A DNA stretch of 63,365 bases, counting the filler, from Globobulimina sp. (Eukaryota): NCBI GenBank assembly GCA_003354225.1. It is 54 parts of 54 records of this genome, joined end to end, with 100 filler letters (N's around TTAATTAATTAA, not from the genome) between each part and the next. Parts side by side here need not be neighbours in the genome. Positions count along the whole stretch, not along the records: positions 42,322 to 43,396 come from PIVH01024200.1; 53 more parts are not named here. One strand, given 5' to 3'. A program made the translations under genes and the position numbers. Position 1 is the stretch's first letter. Every line of letters begins with the position of its first letter. The notes beneath the pieces are model-generated. The model had not been told where the DNA came from, did no database searches, and saw nothing but the letters and a program-made list of their open reading frames with translations. This document shows, in pieces, positions 1-63,365 of the stretch.

Positions 1-94
1 GAGCGAGTGTGTTTCAGCGAAGCGTTTTTTATACCAAACTAAATAAATGTATTTCACACAAAGTTTATAATGTCACAGTGTGAAAGAGAGTGAT

Positions 95-1075
95 TCATAA
101 TTTGAAATTTGAAGCATAATTCGGATATCCAATGGATGCTCTTTCTTTGAGAGGCAAGCATAAGAAATTGATGAAATCCTGATATTCCTGAGCATCATAT
201 TGGACATCAGCTAATGGATTGGCAGTATTATTAATTTGTTTATTTAAGAATTTGAAGCGATTAAAATAAATTGTTTCTGTTTTGGAATGGGACATATTGA
301 GATTGTAGTTATTGACTATTGACCAGAATGTATCCATCATATTTCTGGAGAGCGAATCAGATAATCCGTTGGCTGAGGATGAAATCCAGTCAATCCAAAC
401 AAGAAACTTATAATCGAGCATTAAATGGCACAGCTCGTATACGAATAACATTAAATTGTAAGAGGAGGACCATTTCTTCCGTATGGCATAATAACATGAC
501 TCGTTGTCAATAAATAAATGGATGGTCTTTCCGGATAAATAATATCGGAATGTATATAATGCTGATAAAATAACGTGGGCCTCCTTCTGATTAATATGCC
601 ATTCATTGGTATGGGTGGAGCTGAACTGGTAATTGGACCAATATCCACCAATGACATAGCCGCCATGGGTCGAGGATGCATCTGTTGATGCTGAGATGGA
701 TACTTTTTTGGTCATCAATATTTCGGACATTGGTACTTTTAAGATTTGATCAGCATAAAAGTACCAATATTTCATGTCATTTAATATGGATAATGGAAGG
801 ATAAAATGGTGATTTTTAGGATATAATCCGGAGCGAATATTATCATATATAAAATGGAGCAAGTTCCAGCATAACGCTTTTGTTGGTTGCTTTAATTGGG
901 CCCAATGCATAATTGTGCCACATATGGACTCCAGCGCTCCTCCGGTAATCACCCGATAACGCAATGTATATAGGATTAATTGTTTAAAGTTGGTATATTT
1001 GATTTGGGGGATTCCGACCATTTTATTTTTCAAATCAAAGAATATACCATAGATTATGGCGGATTGACAAGTTCG
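95..1075 (-). mobile_element. DIRS/Ngaro-type (tyrosine-recombinase) retrotransposon pol fragment: RT C-terminus plus RNase H
   Basis: Frame open to contig edge; RNase H acidic motifs STDASS, HINQKE, FIDN, ANGLSDSLSR with DIRS1-type spacing; RT thumb-like LESICGTIMHWA. Confidence 0.85.
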
Positions 1076-1076
1076 A

Positions 1077-1176
1077 NNNNNNNNNNNNNNNNNNNNNNNN
1101 NNNNNNNNNNNNNNNNNNNNTTAATTAATTAANNNNNNNNNNNNNNNNNNNNNNNNNNNNNNNNNNNNNNNNNNNN
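1077..1176. other. Artificial contig-joining linker (N44-TTAATTAATTAA-N44); first of 53, recurring about every 1,175 bp
   Basis: Same 100-nt spacer with a six-frame stop cassette throughout; intervening contigs decrease in length from 1076 to 1074 bp. Confidence 0.99.
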
Positions 1177-2211
1177 TTCATATAGTAATATTGGTAAATT
1201 TGAGCTGAATAAAATGGAATCAATTACATTACAACAAACCTCTGTTTCCACTCCGACCATTGTTACAAAAGCTGGTGATAACACATTTAGATTGCCGCAT
1301 AATACCACTGTTTTACCCAATGACCCTTTGAATATAGCAGTGGCTGATTGGTACTATGATATTCTTGCAGATGGTGGTTATTTATGGTGCGGGAAACCAG
1401 AACAGTCACCAAATACTCGTCTGGCTACAAATGTTTTTAAACGAATGCGTATGTTATTTTGTGCATTGTGTTATTAATAATTATTTTTATCATATAATTG
1501 ATAGAGCATACGTGTTATTACAGAGGTTCTACATTATCCAAAACAAGCGGGTCGCAGAGATCTGATAATGAGAGGATTCATCATTTTAATGCAGAGCAAT
1601 GTAGCTTTAATATTGATGATATACCAAATTGTGCCAAAGTGTGGGTCATAATTTATGAGAGATGTCAAGGATGGGATTATTGTGCGGTGACTTTAGTGGA
1701 AGCGAGTGATGTTCAAATATATCACCGAGGAGATCAAGATTTGAATAATATATTGAATGGAATGAAAGTTGATTTTCCGATTGTTTCTTGGAAATCTGGT
1801 TGGAATCGAGCACAAACTCAAGATTCAGAGCATAACTGGTCTGTTGATTATATTACTGATATTTTCTTGGTGTTACATGAATGTGAGGCAAGTTTTGATG
1901 ATTTCTCGGGATGTTCTAAATGTTCATCAAGATATTTTGAGGCGGAATATGATCCAAAGAAAAAATATGAAGATTTAAGAATTTATAAATATGATCGAGA
2001 AGCACAATTTTGTCGACCACAAGCAGGAATTTGGGAGAATGAATGTAAAGAAAATTTATTTTGTCCTAAAGGTTGGCCAAAGAATGAGTTTGAGGATCAT
2101 CAATATTGGACATGTCGAACAAATTTTAATGGACAACAAGAAGTTTCTACAGGAACACAATTTACTCAACAACCAGTAAATCAAGGCTTTGCTTGTGTTA
2201 ACTCAGCATGA
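1177..2211 (+). CDS. Uncharacterised Cys-containing eukaryotic protein, two exons (intron 1449-1504)
   Basis: 56-nt GT..AG intron joins ORFs 1214-1477 and 1498-2211 in frame (..KRMQHTCYY..). Confidence 0.6.
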
Positions 2212-2352
2212 ACAATTTACTCAATATATTATAAGTGTGTTTGTGGTGTTGTNNNNNNNNNNNNNNNNNNNNNNNNNNNNNNNNNNNNNNNNNNNNTTAA
2301 TTAATTAANNNNNNNNNNNNNNNNNNNNNNNNNNNNNNNNNNNNNNNNNNNN

Positions 2353-3044
2353 TTACAAATATACTCTCCCAATGAATTAGTTATTGTGCCCAAAACAGCG
2401 CCTATCATAACCAACGAAACGCCAATAATGTATTCTTTATTATTATCAGCTATTACTGTTTGGGTATAGCTGCTGTTTGGTGCAAATATTTTGACTGAAA
2501 TAGCACACAAAACACTAAAAATTAAAAATAATATTCCAAAATAATCGGCTTTATACCACGTTTTATGGAAACAATACTTATCCACGATACTGGCCAATAC
2601 AATACACATCACCTCCATGATTGCTTTAATTGTCATGCCCAGTTTCCACAAACTAATAAAATGAATAGAGACCTGAAAGAGTGCTAAAATTTGGATTATC
2701 AAAATTAATAATAAGTGTTTTGTTGGTAGGTCTTTTAAAATGGATTGTGACTGCCTGAAATATTGAAGAGATAATAAAATTGCTTCTTGAAAAAGTAAAA
2801 AAAATACATCTCCGCCTCCAAAGTATGCCTTCTTTCCATTTGAGTCAAGTGTTTCCAATAAGTTTAAATATTGGATGCAATATCGAGCAATTATCACCAG
2901 CGCCAAATACATGCATGAATAAGTGATGCCTTTTGCTGTGATATTATTAACAAGCAGATTAGGCGTAATTATTGCATCTTCATCATCGATTGTGACTTTC
3001 TTTGCAGTATCTATTTGCACGATAGTTGCATTGCAATTGGCCAT
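2353..3044 (-). CDS. Multi-pass DMT / nucleotide-sugar-transporter-like (SLC35-like) protein, 3' truncated
   Basis: At least 7 hydrophobic helices; C-terminal IIGVSLVMIGAVLGTITNSLGE resembles DMT/SLC35 helices. Confidence 0.55.
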
Positions 3045-3530
3045 TGATGCTATTAAATAATTGCAAGCGGAGATTCAATATTGCATGCACGGCGAATCAA
3101 TAGTACATTTTTTGGCAGCTGGTGATGTGGATATATACGTTCCACAGGTTTTTTTTTAGTTTTTTACTTTTCTTCTCAGTTAAGAGCAAAAAATGGCACA
3201 TCTTTCATCTACGGTAACACAAAAGTTGTTGAATAAATCTATCTATCCATTCAACAAACAAACAAACAAAACATAGTAGTTGTGATGTATTGACCGCATC
3301 CACAGCTCCAACAGTATTACAACGACATGAAACGGATGAAACTGATGACGGAAAACATATGCATTTTGTGTCATGGTCCCGCGACAATGAATGGAGTGAA
3401 GAAGAAAAAAGAGTAATTGCTGACGTACNNNNNNNNNNNNNNNNNNNNNNNNNNNNNNNNNNNNNNNNNNNNTTAATTAATTAANNNNNNNNNNNNNNNN
3501 NNNNNNNNNNNNNNNNNNNNNNNNNNNNAT

Positions 3531-3827
3531 TTATTTGCGGATAAAATTAGAGCTTTACCAATTACGATATGTCCCGCATTTGAAGATTTTGAGGCCAATA
3601 ATAATGCCGAGGCGGTCTATATCAATAACAATCCAAATGATTATATTCAAACAGCGTCATTTGTAAAATATAAATTTGAACAAGTCAGTACTAATAAAAA
3701 AAGGGAAATTTATAGCCATTTAACCTGCGCCATGGACGACAAAAATATTGATGATGTATTCAGCGATGTCGTATGTATTATATTGCGTCAATTGGCACAG
3801 AACTGCAAAATGTTATCGTTGACATAA
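3531..3827 (+). CDS. Heterotrimeric G-protein alpha subunit, C-terminal fragment (absent from ORF track)
   Basis: Manual translation LFADKI...FVKYKFEQVSTNKKREIYSHLTCAMDDKNIDDVFSDVVCIILRQ..* contains the G5 TCA motif and the alpha5 helix. Confidence 0.9.
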   Translation, partial: LFADKIRALPITICPAFEDFEANNNAEAVYINNNPNDYIQTASFVKYKFEQVSTNKKREIYSHLTCAMDDKNIDDVFSDVVCIILRQLAQNCKMLSLT

Positions 3828-4313
3828 ATATCTGTAAAAAAGATCGACAACAATACCAGAAAAGAAAAAATATATAAAAGACAAAAGACAACGTTCAGCA
3901 GACTCTCAATCTGTTTTTTTTTAATGCAAATTTCGTATTGAAAAAAATAGATTGTCCCAAATCGTTAATTGAGTAATTTCAATTAAGTCTGGGAAGAAGT
4001 CTTTACATTGTTATATTTGTTTTTGTTGTTTTATATATTTCGTTAATTTCTATTAATTATAATTTTTAGTTGAACCAACAATAAACGATATATACATAGC
4101 AGTAAGACTAAAAGCGCAACATTGCATTGCGGCGCAGTAAGACTTTTTCAATTTATGTGGCGCACATTTTCATTAAATGTCCTGTTAATTGGATTTGTTA
4201 TAACTTTGTTATGCCGGAGTTTGTATAAAAACTGAGTTTGCCAAATAGTCGTATCTCAATATGTAGGATTACTGCTTCGTTTTCAGAGTTTGAAGTATTT
4301 TTATCTTACTACC

Positions 4314-4604
4314 ATGGAGGAACAAAAAAAAGCAGAAAATTCAGGAAATGAGAAGGACATCGAGTATATTAAATCAATGGTTGAAACGCATCATGATTTT
4401 CCTAAAAAAGGAATTAATTTTCGAGACATATTTCCTGTATTACGCGATCCCAAAGGATTTGAGATGCTTATAAATCGATTATGTTATCATATTCAATCGA
4501 CATATGGTGATAAAGTAAATGTCATTGTTGGTTTAGATTCGCGTGGTTTCTTATTTGGACCAATAATGTCACTGCGATTAAAATGTGCCTTTGTGCCGAT
4601 AAGA
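4314..4604 (+). CDS. APRT: Adenine phosphoribosyltransferase, N-terminal part
   Basis: DFPKKGINFRDIFPVL, IVGLDSRGFLFG, AFVPIR are APRT signatures. Confidence 0.95.
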
Positions 4605-4704
4605 NNNNNNNNNNNNNNNNNNNNNNNNNNNNNNNNNNNNNNNNNNNNTTAATTAATTAANNNNNNNNNNNNNNNNNNNNNNNNNNNNNNNNNNNNNNNN
4701 NNNN

Positions 4705-5458
4705 CATTGGATTTATTGTAGGTATCTTCCACATGGCGCCAGGGACAGCCATTGCCTTTGTTGTATGAGGAGGAGCAGGTTGGCGACGCGTCGCTGGCCG
4801 GACTTGCCATGTTAGTAAATTGCAGATTGTCGCACGAATCTTCTTCGTTTAACATCACAAACCCATTGTTATTGTGGTTGTGGTTGTTGGTGATTATACC
4901 TTTGATTTTCGACAAAGAATTGCCTGCGCATTTAACCGGTTGGACGAAGGGAGCTAATTTAGGCGGTTTCAGTGCCGAAGGCTCGTCAGTCTCCGTTTCG
5001 CAGTCACTGATTGTGTCCAGATTGTAATCATTGAGTACAAAATGGTCGTTAGCTGTCACCAGGTTGTTATCGCAATTGTTGTTGGTGTTGTTGTTAGGAG
5101 TTAATGGCGCTTTTTTGTATACAGTTTTGAGAGGGGATACCGTTACCGGTTTGGATATCGATTCGAATTTTGTTTCAAAGTTCGGATGTAATAATGCCTG
5201 CACTGCCTGTTTTAAATGCAATCGATCGCCGATGGTAACATGCATATTTTGTAAGCGTTTGTTACTTTGCTCGGTATCCATAGATATCGATATTAAGTCA
5301 GCGCCGGTAATTTTATGTTTTTTGAAAATAGTGGCGGCTGCTTTTAATTCAGCCTTGTCAACGGTGGACAACCATGAATAGACATGATCGGGTGTCCAAC
5401 TTCGCACATTTACTTCCCAGTAATGATCGGTGGGTGCGTGGGTGCAGTGATTGCCCAT
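4705..5458 (-). CDS. SAM-domain protein with possible N-myristoylation (MGN..) and Asn-rich tail, 3' truncated
   Basis: VRSWTPDHVYSWL...FKKHKITGADLI...VTIGDRLHLKQAV is a SAM domain pattern. Confidence 0.8.
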
Positions 5459-5880
5459 TTTGTCAGTTAAGTTCTAGTGAACCAACTTAAACTAAAAAAA
5501 AAAAACTCTGGCAATTTGCATTGAGTTTTCAAAAAAATCGGTGTATTATTAAAACTATATGATCGGTGTATTAAAACTATCGTAGTATCGTTATACTAGA
5601 TCAACGTTTTAAACTGTATACATTATCCTCGCACAAACATTTTAAAATTAATTATGTTTCAAAAAAAGAATGTTCTAAAGTACGTCCAACGTTGACATAA
5701 AAGTCATAAATATTCCATCAGTGGCATCCACTAAGTCTAAACCGAAGAACTTAGGGAATATACTTTCAATTTCCTTCATANNNNNNNNNNNNNNNNNNNN
5801 NNNNNNNNNNNNNNNNNNNNNNNNTTAATTAATTAANNNNNNNNNNNNNNNNNNNNNNNNNNNNNNNNNNNNNNNNNNNN

Positions 5881-6956
5881 ATTTCATTTAATTTGATGAT
5901 TAGATCAAGATATACCACTTCGTATTTTACCTCACATTTTAAAATGATATTTGAATCAATGTAATCTACGTCGTATCTTAAACCATAATCATTATTAAGT
6001 GTTTCTTTAATTATTTTCTTATCATTATCGCTTAAAATATAATTATTTAATTCAAAAACTTCAAACAAATCATCGATATATCTTACTTCGATTAAAATAT
6101 TTATTGCGTTTATTTTTGTTATACTTAATTTATTTTCAAATATTCTAAATAACCATTTTCTTGTTTTGTACTCAATGAATAACAAACAGATATTTGCAAT
6201 GTTGGGTGAAATAATCCAGCCAGTTGCAACAACGCGATTTAATTTGCAAATTTTACCATGAAATTGAATGAATGTTAAGTCAAAAACCATATTAATAATC
6301 TCAGTCACACCATTTTGAAACATATAATTTATTTTAATTTTATCCATCAACCATCGAACTGCGACAATTATGTCATTTAAACCTAATGATTCGTATAACT
6401 TTGATACGTCAGCAGCTCTTTGGATGATTTCATGATCAATAAATTTGTATTTTTCCTCAATGTGATTAAGAATATTTTTAAGTTGATATGAATTTTCTAA
6501 TATTATGTTATATTTTGTATGAAGGCGAAATATTGCAAGATATCCACATAGTTTTTTGTTTAAAATACGTTGGAAAAAATTCGAAGGATGTGTACCTAAA
6601 CAGAGTACAGGGCGCCAACTAAAAGGTAATCCTTTGTGTATTTTGTGGAGTGCTCCGATAACAGCTAATTTCGGATAGTTTTTATTATTAATTATGTCAT
6701 ATAAACCATTTACAAATGTGTTATAACCAATTTCTAATTCAATATTCCATGCATTATTGTATATTTTCATGAAGTTTTTATAAAATTTAAAAATTTGCGT
6801 CATTACAAATTTAGAAACCTCCCATTCTTCGTTTGATAATAAAATAAAGTTATTGCCATCTAATAATTTGAAAGTTTCTTCGAATAAATTTTCTTTTGTC
6901 ATTATTTCTAATCCCATATTTTTGTGTAATTCAACAAAAACGAGATTTTCTTTTTT
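5881..6956 (-). mobile_element. Penelope-like element reverse transcriptase fragment
   Basis: KIHK..WRPV, ADVSKLYESL, ATGWIISPNIANI, RYIDDLF, VVYLDLII occur in PLE/TERT-like RT order. Confidence 0.85.
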
Positions 6957-7296
6957 NNNNNNNNNNNNNNNNNNNNNNNNNNNNNNNNNNNNNNNNNNNN
7001 TTAATTAATTAANNNNNNNNNNNNNNNNNNNNNNNNNNNNNNNNNNNNNNNNNNNNAAATAAGGCAATGATCAAATATTCTGAAACCAATTTCACAATGG
7101 ACATGTTTGAGCAAGCGTTTGTCACACTTCACTAACCACACATATGTCCAAACGGTTTGGCTGATTTGCCTATTTTATGAAATGAATAGTGTCAATCTAA
7201 AATTCTTTAACAACAAAAATCAGAAAATACCAAACACAAAAAGTATAAAAATAATAACAATCAATATAGTTTTATGTAATAAATAAAAGAGGTACA

Positions 7297-8132
7297 TTAT
7301 GCAAATAATTTTTTAATTTTGGTCCATTTCCTGTCTTGTATCACACCATATTTCTCCCAATGACATTTTGCTATTATTTTATCATTCATATCAATAATTT
7401 GTTCAATTTGTATTTTAATATCAATTTGCAATGAAGATAATAATAAAACATTGGGAATGTCGTGATACAAACACTGTTTTGTACACTCATTAAATCCATA
7501 TCCAACACTTGCGCGTTTTATTTCTTTTACACTCACAACATTTCCATTTCCAATCAATACATACGTCGCTTTTATAGTATACATCATATCCATGGTTTTA
7601 ATATTAATCGGCAACCTTAATATTCTTAAATACAACATCAAGGGCTCGAGCTCATGGCTTGTTGTGTTTGCATCTTGTTTCTGATTGAACCCTTTCGGTG
7701 CAATAAATAGACAAAAACTCTCCGTTTCTCCAGACCCAAAATTTTCAGAATAAAACGTTTTCCCTAATTCACAATTGTACAGCTTAGCGATTGAGACTAT
7801 CCATTCATACCTTGTGATTTGAGACGTTTTCGCGATGCATTCGGATGATTCTTCAATCGATTTCTTCTGCCCATCATTGTATATTATGCGTAATACATTT
7901 ATATAACAGTTAAAATCTATTTTTTTTGCATTTCTACATTTTGATAATTTCATATTAAACGGATTCCAGCCAATACAATTGCTGGTATTGATTGTATCGA
8001 ATGTATGGACGGATTTCCATAAACAGTCAAACGCAGCACATTGCAATCTATAATATATGGTTAGGGATTCGATATGTTGTGGCAATTTGGATAAAGTAAC
8101 ACCAAAAATGACTTGGTCTTGATCATTTATTG
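7297..8132 (-). CDS. Hypothetical protein (weak MATH-like beta-rich C-terminal region)
   Basis: ORF of at least 262 aa; YEW..FYSENF..FCLFIAPKG..LYLRIL pattern only suggestive. Confidence 0.45.
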
Positions 8133-8232
8133 NNNNNNNNNNNNNNNNNNNNNNNNNNNNNNNNNNNNNNNNNNNNTTAATTAATTAANNNNNNNNNNNN
8201 NNNNNNNNNNNNNNNNNNNNNNNNNNNNNNNN

Positions 8233-9158
8233 TGAATCGACGACAAGGTCGAACTCAATAATCCCAAATCGAGTGACAACTCATTATTATTCTGCACAGC
8301 CTCGGCATCCGCAGTTGTTTCATATGGCTCAAACACTGGCGGTGCCGGCATTGGCATGCGATTACTCACTGATACTGCAGCTGTACATGTTGGCGGCTGT
8401 TTATTCTTTGCATTTGAGCTGGAAACAGAGGTCGATGTTGATGTTGCTTTGCTGGCTGACGGTGATTTACTGCCTGTCACAAATTGATATAGTAAATGTT
8501 TGTTATTATTAACAACACATTCTACAATCTCCATACTTTCCGCTGTAAAGTGTTTGAATATTAACTGATTATCATCGTCATTCTCTGCCACTGCTTTATC
8601 ACTGGCAATGTGTTGCTTATTCATAGCTTTCTTTTTAGTTCTTATTTTAGTTAACTTTGAAACGCGTTGCTTTCTGAACACAATCTTTGATTTGATGACA
8701 GGTTTTCTAATATTTGTATCAGGCAGCAACATCTCATCCGGTTTGCTGTCCAATGATGACTCAATTTGTTTATTTCCGTGTGATAATATTTTGTGTTTAA
8801 ACTGATAAAATATTTCCAAGAATCGTGCTTTATAATTTTCATCATAATGTAATACATTGCTATCTGTTAAGAAGTCAATGTCCCGCAATAATATCGTTAA
8901 CAATTTAACCACAACATACTGATCACGAATATGAGTGAAGTTACTCACAATGTCAGTCACCAACCATTCATCCGTGGTTATCAATATTTTAATTAATACG
9001 GCTTCGGATAAACATAATTCCGTCACTCTTTCTTGAATGGAGCTCAATGTTTCGAATGTTTTTTCTTTCCGTTTGGCTTCATCAAAAACAACATTGTCAT
9101 CAAAAAAAGTGATCACCGGTTTAGGAGTAATTTGATGAATGTAACAGATCCAAATCAT
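8233..9158 (-). CDS. Hypothetical protein with Ser/Pro-rich C-terminal region
   Basis: Long open frame; no family recognised. Confidence 0.45.
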
Positions 9159-9408
9159 AAAAGCATACGCGCAGGAGGAGAGCGCCGCAGAGCATTTTAG
9201 AAAACAGAATATGGACTATTTCGCGAGCAATATAGGACTCATAAAGATGCACAGTCTTTTTCTCCCGATGATCACGATCGTGAGCGCCATGGGGATGTTG
9301 GTGGTCATNNNNNNNNNNNNNNNNNNNNNNNNNNNNNNNNNNNNNNNNNNNNTTAATTAATTAANNNNNNNNNNNNNNNNNNNNNNNNNNNNNNNNNNNN
9401 NNNNNNNN

Positions 9409-10484
9409 AGACTAATTGCGTGCAAAACTATGTTTGCAAACTGGTTCCAATCAATGGCGAAAAATACCATACCTTTGTACCAGCATTTATAAGATACACC
9501 GCATTCATCATCTTATCTTGTCTTGTTGTCATTGTCATTGATATCATTGATTATGTCCACCAGAACAATTCCATCACTCCAATATTTAATTACATATTAA
9601 TGTATCAGGTGCTTACCATATCAATATGGGAGAGCGCATTTACATTTGTCCGATACTATGCCACCAGAGGAACCACACAGTTCTTCGGTAAACTATCCAC
9701 GACAAAAATATACCGAAAATTTATGATTTACGCTGTGCTGTTTTCAATATTATATCTGCTCCAAATTCACATTTGTTATTGGATACTCCCAATACTTGTC
9801 AGCATCAACATTGTATTCAACATCTATTACAACCATCGATTTGCTGCCATTCTTCTCAAACAATACAATGCGTTTCAATTCGAAGAGGACTTTATACAAA
9901 TTGTGAGAAAAGTAAAATTACTGCAAAACCTATCTATTGTTTATGGCATATCGCAATGTGTCTCACTCACTTTATTCATAATGACCTACAGTATAAACAA
10001 TATATTTGTCAATAATCGTCAGTCGCATTCGCCATCGCAGCCATTCGTTGTCAATACGTTATCATATTTGGTTGACGCAATGCCGTTATTTTGGTGCATA
10101 TCAACAGGTGTTTATGCCATCAGTTTTGTGAGGAATCAGAAGCATTTCCAGCACATTAAACGCCAGCTCCCAGGCTTTAAAATTCAAATCACAGTCAAGG
10201 AGAAGCTGCAAGAAGCTATAAAGGAACCAAAGGATGAACAACAACAAACAGCAAATGATCAACAAATTAAAAAACAACCGAGCGATGAGGAATTGTCGAG
10301 TGCCATGCCATCGGTTAATAATACCGTGCCAAGCCATGCCATCCAATGCGATATTGAGCTGGTACAGTCACAGTCGGCCCCGATAGAAGTAGCTGTACCT
10401 ATCACTATGGCAAAGCTGCACAATTCAAAGTCAATGCCGATCGCGACAACAATGATAGCAACGTCACCGCCGTTGAATAGTACA
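9409..10484 (+). CDS. Divergent 7TM/GPCR-like membrane protein with long cytoplasmic tail
   Basis: 6-7 hydrophobic segments, FVRYY at the end of a TM3-like helix, hydrophilic C-tail. Confidence 0.55.
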
Positions 10485-10584
10485 NNNNNNNNNNNNNNNN
10501 NNNNNNNNNNNNNNNNNNNNNNNNNNNNTTAATTAATTAANNNNNNNNNNNNNNNNNNNNNNNNNNNNNNNNNNNNNNNNNNNN

Positions 10585-10821
10585 CGATCCAAACCATAAT
10601 GTTAATTTCGATGATTTCCCTGAACTATCAACCATTGGCATTTCATTTGAATTTATTAATGGATCTGATTCAATCGTTTCTTTCAATAAATTACATTCCT
10701 TTTTTGTGTAAACCTGGGGGATAATCGCAAACCCATTCTTCCAGTAATCGGATCTCAATAAATGTGAATCATAAATTGCTCGTGACTGTGGTATATTTGC
10801 TACACGTTTTAGCTGCAACAT
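10585..10821 (-). CDS. PhyH-family Fe(II)/2-oxoglutarate dioxygenase, N-terminus
   Basis: DYWKNGFAIIPQVYTKKECNLLKE is the typical PhyH N-terminal motif; basic leader may be a mitochondrial presequence. Confidence 0.7.
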
Positions 10822-10878
10822 TACACAAAAAAAAAGAGCAATAAAGTGCAAGGATAAATGTTTTTTTTGTAAATCACA

Positions 10879-11660
10879 TCATGCATAAATAATATAATCA
10901 TCTCCTGTTGTATATGGATTTTGATTATTAGTCCCACTCAATTCATCACCATCACCCTCATCATCTGTTAAGTGACTCAAGTCCTCTGTTTCTACAGATT
11001 GATGATAAACATTCTTTTTTTGTTTACCAAATATACGCAAACATCCAATCACACATAAACTACATCCAAATGCACAAAGCCATATAATAACAGCAATAAT
11101 AATAAACACTATCAACAATTCCGTTGTTGTTCCACCTTCGTCTTTTTCTGTTTCTTCGTCCATTGTTGGTTCAGCTGTTGGTGCATCAATGTTTGATTCA
11201 AATCCTGCTGAAATATATAAAGCATCCTCTCTGATTTTAACACTCTTAAAACATATTTCCATCCACCTCACATCACTCGCATTGCCAGTATCAAATTCAA
11301 TATATCTCACTTGTAACAATAAATCGTTAATTATATTTTGCAATTCCTTCTCAATCAAACTAATCAATCCTTTTATGACAACGCCCTTTATGGTGTCCTC
11401 AACATCAATCCATGAATCCGCAATGTTGAAAAACGTTTTGCAAATATTACTATCTCCACCAAAATTAAAATGCGTATTTCCTTCAACAATATGAATTGTT
11501 GACTTATTTATATATACGCTCATTGTGCACGCATTGTCATGCAATATATTTATGTTTAATGATACGTTCCAATTCGATATGTTTGGTGTGGTAGCTCCAT
11601 TACATGCCAATGACCAAATTATTGTTTCCTGGATTTTGAATTTGAATCTTTTTAGTAATA
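10879..11660 (-). CDS. Type I membrane protein with possible BPI/LBP (TULIP)-like ectodomain, 5' truncated
   Basis: Beta-rich region, amphipathic helix LIEKELQNIINDLL, PTAEPT linker, single TM helix, acidic tail. Confidence 0.45.
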
Positions 11661-11848
11661 NNNNNNNNNNNNNNNNNNNNNNNNNNNNNNNNNNNNNNNN
11701 NNNNTTAATTAATTAANNNNNNNNNNNNNNNNNNNNNNNNNNNNNNNNNNNNNNNNNNNNAAGAAATCAAACAAAACTGGGATTACTCTGAAATAAAAGA
11801 ACACTTTGTTTCAAAAAGTTTCTTTTCTTATTTTTTTTGCTTAATTAC

Positions 11849-12736
11849 TCATTGAGTAACTTCGATATTAATTACTCCGTCAAATCCAGCAAGATGTAGA
11901 ATATCCTCATCTGACTGAATAACATTCCCATTCTCTGTTGTCAATGTAAACGGTATACACAATCCTCTTTTTGCATATCTTTGGATTAATTTCCTTTTCA
12001 ACGCATCCATTGTAAACTCATTGACCTCTGTGTCTGGATTCTTTTTTAACACAACACGTTTCTTAATAACCCCAAATTTTGTAGTTGCTACTATTCGCAT
12101 TTTCTTTTTGGAGAATGTTCCATTCAAATTATTATTATTTAATATATCTTTATTGTTTTCCTGTTTACATCGCCAACAATTCCAATTATCTCCGAGTGTC
12201 CTAAATATTGGATGTCCTGAAAACCAATGAAAAATCATTCTAATTATGTCACCGCACACATTCTCACATTCAGCTCCTCGAATAAAACCAAACAATAACA
12301 CTTCATCATATGGTATTATCTCAAAATCATTTCTTTCATAAAAAGAGCAAATTGGTACAATATCTTCATGCATTTGAATAAGTTCACCGCCACCTGCTCT
12401 CAAATCAAAATATTCACCAAAAGCATGCTTCCGTTTGAATTTTCTAACAATGATTTTCCTCAAATACTCCATCGTATAGTGACAATCCATATTTTTTTGA
12501 GGCTTATTTTTCATCACAATGCGTTTTTTACAGTTTGCATATATCACAATTATAGACAATTGGTTCGGTATTGACGGTTCCGGAACGTCATATGATTGAA
12601 CTCGCGACCATCCACTCTCTGCATCTTTATATCTGCTCAGATCGGGCGACTCAAAAACCATTCTTAATTTTGTCTCAATTTCCATCTCAGCTTCGAATCT
12701 CTTGCTGACATAAAGTGAATTTTTATTGAATGACAT
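11849..12736 (-). CDS. Hypothetical protein with duplicated PB1/ubiquitin-like segments, LLFGFIR helix motif and partial RanBP2-type Zn knuckle
   Basis: Internal repeat (KKRIVMK..YTMEYLRKIIVRKF / KKRVVLK..FTMDALKRKLIQRY); WNCWRCKQEN. Confidence 0.5.
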   Translation of the reverse strand: MSFNKNSLYVSKRFEAEMEIETKLRMVFESPDLSRYKDAESGWSRVQSYDVPEPSIPNQLSIIVIYANCKKRIVMKNKPQKNMDCHYTMEYLRKIIVRKFKRKHAFGEYFDLRAGGGELIQMHEDIVPICSFYERNDFEIIPYDEVLLFGFIRGAECENVCGDIIRMIFHWFSGHPIFRTLGDNWNCWRCKQENNKDILNNNNLNGTFSKKKMRIVATTKFGVIKKRVVLKKNPDTEVNEFTMDALKRKLIQRYAKRGLCIPFTLTTENGNVIQSDEDILHLAGFDGVINIEVTQ

Positions 12737-12936
12737 TTTCTCGGCTGTTTACAAAATAAAATGCATACAAAATATAGAAAATTACAAAGTATTAATTAAA
12801 TTAACTTTGATTTAATGGCACGAATTCTTCATGAATNNNNNNNNNNNNNNNNNNNNNNNNNNNNNNNNNNNNNNNNNNNNTTAATTAATTAANNNNNNNN
12901 NNNNNNNNNNNNNNNNNNNNNNNNNNNNNNNNNNNN

Positions 12937-13136
12937 CATAAATACCACCATCAATACGATGCGGCGGCAGATTCGCCGCCAAAATTACCATCACCAATAC
13001 GATGCGGCGGATTCGCCGTCAAAATTACCATCACCAATACAATGCGGCGGCTTCGCCGCCATAAATACCATAATCAATAGCATAATTAGGCGGCTTCGCG
13101 ATATGCTACGCAGCATCCATTGTTTTTGATGCTGCG
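12937..13136. repeat. About 40-bp tandem repeat (about 4 units), each with a GC hairpin, followed by a 9-bp stem-loop
   Basis: Units like caaaattaccatcaccaatac(g/a)atgcggcgg(a/c)ttcgccg(c/t); stem cgcagcatc 13109-13117 / gatgctgcg 13128-13136. Confidence 0.9.
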
Positions 13137-13343
13137 AACCAAAAAAGTTTTGCTTGAGCTTAATGTCCTCGATCGTTTGTGTCTCTTTGGATGGATTATT
13201 ATAGAGAGAATTGATAGATGGATGGATGTTTGTATTTCAATTTTTTCCCATAAACTCAATCAAAAATCCGAAAACATATATTAGTTTCTATTAATATTGA
13301 TGACACCAAATTCCCTGTATCGTCATTTTTAGGAAATAAAGCA

Positions 13344-14012
13344 TTGTATCCATGTTCAACTTTTTATTCTCGGATAAGTAACGTGTTTCCGAAAACACAG
13401 AGATATACCAAAGTTTTGTTGAATTTCGTGCAAGCAAAGCGGTCGGAGTCGTATATGATTGTCGATGATGACATTTCCATTGCAGCGATGAAGGAGAATA
13501 TTTGCGATAAATATGCCATGGAATGCGATAAAATTAAATTGAACAGCAAGATATTGATAGATAATAAATTAATCCGTGACTATAATTTAAAGGAAAACGA
13601 CATTTTACATGTTTTTGATGAGTCTGACTCGAATATTTTGATTCAAATCTCGCAATCTACGCTATCTGGGATCGATTCGTTGCATAAATTGTTTGAAATT
13701 AAAGTGAAGAAAAGTTTGACGATCAAACATATAAAATTTGAGATTTCAAAGATTTTGAGGTATCCCATGATATCGCAAACGTTGATTATGAAGGAAGTGT
13801 TGAAGGATCATCAACAAATTATAAATTGTGGCATAAAAAATGGCGATACGCTACGTTTGGTATACAATTTTGGTAAACGAGTCAGGAAATTGGCCAATGA
13901 AAAAATGAAAATACCGATTATTACATTTAACACAAATAAGAAATTTGAAGTGATTGTGAATAAAAATATATTTATTCATCAGATTATGCAAATTATACAA
14001 AGAGAGAAAGGG
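13344..14012 (+). CDS. Protein with tandem divergent ubiquitin-like domains (true start probably further downstream)
   Basis: Repeated Ubl motifs: LIDNKLIRDYNLKENDILHV; TIKHIKFEI..QTLI..LKDHQQIINCGIKNGDTLRLV. Confidence 0.75.
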
Positions 14013-14127
14013 NNNNNNNNNNNNNNNNNNNNNNNNNNNNNNNNNNNNNNNNNNNNTTAATTAATTAANNNNNNNNNNNNNNNNNNNNNNNNNNNNNNNN
14101 NNNNNNNNNNNNAAATCCTCAAATACG

Positions 14128-15188
14128 ATGACAGCTCTTGCAATCCTACTTCTCCTGGCTCACGTTTGCCATTCTGATTCCCAAACATCTTTCTCATTTG
14201 CAAACACGCAGACTAACAATATGGTATTGCAACAAGCTCCGCTAAAAGCACAAATATGGGGATTTTCACCAATTGCTAACGATGCAGTAACAGTGACGCT
14301 TAAGAATAGCAATACAGCCACAACAATACAATCAATCTCAACAACAGCACCATCTACGAATACAGTGAATGGCTCATATAACATTTGGTTGGTATCATTT
14401 GAACCAGTTATTGCAGATTATACTCATTATACAATTGAAGCAAATTCAAATGGAACATCAAAATCAATTCAAATATCAAATATATTATTTGGCGAAGTAT
14501 ATTTTTGTTCGGGTCAATCAAATATGGCCTTTACTGTTGGTACAGCCTTTAATGCCACAGAAGAAGCTCGAACTGCTCATTATTTGCCATATATTCGTAC
14601 TATGACAGTGGCAGTTGATGGAGCATGGACTCCTCGAATACAATTACATGGAACAGCAAACAAATGGATTCTATCAAATACAAGTTTTAAAATTTCAGCT
14701 GTTTGCTGGTTTTATGGACGCAGTTTATTTGAATATTTAGAATCGACTCCAATTGGATTAATAATATCTGCTGATATTGGAACAAAGATTAATTGCTGGA
14801 TGTCAGTGGATGCAATGTCTAAATGTCCAATGCCAAACAATATCGATGCAGAAAAACAGAAACACCGCAAATATAAACTTATAATGTCTGTACATAACAA
14901 CAGAAAGACAGAAAACTACCTGAATTATAATCACATACCAAAACCAAATGAAGTACCAAATCTGTTATGGAATGGAATGGTTTATCCATTTCTAAGAAGC
15001 ACAATTAAGGCTGTTTTATGGTATCAGGGCGAAAAAGATGCAAAAACTGAAACATATCAAATTTATAATTGCACATTTCCGGAACTGATTAATGATTGGA
15101 GGCAACAATGGAGTTTACTGTCTGACACAAGCAGTGATTTTCCGTTTGGTTTCGTGCAACTTTCGACGTGGAATGATGAGCCACCTCT
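14128..15188 (+). CDS. SIAE: Sialate O-acetylesterase-like SGNH hydrolase with signal peptide, 3' truncated
   Basis: NMVLQQAP, FGEVYFCSGQSNM, SAVCWFYG, PIGLI, LWYQGE, LINDWR, PFGFVQL. Confidence 0.92.
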
Positions 15189-15288
15189 NNNNNNNNNNNN
15201 NNNNNNNNNNNNNNNNNNNNNNNNNNNNNNNNTTAATTAATTAANNNNNNNNNNNNNNNNNNNNNNNNNNNNNNNNNNNNNNNNNNNN

Positions 15289-16333
15289 CTTTGAGAGGTA
15301 AATGTTGATCGGGTGAGGCTATTAATGGTAAAATATCATCTTCGTCAATTGGTACTAATTGAACTTGTGCATGTTTCGCATCGCCAACAGCTTCGCGAAT
15401 ATCATGCAGTATTTCATGGATCTTATCTTTATCCAAATCGTCATCGCCAACACCGACAATAAATTCGGAACAGTCCGTATCTCCATCAGTCTCTACCTTT
15501 GCTTCTAAGATATCTAATTTTAAATTATGCAAAACGTCGACTACCTCGAAATGAACGCCAGTGTGATGTTTGGCTTCAGCGCGGATTCTAAACCATTTTA
15601 TTCCAGATTTTATTTGTTTGTTAAACGTTTTCCGCAAAACAAAGCCAAATGCAATTGGTGCGAAAATAACTGCGATTAATAATGCCCACACAATGATAGC
15701 ATATAAATTCGTCTGAATCAGACCCCAATCTCTTGATTTTTGTGCAACCAAATAGGCAAATTCGCCCCGACCAACCATTGCAAAGCCGATAACATATCGG
15801 TATTTATATTGCGAGTCAGATCGAGCAGCAAATCCTGATAACATTTTACCAATAATACCAGATACGATTGCAATTAATAAGCCTCTCAGAAATGTTTCAA
15901 TTTGAAATAACTCGTTGGTTGGAATTGAGAACGCAACAGAACATGCAAAGAATAGTCTGATTAACCATTGACATAATCGCTTCATCTGTCTCCGCCAGAC
16001 ATACATCGATCTGCTAACTTGCGAGAAGGACATGCCAGCGATGAACGCGCCCAATAAATGCGAACCAATCAAATCGCCGATATATGAATAAATTATCAAT
16101 ATTAGTATCATTATAATTAAATGCATCTCGTCCCGTGGCTGATAATTTATATTCTCATATGATGGAATCAAGTGCAATAATTTCGGGATCATTTGATTAA
16201 AAATATACATTGCGAGGATTACGCCAACTGCTAAAAATAAAAAACAAAACGCAAACTTGCTACTTATTAAAAGTATAGTATTGATTGAAAAATAATTAAC
16301 CACCGCACCACTCCCTGGTTCACCTGCTCCCAA
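15289..16333 (-). CDS. CPA2-family cation/H+ antiporter C-terminal half with ACT-like domain
   Basis: SHLLGAFIAG, IIGKMLSG, GFAMVGRGEFAYLVA; then HHTGVHFEVVDVLHNLKLDILEAKVET (ACT-like). Confidence 0.88.
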
Positions 16334-16818
16334 ATCGTTGTTGGTCTCACCAAATTGTTGTAAGNNNNNNNNNNNNNNNNNNNNNNNNNNNNNNNNNNNN
16401 NNNNNNNNTTAATTAATTAANNNNNNNNNNNNNNNNNNNNNNNNNNNNNNNNNNNNNNNNNNNNGCGACCGAACGTGTCAGGTTTTGATATAGTTTGTTG
16501 CGTTTCCAATTGATTTCGGACGTGATTCGATGTTATGTCATTAATTATTTTCGAGATTACTGTTGATGTATTACCTCTGGAACAAGCATCAGATAAATGA
16601 TCAATTTGTGCCAATCTACGACTTTCGTCGGACAATCGCACTCGAAGAAGAAGTGCACCTTCAATGTTTGATGGATGCATTTTATAAATATTAGATATCA
16701 AATATCAATGAATAACAATCGAATTGATATGATTAACAAATGTAGAGTTGAAAAGTTTTACTGTTAATAATTGACCATTCGCCGCTTCGCTGTTTTTATT
16801 TGCATATTCCCAGCTACA

Positions 16819-17540
16819 ATGGCTTCAACTCCTCCCATCATTATTGATGTACATTTATTCGACGAGGTTTTGTTGGCAGATAAAGCAATAGGAATAGTTA
16901 AATTTATTGGTGAAATTAAAAGGAAAGACGGGTTGTTTTTTGGCGTTGATATTAAAAAAGGAAAAGGAATCAACAGCGGATGCATAAAAAATAAAAGATA
17001 TTTCAGAACAAAAAATAATAAAGAAACAGGCAGATTTACTCAAATTAGAAAAATAATCAAAAGTAAAAAAACACCAAAGAGCATACAATTTACTGTTGGC
17101 AATAAAATGCAATGTCCACAGTTAGATACAACTGCAACTATACGCTATGTTGGCATTCCTTCATTTGATAAGACCATGGTATGCATGCATCAAATAGCAA
17201 TATATCACAAAACAACTATTTGTGCTCACAAATACACTCAGAAAACAGTATATTTTGGTATCGAATTGGCAGACCCCAGAGGCGATTCTAATGGCGAGAT
17301 TTATTCTGCATATTTAGGCAAAAAGATATCATATTTTAAATGCGAACCAAACCATGGATTATATATTAAAAGCTCAGAAGTTGCTGTTAATTATATATCA
17401 GACGATACTGACACGGATAATAAGCAACAATCGCAATTTGACACTGTCAATGTTCCCAATTACGATGATGAGAAAGCCATAGAGCAAGATCTTATGAAAG
17501 AATGGACACATTTAAATGTTTGTGCCGTATCATTTTTAGA
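16819..17540 (+). CDS. Tandem CAP-Gly domain protein (probable in-frame intron 17179-17241)
   Basis: GIVKFIGE..FFGVDI..GKGINSG..RYF and IRYVG..YFGIELADPRGDSNG..YFKCEPNHGLYI. Confidence 0.88.
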
Positions 17541-17640
17541 NNNNNNNNNNNNNNNNNNNNNNNNNNNNNNNNNNNNNNNNNNNNTTAATTAATTAANNNN
17601 NNNNNNNNNNNNNNNNNNNNNNNNNNNNNNNNNNNNNNNN

Positions 17641-17798
17641 GCAGCCGGCGACAGCCGTTGCCAACAAACCGAACCCGCACAGCGTGGTGCGGAACCAGAC
17701 TTTTGTTCGCGATGATATGGGGTTAAGTTATGTGTAGCATCGGCACCAACGGTAAGGAAATAATCTACCAAACGAGGTGGACGGTCTTGGCCTTGCAT
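17641..17798 (-). CDS. Possible uDENN-domain protein N-terminus
   Basis: RLVDYFLTVG matches the first strand of uDENN domains; short fragment. Confidence 0.5.
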
Positions 17799-17898
17799 TA
17801 CACGCACATTGGGACGACTCTATTGTACTGAAAAGTTTTCGGATCTGAATAAAACAATATTAAAATTCTTTTTTTTCCGTTTTAAAGCATACTGTTTA

Positions 17899-18716
17899 AT
17901 GCAGCCTAACAGTTCGCAAACCACCACTACAATGTCCACAGAACAGTGGCTGGCACAAATCGGATTAACACAATATGTAAACGTTTTCATTGAGAAAGGA
18001 TTCGACGACATTGACGAAATACAGTACATTGGTTTGGAAGATTTGGTGGGTATTTTAGGTATCACAAACCCAAAACATCGAATAGCATTCATAAAAGAGA
18101 TAAATAAATTGCGAATCAATGAAGCAAATGAAGAAAATGTAGCAAATGAAGGAAACGAATTAGCGAATGAAATCGAACTCAGAATTGAATGCCTGCAGAA
18201 TTTTATAATGTCACTCCCGAGTAATATAAACAAAGCAAATATTAGCAATAATATAGCTTTAGAAGCAACCATAAATGAATTGTCATCAGATGTAATTGGT
18301 AAAATTAGTTCATTTTTAAAATTAAGAGAACATACAAGGTTTGCCCTATCAAACCGAACAATTTATATTTCATGCAATAATCCATCGCAATTAGTTGAGT
18401 TAGTACTTCCCACCAATCGGCGGACACCGTTCCCACTAAATATTCGAAATAAGTATCCATTAATTCAACGCTTCGCCTTTGCCACATTCGCCTTTGCCAC
18501 ATTCGAATACAACTTATTATCAACCCTTTGATGATTTGAATGAATTACGTTTTGTTTTTGATCAAAGAATAGAAACATTCGTACAATATAATAATTTAAT
18601 ATATTTCAAAAACATCACCAAATTAGAAAGTTGTAATACAACTGATTGGTTTCCATTGGATATTTGCCAATTTCTTAGCCATTTTCCGAATTTACGATAC
18701 TGGAAAGCAAAAAATA
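17899..18716 (+). CDS. SAM + F-box-like + LRR-like protein with a frameshift near 18480-18530
   Basis: SAM: EQWLAQIGLTQYVNVF..GITNPKHRIAFIKEI; F-box-like INELSSDVIGKISSFL; continuation in another frame (NITKLE..FLSHFPNLRYW). Confidence 0.7.
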
Positions 18717-18816
18717 NNNNNNNNNNNNNNNNNNNNNNNNNNNNNNNNNNNNNNNNNNNNTTAATTAATTAANNNNNNNNNNNNNNNNNNNNNNNNNNNN
18801 NNNNNNNNNNNNNNNN

Positions 18817-19422
18817 ATTATTGAAATTTCAAATGCAAACTTTGTGGCTTTTTGCATTGTTATAGAGTATCTGTGGAATGATATTTTGATGAAATATGAA
18901 AAGACAAAAGAAAATAAACAATTAATATCACAGAAACACGCATTATTAGAGGTGATGTCATTCATTTTAATGGGATTGCATGCTATGAAGGTGACAAATG
19001 AGAAATCCTTTGATATTTGTAGATATTTGGATGTTTTCCTTGATGTTTTTATTACGGATAGACATGATTTTAATTCCAAATGTATTGCAATGATTACTTT
19101 ATCATATTTATACGATACACACTCATTATTAACAAATAAGCAAATCGAGAAAATCGCAATTGTTATTTACAAACAATTTGAATCTATTTTAAGCGGGAAA
19201 AATGACAATGAAAATGGTAATGAATATGGCGAGATTATCTATAATTGTTTGCAACGAATATCACATAGAAATGCAACAATTGTTTTGGACACATTTATAA
19301 ATAATGGAATTACACAATATTTAGATTTGCATCACAATAAAAATAATATAAACACATTAAAAATATGCATTGATTGCATTGCGCCATTATGTTTGCAAAA
19401 TAATTTTATCATTATGGATTGA
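18817..19422 (+). CDS. ARM/HEAT-like helical protein fragment
   Basis: Amphipathic helices, FINNGITQYL..ICIDCIAPL. Confidence 0.4.
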   Translation: MIEISNANFVAFCIVIEYLWNDILMKYEKTKENKQLISQKHALLEVMSFILMGLHAMKVTNEKSFDICRYLDVFLDVFITDRHDFNSKCIAMITLSYLYDTHSLLTNKQIEKIAIVIYKQFESILSGKNDNENGNEYGEIIYNCLQRISHRNATIVLDTFINNGITQYLDLHHNKNNINTLKICIDCIAPLCLQNNFIIMD

Positions 19423-19456
19423 TTATTTTTGCACTGATTATGGATTGATTATTTTA

Positions 19457-19741
19457 TCATTTGTCAATATCTCGTTTTGCGATTGAATCTGAACTATGAA
19501 TGGCTTCAACAAATCCTTTTTTCACTGTATCCAATAAACTAACATTAATACCATGTTTTGAGACGGATGCAACCTCCACATCCACGATTGTGCCAACTTT
19601 CAATGACTCCCGATTGTGCATAATTCCATCATAATCCCCATCTGACAAAACATCGTTACTCGATATTATAATTTCCCTGTTTGAGTTTGAATATTTTTTA
19701 TGTTTAATCAATTTCAATAAATTTATATTTACTTTAACCAT
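19457..19741 (-). CDS. S1 RNA-binding domain fragment (Rrp5-like)
   Basis: LKVGTIVDVEVASVSKHGINVSL..KGFVEAIHSSD. Confidence 0.6.
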   Translation of the reverse strand: MVKVNINLLKLIKHKKYSNSNREIIISSNDVLSDGDYDGIMHNRESLKVGTIVDVEVASVSKHGINVSLLDTVKKGFVEAIHSSDSIAKRDIDK

Positions 19742-20326
19742 CGCATTGCACTCCGCCTTATCTTCTAAAATTACTCTGTAACATTATTTGATCGAAAATG
19801 AATAGAAACGCAATATGTTGTCTGACAGTGTATACATACTCTCAAATGCATAATCCATGATATTTCTTGCCAAGTCGCGCGAGATTCGGTGGNNNNNNNN
19901 NNNNNNNNNNNNNNNNNNNNNNNNNNNNNNNNNNNNTTAATTAATTAANNNNNNNNNNNNNNNNNNNNNNNNNNNNNNNNNNNNNNNNNNNNGCGTTTTT
20001 TTCGATTCTTCTTTGGCTGCGCATCAGTGATCGCCGATGGAGGCGTTGATGGTGGCGGAGGTGGTGGAGAGTCATCTTCTTTATGTTGGTCATGATGCAT
20101 ATGGACATTTTGCGGAATCCATGGATTGCATTGAAATTGTTGTTGATGCTGTTGGTGCACGAATGATATGGGAGGTGCTTGCAAGCCATATACTGGATGC
20201 TGGTCCTGGTATACTTGCTGTTGCGCCAAATTATTAAAGCCTCGGAACCCACGATGCATTGTTATTTTATGATGATATGTTCACCTCAACCAAAACTTGT
20301 TTACCTCATAACAGCATTACGATGAC

Positions 20327-20548
20327 TTGATCGATCACTTCAAAAAAAAAATCCTTAAATCAAATACCAAAAGCATGGCAGCCGAAGAATTTTTAAATAG
20401 TGAACGTGAGTACGTTGAAAATGGTTTGCTTGTTGGATTTCAAACCTTTTTAAATCCTTTAGATGTGCATAATAAATTAAAACAGTCCATAATATTGAAT
20501 AATTATAGAACATTATATAATGCACACAACAAATTCTTTGATGAGTAA
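20327..20548 (+). CDS. RhoGEF (DH) domain fragment
   Basis: AAEEFLNSEREYVE..FLNPL..LNNYRTLYNAHNKFF. Confidence 0.6.
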   Translation: MIDHFKKKILKSNTKSMAAEEFLNSEREYVENGLLVGFQTFLNPLDVHNKLKQSIILNNYRTLYNAHNKFFDE

Positions 20549-20928
20549 TGTTATTACAAAAATCAAACAAAACAAAAATTAATATCAACTGCAATGTTCT
20601 TGTCATAGCTACTAAACGGTCTAAACCTATGAGATGATAACACCAATACACCAAACAGACCAACACTAAGTTGTATGAGTTGAATGCTTTTGAACCGTTA
20701 AAGGATATTTTGAGCGTGTTATTTTTGACATATATTGGCTATCATATTTTGTACATCTAAAATACTTTTTCTATACTGTATTATCTCAGTTGTAAGCAGC
20801 TGAATGTTTCAAATTGTTAACAGCTGAATAATTGTAATCATATTAATAGAAAGTCATGCTATATTTAAATGCTATATTTAGATTTAGTGAACTATCATAT
20901 TTGAAGAAAGTCAGAATCAATTGAACGG

Positions 20929-21068
20929 ATGGAAGAAAAAGTAGAATACAGAAAAACAGACGAAGAAAAAGCAAATTTGTATGATTACCTTTCATTTGGA
21001 TGGATATCTAAAATGTTTAAGATTGGTTATAAGAGACCATTACAACTCGAGGATTTAAATTATTTGAA
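20929..21068 (+). CDS. ABCC/MRP-type ABC transporter N-terminus (lasso/L0 motif)
   Basis: EEKANLYDYLSFGWISKMFKIGYKRPLQLEDL. Confidence 0.85.
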
Positions 21069-21298
21069 NNNNNNNNNNNNNNNNNNNNNNNNNNNNNNNN
21101 NNNNNNNNNNNNTTAATTAATTAANNNNNNNNNNNNNNNNNNNNNNNNNNNNNNNNNNNNNNNNNNNNTGATCATACATATAATCATACATGATCATACA
21201 GTGATCATATAATCATACATAAATAAAATCATGCATGGTATAATGTAGGATCACATTTTGCCTGGGAAAGGTCGCCCAGACTTCTGTAGTCATACATT

Positions 21299-22138
21299 AT
21301 GATCATTTGTATGATTCTTCCTCTTATAGGAGTTACCACTGTATCTGATGATGATGTTCATCAATCACTCAAACATATAACAGTTTTATTTGGAAAGTTA
21401 TCAATCATTTGCGATCGAATCATCAATCAATTGAGTGATATAAATGCATTGCATGAAGCATATTTCAATGGGCAATGGGATTCTGAATTATTTGAAACAT
21501 TATTACCAACATTTGATGATATTCATCTTTCTGTAAATAGTATACAATCAATTCGAGTTAAATCTGTCAATATTAATAACAGTGATGATGGTGCAGGAGT
21601 CAGCGTATATGAAGCAAACACCAGATTGATCGAAGCAGCCTGGATGAGCACCGCTAGAATTCAAATAAATGAAAAGAATCACACATCCAAAGGTGATTCA
21701 AAATTTAATAAAGTAGAAACATTGCAATCAACATGCAAAGCCAAAACACGTTTAAGAGTACCAATATCACCAACAATTGCAATTAATTTTTCTGACATTG
21801 CAGGAAATGATTGGGATAAAGTATCTAAATCTAAGAAAGATTGGTGTCTGGAACAATGCTATTTGAATGCTGAAATCTATGCTGTTATGTTGGATAGTCA
21901 AAAATGTAATAAACGGTTTATAGAATGCCGAGTTTATCCACCAAAAATAAAAGATCAAACATTTCCTCCACTTTTCAATGCAGATATGGATTTTCTGTTC
22001 AGCAAAAGTAAGAAAGTAAAGAATGGATTCTATGGAGTAATTAGAGATTTAGAAAACATTCTAGCGCATTCATATTTACAATTTCGTTCAAGATTATCGA
22101 TTGATATGAACAATTCTCATTATCTGGAAGGAAAATAG
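21299..22138 (+). CDS. Hypothetical protein preceded by (t)gatcataca micro-repeats
   Basis: 279-aa ORF, no family recognised; repeats at 21169-21220. Confidence 0.4.
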   Translation: MIICMILPLIGVTTVSDDDVHQSLKHITVLFGKLSIICDRIINQLSDINALHEAYFNGQWDSELFETLLPTFDDIHLSVNSIQSIRVKSVNINNSDDGAGVSVYEANTRLIEAAWMSTARIQINEKNHTSKGDSKFNKVETLQSTCKAKTRLRVPISPTIAINFSDIAGNDWDKVSKSKKDWCLEQCYLNAEIYAVMLDSQKCNKRFIECRVYPPKIKDQTFPPLFNADMDFLFSKSKKVKNGFYGVIRDLENILAHSYLQFRSRLSIDMNNSHYLEGK

Positions 22139-22344
22139 GTTAATAATGAAATGTTAATGGTTCCCGATGAAACACAACCTTTAACAATTCAATTTTGACT
22201 TTCAATGTTTTTATTTTGAATAATCTGTAAAAAACTGTAAATTCNNNNNNNNNNNNNNNNNNNNNNNNNNNNNNNNNNNNNNNNNNNNTTAATTAATTAA
22301 NNNNNNNNNNNNNNNNNNNNNNNNNNNNNNNNNNNNNNNNNNNN

Positions 22345-23420
22345 AGTGCAAATTGTAACTTATCGTGGTCTGTGTATAATTTCATTGTAATAATCTCCGA
22401 TTTGGATATGCTTTCTCCTGTAATCCATGCCCCTCTTTGTCCGCTAACTTGGTCCTCGAAGAATGAGGCGGTTTTTGTTTGGATTTTGTGTCGAAACCAG
22501 CTGTTATGGAATATGGACGATTTCCGAAGTGCCTGATTCCAATTATCTTTCGATAATGGCTCGTATTCATTTTGTAGAGCTTCTCTGTGTATATATATGC
22601 AACAATATGTTGCTGCCAACGTTAACGGTCTAAAATATAAATAATATAAGTTAACTCTTTAATGTTTGCAAAGCGTGGTTGATAATGCATAGTTTCCTGA
22701 TTGTCGCCATGTGCAAAGCCACTAAATATTCATGCAAATACAATATGTGTTTTAGATATGATTGAGACAACATACACTTGTACATACTGAGGATTTTGCC
22801 ATCTAAAAACACCCATATTTTCCACAAGAATCCGATATATATCTTCTGGCGATTGTTGTTTTTGTGTTTCTTTAGTTACTGACACAACATCTTTCCACCA
22901 TAAATTGTCTTCTTTTTGGCCAACATATGAAGTTGTATACTTTGCAGTGTTTTGCTGATTTGGAGTGTCATTTTTTGGACTCATACCAACATCGCTCGGG
23001 CTTTGCGCTGGAGATATTATGTTCAGATTTGTTTTCAGAGACTTTTGGTCTAAAATAGAAGTATATCGTCTATGCTCCATTCGGCGTTTCCATTTTCTGA
23101 ACCTATTATTTGTCTTTTCTTCCTCATCACAAATATTCGAACTGTACATACAAACAAATATATACCAATAAAATAAATATAAATTGAACGAAACTGTAAG
23201 AAATATGAATGAATTAAATCATAATATTGCTGAAATGCGACATCCTCCACTTGCTCCATGCGTACACATTGAAAACTGTCACATGTTTCAGAATCACATT
23301 TAAATTCAGTCTCAAAATAATCACAAATTTCTTTTCTAATTTTATCATTATCTGCATCGATATGAATGCTTTTAATATGACTGAAATCATCAAACAATTG
23401 CTGGTGCACATATTCATCAT
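22345..23420 (-). CDS. Multi-exon hypothetical protein with His/Cys N-terminal module and LYTD helix (possible ART-associated family)
   Basis: Exon pieces LFDDFSHIKSIH..C..C..YYDLIHSYF, YQPRFANIKE|EALQN (intron about 22584-22655), ISKSEIITMKLYTDHDKLQ. Confidence 0.5.
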
Positions 23421-23646
23421 NNNNNNNNNNNNNNNNNNNNNNNNNNNNNNNNNNNNNNNNNNNNTTAATTAATTAANNNNNNNNNNNNNNNNNNNNNNNN
23501 NNNNNNNNNNNNNNNNNNNNTTTCATGTTGTCTTCAAATTACAAGACATAAATCTCAATATTTGTTAATAAGCAGAACACGCAATTAATATCTTTGAGTT
23601 GTCGATGTTGAAACTAATGCTGATGCGATTGGTATTCTTTGTGTAT

Positions 23647-24459
23647 TTACTGGTTGCTGAGCCAGAGAGCTAAATGGTTTACTTTTTCTTGATACTCATT
23701 ACCTACCAAAAATCGAAATAAATCCTCCGCAAATTTCTTGTTACAGTGCTGATGAATCACTTTGTCTCCACACCATAATCCCAAAAAATCCGAAATATCA
23801 GACACTTTCTTATGACATTGAATGGTTTTTGCAGGGTAATATTCTTCATCGTAATAATAAAAACTAAAAAGTAAAGGTATTAACTCTTTAGCAATACGTA
23901 CATCACTCTCAGTCTCAGACTCATATAAACGAATATATCCATCCACTACTAATATACCTTGCGATTTGTGTTTGATAAAATGATAATTATCTCCGGATTT
24001 ATGTGTTTTCACAAATTTCATCAACATTGGTTTTTCGATATGATCCAAATATTCCAAATAAGAAATATCTCTCAGTGGTGATGGTGTCACTGATACAATA
24101 ATTCTCCATTTTTGTTTTTTTTGTAAGCCATCATACATTAAGAAATTCTTCAAACAGTTATTATTCGGATAATATATAATATCTAATCCAAATTTTGCAT
24201 CACGATCAAAATAATCAATTGATACATGTGAAGGTGGTGCATATACTTTGATGCACAAATATTTTACATCGCTATTATTATCTGAGAGCGACCGTGTACA
24301 TACCCATATTGCTGTTATTTTGAATGGACAATCACATAAAAGTGTACATGCTGTATCGCGAGACATTCTTTGTATTGGAGGACCATCAGCACAGAAAGAA
24401 GTATAATAATTATTATTCATTTTGTGACCATTGTCCATGATTAAGAATTTCTTTCGCAA
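23647..24459 (-). CDS. Hypothetical protein with LVVDGYIR..IAKELIPLLFSFYY degenerate F-box-like motif
   Basis: 270-aa ORF; similar motif in ORF 11849-12736. Confidence 0.5.
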   Translation of the reverse strand: MRKKFLIMDNGHKMNNNYYTSFCADGPPIQRMSRDTACTLLCDCPFKITAIWVCTRSLSDNNSDVKYLCIKVYAPPSHVSIDYFDRDAKFGLDIIYYPNNNCLKNFLMYDGLQKKQKWRIIVSVTPSPLRDISYLEYLDHIEKPMLMKFVKTHKSGDNYHFIKHKSQGILVVDGYIRLYESETESDVRIAKELIPLLFSFYYYDEEYYPAKTIQCHKKVSDISDFLGLWCGDKVIHQHCNKKFAEDLFRFLVGNEYQEKVNHLALWLSNQ

Positions 24460-24813
24460 ATGTTGAGTTTTATTATATTGAACTGCGGTGCATAGGCATT
24501 AATCCGCATTGCCTGTACTATAGACTCATGGTGGGGGAGGTAAACGATAAATACTTATATAATAAATAAGTGACAATCATACACTACCAAACGTTGNNNN
24601 NNNNNNNNNNNNNNNNNNNNNNNNNNNNNNNNNNNNNNNNTTAATTAATTAANNNNNNNNNNNNNNNNNNNNNNNNNNNNNNNNNNNNNNNNNNNNTGGG
24701 CACGGATCAAAACGTCGCAGAGGCTGGTTTTTTGAGCAATTGCTGGGAAATCTGCCAAAATTTGTAAATTCCGCGAAATAATATTTGGCGATTTTTTACT
24801 CAGAGTTGCGTGA

Positions 24814-24888
24814 CCGATTTGGCTGAAATTTCGCACCGATGTACCTATTGTACGAACGTTTCAAGGTGCGAAATTTCAGCCAAATCGG
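24814..24888. repeat. Perfect 24-bp inverted repeat with 27-nt spacer (MITE-like)
   Basis: ccgatttggctgaaatttcgcacc 24814-24837 / ggtgcgaaatttcagccaaatcgg 24865-24888. Confidence 0.9.
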
Positions 24889-25018
24889 ATGACAGAAACC
24901 TGTGTGAAAAATCGTAGGGTACATACTCAGATGCAAGTTTTTTTTTGTAGGCGGAGGTCCAAGCGCTGCTGGTTGTTCGAGCACTGTTGTATGTACGGTA
25001 CCAGGCATTCCATCTCGA

Positions 25019-25631
25019 TTGACTGCTGCTGCTATGACATTGCCCAATCAACATGAAACATTGCCACAAAAGCAATCCGATGGCTCAGTTCAACCACCAA
25101 CTGCTGCCCAGCGCCTTCGGTTATTGAAAAGAAAACCCCCACAATTCACTGAACCGTACCATAATGAGAAACCATTCAAATTGGTTCTGCTCAAAGAAGT
25201 TTTCAAATCAAGTAGAGCTCGGATGTGCTGGAGTTGTCATGTACGTTTTATAACTCTTTAATTATTCAAATTACAACAAATAACTTTTTTGACTTTAAAT
25301 TTTTTTCTATTTTATGTAAATTCTGGATGACGTTTTCTCTTCCTTTAGTTTATTATCCTGCATGTTTCAGGGTCATTTCCCGGTGGACACCTTCATGGCA
25401 CCCGAAGACATAGCGATTTCACATGAAGAACGATTCTGGGTACCTGGACAAAATCGTCATTCATCCAGCAATAATATGCAAGCACGGTTGACACATGCGC
25501 GGTTTAGCTGCATAACTAGCCGCTATCCTTATTATTCTATCCATTTGGTGGAGATCGATGCTCAAACTCGTCAGGAACTGACGCAGGATCATAAAATTCA
25601 TTTGTGGCAACAATTGGGCATTGAAATTTAG
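25019..25631 (+). CDS. C-terminal exons of a CxxC..HxxxxC (PARP-ZnF-like) protein, 130-nt intron 25241-25370; probably from a different, animal-like genome
   Basis: Splicing gives RMCWSCH|GHFP..EDIAISHEERFW..HARFSCI; intron longer than elsewhere and ends in tttcag. Confidence 0.55.
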
Positions 25632-26088
25632 ATAATTTTGCATAAAAATAGTTGTCAATGATGATTTATGTAGCTTCCTTTCCCTGTTGTAAACATATTA
25701 GTAGTGTAAAATAATGTTTGAAAAATTTTCCAAAATAATTTGAGTAATTATTTTTGTGCCAAAAAGTAATANNNNNNNNNNNNNNNNNNNNNNNNNNNNN
25801 NNNNNNNNNNNNNNNTTAATTAATTAANNNNNNNNNNNNNNNNNNNNNNNNNNNNNNNNNNNNNNNNNNNNTATTGCGGCAAGGCGAAGAATAAGATTTT
25901 CAACATATGCAAGCTTGCTAGTAACTTTCATCAGACTTGAAAACTTCTTCTTTCCTTCCGCTGCTTTTCAATGAAGCATTTTCCCTACGAAAGACAAACC
26001 CAAACGATTCACAAAATCCCTAGACAAATTATATTCATTTAAATCCCACCCACTCACACCTTTTAAAACACAGAACTAACCGTTAGAT

Positions 26089-26778
26089 TTAACCAACCCG
26101 AACTTCACTCTCTGTCTGGCTCAGTTCGTTTGTGTTTGTGTTGGAATTATTTGGAGCCGTTTCTGGCCATTTTTTTCTAATCAAAGTGGCATATTCCGGC
26201 ACAGGCGGCACTTTTTTCGCCACCGAAATAAAACCAATCCTCGCAAATAAAATCTTGCCCAATCTCTTAAAAGCCACCGCCGGTTTTCCATCAGTAACCG
26301 GTGCATATAAACGCCTCCTCGTCACTCCCTGCAATTTCTGGAATGCCCATCGATTTTTAAGCACTTGCGTCTGAGGACTTAGTGACATACTATTGAGTCT
26401 GTCATCTAACACAACGGAGCCATCCTCAACCCCACAAATAAATGATTGCAATGTTGCGTATTCTTCATATAAAAAATCACCGACAGCTACCAAATCGTTA
26501 TTATTTGGATTTCTAATACATTTAATAATCGTCTTTCCCGATACATTCTCATTCCCAACCCACTCACGTGCACGAGCTGAAAATCTGCTATGCGTAAACG
26601 ACGAACACGTACTTAATAATTCACCTCCATCCATACCATTTAATTTATTTAATCGCGCACTTCTTATTTTTTTTACTTTCTTCAATTTTTTATCCAAAAT
26701 TCCACGTAATACAGAGACTAATTCTGGCTTTGCTTGAGATATTTTCTGCTTTGGATCTGTGCTATGTTGGCGAAGCAA
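26089..26778 (-). CDS. Hypothetical basic protein, bracketed by a 23-bp inverted repeat
   Basis: 229-aa ORF; IR at 26076-26098 / 26789-26811. Confidence 0.4.
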   Translation of the reverse strand: MLRQHSTDPKQKISQAKPELVSVLRGILDKKLKKVKKIRSARLNKLNGMDGGELLSTCSSFTHSRFSARAREWVGNENVSGKTIIKCIRNPNNNDLVAVGDFLYEEYATLQSFICGVEDGSVVLDDRLNSMSLSPQTQVLKNRWAFQKLQGVTRRRLYAPVTDGKPAVAFKRLGKILFARIGFISVAKKVPPVPEYATLIRKKWPETAPNNSNTNTNELSQTESEVRVG

Positions 26779-28221
26779 CGACCTATGTGGTTGGTTAAAT
26801 CTAACGGTTAGATATGTTGGCGAAGAGATTCATTGGTGAAAGTCGCGGTGGACACAAAGCATTTTGGTTAGTAAGGAATAATCCTGTATTAAATAATTTC
26901 GCAGAAACAATGAATAAACAATTATTGGATAAAATCGGAGTACACCNNNNNNNNNNNNNNNNNNNNNNNNNNNNNNNNNNNNNNNNNNNNTTAATTAATT
27001 AANNNNNNNNNNNNNNNNNNNNNNNNNNNNNNNNNNNNNNNNNNNNGCTATTGATACAATCATTGTTTCCAAATTATAATGTTTCCCAGTTATCGGATGC
27101 ATCGTTGTTGAAATATGATTATGTCGACTTTTATCGACCACTTGTTTTTGTGGGATATCATGACTTTCCATGGCATGACATTAAAGAAATATTATTTCCC
27201 GTTGTTATGGAAATTAAAGATTTGTATAGAGTACGAAATGAAGAAAAGAAACAGGAATTGTTCATGGCAATGCAGCAAAGATCTACCTATGGGAGAAAAA
27301 GAAAAAAGTGATTTGTTTATGTTGTTTTATTGTATAATTTGTATTACTTTTATTATATTGTATAATTTAAAATTGATTTATGTTTAAAATGATTATTTTG
27401 CACAGCTAGTTTTTTAAACTGGTTTTTGAGTCTAAGCTGCATCGGATTTCATCGGATTTTTACGGCATATGAGGAGATAGATTTTATTCATTTGAACAAA
27501 GAAGATGGGTTTTTATGAAGTGTGCAAGGATCGGCAACAAACAGAAGGATATATTTCTGAACTCACAGAATGACACAGTTTATGCATCGTCGTTTTTTTA
27601 AATTTTGAACAACTAATTGTGGATCATACAAATCCGCAAAAGCTTGATTGTCAGCTTTTGATGGTAATAATGTTATATTTTCTGGCAATTCACTGTCACT
27701 TTCAATGCTCATTAAATTATGTGTTTGTTGATAATAAATAAAATCAATATTATCACCTAATTCACAAGGGTCGTCTGTTAAATCTGTATCAATTTCATCT
27801 CCATCTATATCAATATCAATATCTGCTGCATATGCATCCACACTCAAAACATTATTATCATCATAAAATATTAATTCTTGAGCTTCACTTTTCATGTCAT
27901 CCTCATCCTCAATTATATCACTATCATTGTGTGTATTTTCCAGTTCATGTACATCATTTAAATGTGATTCTATGTCCATATTATTATTATGTTTCTCATT
28001 CAAAATGTTTGAATCATCGATTTCTAGCTCAATTTGTTTCTGTTCGTTTTTTATTTCGTCCTCCATTTTTTTGTCAGCTTTATTATTCGTTATATTTGCT
28101 GTTATTTTACAACATCTCTCANNNNNNNNNNNNNNNNNNNNNNNNNNNNNNNNNNNNNNNNNNNNTTAATTAATTAANNNNNNNNNNNNNNNNNNNNNNN
28201 NNNNNNNNNNNNNNNNNNNNN

Positions 28222-29296
28222 AATGCAGTGGTAGCGAATGAAACAGTGCACCTAATGCCTCAGCCAATTTTAATGCGACCACAACTAGGCTGTATGCAGC
28301 ATTACATTGCCCCATATCTAAAATCCGCGGTATTCCACCAATATCACCCAACTCCAATTCATGGAGTCTGAACTTACCACATCCCGATGTTAATATTATT
28401 GAGTTCTCCGGTGTTGCTGCACCCAAATCAGTGAAATAGGATCGGCTCTTTTCTGTACCATCACAACCACCGATGTAAAATATATGCTTTAACTCCCCAG
28501 ACCTTATCGCATTTAACACAGTTTCCGAGTGAGCTAAAATCGACGCATGGGCAAATCCGACAAGATGACCCTTTGCATCTTTCCATTTCTCAATTGAATG
28601 AGTATTAAATCCCTCGCATTCCATTGCCTTTTCTAATAAACCAAACAATTCGCTCTCATTACCTGTATCGATATGCTTTACATTGTCATATCCCACACAA
28701 GAAGTTGTATATAATCTATCTTTGTACCGCGTACGCGGCGGCATCAAACAATTTGATGTCATCAGAATCGGTCCCGGGAATGCTTTGAATTCCTTATACT
28801 GATTCTATACAAATATATAAATATACATTTACTCAAACATGAAAAATGCACAGAAAAACAAACCTGACATGCTGTCCCAAAATGGCCAACGAGATTTTTG
28901 GATTTTTTTAATTGTGGATATGAGTGAGCCGGTAACATTTCGCCGTGAGTGTACACATTAATGCCGGTGCCGATGGTCTGTTCCAACAGATCTTCCAGGT
29001 CGCGCAAATCGTGGCCGCTTATCAAAATAGAGGGACCTTCTTTAACCCCAATGTTCACTTGGGTCGGCTCGGGATGCCCATAACGCGAGGTGTTGGCTTC
29101 ATCTAGCATAGCCATAACCTCTACACCACGCTGGCCACACTCCAGCGACATTGTCACCAATTCATCCACCGTTGCTTCATCATCGGCGGTAAAGGCCAGG
29201 GCTTTCTGAATAAAGCCAAATAGTTCCGGGCTGGTGTGATCTAGCATTGCGGCATGTTCGCTATAAGCGGCGAGCCCCTTAATCCCGTAAGTAAGC
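28222..29296 (-). CDS. hcp: Hybrid-cluster (prismane) protein / hydroxylamine-NO reductase with spliceosomal intron 28805-28863; both ends truncated
   Basis: YGIKGLAAY, ILISGHDLRDL, VYTHGEMLPAH, MTSNC, IGGCDG, SGCGK, DMGQCN; 59-nt AT-rich GT..AG phase-0 intron joins GTACQ|NQYKEF in frame. Confidence 0.95.
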
Positions 29297-29562
29297 NNNN
29301 NNNNNNNNNNNNNNNNNNNNNNNNNNNNNNNNNNNNNNNNTTAATTAATTAANNNNNNNNNNNNNNNNNNNNNNNNNNNNNNNNNNNNNNNNNNNNATTT
29401 CTTTCTTGTAATTCTCATATAAAAACATATCTAAATACGTATAAATGTGTAAAAATTAATGATATAATGATGGAGTATGGGATTAAATGTAATAATATAC
29501 GTATCTTACCCTACTAAATCAGCACCGAATTGGTAATATACACAGTGAAAGAGGATAAAAAG

Positions 29563-30471
29563 TCAAACAATGACTTTACAGACGAAACTAAACAGGAAAT
29601 AAGAGACAAAACACACTGACATACTGTTCATTAAATATTGTTGGATGTCCTTCTCCATCACCTTGCCACCGCTGTATTTCTTAACTAGTTCCTCAGCGTG
29701 GATTTGATCGGATTTATCCTCAATGCCCGGATGAAAGAAATCTAAGGCCGGAGCTAAAGCGGCTTTATTCTCAGAAAGCACCGCTTTACGTACTTCTCTT
29801 TCGATGTCACCCACATTCTTAACCAACGTGTTTGAATGCGATTGTGCGGCGTTGTCAATATTTGCCTTCAAATCAGCAATACGTTGTGCTTTGATCTTGT
29901 TTTCTAACTCTTCTCTTTGTTTCTTCTTATTTAATCGTTGGAGAACGGAAAGCTGTGCATCAGATTGATCTGTATCTCCACCTCCTCCTAATTCTGATAA
30001 TTCTCTCTGCCAAGCGGCTATATCAACGGTTTATGGATTTGCAACGGATGCTGGATTCGGAGTATTTGCGCGAGATCCGGTCGAATCGAGATCGATATTA
30101 CTGTCTTGATTTGATGCATCTTCTTGTTTTGAGTCCGATGATGTGTCTTCGTTTGAGATGTCAGCGATTAATTTGTTGGGGTCTAATATCGCAGTCTTGT
30201 ACGCGTCAAAAATCTCAGCAGTATTGACCCCTTCTTGTAAATTACTGATCCATTGACCTAAACCACGCCATTCAATGTCAAATGTATTGATTTTATAATG
30301 GACTTTTACTTTTTGAAGACCAAAGTCACGCCATTCGTACATTTCCAAGCTCGGAGTGTTGTGAATAGTCACTTTCCTCTCTCCATTGCCAAGCCATTCA
30401 TTCCATGCTTTGATTGCCAATCTCCAGATGAACGATGTGACACTAATAAATTCATCCGGACCATCGGGATT
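29563..30471 (-). CDS. Hypothetical protein(s): two out-of-frame segments with a coiled-coil region
   Basis: ORFs 30031-30420 and 29563-29871, the latter extendable upstream; no family recognised. Confidence 0.3.
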
Positions 30472-31064
30472 NNNNNNNNNNNNNNNNNNNNNNNNNNNNN
30501 NNNNNNNNNNNNNNNTTAATTAATTAANNNNNNNNNNNNNNNNNNNNNNNNNNNNNNNNNNNNNNNNNNNNACGCACACATCTATCAATTAAACAAAAAC
30601 TAACCTGTAATTTATAATTAAAATAATAATATTCTTTTCCAGCCAAAATCCAATTATATCAACACAAGAAAAGAACACAACACAACACAGGCCGCCGGAC
30701 GGACACGATTGAAGGCGCGCGCGGAATTAAATCAAAGAAGGGTGAGTCGACGCTCACAGCTGTAAAAACTTTATAGACGGCGCCCAACTGAGAGAGCCAA
30801 AACTAAGCAAGCAAGGTGTTTGATGCGTGGGCCAGTCTCCTTTACAACATAAAGGGATCAATCACGTCAGGGGTTTAGCAATAAATAAACGAGTGGCTAT
30901 AAAGGTATGCATACAAATTTCGAGAAGAAAGGAAAGCAAAGAAATAAATGTAGATAGAGTAGTAGAAACAGGACAGGGACGGGACAGCACAGCAAGGGGT
31001 TGTATTTTTATGGGCAAAATGGAAAAACCATCATGAAATGACGTCGTCACCGTGACGACACGAC

Positions 31065-31483
31065 TAGAGCCCTGATTTTTCGGCAATTGCCGAATTTGCC
31101 GCGGCAAATGCCGAAAATATGACAAATTGCCGAAAATCGCAAAATCTGCCGATAATGCCGAATTGGCTTAAATTGACAAAAAAACGCTCTTTTGATAGCA
31201 TATTTTGCCAAATTATATTATGGAAAGAAACCAAAATGGTGAACATTAAGATTTTTATGCTTTTTCTTATTGTTTTTGCTTATGTCAATAACAAAATTTA
31301 GTATAATTCCAGTTATTTGAAGTTTGCATTTGCCGTAAGTTGCCGAAAATGATAAAATCGATTGCCGAATTTGGCCTAAAAGTTGCCGAATTTGACTTTT
31401 TTGAGTTTTGCCGAATTTGCCGAAAACAAAATTTCCGATTGCCGAAAATGGCCTTTTTGAATTGCCGAAAAAGTAGGGCTCTA
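31065..31483. mobile_element. Non-autonomous hAT-type MITE, 419 bp, with 8-bp TSD
   Basis: TIR tagagccctgatttttcggcaatt matches the reverse complement of the right end at 22/24; TSD gacacgac at 31057-31064 and 31484-31491; many internal ttgccga motifs. Confidence 0.92.
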
Positions 31484-31795
31484 GACACGACCATAACTGA
31501 CTGATGTCCTGATAAGTTGGTTGAGTTTGAGTATACTGTAAGTTGACTGATCCGGCTAATTGTGTGCGTGGGTCTTAGTGTCATGTCATACCTTAGTGCC
31601 ATTGCTGCAGCTTGGGAATGTATGTATGTATAGCTTGGTTATATGTNNNNNNNNNNNNNNNNNNNNNNNNNNNNNNNNNNNNNNNNNNNNTTAATTAATT
31701 AANNNNNNNNNNNNNNNNNNNNNNNNNNNNNNNNNNNNNNNNNNNNAACTTAAAAAAAATCTTGTTAAAATTTCTTTTTTATACTTGCATCAACA

Positions 31796-32821
31796 ATGGC
31801 TTATTTTCCATTATCACAAATTGGTTGGATTCAAATCATTTATGCAATTATACAAATATTTACAGCTTTTCATTTTGTAATTTTATTTATTTATCATTCA
31901 ATACATTTGTATCTTTCCGCAAATAAAAAAATAAAAAAAGAAAACAAAAAAAAGACCGAAATCAGTATGATAAATAAAATTGAATGGTTATCCTTATTTT
32001 TTCTATTACTATCTTTAACATTGACTTTGCAGGGTGCTTTAACATTATTTGGTCTTCACCCACGATTTATAGCATGCCGATATTTTATGGGAATACTTGC
32101 CACAAATTATATGTCAGTGAAAGTTTGTTTAAATTATATATGGTTGGAACGATTGTTTTTGGTGTTTCGGCCAGACTCAATGTATGGATTTACGAAAAAC
32201 ACAAAGAATATTTCAAGATTTGTATTAGCAATTTATTGGTGTATACTTGTCACAATTTCATGGAGCTTTGGTGACAGTACTTATATGCCAGAATTTGGTA
32301 TCTGTGTCTCTAACTATCCGATTTGGGTCAGCTGTTTAATTGCCTTTGCTGACTTTCTTATCGGTACATCAATTTCAATATTATTTTGTCGGCGATTAAG
32401 TATGTTGATATTGAATCATCTGTCAAATAAATTATCTCAAGCTCCTAAGAAACAGAGAGATAACCAAAGGTATGAAATTATGAATAAAATTACATTGTTA
32501 ACCGTGCTTGCAGTGTTTACAACAACCACAAGTTTGATGTTCATCATATTATTTAGAGTTAATAGCTCAATTTGGGTGGCATTGGATGGAATTATTAATG
32601 GTTGGTGTGTTATATTGATGTTTAATGTTCATAGAAAAACATATAAGGCAATGTGTGGTAAAATGGAAAAAAGTATGATTTGTCGGCAATGTCTATCGTG
32701 CTATTCATGCAATTGGTGTTGCAATGTTTTGCCAAAAGCAACTTCCAACTCCGATCCTAAACAGATTGCAACCAACGATAAAGCAGCAGAATTGTGTGAA
32801 ATACCGAAGATTACAAATGCA
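31796..32821 (+). CDS. Divergent 7TM GPCR-like receptor
   Basis: Seven hydrophobic helices, Cys at the start of TM3 and in ECL2, WLERL at the DRY-like position, Cys-rich tail. Confidence 0.75.
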
Positions 32822-32921
32822 NNNNNNNNNNNNNNNNNNNNNNNNNNNNNNNNNNNNNNNNNNNNTTAATTAATTAANNNNNNNNNNNNNNNNNNNNNNN
32901 NNNNNNNNNNNNNNNNNNNNN

Positions 32922-33996
32922 CAAAACACAGTAATACTAAATAAAAAGGAGCCAAATGTGCCGCCAGAGGCCACAATGCCGTACATTGGACCAATTTTGT
33001 TGGGCTTCACAAACGGGACAATTGCATACGTGATGCCTTCTGCGCATTGAACATAAAAACTAAATAATAGCATGATTAACATGGAATAATTTAAATCAAA
33101 TGAAGCAAACGCAAATATGAACAAAAATATGGATTCAGCCAATAACACCAGAAATAGTGTATACACTCTGCCTTGGATTCCAAATTTGATATATAACATA
33201 TCAGTGCCGTAGCCACCAACCGATCGAGCAAATATATTCAATGAAGAAAATATAAAAACACGTATTCCTGCGTCTAAATAGGATAAATCAAATTGATTTC
33301 GATAGTAATCGGATACAAATGAAATGATCGACAATTCGACGCCAAAGCATTGTGCATAAACAACAAATAAAATCCATGTTCGATAATCTCTTGCCACCTC
33401 TTTCAAGCTTGAAAAGTCCAATAATTTTGCTTTTGTGATTTCGTGTCGATTCAAGCGTCCATTTGGTGAATCCTGCAGGCGATAATATAAACAAATTGGA
33501 ACTATTAATAGTAAGCCTAAGCCCAATGACAAGTGTCTCCAATTAAAGCCATGACTCGCTAATAATGGCATAAACAACGCAGCGCAGCCACCTCCAAAAT
33601 TGCCCCAGCCGGCAGCGGTTCCATTGGCTAAACCAATTAATCGATCGACAAAGAATTTGGTGGTATGATATTCTGTAATGACAAAGGATGATCCTATAAT
33701 GCCAATAAATAGGTTACAGACAATGTAACCAAATGAACTTGAGATTAATGATAAAAAACAAACAGGAATTAAACTCATTATTAAAATGAACATGTATGAA
33801 TATCTTGGTCCTATCTTATCACATAAATCACCGATAATGACACGAGATACAATGTTGGAGAGAACCAATACAGATTTAGCGATGGCTACGTCTGTTGAGC
33901 TTAAATCAATATCTTTTACAATCCATGGAAGAAAGCCTAAATTGCCAAACCAGACAAAAAAACAGATAAAAAATGTGGTCGCAGTGGTCCAAAATG
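32922..33996 (-). CDS. NRT2: High-affinity nitrate/nitrite transporter (NRT2/NarK, NNP family of MFS), both ends truncated
   Basis: Nitrate signature GLANGTAAGWGNFGGG; SRVIIGDLCDKIGPR; YAQCFGVEL; NIFARSVGG; AEGITYAIVPFV. Confidence 0.95.
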
Positions 33997-34096
33997 NNNN
34001 NNNNNNNNNNNNNNNNNNNNNNNNNNNNNNNNNNNNNNNNTTAATTAATTAANNNNNNNNNNNNNNNNNNNNNNNNNNNNNNNNNNNNNNNNNNNN

Positions 34097-35171
34097 GATA
34101 AGCATTATATTCCAGTAAAAGGCTATGGTTTAAACAGTTGTATTCCTAAAAATCATCATCAACATCAACCCGCATTATCTGCAAATAGCAGTGCGTCCGT
34201 TATTTGTTTTGATTAAATGATTTATTGTATTATTTGTATTGTTATGTTTGTTGTTTTTTTGTGTTTGAGTTTAATGTTTTTGTGTTATTTGTAACAATAT
34301 TCTCATACAGAGGTGATTTGCTTTGTTTATTATTAAATATTAAAACTTTGTTTTTATTTTATTTATTTCTGTTGTTTTGTTGTTCTTCTCATCGTTTTTT
34401 TGACTATATTTGATTGTTAAACCATATGGAATCAATTTAATACCTTTTTAACAACTTGAAATGTTCAATAAAAGACTAGTTGGAAATTATCAAAGTAAGT
34501 TTTGTTTTCACTTTTTTATATTTCATGGCAATGATGATGAAAAAAATAAGTATGTTATCATTTGCCTTTAAACACAATTTAATTATCAGTCTATTTATGT
34601 TACAACAGCCAAACCAACATCAAATTTGAACCGGATTGATTTAAAACACATAACAGCAGATTTTATGGACGTTCAATCCGATTTTATTGAAAGTGTTTTG
34701 GATGAAATCGATGAAAATGAAGTTGAGAACATGTACATATATTTAATATAATAATAAATATTTCTAAACATACATTCAAAGTCAGCGTATAATAAAAATG
34801 CATTCGAGAAAAAAATGAATTCAAAATTAAAAATAAAACTTAATATATCGATCTCTTTTGAAAAAAAGGAATCATGCGATAGCAATGGAAGCGGAATGGT
34901 TTATTGTTCTGACTACGAAGAAGGAGAAGGATTTTGCGATGATATTTCTTTAAATTCTCCATTTTGCATTAAAAAGCAGTCCACTGTCCCTTTACATTTC
35001 GGCCATGGCGCCCACAAATAAAAAAACAACCTCACAAATTGAACAAACAAAAGAGTGTAACATCAGTTGTCAAATATGACAGCGATAAGCATTATATTCC
35101 AGTGAGTGGCTATGGTTTAAACAGTTATATTCCTAAAAAACATCATCAACCCGCTTTTTCTGCAAATAGCA
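34097..35171. repeat. Contig spans one unit of a probable tandem array (about 987-bp period)
   Basis: gataagcattatattccagt..ggctatggtttaaacagtt..tctgcaaatagc at 34097 recurs, diverged, at 35084. Confidence 0.75.
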
Positions 35172-36472
35172 NNNNNNNNNNNNNNNNNNNNNNNNNNNNN
35201 NNNNNNNNNNNNNNNTTAATTAATTAANNNNNNNNNNNNNNNNNNNNNNNNNNNNNNNNNNNNNNNNNNNNGATATGTAGCTGTTAATATTTTTTATGTA
35301 GCTGTTGCACATTTAGTAACTAAATAGTTGCACATTTTCGTTTTTGGTCTGAAATCAATCAACTAAATACTTGCACATTTTCGTTAAAATAAATAGATGA
35401 AATAAAAATAAATTATTTTATTGAATTATTAAAATGGAAGGATTCACAATGTTTAATATTGTGGATGTTGGATGACGAGGAAGAAGTACGTGGACCTTTT
35501 GCAGACAGATTGGTAGCACCATTTTGGTATGCTCTCAGCAAAAAATTAACGACTTTGTCTGATCCTGTTACAAGAGACAATTATCGACCACTAAATTTGG
35601 ATCATGGTTATTGGCAAAATAAAAAGCATTTAAATGCTAAATATGATGTAGATTTTTTAGCGATGAAATTTAAATCAATGAAAGAGATTATTTCTGACTC
35701 AAATCCTAATTCATTACATCCGATTATGTTTTATGAGGAAAGTAATGATATATCGCAGTCACATAAAAAAATGTCTCTTGTTTATGAAGAGTTTGAGGCC
35801 GAAGAGGTAGATGATTGGTGGATATCAGAGGATTACAATCCTAATGATATCCATGCCTAATTTGTTGTTATTTTTATGTCATATATTACTAATACTATCC
35901 AACGGAGCCAACTTTTGTAAAACTAAATGTAAATATTTATATTCTTTTTTGTTAATTAATTTTGTGTTCATTTATAATATCTATTATTATGCAATTGATG
36001 CTCTTCAAACAAAAAAATATTTATTTTTTATTTTTTGCGCAATAACAGTTTGTCTATGTTTGCTATGCGAATTCGCACTAGTACAGTTTAATAGAATTAG
36101 TGAATTTAAATAAATACCAAAAAAAAACATAGTAATACTACAAATATAGCATATTAGGATTTTGAAATTTGAAAATATTGCATTAATATCTCTAATAAGC
36201 ATTAGTTAACTATTTTGGCTTAGTTTCGTTTCGTTTCATTTCAACGATTAGCAAAGTTTTTGGGTTAGCTAGAGTGGTTTTCAACCTAGTATTCGAAGTT
36301 GACCTAGTATTCGATGACCTAGTAATCCTACTATACCTTCTAGTTGNNNNNNNNNNNNNNNNNNNNNNNNNNNNNNNNNNNNNNNNNNNNTTAATTAATT
36401 AANNNNNNNNNNNNNNNNNNNNNNNNNNNNNNNNNNNNNNNNNNNNTCAGATGATCTTCATCAAGCCATATA

Positions 36473-36775
36473 TCATATCCAGTGATGCATGCGGCAAGAA
36501 GATCTTCTTCCGGAATTTTTTCTAACACCTTCCTGCGCCTTGGGTATTTGCACAGTAACCTCCACACCCCCAAGGTCCTGCAGATACGCAACCACTGCAG
36601 CTTGCTCTGCTTCGGATAAACCGATGGCCCCCGATGATACATCAGGCATTGGGCTTTCAGTATCATTGCTACCGGTCTTGCCAAAACCGGCGACGACAAA
36701 AGCTGAAGGTTTCAATAGGGACTCAAAAATAAATTCCTCGACATTCTTGTGATTTGCCAATGGATAATAATCCAA
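36473..36775 (-). CDS. Bacterial-type cytochrome c domain fragment (C-terminal half), in a chimeric contig
   Basis: FIFESLLKPSAFVVAGFG..SPMP..LSEAEQAAVVAYLQ (axial Met region and final helix); CxxCH not included. Confidence 0.6.
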   Translation of the reverse strand: MDYYPLANHKNVEEFIFESLLKPSAFVVAGFGKTGSNDTESPMPDVSSGAIGLSEAEQAAVVAYLQDLGGVEVTVQIPKAQEGVRKNSGRRSSCRMHHWI

Positions 36776-37282
36776 TCAATATAATTGACGCAAACGCTGT
36801 CATGGTTAAAGATTAACAGTCTCGTTTTCTATAATTAAAGATGAAAAAGAAAGAAATAAAGACTCCCTCCTCCTGGTCGATAAATTGTATACATTTGATT
36901 CTTTGTTATAACTTTGTCTTGGTTGAAAATTATAATTGAACCAAATGTATACAAAGGGGGTTGGGGGTTATCTTTTGTTAAAAAATCAGTACTTATCGGA
37001 GAGCGGTCAGCGGCATAACATATTAAAGTGATATTCTACCAATGAGCTGAATGCATATGATTTACATTTACATCTGAATGTTTTACAAATTGTCCGATGA
37101 TTTTTTCCTTTTCTAAAATTAAAAATTAAATCTAAAATTAAAATTAAAATTATAATAAAATTAACAATTATAACAAAAAAAGAATTCAATGGAACAAATT
37201 AAAGCAGAAATTCAAACACATAATAAAATAAAATAAAAAAAAAAGAATTTAAGGCAAAAGGCTTTGCTATAATATAATTTAT

Positions 37283-37521
37283 TTATGGCATTCCATGATT
37301 ACCATCATTACATTGACTGTACCATTCACAACGTTTTCGAATATCATCCCATACTAAAGGAGGTGCACCAGGCCCGGTTGCTGCACACGGTCGGGCATCA
37401 ATTAAATTGCCGTTAGAACAGGTGGCGTAAACAAATTCACTGACACACGACGCATAATCTCCATCTTCTTTATCGCTGCAATCAGAGACACAGTCTCCGC
37501 ATGGCGTTGGACACATTCTCT
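37283..37521 (-). CDS. Chitin-binding peritrophin-A (CBM14)-like domain, C-terminal fragment
   Basis: CSDKEDGDYASC..YATCSNG..RPC..LVWDDIRKRCEWYSQC. Confidence 0.7.
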
Positions 37522-37621
37522 NNNNNNNNNNNNNNNNNNNNNNNNNNNNNNNNNNNNNNNNNNNNTTAATTAATTAANNNNNNNNNNNNNNNNNNNNNNN
37601 NNNNNNNNNNNNNNNNNNNNN

Positions 37622-38693
37622 TTGCATTGTTCAATACGTTCGGCGAAGGGATTTATATTCGTCAAATCGCCAAATGTTTGAAGAAAAGCGTCCAATGCTT
37701 GTACAACAACTAACAAATGGGAATCACTAATCTTATTCACTGGGTTTAGCAACGAACAAATTGCTTCGATGGCGCCATATTCCGCTAATAAGTGCTTCTG
37801 TGCTGCGATGGCGCCGTTTACCGCATTTCAAATAGCAAAACATGCTTCGATCGATTGCGTAGTTTATCATTGATGGCATAGTTTATGATTGCTTTTATTA
37901 AACAATGCCGACACAAAATGCATTCAATTTGTTGATGCGAACCAGCCAAAATATTGCTTAATGACCACATTATTTCTCTCCTTTGTTGGCATAGAAAGTG
38001 GTCGAAAAATGATTCAATAACATCTAAATATCCATTATCTAAAATAATTTGAGTCAAATCATCATCGCAGCTCAATATATTGCCTATAAATCGGAAGCAT
38101 GGCATTATTGGCATATAAATATTATTGTTCAATGATAGAATCGCTTCCTTTTTATTTCCATTATTCGATTGATTTAAGGCAATCTCATATTTACCAACTT
38201 CAATATTCAACAACTTCATAATGATATTGATGGTTTTTGATTGCTTCACAATAAAATCACAAATGGCCTCGTTTGAATTGCTTAAATAAGTTAAAGTGTA
38301 CAAGCAATCCCTGACAATGTTCTCTTTCAACACTCCCGTTGACAAAATACGTTTTCTTAACGCATCACTGTCCGCAGAGATATTGCCTAAGCTCCAGATG
38401 GTTTGGGTTACGATCTCAACATTGCTCGAATTGCGTAATAACGAAATGAATGCTTCAATGCCACCTTATTCCACTACTTTTAAGGTATATTCTTGCGTCG
38501 ACGCACAAATATTTGTTATGATCCAAGCTGCCTCAAAGGATAAGTTCTCATTCAACTCACTCGCGGTCACAGTCACACAAAGGAGTGTAATAATTGCTAT
38601 TGTATTTTCTTTTACAATTCCATGTGTTTTGTAATCTATTCTGTTCACAAGTGTCAACATTAAAAATAACAAAACCTGACATATAAGTGACAT
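37622..38693 (-). pseudogene. Importin-alpha paralog with in-frame stop, apparent ARM-repeat deletion and frameshift
   Basis: FEAAWIITNI, VVE*GGIEAF (TAA at 38466-38468), IWSLGNI, RREIMWSLSNILAGSHQQI; frame change near 37860 to EACFAI..; FAERIEQC. Confidence 0.8.
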
Positions 38694-38843
38694 TTCNNNN
38701 NNNNNNNNNNNNNNNNNNNNNNNNNNNNNNNNNNNNNNNNTTAATTAATTAANNNNNNNNNNNNNNNNNNNNNNNNNNNNNNNNNNNNNNNNNNNNTACA
38801 GAATAAAAACAAGTAATTTTACCTTTTGTAAAGATTAAAAAAG

Positions 38844-39871
38844 ATGAAACAGATACGTTCAATAACAATAGTGATTTCAATAGTATTAGCTTCGATTAAT
38901 TTTTCTTTAGCACAAGACATATATAATATGGAATGGAGCAAGATAGAGCCTTCTCAAATTATTCCATATACAATCGATTGTTATAATACTCAGTCTAACG
39001 AAGGCCAAAAGGTACGATTAGATTCTGAAAATAATATTATTGTTGGCGGGACTTCACTTGAAAATGGACACTTTGATTTTTTGGTATTAAAATATTCAAA
39101 TAGTGGTGATTTGTTATGGAAACAATTAATTGATTTATCCAATGAAAGCAAAGACTATTTGACCGGAATTTTTGTCGATAATGATGATAATATTATTGTC
39201 ACAGGATTTAGCAAATTGAATGACAATGAGGCTCAAAGTGTCTTAATTAAATTGAACCAAGAGGGCGATGTTCTTTGGGAAAGATTTTATTCCAATGAGT
39301 ACGATTGGAGTTTCCCACAAAGCTTAACAGTTGATCTAAATGGGGACGTTTATTTGACAGGCCATATCAAAAAGAATGGGAATCCAAGTGAAATGTATGT
39401 CTGTAAATTTGATACTAATGGTGACTTCGTATGGGAAGATATATATTCGGTTGATGTTTCTGGTAGATATCTTGGGCTAACTGTAAGAATCATTGAAGAT
39501 TGGATAATCTCTTTTGGTGTTTTTTACAGTTCATTTCCTTTTGACAGAAGAGTTGTAATATTGAAGCATACGAAACTTGGAGAATTGTCACAATCAAATG
39601 AAACTTCATTTGCCGGAACATTTAATACTTATCATATTGATAATCAAGGTAATTCCTATATTGGGTTTTTTAGCGACTTTCGGATTATAAAGTATGACCT
39701 ATCAGGAAACGAGCAATGGTCATTTGAAGTTCCAACAAATCTGCCTGATAACGTACATGCTGATGAAATCCAAGAGATTATTTCCGATGAAGACAGAAAT
39801 ATTTACATTACAGGAAGACACTACGGCGAGAATTATGGGGATACACTAAACTACACGAATGGGGATTTACA
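38844..39871 (+). CDS. Bacterial secreted beta-propeller (SBBP-like repeat) protein, Bacteroidota/FCB-like
   Basis: Signal peptide ending SLA-Q; repeats VD.DGNVYLTG..KYD..G..LW; no introns. Confidence 0.75.
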
Positions 39872-39971
39872 NNNNNNNNNNNNNNNNNNNNNNNNNNNNN
39901 NNNNNNNNNNNNNNNTTAATTAATTAANNNNNNNNNNNNNNNNNNNNNNNNNNNNNNNNNNNNNNNNNNNN

Positions 39972-40906
39972 TGGTTAACTGTTTTATGTTCTGTACTGGG
40001 ATGGGTGTATTTTTTTGCGTGGTCCATCTCATTTTATCCCCAAACCATAGTAAATTTCAAACGTAAATGTGTAATCGGAATGAGTTTTGATTATATGGGC
40101 ATTTATAATTTTACAGGATTCTTATTTTATTCATTATATTCAATTGCTACATTTATTCATCACAATGGAACATCAAATGAAGACAATCCTGTCGCAATCA
40201 ATGACATTGCCTTTGCTACACATGTTAAGAATATACATTGTTATTTGTTCATAGCACAGTATAAGTTAATAATTGTTAATTACATCAGGCATTATTAATG
40301 AGCACAGTGTGTTGTATCCAAATAATTATTTTTGATCGCGGAGAGCAAAAACCATCCACATTTGCTATTATTTTAGGTTCAGCCCTTTGGCTGCTCGCAA
40401 TATATAATGCAATATTATCTTTCTTAGGAGACCCAAATATTGCATTATTGGATGCGACAATTCCATGGTTTGGCACTTTTTCAACAATATCATTTTTCGG
40501 ATATATCAAAGTGGCAGTGACTGTGGTCAAATATATCCCGCAGGTTTACATGAACTGGAGAGACAAATCTACCACAGGCTGGTCAATACATAACGTATTG
40601 TTAGACTTCACCGGCGGCACTTTATCATCGTTACAACAAATATTAACTGCATACAATACCGGCGACGTTTCCGTTGTTACCTCAAATGTACCAAAATTAA
40701 TTTTAGGAGTTCAGTCAATTATGTTTGACATTATATTTATGTTTCAACATTATGTATTTTATGGTGATAATGATTCTCCATTAAGGCAACCAAAAGAAAC
40801 ACTATTACAAAAAGAAAATAATGATATAGATAATGCCGGCACACAATGCGCATTGTCCTATGGAAAAGACCGAAAAGTGGACACAAACTTAGCACCGTGC
40901 AAATAA
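39972..40906 (+). CDS. CTNS: Cystinosin (PQ-loop lysosomal cystine transporter), intron 40224-40288
   Basis: AWSISFYPQ, NFKRKCVIGMSFD, NDIAFATH|ALL, KYIPQVYMNW, GWSIHNVLLDFTGG, DIIFMFQHY. Confidence 0.95.
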
Positions 40907-41146
40907 CTCTTTGTTCATCGATTCTAAGCATTACTGTTGTGTTATGACCATATCCAATGACAACATATCTTATTTAAATGAATTTCTGTTGATTATTCAG
41001 TTTACGACAACTGTAGATTTTATGCGGAAGGCATCCGGAATCCGTTNNNNNNNNNNNNNNNNNNNNNNNNNNNNNNNNNNNNNNNNNNNNTTAATTAATT
41101 AANNNNNNNNNNNNNNNNNNNNNNNNNNNNNNNNNNNNNNNNNNNN

Positions 41147-41323
41147 GGTATGTTGGCATAATATATAGCATGCTTCGTTTAGTGTGCAGTTTATTGTTTG
41201 ACTCGCATACTCGCTGTCTGTTGTTGTAGCTATGTTGGTAGCGTGTATTGTGTTCAATTTAGTGGAGATTAATATGTAACACAGAAGGAAATGTGTTAGG
41301 CTTGTACAATGAAACGACGTCAT
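41147..41323 (-). CDS. Secreted Cys-rich protein, N-terminus
   Basis: Signal-peptide-like leader followed by EYASQTINCTLNEACYILC. Confidence 0.5.
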
Positions 41324-41495
41324 TGTCGCTTAGTTGAGTGGTTAAAGATTTTATTTGTGCAAGGACTCGATAGGGATTTTCTAAAAAAAAATTAAAGAAA
41401 ACACCTTGAATAATGAAACACGGTAAACAATAACATTTGAAAATTAAATCATTATGTACACGAAAGGTGTATTTTGTTTGTTTTGCATCAATTTA

Positions 41496-42221
41496 TTATT
41501 GGTTGACAGGTTGCGATAGATAATTATCCAGATTTTGTGATATATAGCAACAACAACAGCAGCCATATTTGGTACAACATTGCCAATATTTTGTTGTTGA
41601 AAAAAACATGAGCCAGACGCATATGGAATTTATTAAAGTATCCCAGCATAACAACGATTCACCTTCAAAAAATACAGCAGCAAACATGTAATATAAAAAT
41701 GTTGAGGATACACTAAAAAATAAGAGAATCGTCTGTTTTTTGGTTAATTGGCATAAAGATTTTAATTGTTTATGCTCCGCGGAATCAATTTTAATTTTTG
41801 TCCCAATATCATGAGCGAGTGATTGGTATAATTTAAATAAAACATTCCAGAATAAATATAATAAATAAAATTTAAATAATAATTCAATTAGCATCAAACT
41901 CGTTTTTTGTATTAAATTATTTGTGTTTTGTATTGAATCTCTAGTACAAAATGACAATGTATTAGTTGTATTTGATATTATTATCCAATGTGAATTGGAA
42001 TCATTTTCTGATACCATCCATAAAATTATATTTAGTGTTGTTATTATTGACATTATCCAATATAAACATAAGTATGTTATTGGATTATAGGCATATTTAC
42101 TACCTTTAAATGAGATTTTTATACGTTTTATTATTACAATATAAAAAAATACATGATTTAATGTGGAAAATGTTATAGCCGAAATATATCCAAATTCGCA
42201 TTGAAATAACGTAAAATCTTG
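41496..42221 (-). CDS. Divergent 7TM GPCR-like receptor, C-terminal part
   Basis: Same family as 31796-32821 (KQTILL, DTLINSICVWLMF, Cys-rich tail). Confidence 0.7.
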   Translation of the reverse strand, partial: QDFTLFQCEFGYISAITFSTLNHVFFYIVIIKRIKISFKGSKYAYNPITYLCLYWIMSIITTLNIILWMVSENDSNSHWIIISNTTNTLSFCTRDSIQNTNNLIQKTSLMLIELLFKFYLLYLFWNVLFKLYQSLAHDIGTKIKIDSAEHKQLKSLCQLTKKQTILLFFSVSSTFLYYMFAAVFFEGESLLCWDTLINSICVWLMFFSTTKYWQCCTKYGCCCCCYISQNLDNYLSQPVNQ

Positions 42222-42454
42222 NNNNNNNNNNNNNNNNNNNNNNNNNNNNNNNNNNNNNNNNNNNNTTAATTAATTAANNNNNNNNNNNNNNNNNNNNNNN
42301 NNNNNNNNNNNNNNNNNNNNNTTTTGTGTTGTTGTGTTGTGCTTAATTCTATTTTTCGAATTGACAAAGTTAGCATTGATTTCTTAGTGTTTTGAAGAGT
42401 AAAATTAATTGTGTAGAGTCAGTGGAGTACCTTTTCTTATTTTTACCTCCATCG

Positions 42455-43396
42455 ATGGCGAGAACGAAAGAAACAGCAAGAAAATCAACAGGTGGGAGAG
42501 CACCAAGAATGCACTTTTCAACAAGATTTGCAAGAAGAGAAATGTCAAGAGCTGAGGCAGCTGCAGAAAAAGTAGAAAAAATGGCTAAAATACGTCTATC
42601 CAACAAACAAATGGCATCATGGTTAAGATTAAATCGATTAATATCGCAAAATCGTACAACAAATGAGATATTAAAAGATGCATTGCGTAATTTAATCGAA
42701 TCAAGGAGTATTGAAGAAATTTTTCTTTTTATAGCAAAGGGCGCAAAATATGAAAATGATAAAATGGAATTAATCCATGAATCTATTTCGAAACAAAAAA
42801 CAAAGCATGAAAATAAAAAAAAAGATAAAAAGAAAATTGAAGATAAAAAGAAAAAGAAAATTGAAGATAAAGATGAAAATAGAAAATTAAATGTATTTGA
42901 ATTAATACCAAATGAATGTATTTCCCATATTTGCGGTTATATAAATAAAAAAGATATAATAAAATCACTCAAACACACTTCGCGAAGACAGGCCATTGTT
43001 TGTTTCAATGAAATGAATAAATTTTAATGTAATGAGTAATTTATGTAATTTGCATGATTTTAACATAAAAAAATTAACAATAAATAACAGATATCCATCA
43101 TCAACCAAATATTATTCGTTATATGATGATTGGCACAGAAAATATAACATTCCGCCACAAAATCAATTATTATTTGATATTTCCTCAGAGAACGGTTTAA
43201 CATTCGATGCATTAAAAATGGAAACGTCACAGATTGGGATTGCACAAGAATTTTTAATATTGGATAATAGAAAAATAACTATTTTAAGCAAGGATAAACA
43301 AAGAAAATTCAATATCGAACAAGATAAATATGAAAATATTAAAAATTACGAATTAATGATTTTGGAATATTTTGATATCAAAAAGCAAACATTTAA
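42455..43396 (+). CDS. Histone-H3-tail-like N-terminus fused to coiled-coil and F-box-like region; single-base frameshift at about 43022-43025
   Basis: [18 protein letters not shown] matches H3 residues 1-17 at 15/17; no histone fold; LNVFELIPNECISHICGYI is F-box-like; removing one T joins ORF 43032-43396. Confidence 0.75.
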
Positions 43397-43513
43397 NNNN
43401 NNNNNNNNNNNNNNNNNNNNNNNNNNNNNNNNNNNNNNNNTTAATTAATTAANNNNNNNNNNNNNNNNNNNNNNNNNNNNNNNNNNNNNNNNNNNNAAAT
43501 CGAGGACAAAAGC

Positions 43514-44571
43514 ATGGTTCAAACACGTTATATGGTAAAAGTAATCAAACAAAAGAAAATTAGTGGTCTCGCATTGAGTAATTGTGCTGGTCAATCACAA
43601 ATATCACAATTATTTAACAATCAAATCCCTGATCAAACTGCAAGGATTTTGCGAATGAGATTAAATCTAGAAAAAAAAGCATGGGTTCAACGAGAAGCGA
43701 GCAAACTGAAGATTAAAAATGGTAAATGGAAACCCAGATTAGGTGAAAAAATAAGATGTATTGATACCAGATATAAAGCTGTTTCATATGAAGCGACTAT
43801 AAAAAAAGTTCAACCATATAAAATTTTTGTTCATTATAATGGTTTTCAAGAGTCTGCAGGTCAATGGGTACCAAAGAATGAATGGCAAACACGAATTACA
43901 ATCATTGAGAAATATGATATTAAGCCAAAAAAAGTACCACCAACAATGACACCGCAACAAAAAGCGGCTGAGAAACGTAGACAATTAAAAGCCGAACCCA
44001 ATGATGACTATATACTACCATTATTATTACTGACTGCATTATTGAATCAACAGCAATCACAAACCGCATTCTCAACTAAAAGTGTAGAAAAGTGGACGTG
44101 TCAAGACTTACAAGGTACGACATGATACTTTGATGATTTTCTTGAAGTAAAGTTTTTTTTTCACTTTAAGCTTGGGTTCAATCATTGGATTTACAGCGAA
44201 AAGCCAGAGTAATCGCCGCAATTAATAAACATGGTATGACTGGGCAAGATTTTGTCGCCCTTAACAGTGGCAAAGAGATATCAAATAGTTTAGAAATTGA
44301 TGAAATAACTGCAAAAGTTTTATATCGCGAACTTTGTCGCATAAAACCTAAACCACAAACACAACCAATCACAAATGTTAATGATGATCCATTAAATTCG
44401 CAACGACAATATGATGCAAAACAAAACGATGCCGTGGGATATGTAGATAATGCACCAAAGGCATGGGATATGTTTGAAGTGGGACAAAGAGTGGAAGCTT
44501 CGGATTGGAACCGTGGTCGATTGGATTGGTATGCCGCAATCATTAAAGACGTTAATAAAAGGAACAAAATG
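43514..44571 (+). CDS. Tudor-knot/chromo-barrel + SAM + Tudor/Agenet protein, intron 44115-44170
   Basis: GEKIRCID..YEATI..IFVHYNGF..QWV; splicing gives VEKWTCQDLQAWV..HGMTGQDF (SAM); FEVGQRVEA..WYAAII. Confidence 0.8.
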
Positions 44572-45846
44572 NNNNNNNNNNNNNNNNNNNNNNNNNNNNN
44601 NNNNNNNNNNNNNNNTTAATTAATTAANNNNNNNNNNNNNNNNNNNNNNNNNNNNNNNNNNNNNNNNNNNNCACCACATTTTTGAAAGGCTTGGTGCTGT
44701 TTTTTGCATTGGAGGTGGTTTTTATTTGCATATTGGCGCGGACCGCAAATAAATATATTCAACATAATGGATTATGTGTTGTTGTCGCCGTAGTCCTTTT
44801 ATATCTGGTGATGAGTGATGACAGATTGGTTTCCTCTGCAAATGGAAAGCCATTACTTGACTTTGCATCCGTAATGTTTGATGAGAGCATATCATTAAAA
44901 ACAGCTTTTCTTCTTATAAAAAGTCCGATCAATTAAAGGTGTTGGATATCGAAATCCCCATTCCCCACCATAAACAGCCAGATGTTTTGATATCATTTAT
45001 AATTTTATATAACATTTGGTGGTAGAAAGAAACTCATGTGAAAGGAAACAAAAACGAAAAGTAGTTCACATGCGACAACTGATTATTTTCATGCAGTTTC
45101 TATTTTTGTGGTGTATGATTTATCACAATTTCACCACAAATACCATCCAAAAAGAATACATGGAAAACCAAATTGTTGTTCATTAAAACCTCGTGGTATT
45201 TTTTGAGACTTTTTTTGTTTACCATTTGCTGCTATAATTAATGGGTTTTCTTCATTGTTATCAGAATCATCATTGGCTTTATATTCCATTGATATCGGTT
45301 CTTTAACCGTATCAATATCATTTCTATCCTCTTTCTTCATAGCTTCTAACTGTTTTTTTAATTTCATTATTTCCAAATCATATTTGCTTTGCATTTCTTT
45401 TAGTTTCATATCAGATTCTGCCGCCTCATTTTTCTCATCGTGATTACCACCAATTGATAATACAGACTTACTTTGTGAGGCATGATCAGATAACATACTC
45501 TCTAAAGTTCGTTGAAAACGTTATTCTAATCTCAAACGTTATGATATACTATTTTGCGACAGACATAAGAGCTTTTTAAGTAAGAGTACAGTACTAATAT
45601 GCGACAAGAGCTAGACCACAGAACGATAGCCAGAGGTGGTTCCCCCCTAGTTACACCTCACAAGGTATGCAACCAAGGACCACACCACGATTGGGCAACT
45701 TGCAGTCACCGAACACGCCTCCTTGGCTTTGAAGTTTATGGCGACGNNNNNNNNNNNNNNNNNNNNNNNNNNNNNNNNNNNNNNNNNNNNTTAATTAATT
45801 AANNNNNNNNNNNNNNNNNNNNNNNNNNNNNNNNNNNNNNNNNNNN

Positions 45847-46529
45847 TCAGAAAATATTTGACATGGCCCTCTCAATTCTTTTGAGTAATAAATGACTTTG
45901 TACTTTCTGCTAAATTCAATAAACTTTGATAACGTATTGATGCTGTAATTATATGTCGCTTTGAAACAAAATTCTGCGTCGAATATAAACAATGAATTGG
46001 ATTTATTTGCAATATCTATGATTTCTTGTATTTGTTTGATGTTACAATTCGATACCGGTTTAAAATAACATTGTCTTCCCGTTCTATTTTGACATTGATT
46101 TGGAATGGATTGGCCATTGCTGTTTGGCAAATATCTGTAATATCCATTTGGAGCGAATAGAAATTTGCGATGCATTGCCAGAGATAATGTGAATTGAAGA
46201 ATGTGATGATTGTCTAATGCGGAAAACAAGCCCCACGCAAACTTGTTATCTTCGAATATATAATATTGCATTTCTTCAGTTCCATCCTTGTTAATTTGAC
46301 ACATATCATTTATAAATTGTAGCTCATAAATATCTCGTATCATATTAAAGTATTTCCTCATATCTAATGGATGCGACAGTGGACAGAATAATGATCCAAT
46401 AAAATCCTCAAAACTGATTGCTGCCATTTGCAACAATATTGTCTCCATATTGTTAACCACCAAAAATACGTCTGTGTCAATACGATTAATGGCAATAAAC
46501 ATTTCTGTGATCATGGCGAACAAATACAA
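45847..46529 (-). CDS. Alpha-1,6-fucosyltransferase (GT23/FUT8)-like fragment
   Basis: IYELQF..C, WGLFSAL..H..LSLAMHRKF, QCYFKPVSNC resemble the FUT8 N-terminal catalytic region. Confidence 0.55.
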
Positions 46530-47021
46530 CTTGACAGAACCATACTTTGTTTGCTGACCGTGTCACTGTCATGTTTCTGATGTTTGTCTCATAAAAAACT
46601 TCACTGCATTCCTATTAAAACCTTTAATTGCAGCCTTCAATCCATTATTCTTATTGGAAGTAGTTATGTTTTATGTTTATTTACCAAACACACAGCAATC
46701 AAAACAATATTGTATTCTGTACACATAGGTATCGATCATGGCGGCGCCTGCGTTAGGATTAGTAGTGCAACAAATCAGTGCGGCGACCAAAGGCAGATTG
46801 GACGCATTGTATAATAATGCCGCTCCTGCTTGGGACCCAGACTCGGAAACCGCCGCCAAACGGATCCTTGAATGCTGTCCAAGATGCAAACCATCACAAC
46901 CCATCATCGACAAGATGGAAGNNNNNNNNNNNNNNNNNNNNNNNNNNNNNNNNNNNNNNNNNNNNTTAATTAATTAANNNNNNNNNNNNNNNNNNNNNNN
47001 NNNNNNNNNNNNNNNNNNNNN

Positions 47022-47280
47022 GTGTTTCTATAATGTTGTTCCCTGTTACATAAATGCAATCTGCGGTAACATAATCCTCAATCGAATTTGTTCCAGCACC
47101 TCCACCCAAAGATTTGAGCATTGCAGCAACAGTTGAAGCATGACATAATCGAGCACAGTTATCAATATTATTAGTGCCAATCACATCTCTTAATAGTCTT
47201 TGAAAGATATAATTATCTTCGTTAGAGCATTTTGCTGAGGCGTATCCTGCTATAGAATCAGAACCATATTTATTCTTTGT
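47022..47280 (-). CDS. fdhA: Prokaryotic formate dehydrogenase alpha (FdhF/FdhA-type molybdopterin) fragment in a chimeric contig
   Basis: KYGSDSIAGYASAKCSNEDNYIFQRL..IGTNNIDNCARLCHASTVA..GGGAGTNS. Confidence 0.88.
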
Positions 47281-48239
47281 TTGGAAATATTATATATGGT
47301 GATTTGCTTGAACTCATCACTACTTACTATTATTCCAGTTTTGTTCGTCGTTTAAAAAGTGAGACCGTGATCTCAAAAGCCAAAGTTAAAAACTTTTTTA
47401 TATGTGACTGAACCAGAAAATGTACATGTATGATGTACTCGATTATCGGATTCATTCGTTTTTTCGTTGTTATAATATTAAAGAAGTGATTTTATTATTG
47501 ATAAATTTGCACAAAACAAATGACAGCAAAAAGCAGACAAATGGACTCATGGAATACTGCAGATAGTTTATTAATGAATCAAGCTTCAGATTTATGTGAA
47601 TGTGGAAACACAAAAAAAAAACGTGTACAGTGTTAGAGAGTCGACATTTAATGTCGACAAGGTATTTAATGGTATTATATGACGATTATATCATATTTTA
47701 GCTGTAAAATTATACAGTGTTTACCGATTTTTGCACAGTATTTTGTGCAGCATTTCGATTGTTAAATAAAACATGAAATGATTGGTTTTGAGAAAGAACA
47801 TATTTTGGCTGCAGTACGTTGATAAAAGCAACAAATATATGACAATGCCTCATGGGAAAATTGAATCTATTAAATATATTTCAGATGGCTTTGTTGCTTT
47901 GAAAAATGAAAAGGTTAATGCGTTGTTAGCTAACATTTTAGCGCATAGACTTTTGCAATCAAAATTATAATTGCTTTTGACACAGTTGACTTTTTAGGTT
48001 CACACTTCTAAACACTTTTTGTGATTGATTATATTGACTAAACGATATATTCCAAAAGATAACCCCCCCCCCTTGTATACATTTGTTCAATTATAANNNN
48101 NNNNNNNNNNNNNNNNNNNNNNNNNNNNNNNNNNNNNNNNTTAATTAATTAANNNNNNNNNNNNNNNNNNNNNNNNNNNNNNNNNNNNNNNNNNNNCACG
48201 CACATTTATTAGATAATGGCTAAAAAACAGTAACACTTT

Positions 48240-49121
48240 TTATAATAAATCAGCCGTTTCATGTCCTTTAGTACCGTTTTTAGTTGGACTAAATCCAGAA
48301 TCCGTTGATTGAACACGTGTATGTCCATCCATATGATTTCCTGGCATTGAATTTTTACTTCTAAGTTTATAACAATAAACGCAACAGAAAAAAAATCCAG
48401 CTAAAATGACTAACACAGTGAGTAGAATTGCAATATCCATCCATACCCACTCATCAATATTGTTTCTATCATTTCCTTCTTCGTTTCCGTATACACACTG
48501 TGCAGTTACTGCGGCACCTTTTAACTCAATAAAAGCCACACTCGAATCCGTATGTTGTATTGGTAAAGAATCATTTTGTAAGTTCCCAAATGCCCAAAAT
48601 AATGGATTTATGCCTTGCATAAATTGATAAAAATCTTCACTATCTCCAGTCGCATAATCCCTGTAACAAATAACTGTTTGTATACAATTCTCAATGCTCA
48701 CAGTACAATTTCTCAAATCTTGGCTCGTTTGTGCCTGCGGGAAAACACCTGCTTCCAATGTGCTTTCATATGTTTGTTGATATCCATCAGGGATTTCGCC
48801 AACAAAAGTTATGATGGCATATCCATTCATTTCAGAAGAGCTACCAATGCCAATTCCAAACCACATGTTGCCACAACCTGGTGAGACAAGCGTGAATTTG
48901 ACATTTTCGCAGGCGGAGTCAATTAGAATCTCAAAGGCTAACAATAAATCTAACTGTCTGTTGTACCGCGCCCACTCACCATATAATGCATATTCGTCTG
49001 TTATATATGGATCAAAGCTCACGTTTTTGTCGCTAAAATGATAACTACAGTCTTGATAGCCACCTAATATCACATTAATGGAAATGATTGACCACAAAAA
49101 CGAAAGCTTAAATGGTAACAT
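48240..49121 (-). CDS. Type I membrane protein with DOMON domain
   Basis: Signal peptide; WFGIGIG..M.GYAII, CYRDYATGD, FWAFG..QH; single TM helix. Confidence 0.75.
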   Translation of the reverse strand: MLPFKLSFLWSIISINVILGGYQDCSYHFSDKNVSFDPYITDEYALYGEWARYNRQLDLLLAFEILIDSACENVKFTLVSPGCGNMWFGIGIGSSSEMNGYAIITFVGEIPDGYQQTYESTLEAGVFPQAQTSQDLRNCTVSIENCIQTVICYRDYATGDSEDFYQFMQGINPLFWAFGNLQNDSLPIQHTDSSVAFIELKGAAVTAQCVYGNEEGNDRNNIDEWVWMDIAILLTVLVILAGFFFCCVYCYKLRSKNSMPGNHMDGHTRVQSTDSGFSPTKNGTKGHETADLL

Positions 49122-49419
49122 TGTAAATTAGTTTCTTAGTGAAAAAAACTTAAAGTACCAGTATTAAATCATGGAACTCCTTGTCAATTTTCGCTCCTCC
49201 ATTGACACATTTAATTCTAATGAGTTTGTTTTGTTTTGTGTGAAATTATTTGAAAAATATGAAAAACGAACNNNNNNNNNNNNNNNNNNNNNNNNNNNNN
49301 NNNNNNNNNNNNNNNTTAATTAATTAANNNNNNNNNNNNNNNNNNNNNNNNNNNNNNNNNNNNNNNNNNNNAATGAAATGCATCCAATATAAAATGGACG
49401 CATTTAATCTATATGTGTT

Positions 49420-49725
49420 ATGTCCAGTCAACACATATATGAAAATTGGAGTGCCCTGTCATTGTTGAGCGAGTCTGGTCTAAGCAAACGTTTGTATTCT
49501 GCGCTGCTGGAAGAGAAGAAATTGTTGGCCCAAGCTGTGTCTGAATTGATAGTAAATGCCTCCATATTGGATCAGAAGATCAAGAAACAAGACTTGAAAG
49601 TGTTTGAAAAAGGTTCCCTCAAGAGAAAGCGCACACTGTTGCTAACAAATCGCTACAGAAAGAAAGTTGTTCCTGTCATTTGTGAAGCAGGACTCAAGTA
49701 TCTCAAGCCCGATGGCGGCCATTAA
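49420..49725 (+). mobile_element. Polinton/Maverick (adintovirus)-like small basic protein
   Basis: LAQAVSELIVN..SLKRKRTLLL resembles, from recall, a conserved small Polinton ORF; intronless; overlaps the next ORF. Confidence 0.55.
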
Positions 49726-50050
49726 GATTGTTGAGCAACCCGATGACAAATCATTGGTAAAGGAAGATCTTATGGATTATATGAGTGGGTCAAAGGCTAA
49801 GCAATTGCTGTCAGAGTTGTGGCCGCATATAAAACTCGACTCCGATGGCCGAATTATGTACATTGGTGACGAAGTTGGAGAATTCATCCCTGGCAGTCCT
49901 TTAGTAGATTTGATCGAATATACGGTCGCAGATGACCAAAGCTTGTTGAGCAGACCTCTTGATATCGAAAAGTTTTGGACCATATTGGCTATCAATGATT
50001 TAAACAAGCGAGTTGTTGAAGGTGATAACAAATGGATAAAACTAGGTTGA
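49712..50050 (+). mobile_element. Polinton/Maverick (adintovirus)-like conserved protein
   Basis: KAKQLL..IKLDSDGRIMY..IPGSPLVDLI..RP..F..WIKL; AATAAA just after the stop. Confidence 0.6.
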
Positions 50051-50135
50051 TTTTATTTTTGAATAAAAGTTGCAATTGTAGTAATGGGTACAAGCGAAAC
50101 ATCAATTACTATTCAACACCACAACCAATCCTAAA

Positions 50136-50291
50136 TTGTGCGATCAATTTTTAGAAGATGTGCGTGAGCGTTTTCCTAAAGAGGATAAATTGATCAGCCG
50201 TGTCTCTATTTTTGAAGAGGGAGTAAATAAACGAGTACGGATGGCAAATCTTGCTGTTGTGGGATCCTTTTCCGTTAATGGTGTGGCAGCC
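50136..50291 (+). CDS. glgP: Glycogen/starch phosphorylase fragment (chimeric)
   Basis: FLEDVRERFP..RVSIFEEG..KRVRMANLAVVGSFSVNGVA. Confidence 0.85.
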
Positions 50292-50446
50292 TGCGAGAAT
50301 CCTGCGCTGCTAAAAGAAACCTTGCGAGACGAGTATGGGTTCCGCGGTTTTGTCGTCAGTGATTGGTTTGCGGTACGTCGAACCAGCAACGGTGCTGCCT
50401 GTGTTAAGTCGGGTATGAATTTAGAAATGCCAAAGTTTTTAAAAAA
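50277..50446 (+). CDS. GH3 beta-glucosidase fragment (chimeric)
   Basis: NGVAACENPALLKETLRDEYGFRGFVVSDW..GMNLEMP, including the catalytic SDW. Confidence 0.85.
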
Positions 50447-50546
50447 NNNNNNNNNNNNNNNNNNNNNNNNNNNNNNNNNNNNNNNNNNNNTTAATTAATT
50501 AANNNNNNNNNNNNNNNNNNNNNNNNNNNNNNNNNNNNNNNNNNNN

Positions 50547-51478
50547 AAAAAACCATACATCCCACAGATAAAATTCATATAATTCTTCAATGCACATTTC
50601 AATGAGGTCATCACTGAATTATTTGATGTTTTATTATCTCCATTTTTTATCGGAAAACAAATACATTTTGAACCAGTAATTTTATCATGTATTAACGGAG
50701 TACTTTGTGAATTATTCCGTAGTTTCAGCATTGGTATTTCTGCGTGATCCTCGTTTGAATGCTCCTCCATATTTGACTCCAAAAGTAAAGCAACCACTAT
50801 CAACACAGAAACCAGTATACATCCAATGGAACATGAATAAAACATTGGTTTCCAGACACGATATGTGTCATAAATATATGCTTGAACATATTGGATTGCA
50901 ATTAAAGAAAAATATGAATAACATTTGGCGCAACCAAAGCCCAAAGACAGTGCATCACTCCCCAGCCGTTTATTAATTATCGAGAGTACAGAAATAGCGA
51001 TGGGTGCCTGGGCAATGCCTGCCATTAATTGAGTGACAGTGGCTATTTGGATATTTGGTGCAAACGCAAATAATGCGGAACATATACTCATGAATAAGGA
51101 GCATAAAAGTGATATAAATTCAGGTGAATATATTTGCAATATTATTCCGGATGGTATTTGCATTGTAAAATAGCCAACAAACAGTAATGATGAACATAAC
51201 CCGATTTGAGATGTCGTTGCATGAAAGTCATCCTCCAATACGTCAGCAATTGGTGCAATTGCTTGGCGAAAGAAAAATGAGAAAGTATAAATTTGAGTTA
51301 TGCAACATACAAACAGGTAATCATAAAATGTATGTTTCCACGTATTTTTTACAGATTTTTGGCCTTTTGTGTTGTTATAATCGTTCTTGTTTGTTTTGTC
51401 CATTGTGCGGATTAACATAAACGATGAGTTTTGGCACGTACTGTTTTCATGACAAAAAAGCCGATGTACATTGTGCAA
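50547..51478 (-). CDS. MFS transporter, N-terminal half (real start probably near 51403)
   Basis: FFFRQAIAPI..SQIGLCSS..YFTMQIPSG; multiple TM helices. Confidence 0.85.
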
Positions 51479-53100
51479 GGATGATATGTATCAATAAGAA
51501 CGATATAAAGTATATAAAGCATCGTATGATAAATTAATAAGTACTTAATTAAATTATATTATACAAATAATAGTTACGAACTAATTCATTCCTCCAGTCT
51601 GTGTATTAAATATATATATATNNNNNNNNNNNNNNNNNNNNNNNNNNNNNNNNNNNNNNNNNNNNTTAATTAATTAANNNNNNNNNNNNNNNNNNNNNNN
51701 NNNNNNNNNNNNNNNNNNNNNTGTAGATTGGTTTGAAAGGATTTGTTTTGAGATTTTGTATAATGGTTTGGATTGTTTTTATTTTAAACGCGTATAATTT
51801 GGCGTTTGTATGGGTTTGTATGAGTATGTATAAGGGTGGATTTTATTTCAGACGGTTACTGTTGAGAGTACTTTTAAAAATCTGAAAATCTCAAAACTGA
51901 ACCCTTTGAACCAATCTACAGGGAAAGTAATCTTGGCGAACGAACATATTCCATGTCAGTTGTTGAAAATAACCGACTAAAGTGTTTTCCATCTCGGTTG
52001 GTCCAAACCCATGCACCTTATATCCATAAAGGACTAATATTATGTAATAAAAATACAGCAAGATTATAGTGCTGGTTTGTATAATCTTTTTGAACCTCAT
52101 GAAGAGGTATTTGGATTGTGATATCGATATATATATATATATCAATTGCAAATTTTGGTGTTGTTTTATTTAGAGTGGGTAGCTATTCCAGCTCTATAAT
52201 CTATATGTGATATCAGTTATAATTATTCGTTAAATTTGATGGCGATTGCCATAGCTATATATATATAATTAATCATTGATTTATATGCGTTTGATATAAC
52301 TGAATATGGATTGTCGTGTCGTCGATCCACAAAAATATAATAACAATTCAATATTAATAAAAATGTATCTTGAAGATATGGATCGATAAGGGGTTATCAG
52401 CACAAGAAAGATGAATTTGAGGATCCATTGAGAGAGAGATGAATATTTGAGTTGTCAGCACAAAAGAGATAATTTGATACAACTGCCATAATGAGGATAA
52501 AATGCTAACATTTAGAAATAATTCCATTTATCTTTCATTATTATTCATGGGAGATATTGCATTGGTTTTGATTAAATATCTGTATATATATATCGTCAAA
52601 TACAAAAACGGAGACCAGAGATCATGGCAACCTTAACTTTACAAAATCTGCTGTTACTGAAACTTATTTAAATGGTTTGCATAGCTATCTATATCACTCA
52701 ACACAACAAAATATATTCTTTAAATCACATAATACACAAAATAGAAACTTGTGACCAACTTTTCCAAAAAGTGAAAATTTGGTAATTTCTAACTTTNNNN
52801 NNNNNNNNNNNNNNNNNNNNNNNNNNNNNNNNNNNNNNNNTTAATTAATTAANNNNNNNNNNNNNNNNNNNNNNNNNNNNNNNNNNNNNNNNNNNNCAAT
52901 ATTACTCGTTTTAGATTTACTTTTTTTTATTGCTTAGTTTCGGTAATTTTTATTCTAAATTATTTCTAATATATGCTTGGACGAAATTATTGTTTTTTTT
53001 TATTTAAATGGTCTTATAATTATTGCATTTAGAATGATTTTTGTGATATCCGGGCCTTGATTTCCAGGAATAAACCTCAGTCACTTGACTTTAAAAGAAA

Positions 53101-53721
53101 ATGGGGCTCTTAATTAGTAAAGTGTTTCATGCCTTATTTGGAAACCAAGAAGTTCGGATTCTCATTCTGGGCTTAGATGGAGCTGGGAAAACAACAATAG
53201 TTTATAAGTTGGTAAGTCCCGACCAAGTAATATCATCACCTTTAGTGCCGACAATTGGATTTAATGTAGAGAGTGTGCACTATAAAAATGTCAAATTACA
53301 AGTATGGGATCTCGGCGGCCAAACAAACATTCGACCGTATTGGCGATGCTATTATCCAAATACCAATGCTTTAATATTTGTTGTCGATTGTAATGATCAT
53401 AAACGATTAAAAATAGCACGTAAAGAATTTTTAAAATTATTAGTTAAGTAAATTAAGTATAATAATAATAATAATACGCCACATCACATCATAATTAATA
53501 TTAATATAAAGGAAGAAGAGGAATTACAAAATGTGACTATTTTAGTGTTTGCCAACAAACAGGATTTAAAAGGAGCATTAAGCGCTGATGAGGTGTCTGA
53601 AGGATTGGGTTTACCGTCAATAAAAAATAGAGCATGGCATATTCAGCCATCGGTTGCCAAACAAGGTAAGGGATTGTCCCAAGGTTTAGATTGGTTAACA
53701 AATCAAATAAAAGGAAAGTAA
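53101..53721 (+). CDS. ARL1: ARF-like GTPase ARL1, intron 53443-53511
   Basis: MG.., [39 protein letters not shown]; splice gives LL|EEEELQN. Confidence 0.93.
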
Positions 53722-54204
53722 TAATAATTACTTAATTAATTAATTGATTAAATTGTTTCATTAATTCAATAGACAACGAATCATTTAACTGTCTATTTAA
53801 ATTGTTTCACACTTCATTTGTTTCGCACTAACTACTTTTACTAAAAACAATTCACCTCAAAGCAAGTAGCACCATCGCTGTTCTGTTTAATTAAGTTGAA
53901 CAAAATTGTGTTGCAATTCTTAGTATTTTGAATTCGAAGATGTCAGGCCTGGATATTGAACGCATTCAAAANNNNNNNNNNNNNNNNNNNNNNNNNNNNN
54001 NNNNNNNNNNNNNNNTTAATTAATTAANNNNNNNNNNNNNNNNNNNNNNNNNNNNNNNNNNNNNNNNNNNNTTTTTGTTTTAATGTCAGTTTTGAATATA
54101 TTATAATTGTTTTTTTTTTACCTCTCTAATTCAGAACAAAATTGCAATGTTAATTGTCAAAAGTTTACCTTGATCGCATGACGCATATTCATTAATTTCA
54201 TTAA

Positions 54205-54318
54205 GGGAATGTTCTAGTAATAACTTGTTTTTGCAAGCTGGTCACTCCGATCTCAATTGTAATTGATGACACCCAGGCCTAGGTATCAATTCTAATTACG
54301 TAATACTAGAACATTCCC
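54205..54318. mobile_element. PIF/Harbinger (Tourist-like) MITE, 114 bp, TAA TSD
   Basis: 15-bp perfect TIR gggaatgttctagta / tactagaacattccc; TAA at 54202-54204 and 54319-54321. Confidence 0.8.
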
Positions 54319-54779
54319 TAACAGACATTTAATATTTTTTTTATATGTTTGTAAATGTGTGAACCTGATAATTGATGTCTAGCTTACTTCGTGAAAATGT
54401 TAAAATCACTGTTAAACTACAAATGTTTAGAAATATTTTTCTAGATCACATAATAATTATCAAAACGATGAGCAAGAAAACTAAAAATTTGTCGTTTGTG
54501 AGGTGAAATTCATTGATTTCTTAGTGAACATTTTTAAGGTTTTTCATGTAATGTTAAAAACGAAAACTGTAATTAATCGTTCAGATTTCTAAAAAAACAT
54601 ACTCGCACCCAGAATAAACTAATATACAGATAATTAACATTTCATATTTCATCATGCTTCAAAAAAATGTTTTTAACATTATTAATAAAATGTTATCTTT
54701 TAACATTATATTTTTAACCTGTTTTCCTTCCAAAGTTTTTAAGATTTATATATTTACTAACTTATTCTTCAAATCAGCC

Positions 54780-55080
54780 ATGGGATCTACCAATTCTACT
54801 CCAATTCCAACTGTTTCAAGATCAATGCAGTGTGTTCCAGCAATGAGACTTGAGTTTATCCGTCAATTGAGAGGTACACATATTTAATATACATCGAGTA
54901 TCACAGAATAAATAAAATATTCACTCAGACTTTGCGGATAATGACCCTAAATTCTATAGAATACGCAAAGGGAAATATGCATTATATACATCCCCCATTA
55001 TGGCTGCTGTACAATCAATGGCTAGGCACGAATATATTGTCATAGAATATGGCCGCAGACTACGGAGACCAGTAAACGGG
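54780..55080 (+). CDS. N-terminal exons of an uncharacterised protein (MGSTNS, possible myristoylation), intron 54874-54928
   Basis: 55-nt GT..AG intron restores the frame (..IRQLRDFADNDPKF..). Confidence 0.5.
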
Positions 55081-55246
55081 TTAAGTTATATAATACATCC
55101 ATATCAATGTAACATGCACATGTAACAAATGACAGATTTACCTATGNNNNNNNNNNNNNNNNNNNNNNNNNNNNNNNNNNNNNNNNNNNNTTAATTAATT
55201 AANNNNNNNNNNNNNNNNNNNNNNNNNNNNNNNNNNNNNNNNNNNN

Positions 55247-56321
55247 AATATATGGTGGCCTGAATGTTTGTTCCTTTATTGAGTTCCAATTCCAATTCTT
55301 TTCATTCGTAAACCACCGATGTTGATATATTTGCTTGATATTAATTCTATATTTTGGATTTTTAACTAATAGACAAGATATTAAATGCAACAAATCGTTG
55401 CTATCATTATGCGTCTGTTCAAAAGGTATATTTTTATATAATATGTCATTATATGATTCAAATGGAGTGTATCCATAAATCATTTCAAATAGAAATATGC
55501 CCAAACTCCAAATATCAATTTCAAAGCCTTGCCAATAATTTGCAAGCATCTCTGGTGATAAATATTCTTTTGTCCCACAAAAAGTAAGTGTGTGATTTCT
55601 TTTTTTTGATAATCCATAATCAATCAATTTACAATACCCATTTGAACAAATCATAATGTTTTCGGTCTTAATATCTCTAAAAATTATATTATATGAATGT
55701 AAATAATCGATTGCGATCACGATATTTGACAAATAAAAGCGTGATATTTTCTCACTGAATGCATTGTTGTTTTTTAATAAATCATATAACTCTCCGCCTA
55801 ATATAGGTTCCAGCAAAAAATATAAATAATATTTATCACAATATCGCGCATATAATTTGCAGCAAAACTGTGCCATTTTATTATCAGAACACAAATCTTT
55901 GGATATTAATGTCAACACAGATCGTTCATTCATGATATATTTTTCTTGATTGTTTGCAATTATTTTATTTTTATTTAATTTTTTTAATGAATATGTTTTA
56001 TTTGTATTCTTATCACGCACTAAGTCAACAACACCAAACGAACCAAGTCCGAGGTTGCAAATTACTGAAAATTCATTCAATTTCGTTTGTGTTTGATTGA
56101 CAAATGGTTTGTGAAACGAATGCCAACTGATCTGTGCATATTTACTCTTATTTAAGGCCCACACACTGCAATTTTCTGCTGCTGCAAAAATAGATACATT
56201 TGGTAATTGCGGTGTGTTATATATCAAATGACACTCACCAAAGGTTGACCATTTTATTAGTTGCAAATTCTCGATTTTCACATCTTTTTGATATACCTGA
56301 AAAGTACCACAACCAACCACA
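55247..56321 (-). CDS. cGMP-dependent protein kinase-like (cNMP-binding domain + AGC kinase)
   Basis: TFGECHLIYNTP (cNMP); LGLGSFGVV, ILGGELY, FRDIKTEN, DYG, TFCGTKEYLSPE, PPYI. Confidence 0.88.
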
Positions 56322-56932
56322 NNNNNNNNNNNNNNNNNNNNNNNNNNNNNNNNNNNNNNNNNNNNTTAATTAATTAANNNNNNNNNNNNNNNNNNNNNNN
56401 NNNNNNNNNNNNNNNNNNNNNTTAAATTACTATCCACGTTTTTACTGTTCGTGTTACCCATTTCAAGCCAATCGCGAAAAGAAAACTTTATTTGTTAGTC
56501 AAGGAAGGATGCTCTCAAGTTGTTTTACTGGCGTTGTACATAATTCCCTCTCTGTTTTTTGTTAACGCTTAGTAATCAGATCTCATTTATTTGCTTGCAT
56601 ACATACCTTCCTGTGGTTCTTTGGAAAGTATGTTTCCCATTATTCCTTGAGTATAATTTATCTCACTAAGCAAACAACCCTCAATAAATATAATCTGATG
56701 TATTAGAAAATACTATTAAAATACAGAAAAAAAATATTAAAAAACCACACGACTCCATTAATTTTATACACATGAATCTATTGCCACTCAAAGAACATAT
56801 ACACAAAAAAAAAACCCAAACAATATGTGCTATAATTAATACAATATGAGACATATAAAAAGACTTAAACAATTACGTAGTATCCATATTAAAAAAAACA
56901 AACAAATGACATACGTATACATTAATATATTA

Positions 56933-57495
56933 TCAATCAGTTTGTTGGCTTATTTCCTCATTTGGTTCATCATCAACATTGTCATTATGTATCTCATTTT
57001 CTTCACTCTCATCCGCTTCATTTTCAATCACCGCACTTCCATCCATATCTATCTTCTTATTATCATCATCCTGTACCTGTCCATGTGCATCATCCCTTAC
57101 ATTATTGACCAAATGCACATCTTCTTCAATTTTCCGTTCAATTTCCTCCTTATTCATATCCTCAATCTGTTCACTTTTCACCTCCACATTTTCACTGGCA
57201 ATTTCTTGCGTTTTTGTTTCTATTTGCTCCACATTCATATTTGCATTGTAATTCTCCTCAATCGGCGAGATATTCAATGCATCGCGAATCAATTCCTCCT
57301 GGTTTTTGATCTCTTTCCCAGGCGTAAAATTCATTAATTTCTCCAAAGCAATCACTCTTTTCCCTAAATACGTATTTGCAAAGCGCAAACTCTCCAAAAT
57401 CACCTCTTTCTGTTCAATGGTCGAACTTAATTCATTTGCTAAGCCCTGCAATTCACCGCATTGCGCATTTAATTGTTGTTTGCTTTTCGTAATTA
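56933..57495 (-). CDS. Coiled-coil protein C-terminus with acidic tail
   Basis: Heptad-rich region, then an E/D-rich tail. Confidence 0.5.
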
Positions 57496-57595
57496 NNNNN
57501 NNNNNNNNNNNNNNNNNNNNNNNNNNNNNNNNNNNNNNNTTAATTAATTAANNNNNNNNNNNNNNNNNNNNNNNNNNNNNNNNNNNNNNNNNNNN

Positions 57596-58669
57596 TTATT
57601 ATAAATAAAGGTTATCAAATATCCGACGAAGCCTTTGGTACCGTCTCAACAAAAGTAAAAGGAACAGCATCCACCGGAGACTTCAATGATTGGCACAATA
57701 TGACAGTATATGATGCCATGGATATTATCCATCCATCTGTCGAATCGAATGCATTATTTTTAACCACGGCTTTTGTGGATACACCATCACAAACACGCGG
57801 TGTCTGTGATGGTAATCCCGATATTGATTTATGTGAAAATGATAACGATTGCTCTGAGAATGAACATAATTGGAAATCTCAAGGTGTGTTAACAGGAAAA
57901 TGTGGTACAAATGGTCGTTGCCAAGTACTTGGTTGGTGTCCATTGGAAGATGATACGAATGTGATCAGTCTAAATAACATTGGTAGATTTACAGTATTTG
58001 TTAAAAATGATATAAGATTTCCAAATTTTAACATTGAAACAACCAATGCCAAGGTAAGTACATCACGTATGTTTTGAAAATAGTTTCGCAGTTTTTTAGC
58101 ATGGTAAACAAATAAAAGGATTATGAAAATAGTGGGAGATTGACGTTTGGGAAAAATTTATTTGTGATCGATGATATTGTTGGTGATGCGACACACTTTG
58201 AATATAATACGTCAATGTTAGCCACTTCCGGGGCCATAATATTGGTTGATATTGATTGGAGTTGCAATTTGGATGCGGGTTTAAATGAATGTGATCCACA
58301 ATTTACATTTGAAAGAATCGATAATGATGGGGATGGAATATCGACTGGTTTTAATTTCAGAACTGTGGTTTATACGAATGATTCAAACACGCGGCAATTA
58401 AAAAAATTATATGGAATACGAATCACATTTATTAGCAGTGGGAGAGCTTCGCGATTTGATTTTGTTGCATTGTTTATCACTTTAGGCGCAGGCATTGCGT
58501 ATTTGGGTGTTGCTAAATTGGTCACTGATGTTGGACTGTCTTATCTGATGAAAGATAATCCAAAATATCAGAAATTAAAATCAATTACAATTCCAACATT
58601 AGCAAAGCAAAAAACATCGAGAAATATTTTTAAAGATGCTGCTGGTCAACAAAATGAAACAACTGATAG
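57596..58669 (+). CDS. P2X purinergic receptor (ATP-gated channel), intron 58054-58118
   Basis: KGYQ, STKVKG, Cys-rich head with GWCPLE, FTVFVKNDIRFP, GFNFR, RQLKKLYGIR, TM2 LGAGIAYLG. Confidence 0.93.
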
Positions 58670-58849
58670 NNNNNNNNNNNNNNNNNNNNNNNNNNNNNNN
58701 NNNNNNNNNNNNNTTAATTAATTAANNNNNNNNNNNNNNNNNNNNNNNNNNNNNNNNNNNNNNNNNNNNTTTTCATTATTTTCATCTTTTAAATTCATCC
58801 AAACATTAAACTCATCCATTTTCTCCATAAACATCTTCCTTTGTTTGAT

Positions 58850-59512
58850 TGAATTGAATAAAACACAGAGTTTTCCATCGAGACTATTTTATCGTTAATT
58901 GAATTTTCGCAGTTTCAGAGGAATATATTTGAATTTGTGCAGACAATCAATGGATTTGAATATGATGAAAACTTTATTCCCATTGATGATGTATGGAGGA
59001 TAAAGTTTGATTTTTTGGTGTATCCCACATCAGTGCCAAATTCATCCATTGTTTATGCGCCGTTACGCAACGATGAAGTTGCATTATGTGTACATTTAGC
59101 AACGACCAATATGGTAATGAATGAGAACATTGCTGAGGACGATGGAACCGGTGATTATTTGTATGATTTTTTATATGTAAGGAATAGTAAAAGAAATGAG
59201 GAAAATAAAAAGGATTTCGGCACACAAATGCAGAAAATTGAGTTTTTAATGCGATGTCATAAATTATATTCGAAATATATTAAGATTGGATCTGAGCTCG
59301 AGATACATTTATCAGTCAAACAAAGGAAGATGTTTATGGAGAAAATGGATGAGTTTAATGTTTGGATGAATTTAAAAGATGAAAATAATGAAAATAATGA
59401 ACAGTTAAATATGTTATTCCAAATTTTTAATGACGCCATGGAAGAAATGTATACATTGTTGAATTATTCGTTTGTTAGATTTAAATATTCGTGGATTAAC
59501 GGAGATATATAA
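58850..59512 (+). CDS. RGS-domain protein C-terminus
   Basis: FSIE.ILSLIEFSQF, LYSKYIKIGSELEIHLS..R, IFNDAMEEMYTLLNYSFVRF. Confidence 0.75.
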
Positions 59513-61492
59513 CTATTTTTGCGTGTGTCATATTGTACAGTTTTTTGTTTCTTATGTGTGATGCATTATTAATTTGCTTTATATAACGTGAATTTATATA
59601 TATGCCTCATAATGTGCAAGGAGTACTTGACTCGACATTTAAACTAAACTTTATTTTGAAATATATCGATCACTTTATTTTGATTTCTTAGACTTCTTAG
59701 TACAGCTCGCATTTAGTTTAGAATTTTCGTCCAAAAACACGGCAACTGACTCACTTTAATACTTACTGATGCTAATCTATATCTTTCTCGTTACCTATCG
59801 ATTATTATCATACACAAATGCGCAAACGTACACTTTCGTGAATNNNNNNNNNNNNNNNNNNNNNNNNNNNNNNNNNNNNNNNNNNNNTTAATTAATTAAN
59901 NNNNNNNNNNNNNNNNNNNNNNNNNNNNNNNNNNNNNNNNNNNCTGAATTTGTTTTGTTTGTTGCTCAAAAATAAATTCTGTTCCCATAATTGAAGTTGT
60001 TACCAAGTAAATTATAAAGGTAAAGCATTAATTGAATCTTCAATTTTTGGATTTTTGGTAATTTTTTTTTTTTTTGATTAGCATACGCATTGCCAGTCGT
60101 CCCAAATTTATTGAATTACAGCACTGCAGACACAACTATTGAGCTAATTTTAATAATTCATTGTGATCGGACTTCACTGCAGTGACTGCAGTACGTCATA
60201 ATTTTCATTGTGATGATCGGAAATTAATATAGGATTTAAAAGATTCAATTGTAGAACGTGCAAATAAATAAATCAACCAAACTCATAATTTGCATTATCC
60301 AAATAAATCAACCAACCACGAGCTACAAATGCATGACATCTTAGATGAATCCAGTAATGGATCCAAACAATATGTATATTGTTCGAACCTAAACGGGAAA
60401 CAGGATGAATTTCCATATACAAAGAAAAGGAGTAGCGGCCAAATAAAACATAAAGTATGTAACATGAATTAATTAATTTGTTTTTCAACAGTATGTATTA
60501 TGAAATATACCAAAATAGATCACAGATACCATATTACAACGAGACTCTAATCGATGTGACCAATTTATTACATCCAAAAGAACATTTTCTCAAAATAATC
60601 ATTCAGAAATACAGAAAAATACAATGATAGGAATGAATGAACAAAAATATAAACCTCCAAAAAAATTACTGTTATTGAGACAATCACAAACCGCAGATCC
60701 TATTGTTCAAATTAACAAACAGCCATCAATACCACTTAGTTATTGTTATCGACCAAAATATCACACTTTGAATCATCTCAAATCATGAAACATCTAACGT
60801 GCAATTCAAAATCCAATATTTAGCTATAATGTAAGATGAAACCAGCTTAAATAAATCTTTTTATGTCTGTATCTGTCAAAATAACAGCAATTCACTCACT
60901 GTTAGGACTTTCTAATCCTGTGTGGTTGCCATTTACTTTAAATTTTAATTTTAATTTTATAAGTTTACTTGTACAAAGTTTCTGACAATGAAGCACAAAA
61001 AGCAAATTCTTCTCCTTNNNNNNNNNNNNNNNNNNNNNNNNNNNNNNNNNNNNNNNNNNNNTTAATTAATTAANNNNNNNNNNNNNNNNNNNNNNNNNNN
61101 NNNNNNNNNNNNNNNNNAATATATAGTTTGTTGACTGTCCGGTTGTAGACAGCACGCCCGCTCTTACACTCGTTTTGTATAAGGGACAGTTGTAATATTT
61201 ATCGATCATCATTGGATGGTAAATGTTGAAATTTACAAACACAGTGACACTGCATAGCAGTTGGGTAAATTCCAGGATAAGATCAAAACGTACTCATCGT
61301 GATAACTGCATCACAGCCACTCAAAAACTTAAATGATAACGAGCAAAAATTAAAGTTGTCAGGGATGAGGAAAGGAGTTATTTCCCAAGAGAGCACGCTT
61401 CCAACTCCCCAGGAAAAAGTTTTAGGACGACATCCTCGACGATGTAACGCACTTATCGTCAAGACTGATTATCGAAAGAATTATGAAACTAA

Positions 61493-61997
61493 TTATATTT
61501 CATCCAACTTTCTTTTTTTTCCAAGAATACTGTTTGTCAACACTTTATGATGCACAACAATATCATCATTTTTATGATTATTAACTTTTATCACTTCGCC
61601 CAACTCATTTATAATGTAATTTTTTCCATCAATAATGCTGGGCGCCACCGCAGAGGCTTTATGTTTGGGCACAAAATGAAAATTCGAACCAACAGCGCCC
61701 AATAACATTTCAGTGATTTTAATCCAATCTGCCACATTTTTGGAAGCAAACAGCGTCTCCAAATCATTGCGTCCAACATAGTGCATTGAAGCAGCAATTC
61801 CCTGATTAATTTTAGCGGGTTTCTCCAGAACACCGACCGGAATATATCTACATAGAAAGTACAACCATTCCAATAGAAAGCGGCGTGTATTATCAACTCC
61901 TCTTTGGTCCGAACCCCAACGCTCCAATCCATAGTTGACATATTTCTGTATAATGTCCAATCTCTCCGAGGATGAAATGTCAATGCATTTCTTTTCT
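61493..61997 (-). CDS. DUS3: tRNA-dihydrouridine(47) synthase DUS3, C-terminal exon
   Basis: [72 protein letters not shown]. Confidence 0.93.
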
Positions 61998-62291
61998 ATT
62001 TACAAAGCATGGAATGTGCTCATTCTCATTGATGAGAAAGATATACATTCTATAACATTAAGATAAAAAGAAACAGAATGGTTTGTAAAAAGAAAGCATT
62101 GTCTGTTAGGGGTTGTTCTTATATTGCGCAATAACAATTGAGACCTAGGACCTAGGTACCATGATATTGCAATTAAGGATCCCTAGACATGNNNNNNNNN
62201 NNNNNNNNNNNNNNNNNNNNNNNNNNNNNNNNNNNTTAATTAATTAANNNNNNNNNNNNNNNNNNNNNNNNNNNNNNNNNNNNNNNNNNNN

Positions 62292-63279
62292 CCAGAATAA
62301 TTGCAGCGCTCAGACGTTGAACGAGTCATTAAATTCTAATCTAAGCAGTTCCTTTCGAAATAGTATGAATAATTTGAACCAGAATAAAGCGGCCAACGTA
62401 TTGGAGCATGTTGGACATATGAACCATGGCCAGATATCTATACAATTAACACCGTTCCATACCCCTTTGGTAAAAAGCAAAACAAAGCAATTTAGTTCCA
62501 ATCCCAACTCGCAATTTAGTTCTTTTTTGGGCAATAACCACAATCATCATAATAATCAGCAGCAGCATAAGAATAATAATCAGCAGCATCACAATGGTAA
62601 TTCGCGTCGATCCTCATCCAATTCGCCGTTGTTTAGGCCAAGGAATGAACAAACAACGCCTTTGTTGGATCACCTAAACCACAGTGCTGATCACAATGAT
62701 TTGTCACTGGCCGCCGCTGCGAATAAAGAGAATCATAACCGGGCGAACTCACTCAATGTTTTTTCGCGATTGACAAACCCAAAACATTTCACTGCCACTT
62801 CGCGTACTCGAGCGCAGGAATTGGAAGCACTTAAACAGAAAGTCAGACGGCAAAAGGTGTCGCATGCACAGTTACAAAAAAGAGGCAATTGGCAAAAGAA
62901 AAAAATCTATCAGTCCCCGCCTCACGTCGCACATACACAGCAGGCCTATAATGTGAATGTGGTGCACGAGAATGTGTGTATGCAAAATGATTATGACATG
63001 GAGACTGATATGGATAATTCCAATGTATTTGAGCGGTTACATACCACTTCGATACGAAATACGAGACTCACACATTTGAATAACTCAATGAATGAAGCAT
63101 GTGACATGGAGGCCGGTGTGGAGAGAGAGGAGGTAAATGAGATAGGAATAGGTAATGAGCCGTTGCGAGTGTTTAATCCGAATGAAATATCGAAAAAACC
63201 GCAAAGAAATATAAATAATAATAATGCAAAGTCTATGTTGTTGAATCCTCATCGCATTGACTCCGGAGACGTGATTTAA
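62292..63279 (+). CDS. Low-complexity Asn/His/Ser-rich C-terminal tail with repeated NVF(S/E)RL motifs
   Basis: NVFSRLT and NVFERLH, a motif type seen in protist cytoskeletal/kinesin tails. Confidence 0.5.
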
Positions 63280-63365
63280 TATTCATTTCTGTTCTGTGCT
63301 GTGTTGTGTTTATTGATATATACTTTTAGTAGTGTCTTATTATTTTTTTTTTAGTTTGTCAGTGT

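Follow-up and report, generated by a model that had tools for sequence, protein, structure and literature searches.

Can a protein that begins like histone H3 and continues as something else be a genuine gene product, and, if so, what might a histone tail contribute to it? This question is raised by an open reading frame (ORF) in Globobulimina sp. (assembly GCA_003354225.1), which the original prediction described as an H3 tail mimic fused to an F-box-like protein. The ORF is located in the window, i.e., the whole stretch of 63,365 nucleotides analyzed here, which is a chain of unrelated contigs of 1,074-1,076 bases each, separated by N spacers and taken from a source assembly of 70 Mb in 48,370 contigs. 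As the segments adjoining the contig that carries the tail/F-box ORF are unrelated contigs joined by N spacers, there is no gene neighborhood to read, and a neighborhood of the ORF was dismissed.

Organization of the ORF

The ORF (42455-43027, + strand) encodes 190 amino acids (aa), and its ATG at 42455 is the first after an in-frame stop. Its features are given below in window coordinates; L002, L003 and L004 are paralogs, and X3 is one of the sequencing runs compared with the window.

42322..43396, no strand: whole contig G000:C24200 (PIVH01024200.1), 1,075 bases, 27% GC
42420..42454, + strand: pyrimidine-rich upstream segment, closer to the upstream DNA of L002 and L004 than to H3 genes (a weak difference)
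42455..42538, + strand: Met and copy of the H3 tail (H3 residues 1-27), predicted to be disordered up to residue 21
42539..42589, + strand: variable helical linker, which differs in length, in frame, between paralogs and in the X3 contig
42590..42784, + strand: family-specific helical domain (residues 46-110), without a clear fold match
42785..42886, + strand: Lys-rich low-complexity linker (17 K/R and 8 D/E in 34 residues)
42887..43024, + strand: F-box (residues 145-190), intact in the window copy; weak in Pfam, backed by fold and Skp1 model
43016..43027, + strand: site of a 20-base deletion with one copy of a 7-base direct repeat left; frameshift, with the stop at 43025-43027
43017..43394, + strand: out-of-frame continuation into USP7-like UBL1 and the first part of UBL2 (84% identity to the intact paralog L003), running off the contig

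An AlphaFold2 model of the 190-aa ORF had a mean pLDDT of 80, with low confidence for residues 1-21 and a helical remainder; searches with this whole model returned no clear fold match for the helical domain at residues 46-110.

Further upstream on the same contig, a 36-base segment (42375-42410) has a 94% identical copy on L069 (G000:C6805:2209-2244) and shows loose ends in runs X1 and X6; it is a small shared element. On an unrelated neighboring contig (window 43514-44571, + strand), two frames appear Tudor- or chromo-barrel-like by eye, and Pfam gave one weak, unrelated match only. Another contig (window 38797-39871, + strand) carries a repeat protein that begins with a signal peptide and, on inspection by eye, appears bacterial, which suggests some contamination in the assembly.

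An H3 tail on a body that is not a histone

The N-terminal tail is identical to H3 of the same genome (L028) at 15 of 17 and at 18 of 27 positions, exactly as had been claimed, and it carries the K14R, K18M, K23R and K27R changes that were listed with that claim. Its local alignment score against H3 was 100, a value reached by none of 20,000 shuffles; across 151 family relatives, the N-terminal 45 residues had a median score of 14 and a maximum of 30. The H3 query aligned only to residues 1-42 of the ORF. No histone family was found among the five Pfam matches at E <= 1, in agreement with the proposed absence of a histone fold; specifically, PF00125 was absent from the window ORF in Pfam, whereas L052, an H3 in which a long insert separates the tail from the fold, matched it at 4e-24. 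The window protein is not a histone H3 or an H3 variant, as its body belongs to another family.

Two paralogs, L002 and L004, carry H3-like starts on the same body as the window ORF. L002 begins with ARTKQTTTKS and continues, after a gap of five residues, with H3 17-26 containing two changes (score 66), while L004 begins with GRQKRTARKS and is exact over H3 6-17 (score 80); each of these scores was reached in 0 of 20,000 shuffles. The ATGs of L002 and L004 are likewise the first after an in-frame stop, and all three starts conform to the iM-Z-R-X-K rule of H3 N-terminal mimicry proteins (H3TMs; PMC8166343). The window copy, L002, L004 and L003, a 450-codon open paralog that is 90% identical to the window copy over residues 93-189, form one clade (99 SH-aLRT). 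The end of L004 and the start of L003 share 49 identical bases, and, judged from sequence, these two loci may be one intact tailed gene of approx. 545 aa.

The fusion is real

The genome contains 66 matches to the H3 query (copies and fragments), and with dozens of these present, tail donors are plentiful. In an assembly as fragmented as this one, with many H3 copies, the ORF could also be an artefact of assembly or amplification that joined an H3 gene to an F-box gene, and contigs from genuine H3 genes do pile up over 42455-42509. Against a chimera, codons 2-18 of the window copy differ at 7 or more of 51 bases from every one of 14 other H3-like starts, and the junction is common to three diverged paralogs, as would be expected from the original view of a fusion with a divergent tail rather than a fresh chimera. 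The upstream DNA gave local scores of 29-30 among the window copy, L002 and L004 and no score above 22 against the DNA upstream of these 14 starts.

Mapping of reads across the junction had been proposed as a check, and at the level of contigs the junction is bridged. Four of nine sequencing runs, from three studies, were compared with the window as contigs (X1, which may be the source run, X3, X6 and X7; the last two may be RNA), and three of these four (X1, X3 and X6, one from each study) contained contigs bridging tail and body. The X1 contig bridges 42432-42577, the X3 contig links 47 bases of the tail with the body and has a net loss of 33 bases that preserves the frame, and X6 provides a single 569-base contig across 42480-43022 with a different linker; for X7, no bridging contig was found among the matches listed. 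A chimera is thus already largely refuted, and we consider it extremely unlikely; the junction between H3 tail and body is a real fusion.

An F-box predicted to bind Skp1

The F-box-like segment reported in the original prediction is real: weak in Pfam (E = 0.22; 11.8 bits against a curated cut-off of 24.3), it is backed by its fold and by a model of the complex with Skp1. In the family, 2 of 50 relatives passed the PF00646 cut-off (34.8 and 20.7, compared to 20.5), and 7 and 8 of 99 members matched PF00646 and PF12937, respectively, at E <= 0.01. When residues 143-190 were searched with Foldseek, the top rows were F-boxes (rmsd 1.5 over 42-45 columns), but with E values of 0.21-0.24 and no row at E <= 0.001. 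VIA gave Z 6.0 and rmsd 2.4 over 47 aligned residues, and F-boxes made up 8 of the 10 rows listed at Z >= 5.0; the Z is modest because the F-box domain is small.

The model of the F-box with Skp1 (the local paralog fragment L099) scored 0.61, as compared to 0.01 for the best control, with contact agreement of at least 90% between runs and partner pLDDT of at least 69. For microbial pairs, 51 of 78 solved complexes and 2 of 108 mismatches attained the mark applied to such models; for eukaryotic pairs, the corresponding figures were 39 of 65 and 2 of 126. As F-box and Skp1 are a textbook pair whose complexes are already solved, a passing model represents likeness to those complexes rather than binding; the F-box may bind Skp1, as modeled. 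Of the three outcomes that had been named as refuting the original prediction (a chimeric junction, homologs all without the tail, and no support for an F-box or Skp1 binding), none was observed. L099 (234-938, - strand; G000:C28028) is a Skp1 paralog whose N-terminus is extended by an acidic stretch and which has approx. 45 inserted residues, and a second, intron-containing Skp1 is located on C3320.

The carrier family ends in USP7-like UBL domains

The family to which the body belongs has a helical domain, an F-box and then at least three ubiquitin-like (UBL) domains. The region downstream of the window F-box had been described as split by one extra T; the split stands, the extra T does not (see below), and this region is where a USP7-like UBL array begins. 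The model of L003 (pLDDT 77.5) matched the C-terminal UBL1-3 of USP7 with a Foldseek E value of 7.6e-11, and in VIA five USP7 entries had Z 13.2-14.1 (rmsd 6-8 over 242-286 residues), with the next row at 9.2. PF12436 was matched by 2 of 99 members (best 1.6e-8), and one local member was above the cut-off. No USP or TRAF domain was found by Pfam in 11 local family frames containing UBL or F-box regions, 50 proteins and 99 members, and in the window ORF and L003 the sequence upstream of the UBLs is too short to hold such domains.

Within the genome, the 190-aa query gave 49 matches (tail-only H3 matches included) and the L003 query gave 63. A profile of 22 local members found 360 clusters (50% identity) at E <= 0.001 among 1.84 billion proteins, and the best 150 of these clusters were examined; in the protein collection, six of nine relatives were from Bolivina argentea (EukProt). 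Word-based protein searches against longer proteins gave 0 of 1,712 candidates for residues 30-190 and 0 of 23 for residues 1-70, and the word-based family-profile search gave 1 of 8,000; these blanks are weak, as the full HMM search found the 360 clusters. A PDB sequence search returned one chance match only (E = 0.43), and 0 of 46 pattern matches in JGI metagenomes were confirmed.

The ratio dN/dS was 0.16-0.28 for the body upstream of the break (five comparisons) and 0.47-0.63 for the UBL region (four comparisons), which shows that the body is under purifying selection. The N-termini are very variable across the family, and other members carry WW, chromo (E = 1.9e-5) and weak MBT-like or RanBP2-type modules. 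This is a large foraminiferal family in which an F-box is joined to USP7-type UBLs and which seems to be undescribed. One further locus, L104 (370-2034, + strand; G000:C6815), has a BTB-like frame (by eye) with USP7-like UBLs behind it in which the D764-equivalent motif is retained, and represents another reuse of USP7 UBLs, on a possible cullin adaptor.

Alternatively, the tail could be a regulatory switch instead of a bait, in which its modification by histone-modifying enzymes would control the stability or location of the adaptor or its closure on its own UBL2. UBL2 of USP7 binds KxxxK motifs in polybasic segments via D762 and D764 (PMC4457826); the family has the USP7 UBL fold, and the tail is basic (9 K/R). 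The acidic pocket is not kept, however; in an ungapped count that included L104, the D762 and D764 equivalents were Asp in 2 and 6 of 39 sequences, respectively, and L003 has Ser and Cys at these positions. Docking of the tail into its own UBL2 is weakened by this loss, and the window copy is also without K14, K18, K23 and K27. We consider such a switch quite improbable.

The window copy carries a 20-base deletion

The original prediction attributed the break in the downstream region to one extra T at about 43022-43025. Compared to L003, the window copy instead has a 20-base deletion, and the X3 and X7 contigs carry 20 additional bases behind 43015; an extra T was rejected on these grounds. 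These bases start with the same 7 bases that come after them, which indicates that direct repeats slipped and the segment between them was lost. This happened recently, as the X3 contig, apart from the 20 bases, shows one other difference from the window in 181 bases. The X1 contig matches the window exactly, and the lesion was seen in one study only, with near-identical contigs of two other studies being intact; it may be an amplification artefact.

Through the deletion, the window copy lost the USP7-like UBLs, which are the probable substrate-binding part of the family. The stop is placed directly behind a complete F-box and the window tail is the best kept of the three, as might be expected if the 190-aa product were functional, either with the tail as its sole substrate-binding element or as a dominant negative that sequesters Skp1. 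However, the second frame downstream of the break still runs for 126 codons without a stop, with 84% identity to L003, and a lesion this recent, seen in one study, speaks against an established truncation, which we consider very unlikely. The window copy is a truncated and most likely non-functional allele of a gene that other samples carry intact.

Histone tails elsewhere in the family and genome

An H3 tail was found in 3 of approx. 30 local family members (29 distinct helical-domain matches plus L004, which de-duplication had merged with the window copy); a start was visible for 22 of the 29. Among 151 relatives from other sources, no H3 tail was clear. In P0088, the nearest of the relatives without a tail, a faint H3 trace looks eroded (score 30; 58 of 20,000 shuffles).

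One of the 151 relatives, P0098 from Bolivina argentea, has an H4-like tail instead: it starts with GRGKGGRGLG, its residues 1-21 are H4-like, and 14 of 20 positions are identical to the H4 tail of the Globobulimina genome (L121; score 85, reached by 0 of 20,000 shuffles). Its local counterpart, L020 (664-1395, - strand), has at most an eroded H4 trace (256 of 20,000 shuffles), and no H2B-like tail was found among the 151 relatives (best score 31). In a tree based on the body only, the H3 clade and the P0098-L020 pair (99 for each) are placed in different starred groups, of 53 and 7 rows, respectively, which indicates that the H3 and H4 tails were gained independently, albeit from few columns; the tree is a quick version (140 columns, 99 rows) in which 47 of 96 inner branches are open.

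H3 tails also occur on other proteins of this genome. In L072 (721-2781, - strand; G000:C2746), an H3 1-47 tail (39 of 47 identical) is followed in one open frame by a vWA domain and a C-terminal U-box, and 28 of 38 synonymous sites in the tail are changed. In L073 (2272-4086, + strand; G000:C1633), H3 1-33 (32 of 33 identical; K23 replaced by Tyr) heads a 605-codon frame with no Pfam match, and 21 of 28 synonymous sites are changed. Synonymous sites are near saturation in both fusions, and both tails look conserved; this genome thus retains H3 tails on proteins other than histones, including one ligase.

A large protein encoded by L074 (3-1838, + strand; G000:C11369) contains an internal copy of H3 2-18 (15 of 17 identical) adjoining RS repeats and heptads resembling the RNA polymerase II CTD. 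Divergent H3 variants with replaced or extended tails were observed at L037, L040, L041, L044, L046, L049, L051, L052 (with its long insert), L053 and L054, and H3 and H4 copies with stops or frameshifts at L039, L056, L121 and L122.

Selection on the tail

Body dS between the paralogs was 0.19-0.42, and the neutral expectation for the tails assumes approx. 0.2 dS per lineage. Compared to H3, the three tails showed 20-21 non-synonymous changes, with 24-26 expected under neutrality (P = 0.13-0.33). Only residues 1-17 of the window tail look constrained, with 2 non-synonymous changes as compared to 6-7 expected (P = 0.04-0.06, for a boundary chosen afterwards), and residues 18-27 had approx. 9 changes; between the window and L004 tails, 6 non-synonymous and 2 synonymous changes were found. 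Overall, the tails of the three paralogs changed about as much as neutral drift predicts and are not clearly conserved. A K-to-M change in a histone can be inhibitory; K18M was rejected as such a change, as it is not shared (L002 has Lys and L004 has Asn).

These results bear on the alternative that a piece of an H3 gene gave an F-box gene a start codon and a basic leader that is now drifting. This leader would be at most a nuclear-localization or DNA-binding stretch, the adaptor would work via its UBLs, and the H3 likeness would be a fading trace. The near-neutral divergence fits this explanation, with each paralog retaining a different part of the tail, as do the apparently eroded tails of P0088 and L020, the variable N-termini of the family and the many H3 matches in the genome. 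Harder to reconcile with a drifting leader are R2, K4, T6, K9 and S10, which are kept in all three paralogs (approx. 0.08 by hand count, not significant), the second, independent histone tail (H4) in the same slot, the upstream DNA, which is not H3-like, and the other H3-tail fusions, which keep the protein sequence despite near-saturated synonymous sites. On balance, we consider passive capture somewhat unlikely.

A putative histone bait on a ubiquitin ligase adaptor

Our best explanation, to which we give an even chance, is that the protein is an SCF adaptor displaying a modifiable H3K4/K9 peptide. Foraminiferal SCF substrate adaptors with a helical domain, an F-box and USP7-derived UBLs would have a freely exchanged N-terminal slot, which in one recent subclade would have been filled, in frame, by the first approx. 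27 codons of H3, after which the tailed gene would have duplicated into at least three paralogs. Removal of Met would expose a free H3-like N-terminus with R2, K4, T6, K9 and S10 kept. Histone writers could modify this tail, readers of the PHD, chromo or Tudor type could attach to it, and SCF tethered to such chromatin factors could expose them, or partners bound to the UBLs, to ubiquitination. Every step of this mechanism beyond the likeness to Skp1 complexes is what we infer.

A more far-reaching hypothesis, which we regard as unlikely, is that Foraminifera have a modular ubiquitination system based on histone mimics, in which an expanded F-box family took up the partner-binding UBLs of USP7 for the ligase side and swaps N-terminal H3 and H4 tails and reader-like modules, with fast, paralog-specific changes of the tails tuning SCF adaptors to different chromatin writers or readers that would be degraded during nuclear remodeling in the life cycle. 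Foraminifera remodel their nuclei drastically, with stage-regulated histone paralogs and ubiquitination genes, according to bioRxiv 10.64898/2026.10.21.760831, in which the term F-box does not occur.

If the tail works as proposed, a copied histone tail would serve as bait on a ubiquitin ligase and link histone-code enzymes to protein degradation, a link for which we found nothing in print. The independent gains of H3 and H4 tails in one family would provide a natural setting in which to ask whether selection favors such captures or just tolerates them. No paper on an H3-tail/F-box fusion or on F-box/USP7-UBL proteins was found in a literature search judged by titles and starts of abstracts, mostly outside subscription journals. 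Overall, we interpret this locus as a genuine fusion of a histone tail to a member of an F-box/USP7-UBL family that is apparently undescribed; the allele in the window is broken, and the function of the tail is putative.

Comparison with known systems

Short histone mimics, in which a non-histone protein carries an H3K4- or H3K9-like motif, include influenza NS1 and the automethylation motifs of G9a and SETDB1. While these are short motifs, the window tail is a gene-derived copy at a true N-terminus. The H3TMs (e.g., VRK1, BCL11B and PCLAF/PAF15) are closer in that a non-histone protein starts with iM-Z-R-X-K and R2 and K4 are predicted to be exposed after removal of Met; they are defined by this 4-residue motif (PMC8166343), as compared to 17-27 residues from H3 here. 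The supplement of that paper lists 48 H3TMs, among which there may be ligases. The carrier here is an F-box adaptor.

With the F-box proteins of SCF ligases (PF00646, PF12937), the family shares a three-helix F-box fold modeled on Skp1 and a C-terminal interaction module behind the F-box. The usual C-terminal modules of F-box proteins are WD40 or LRR domains, whereas this family has a USP7-like UBL array; the window copy also differs in its degenerate F-box sequence, below the Pfam cut-off, and in the helical domain and histone tail added in front. With the C-terminal UBL1-3 of USP7/HAUSP (PF12436; PDB 4pyz, 4wph and 5j7t), the family shares the same tandem arrangement at 9-11% identity, and a few members retain a GDI-x-FQ remnant and weak to significant Pfam matches. 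Unlike in USP7, no protease or TRAF domain was found in the F-box family and the D762/D764 pocket is mostly lost, and the UBLs are joined to an F-box, on the ligase side.
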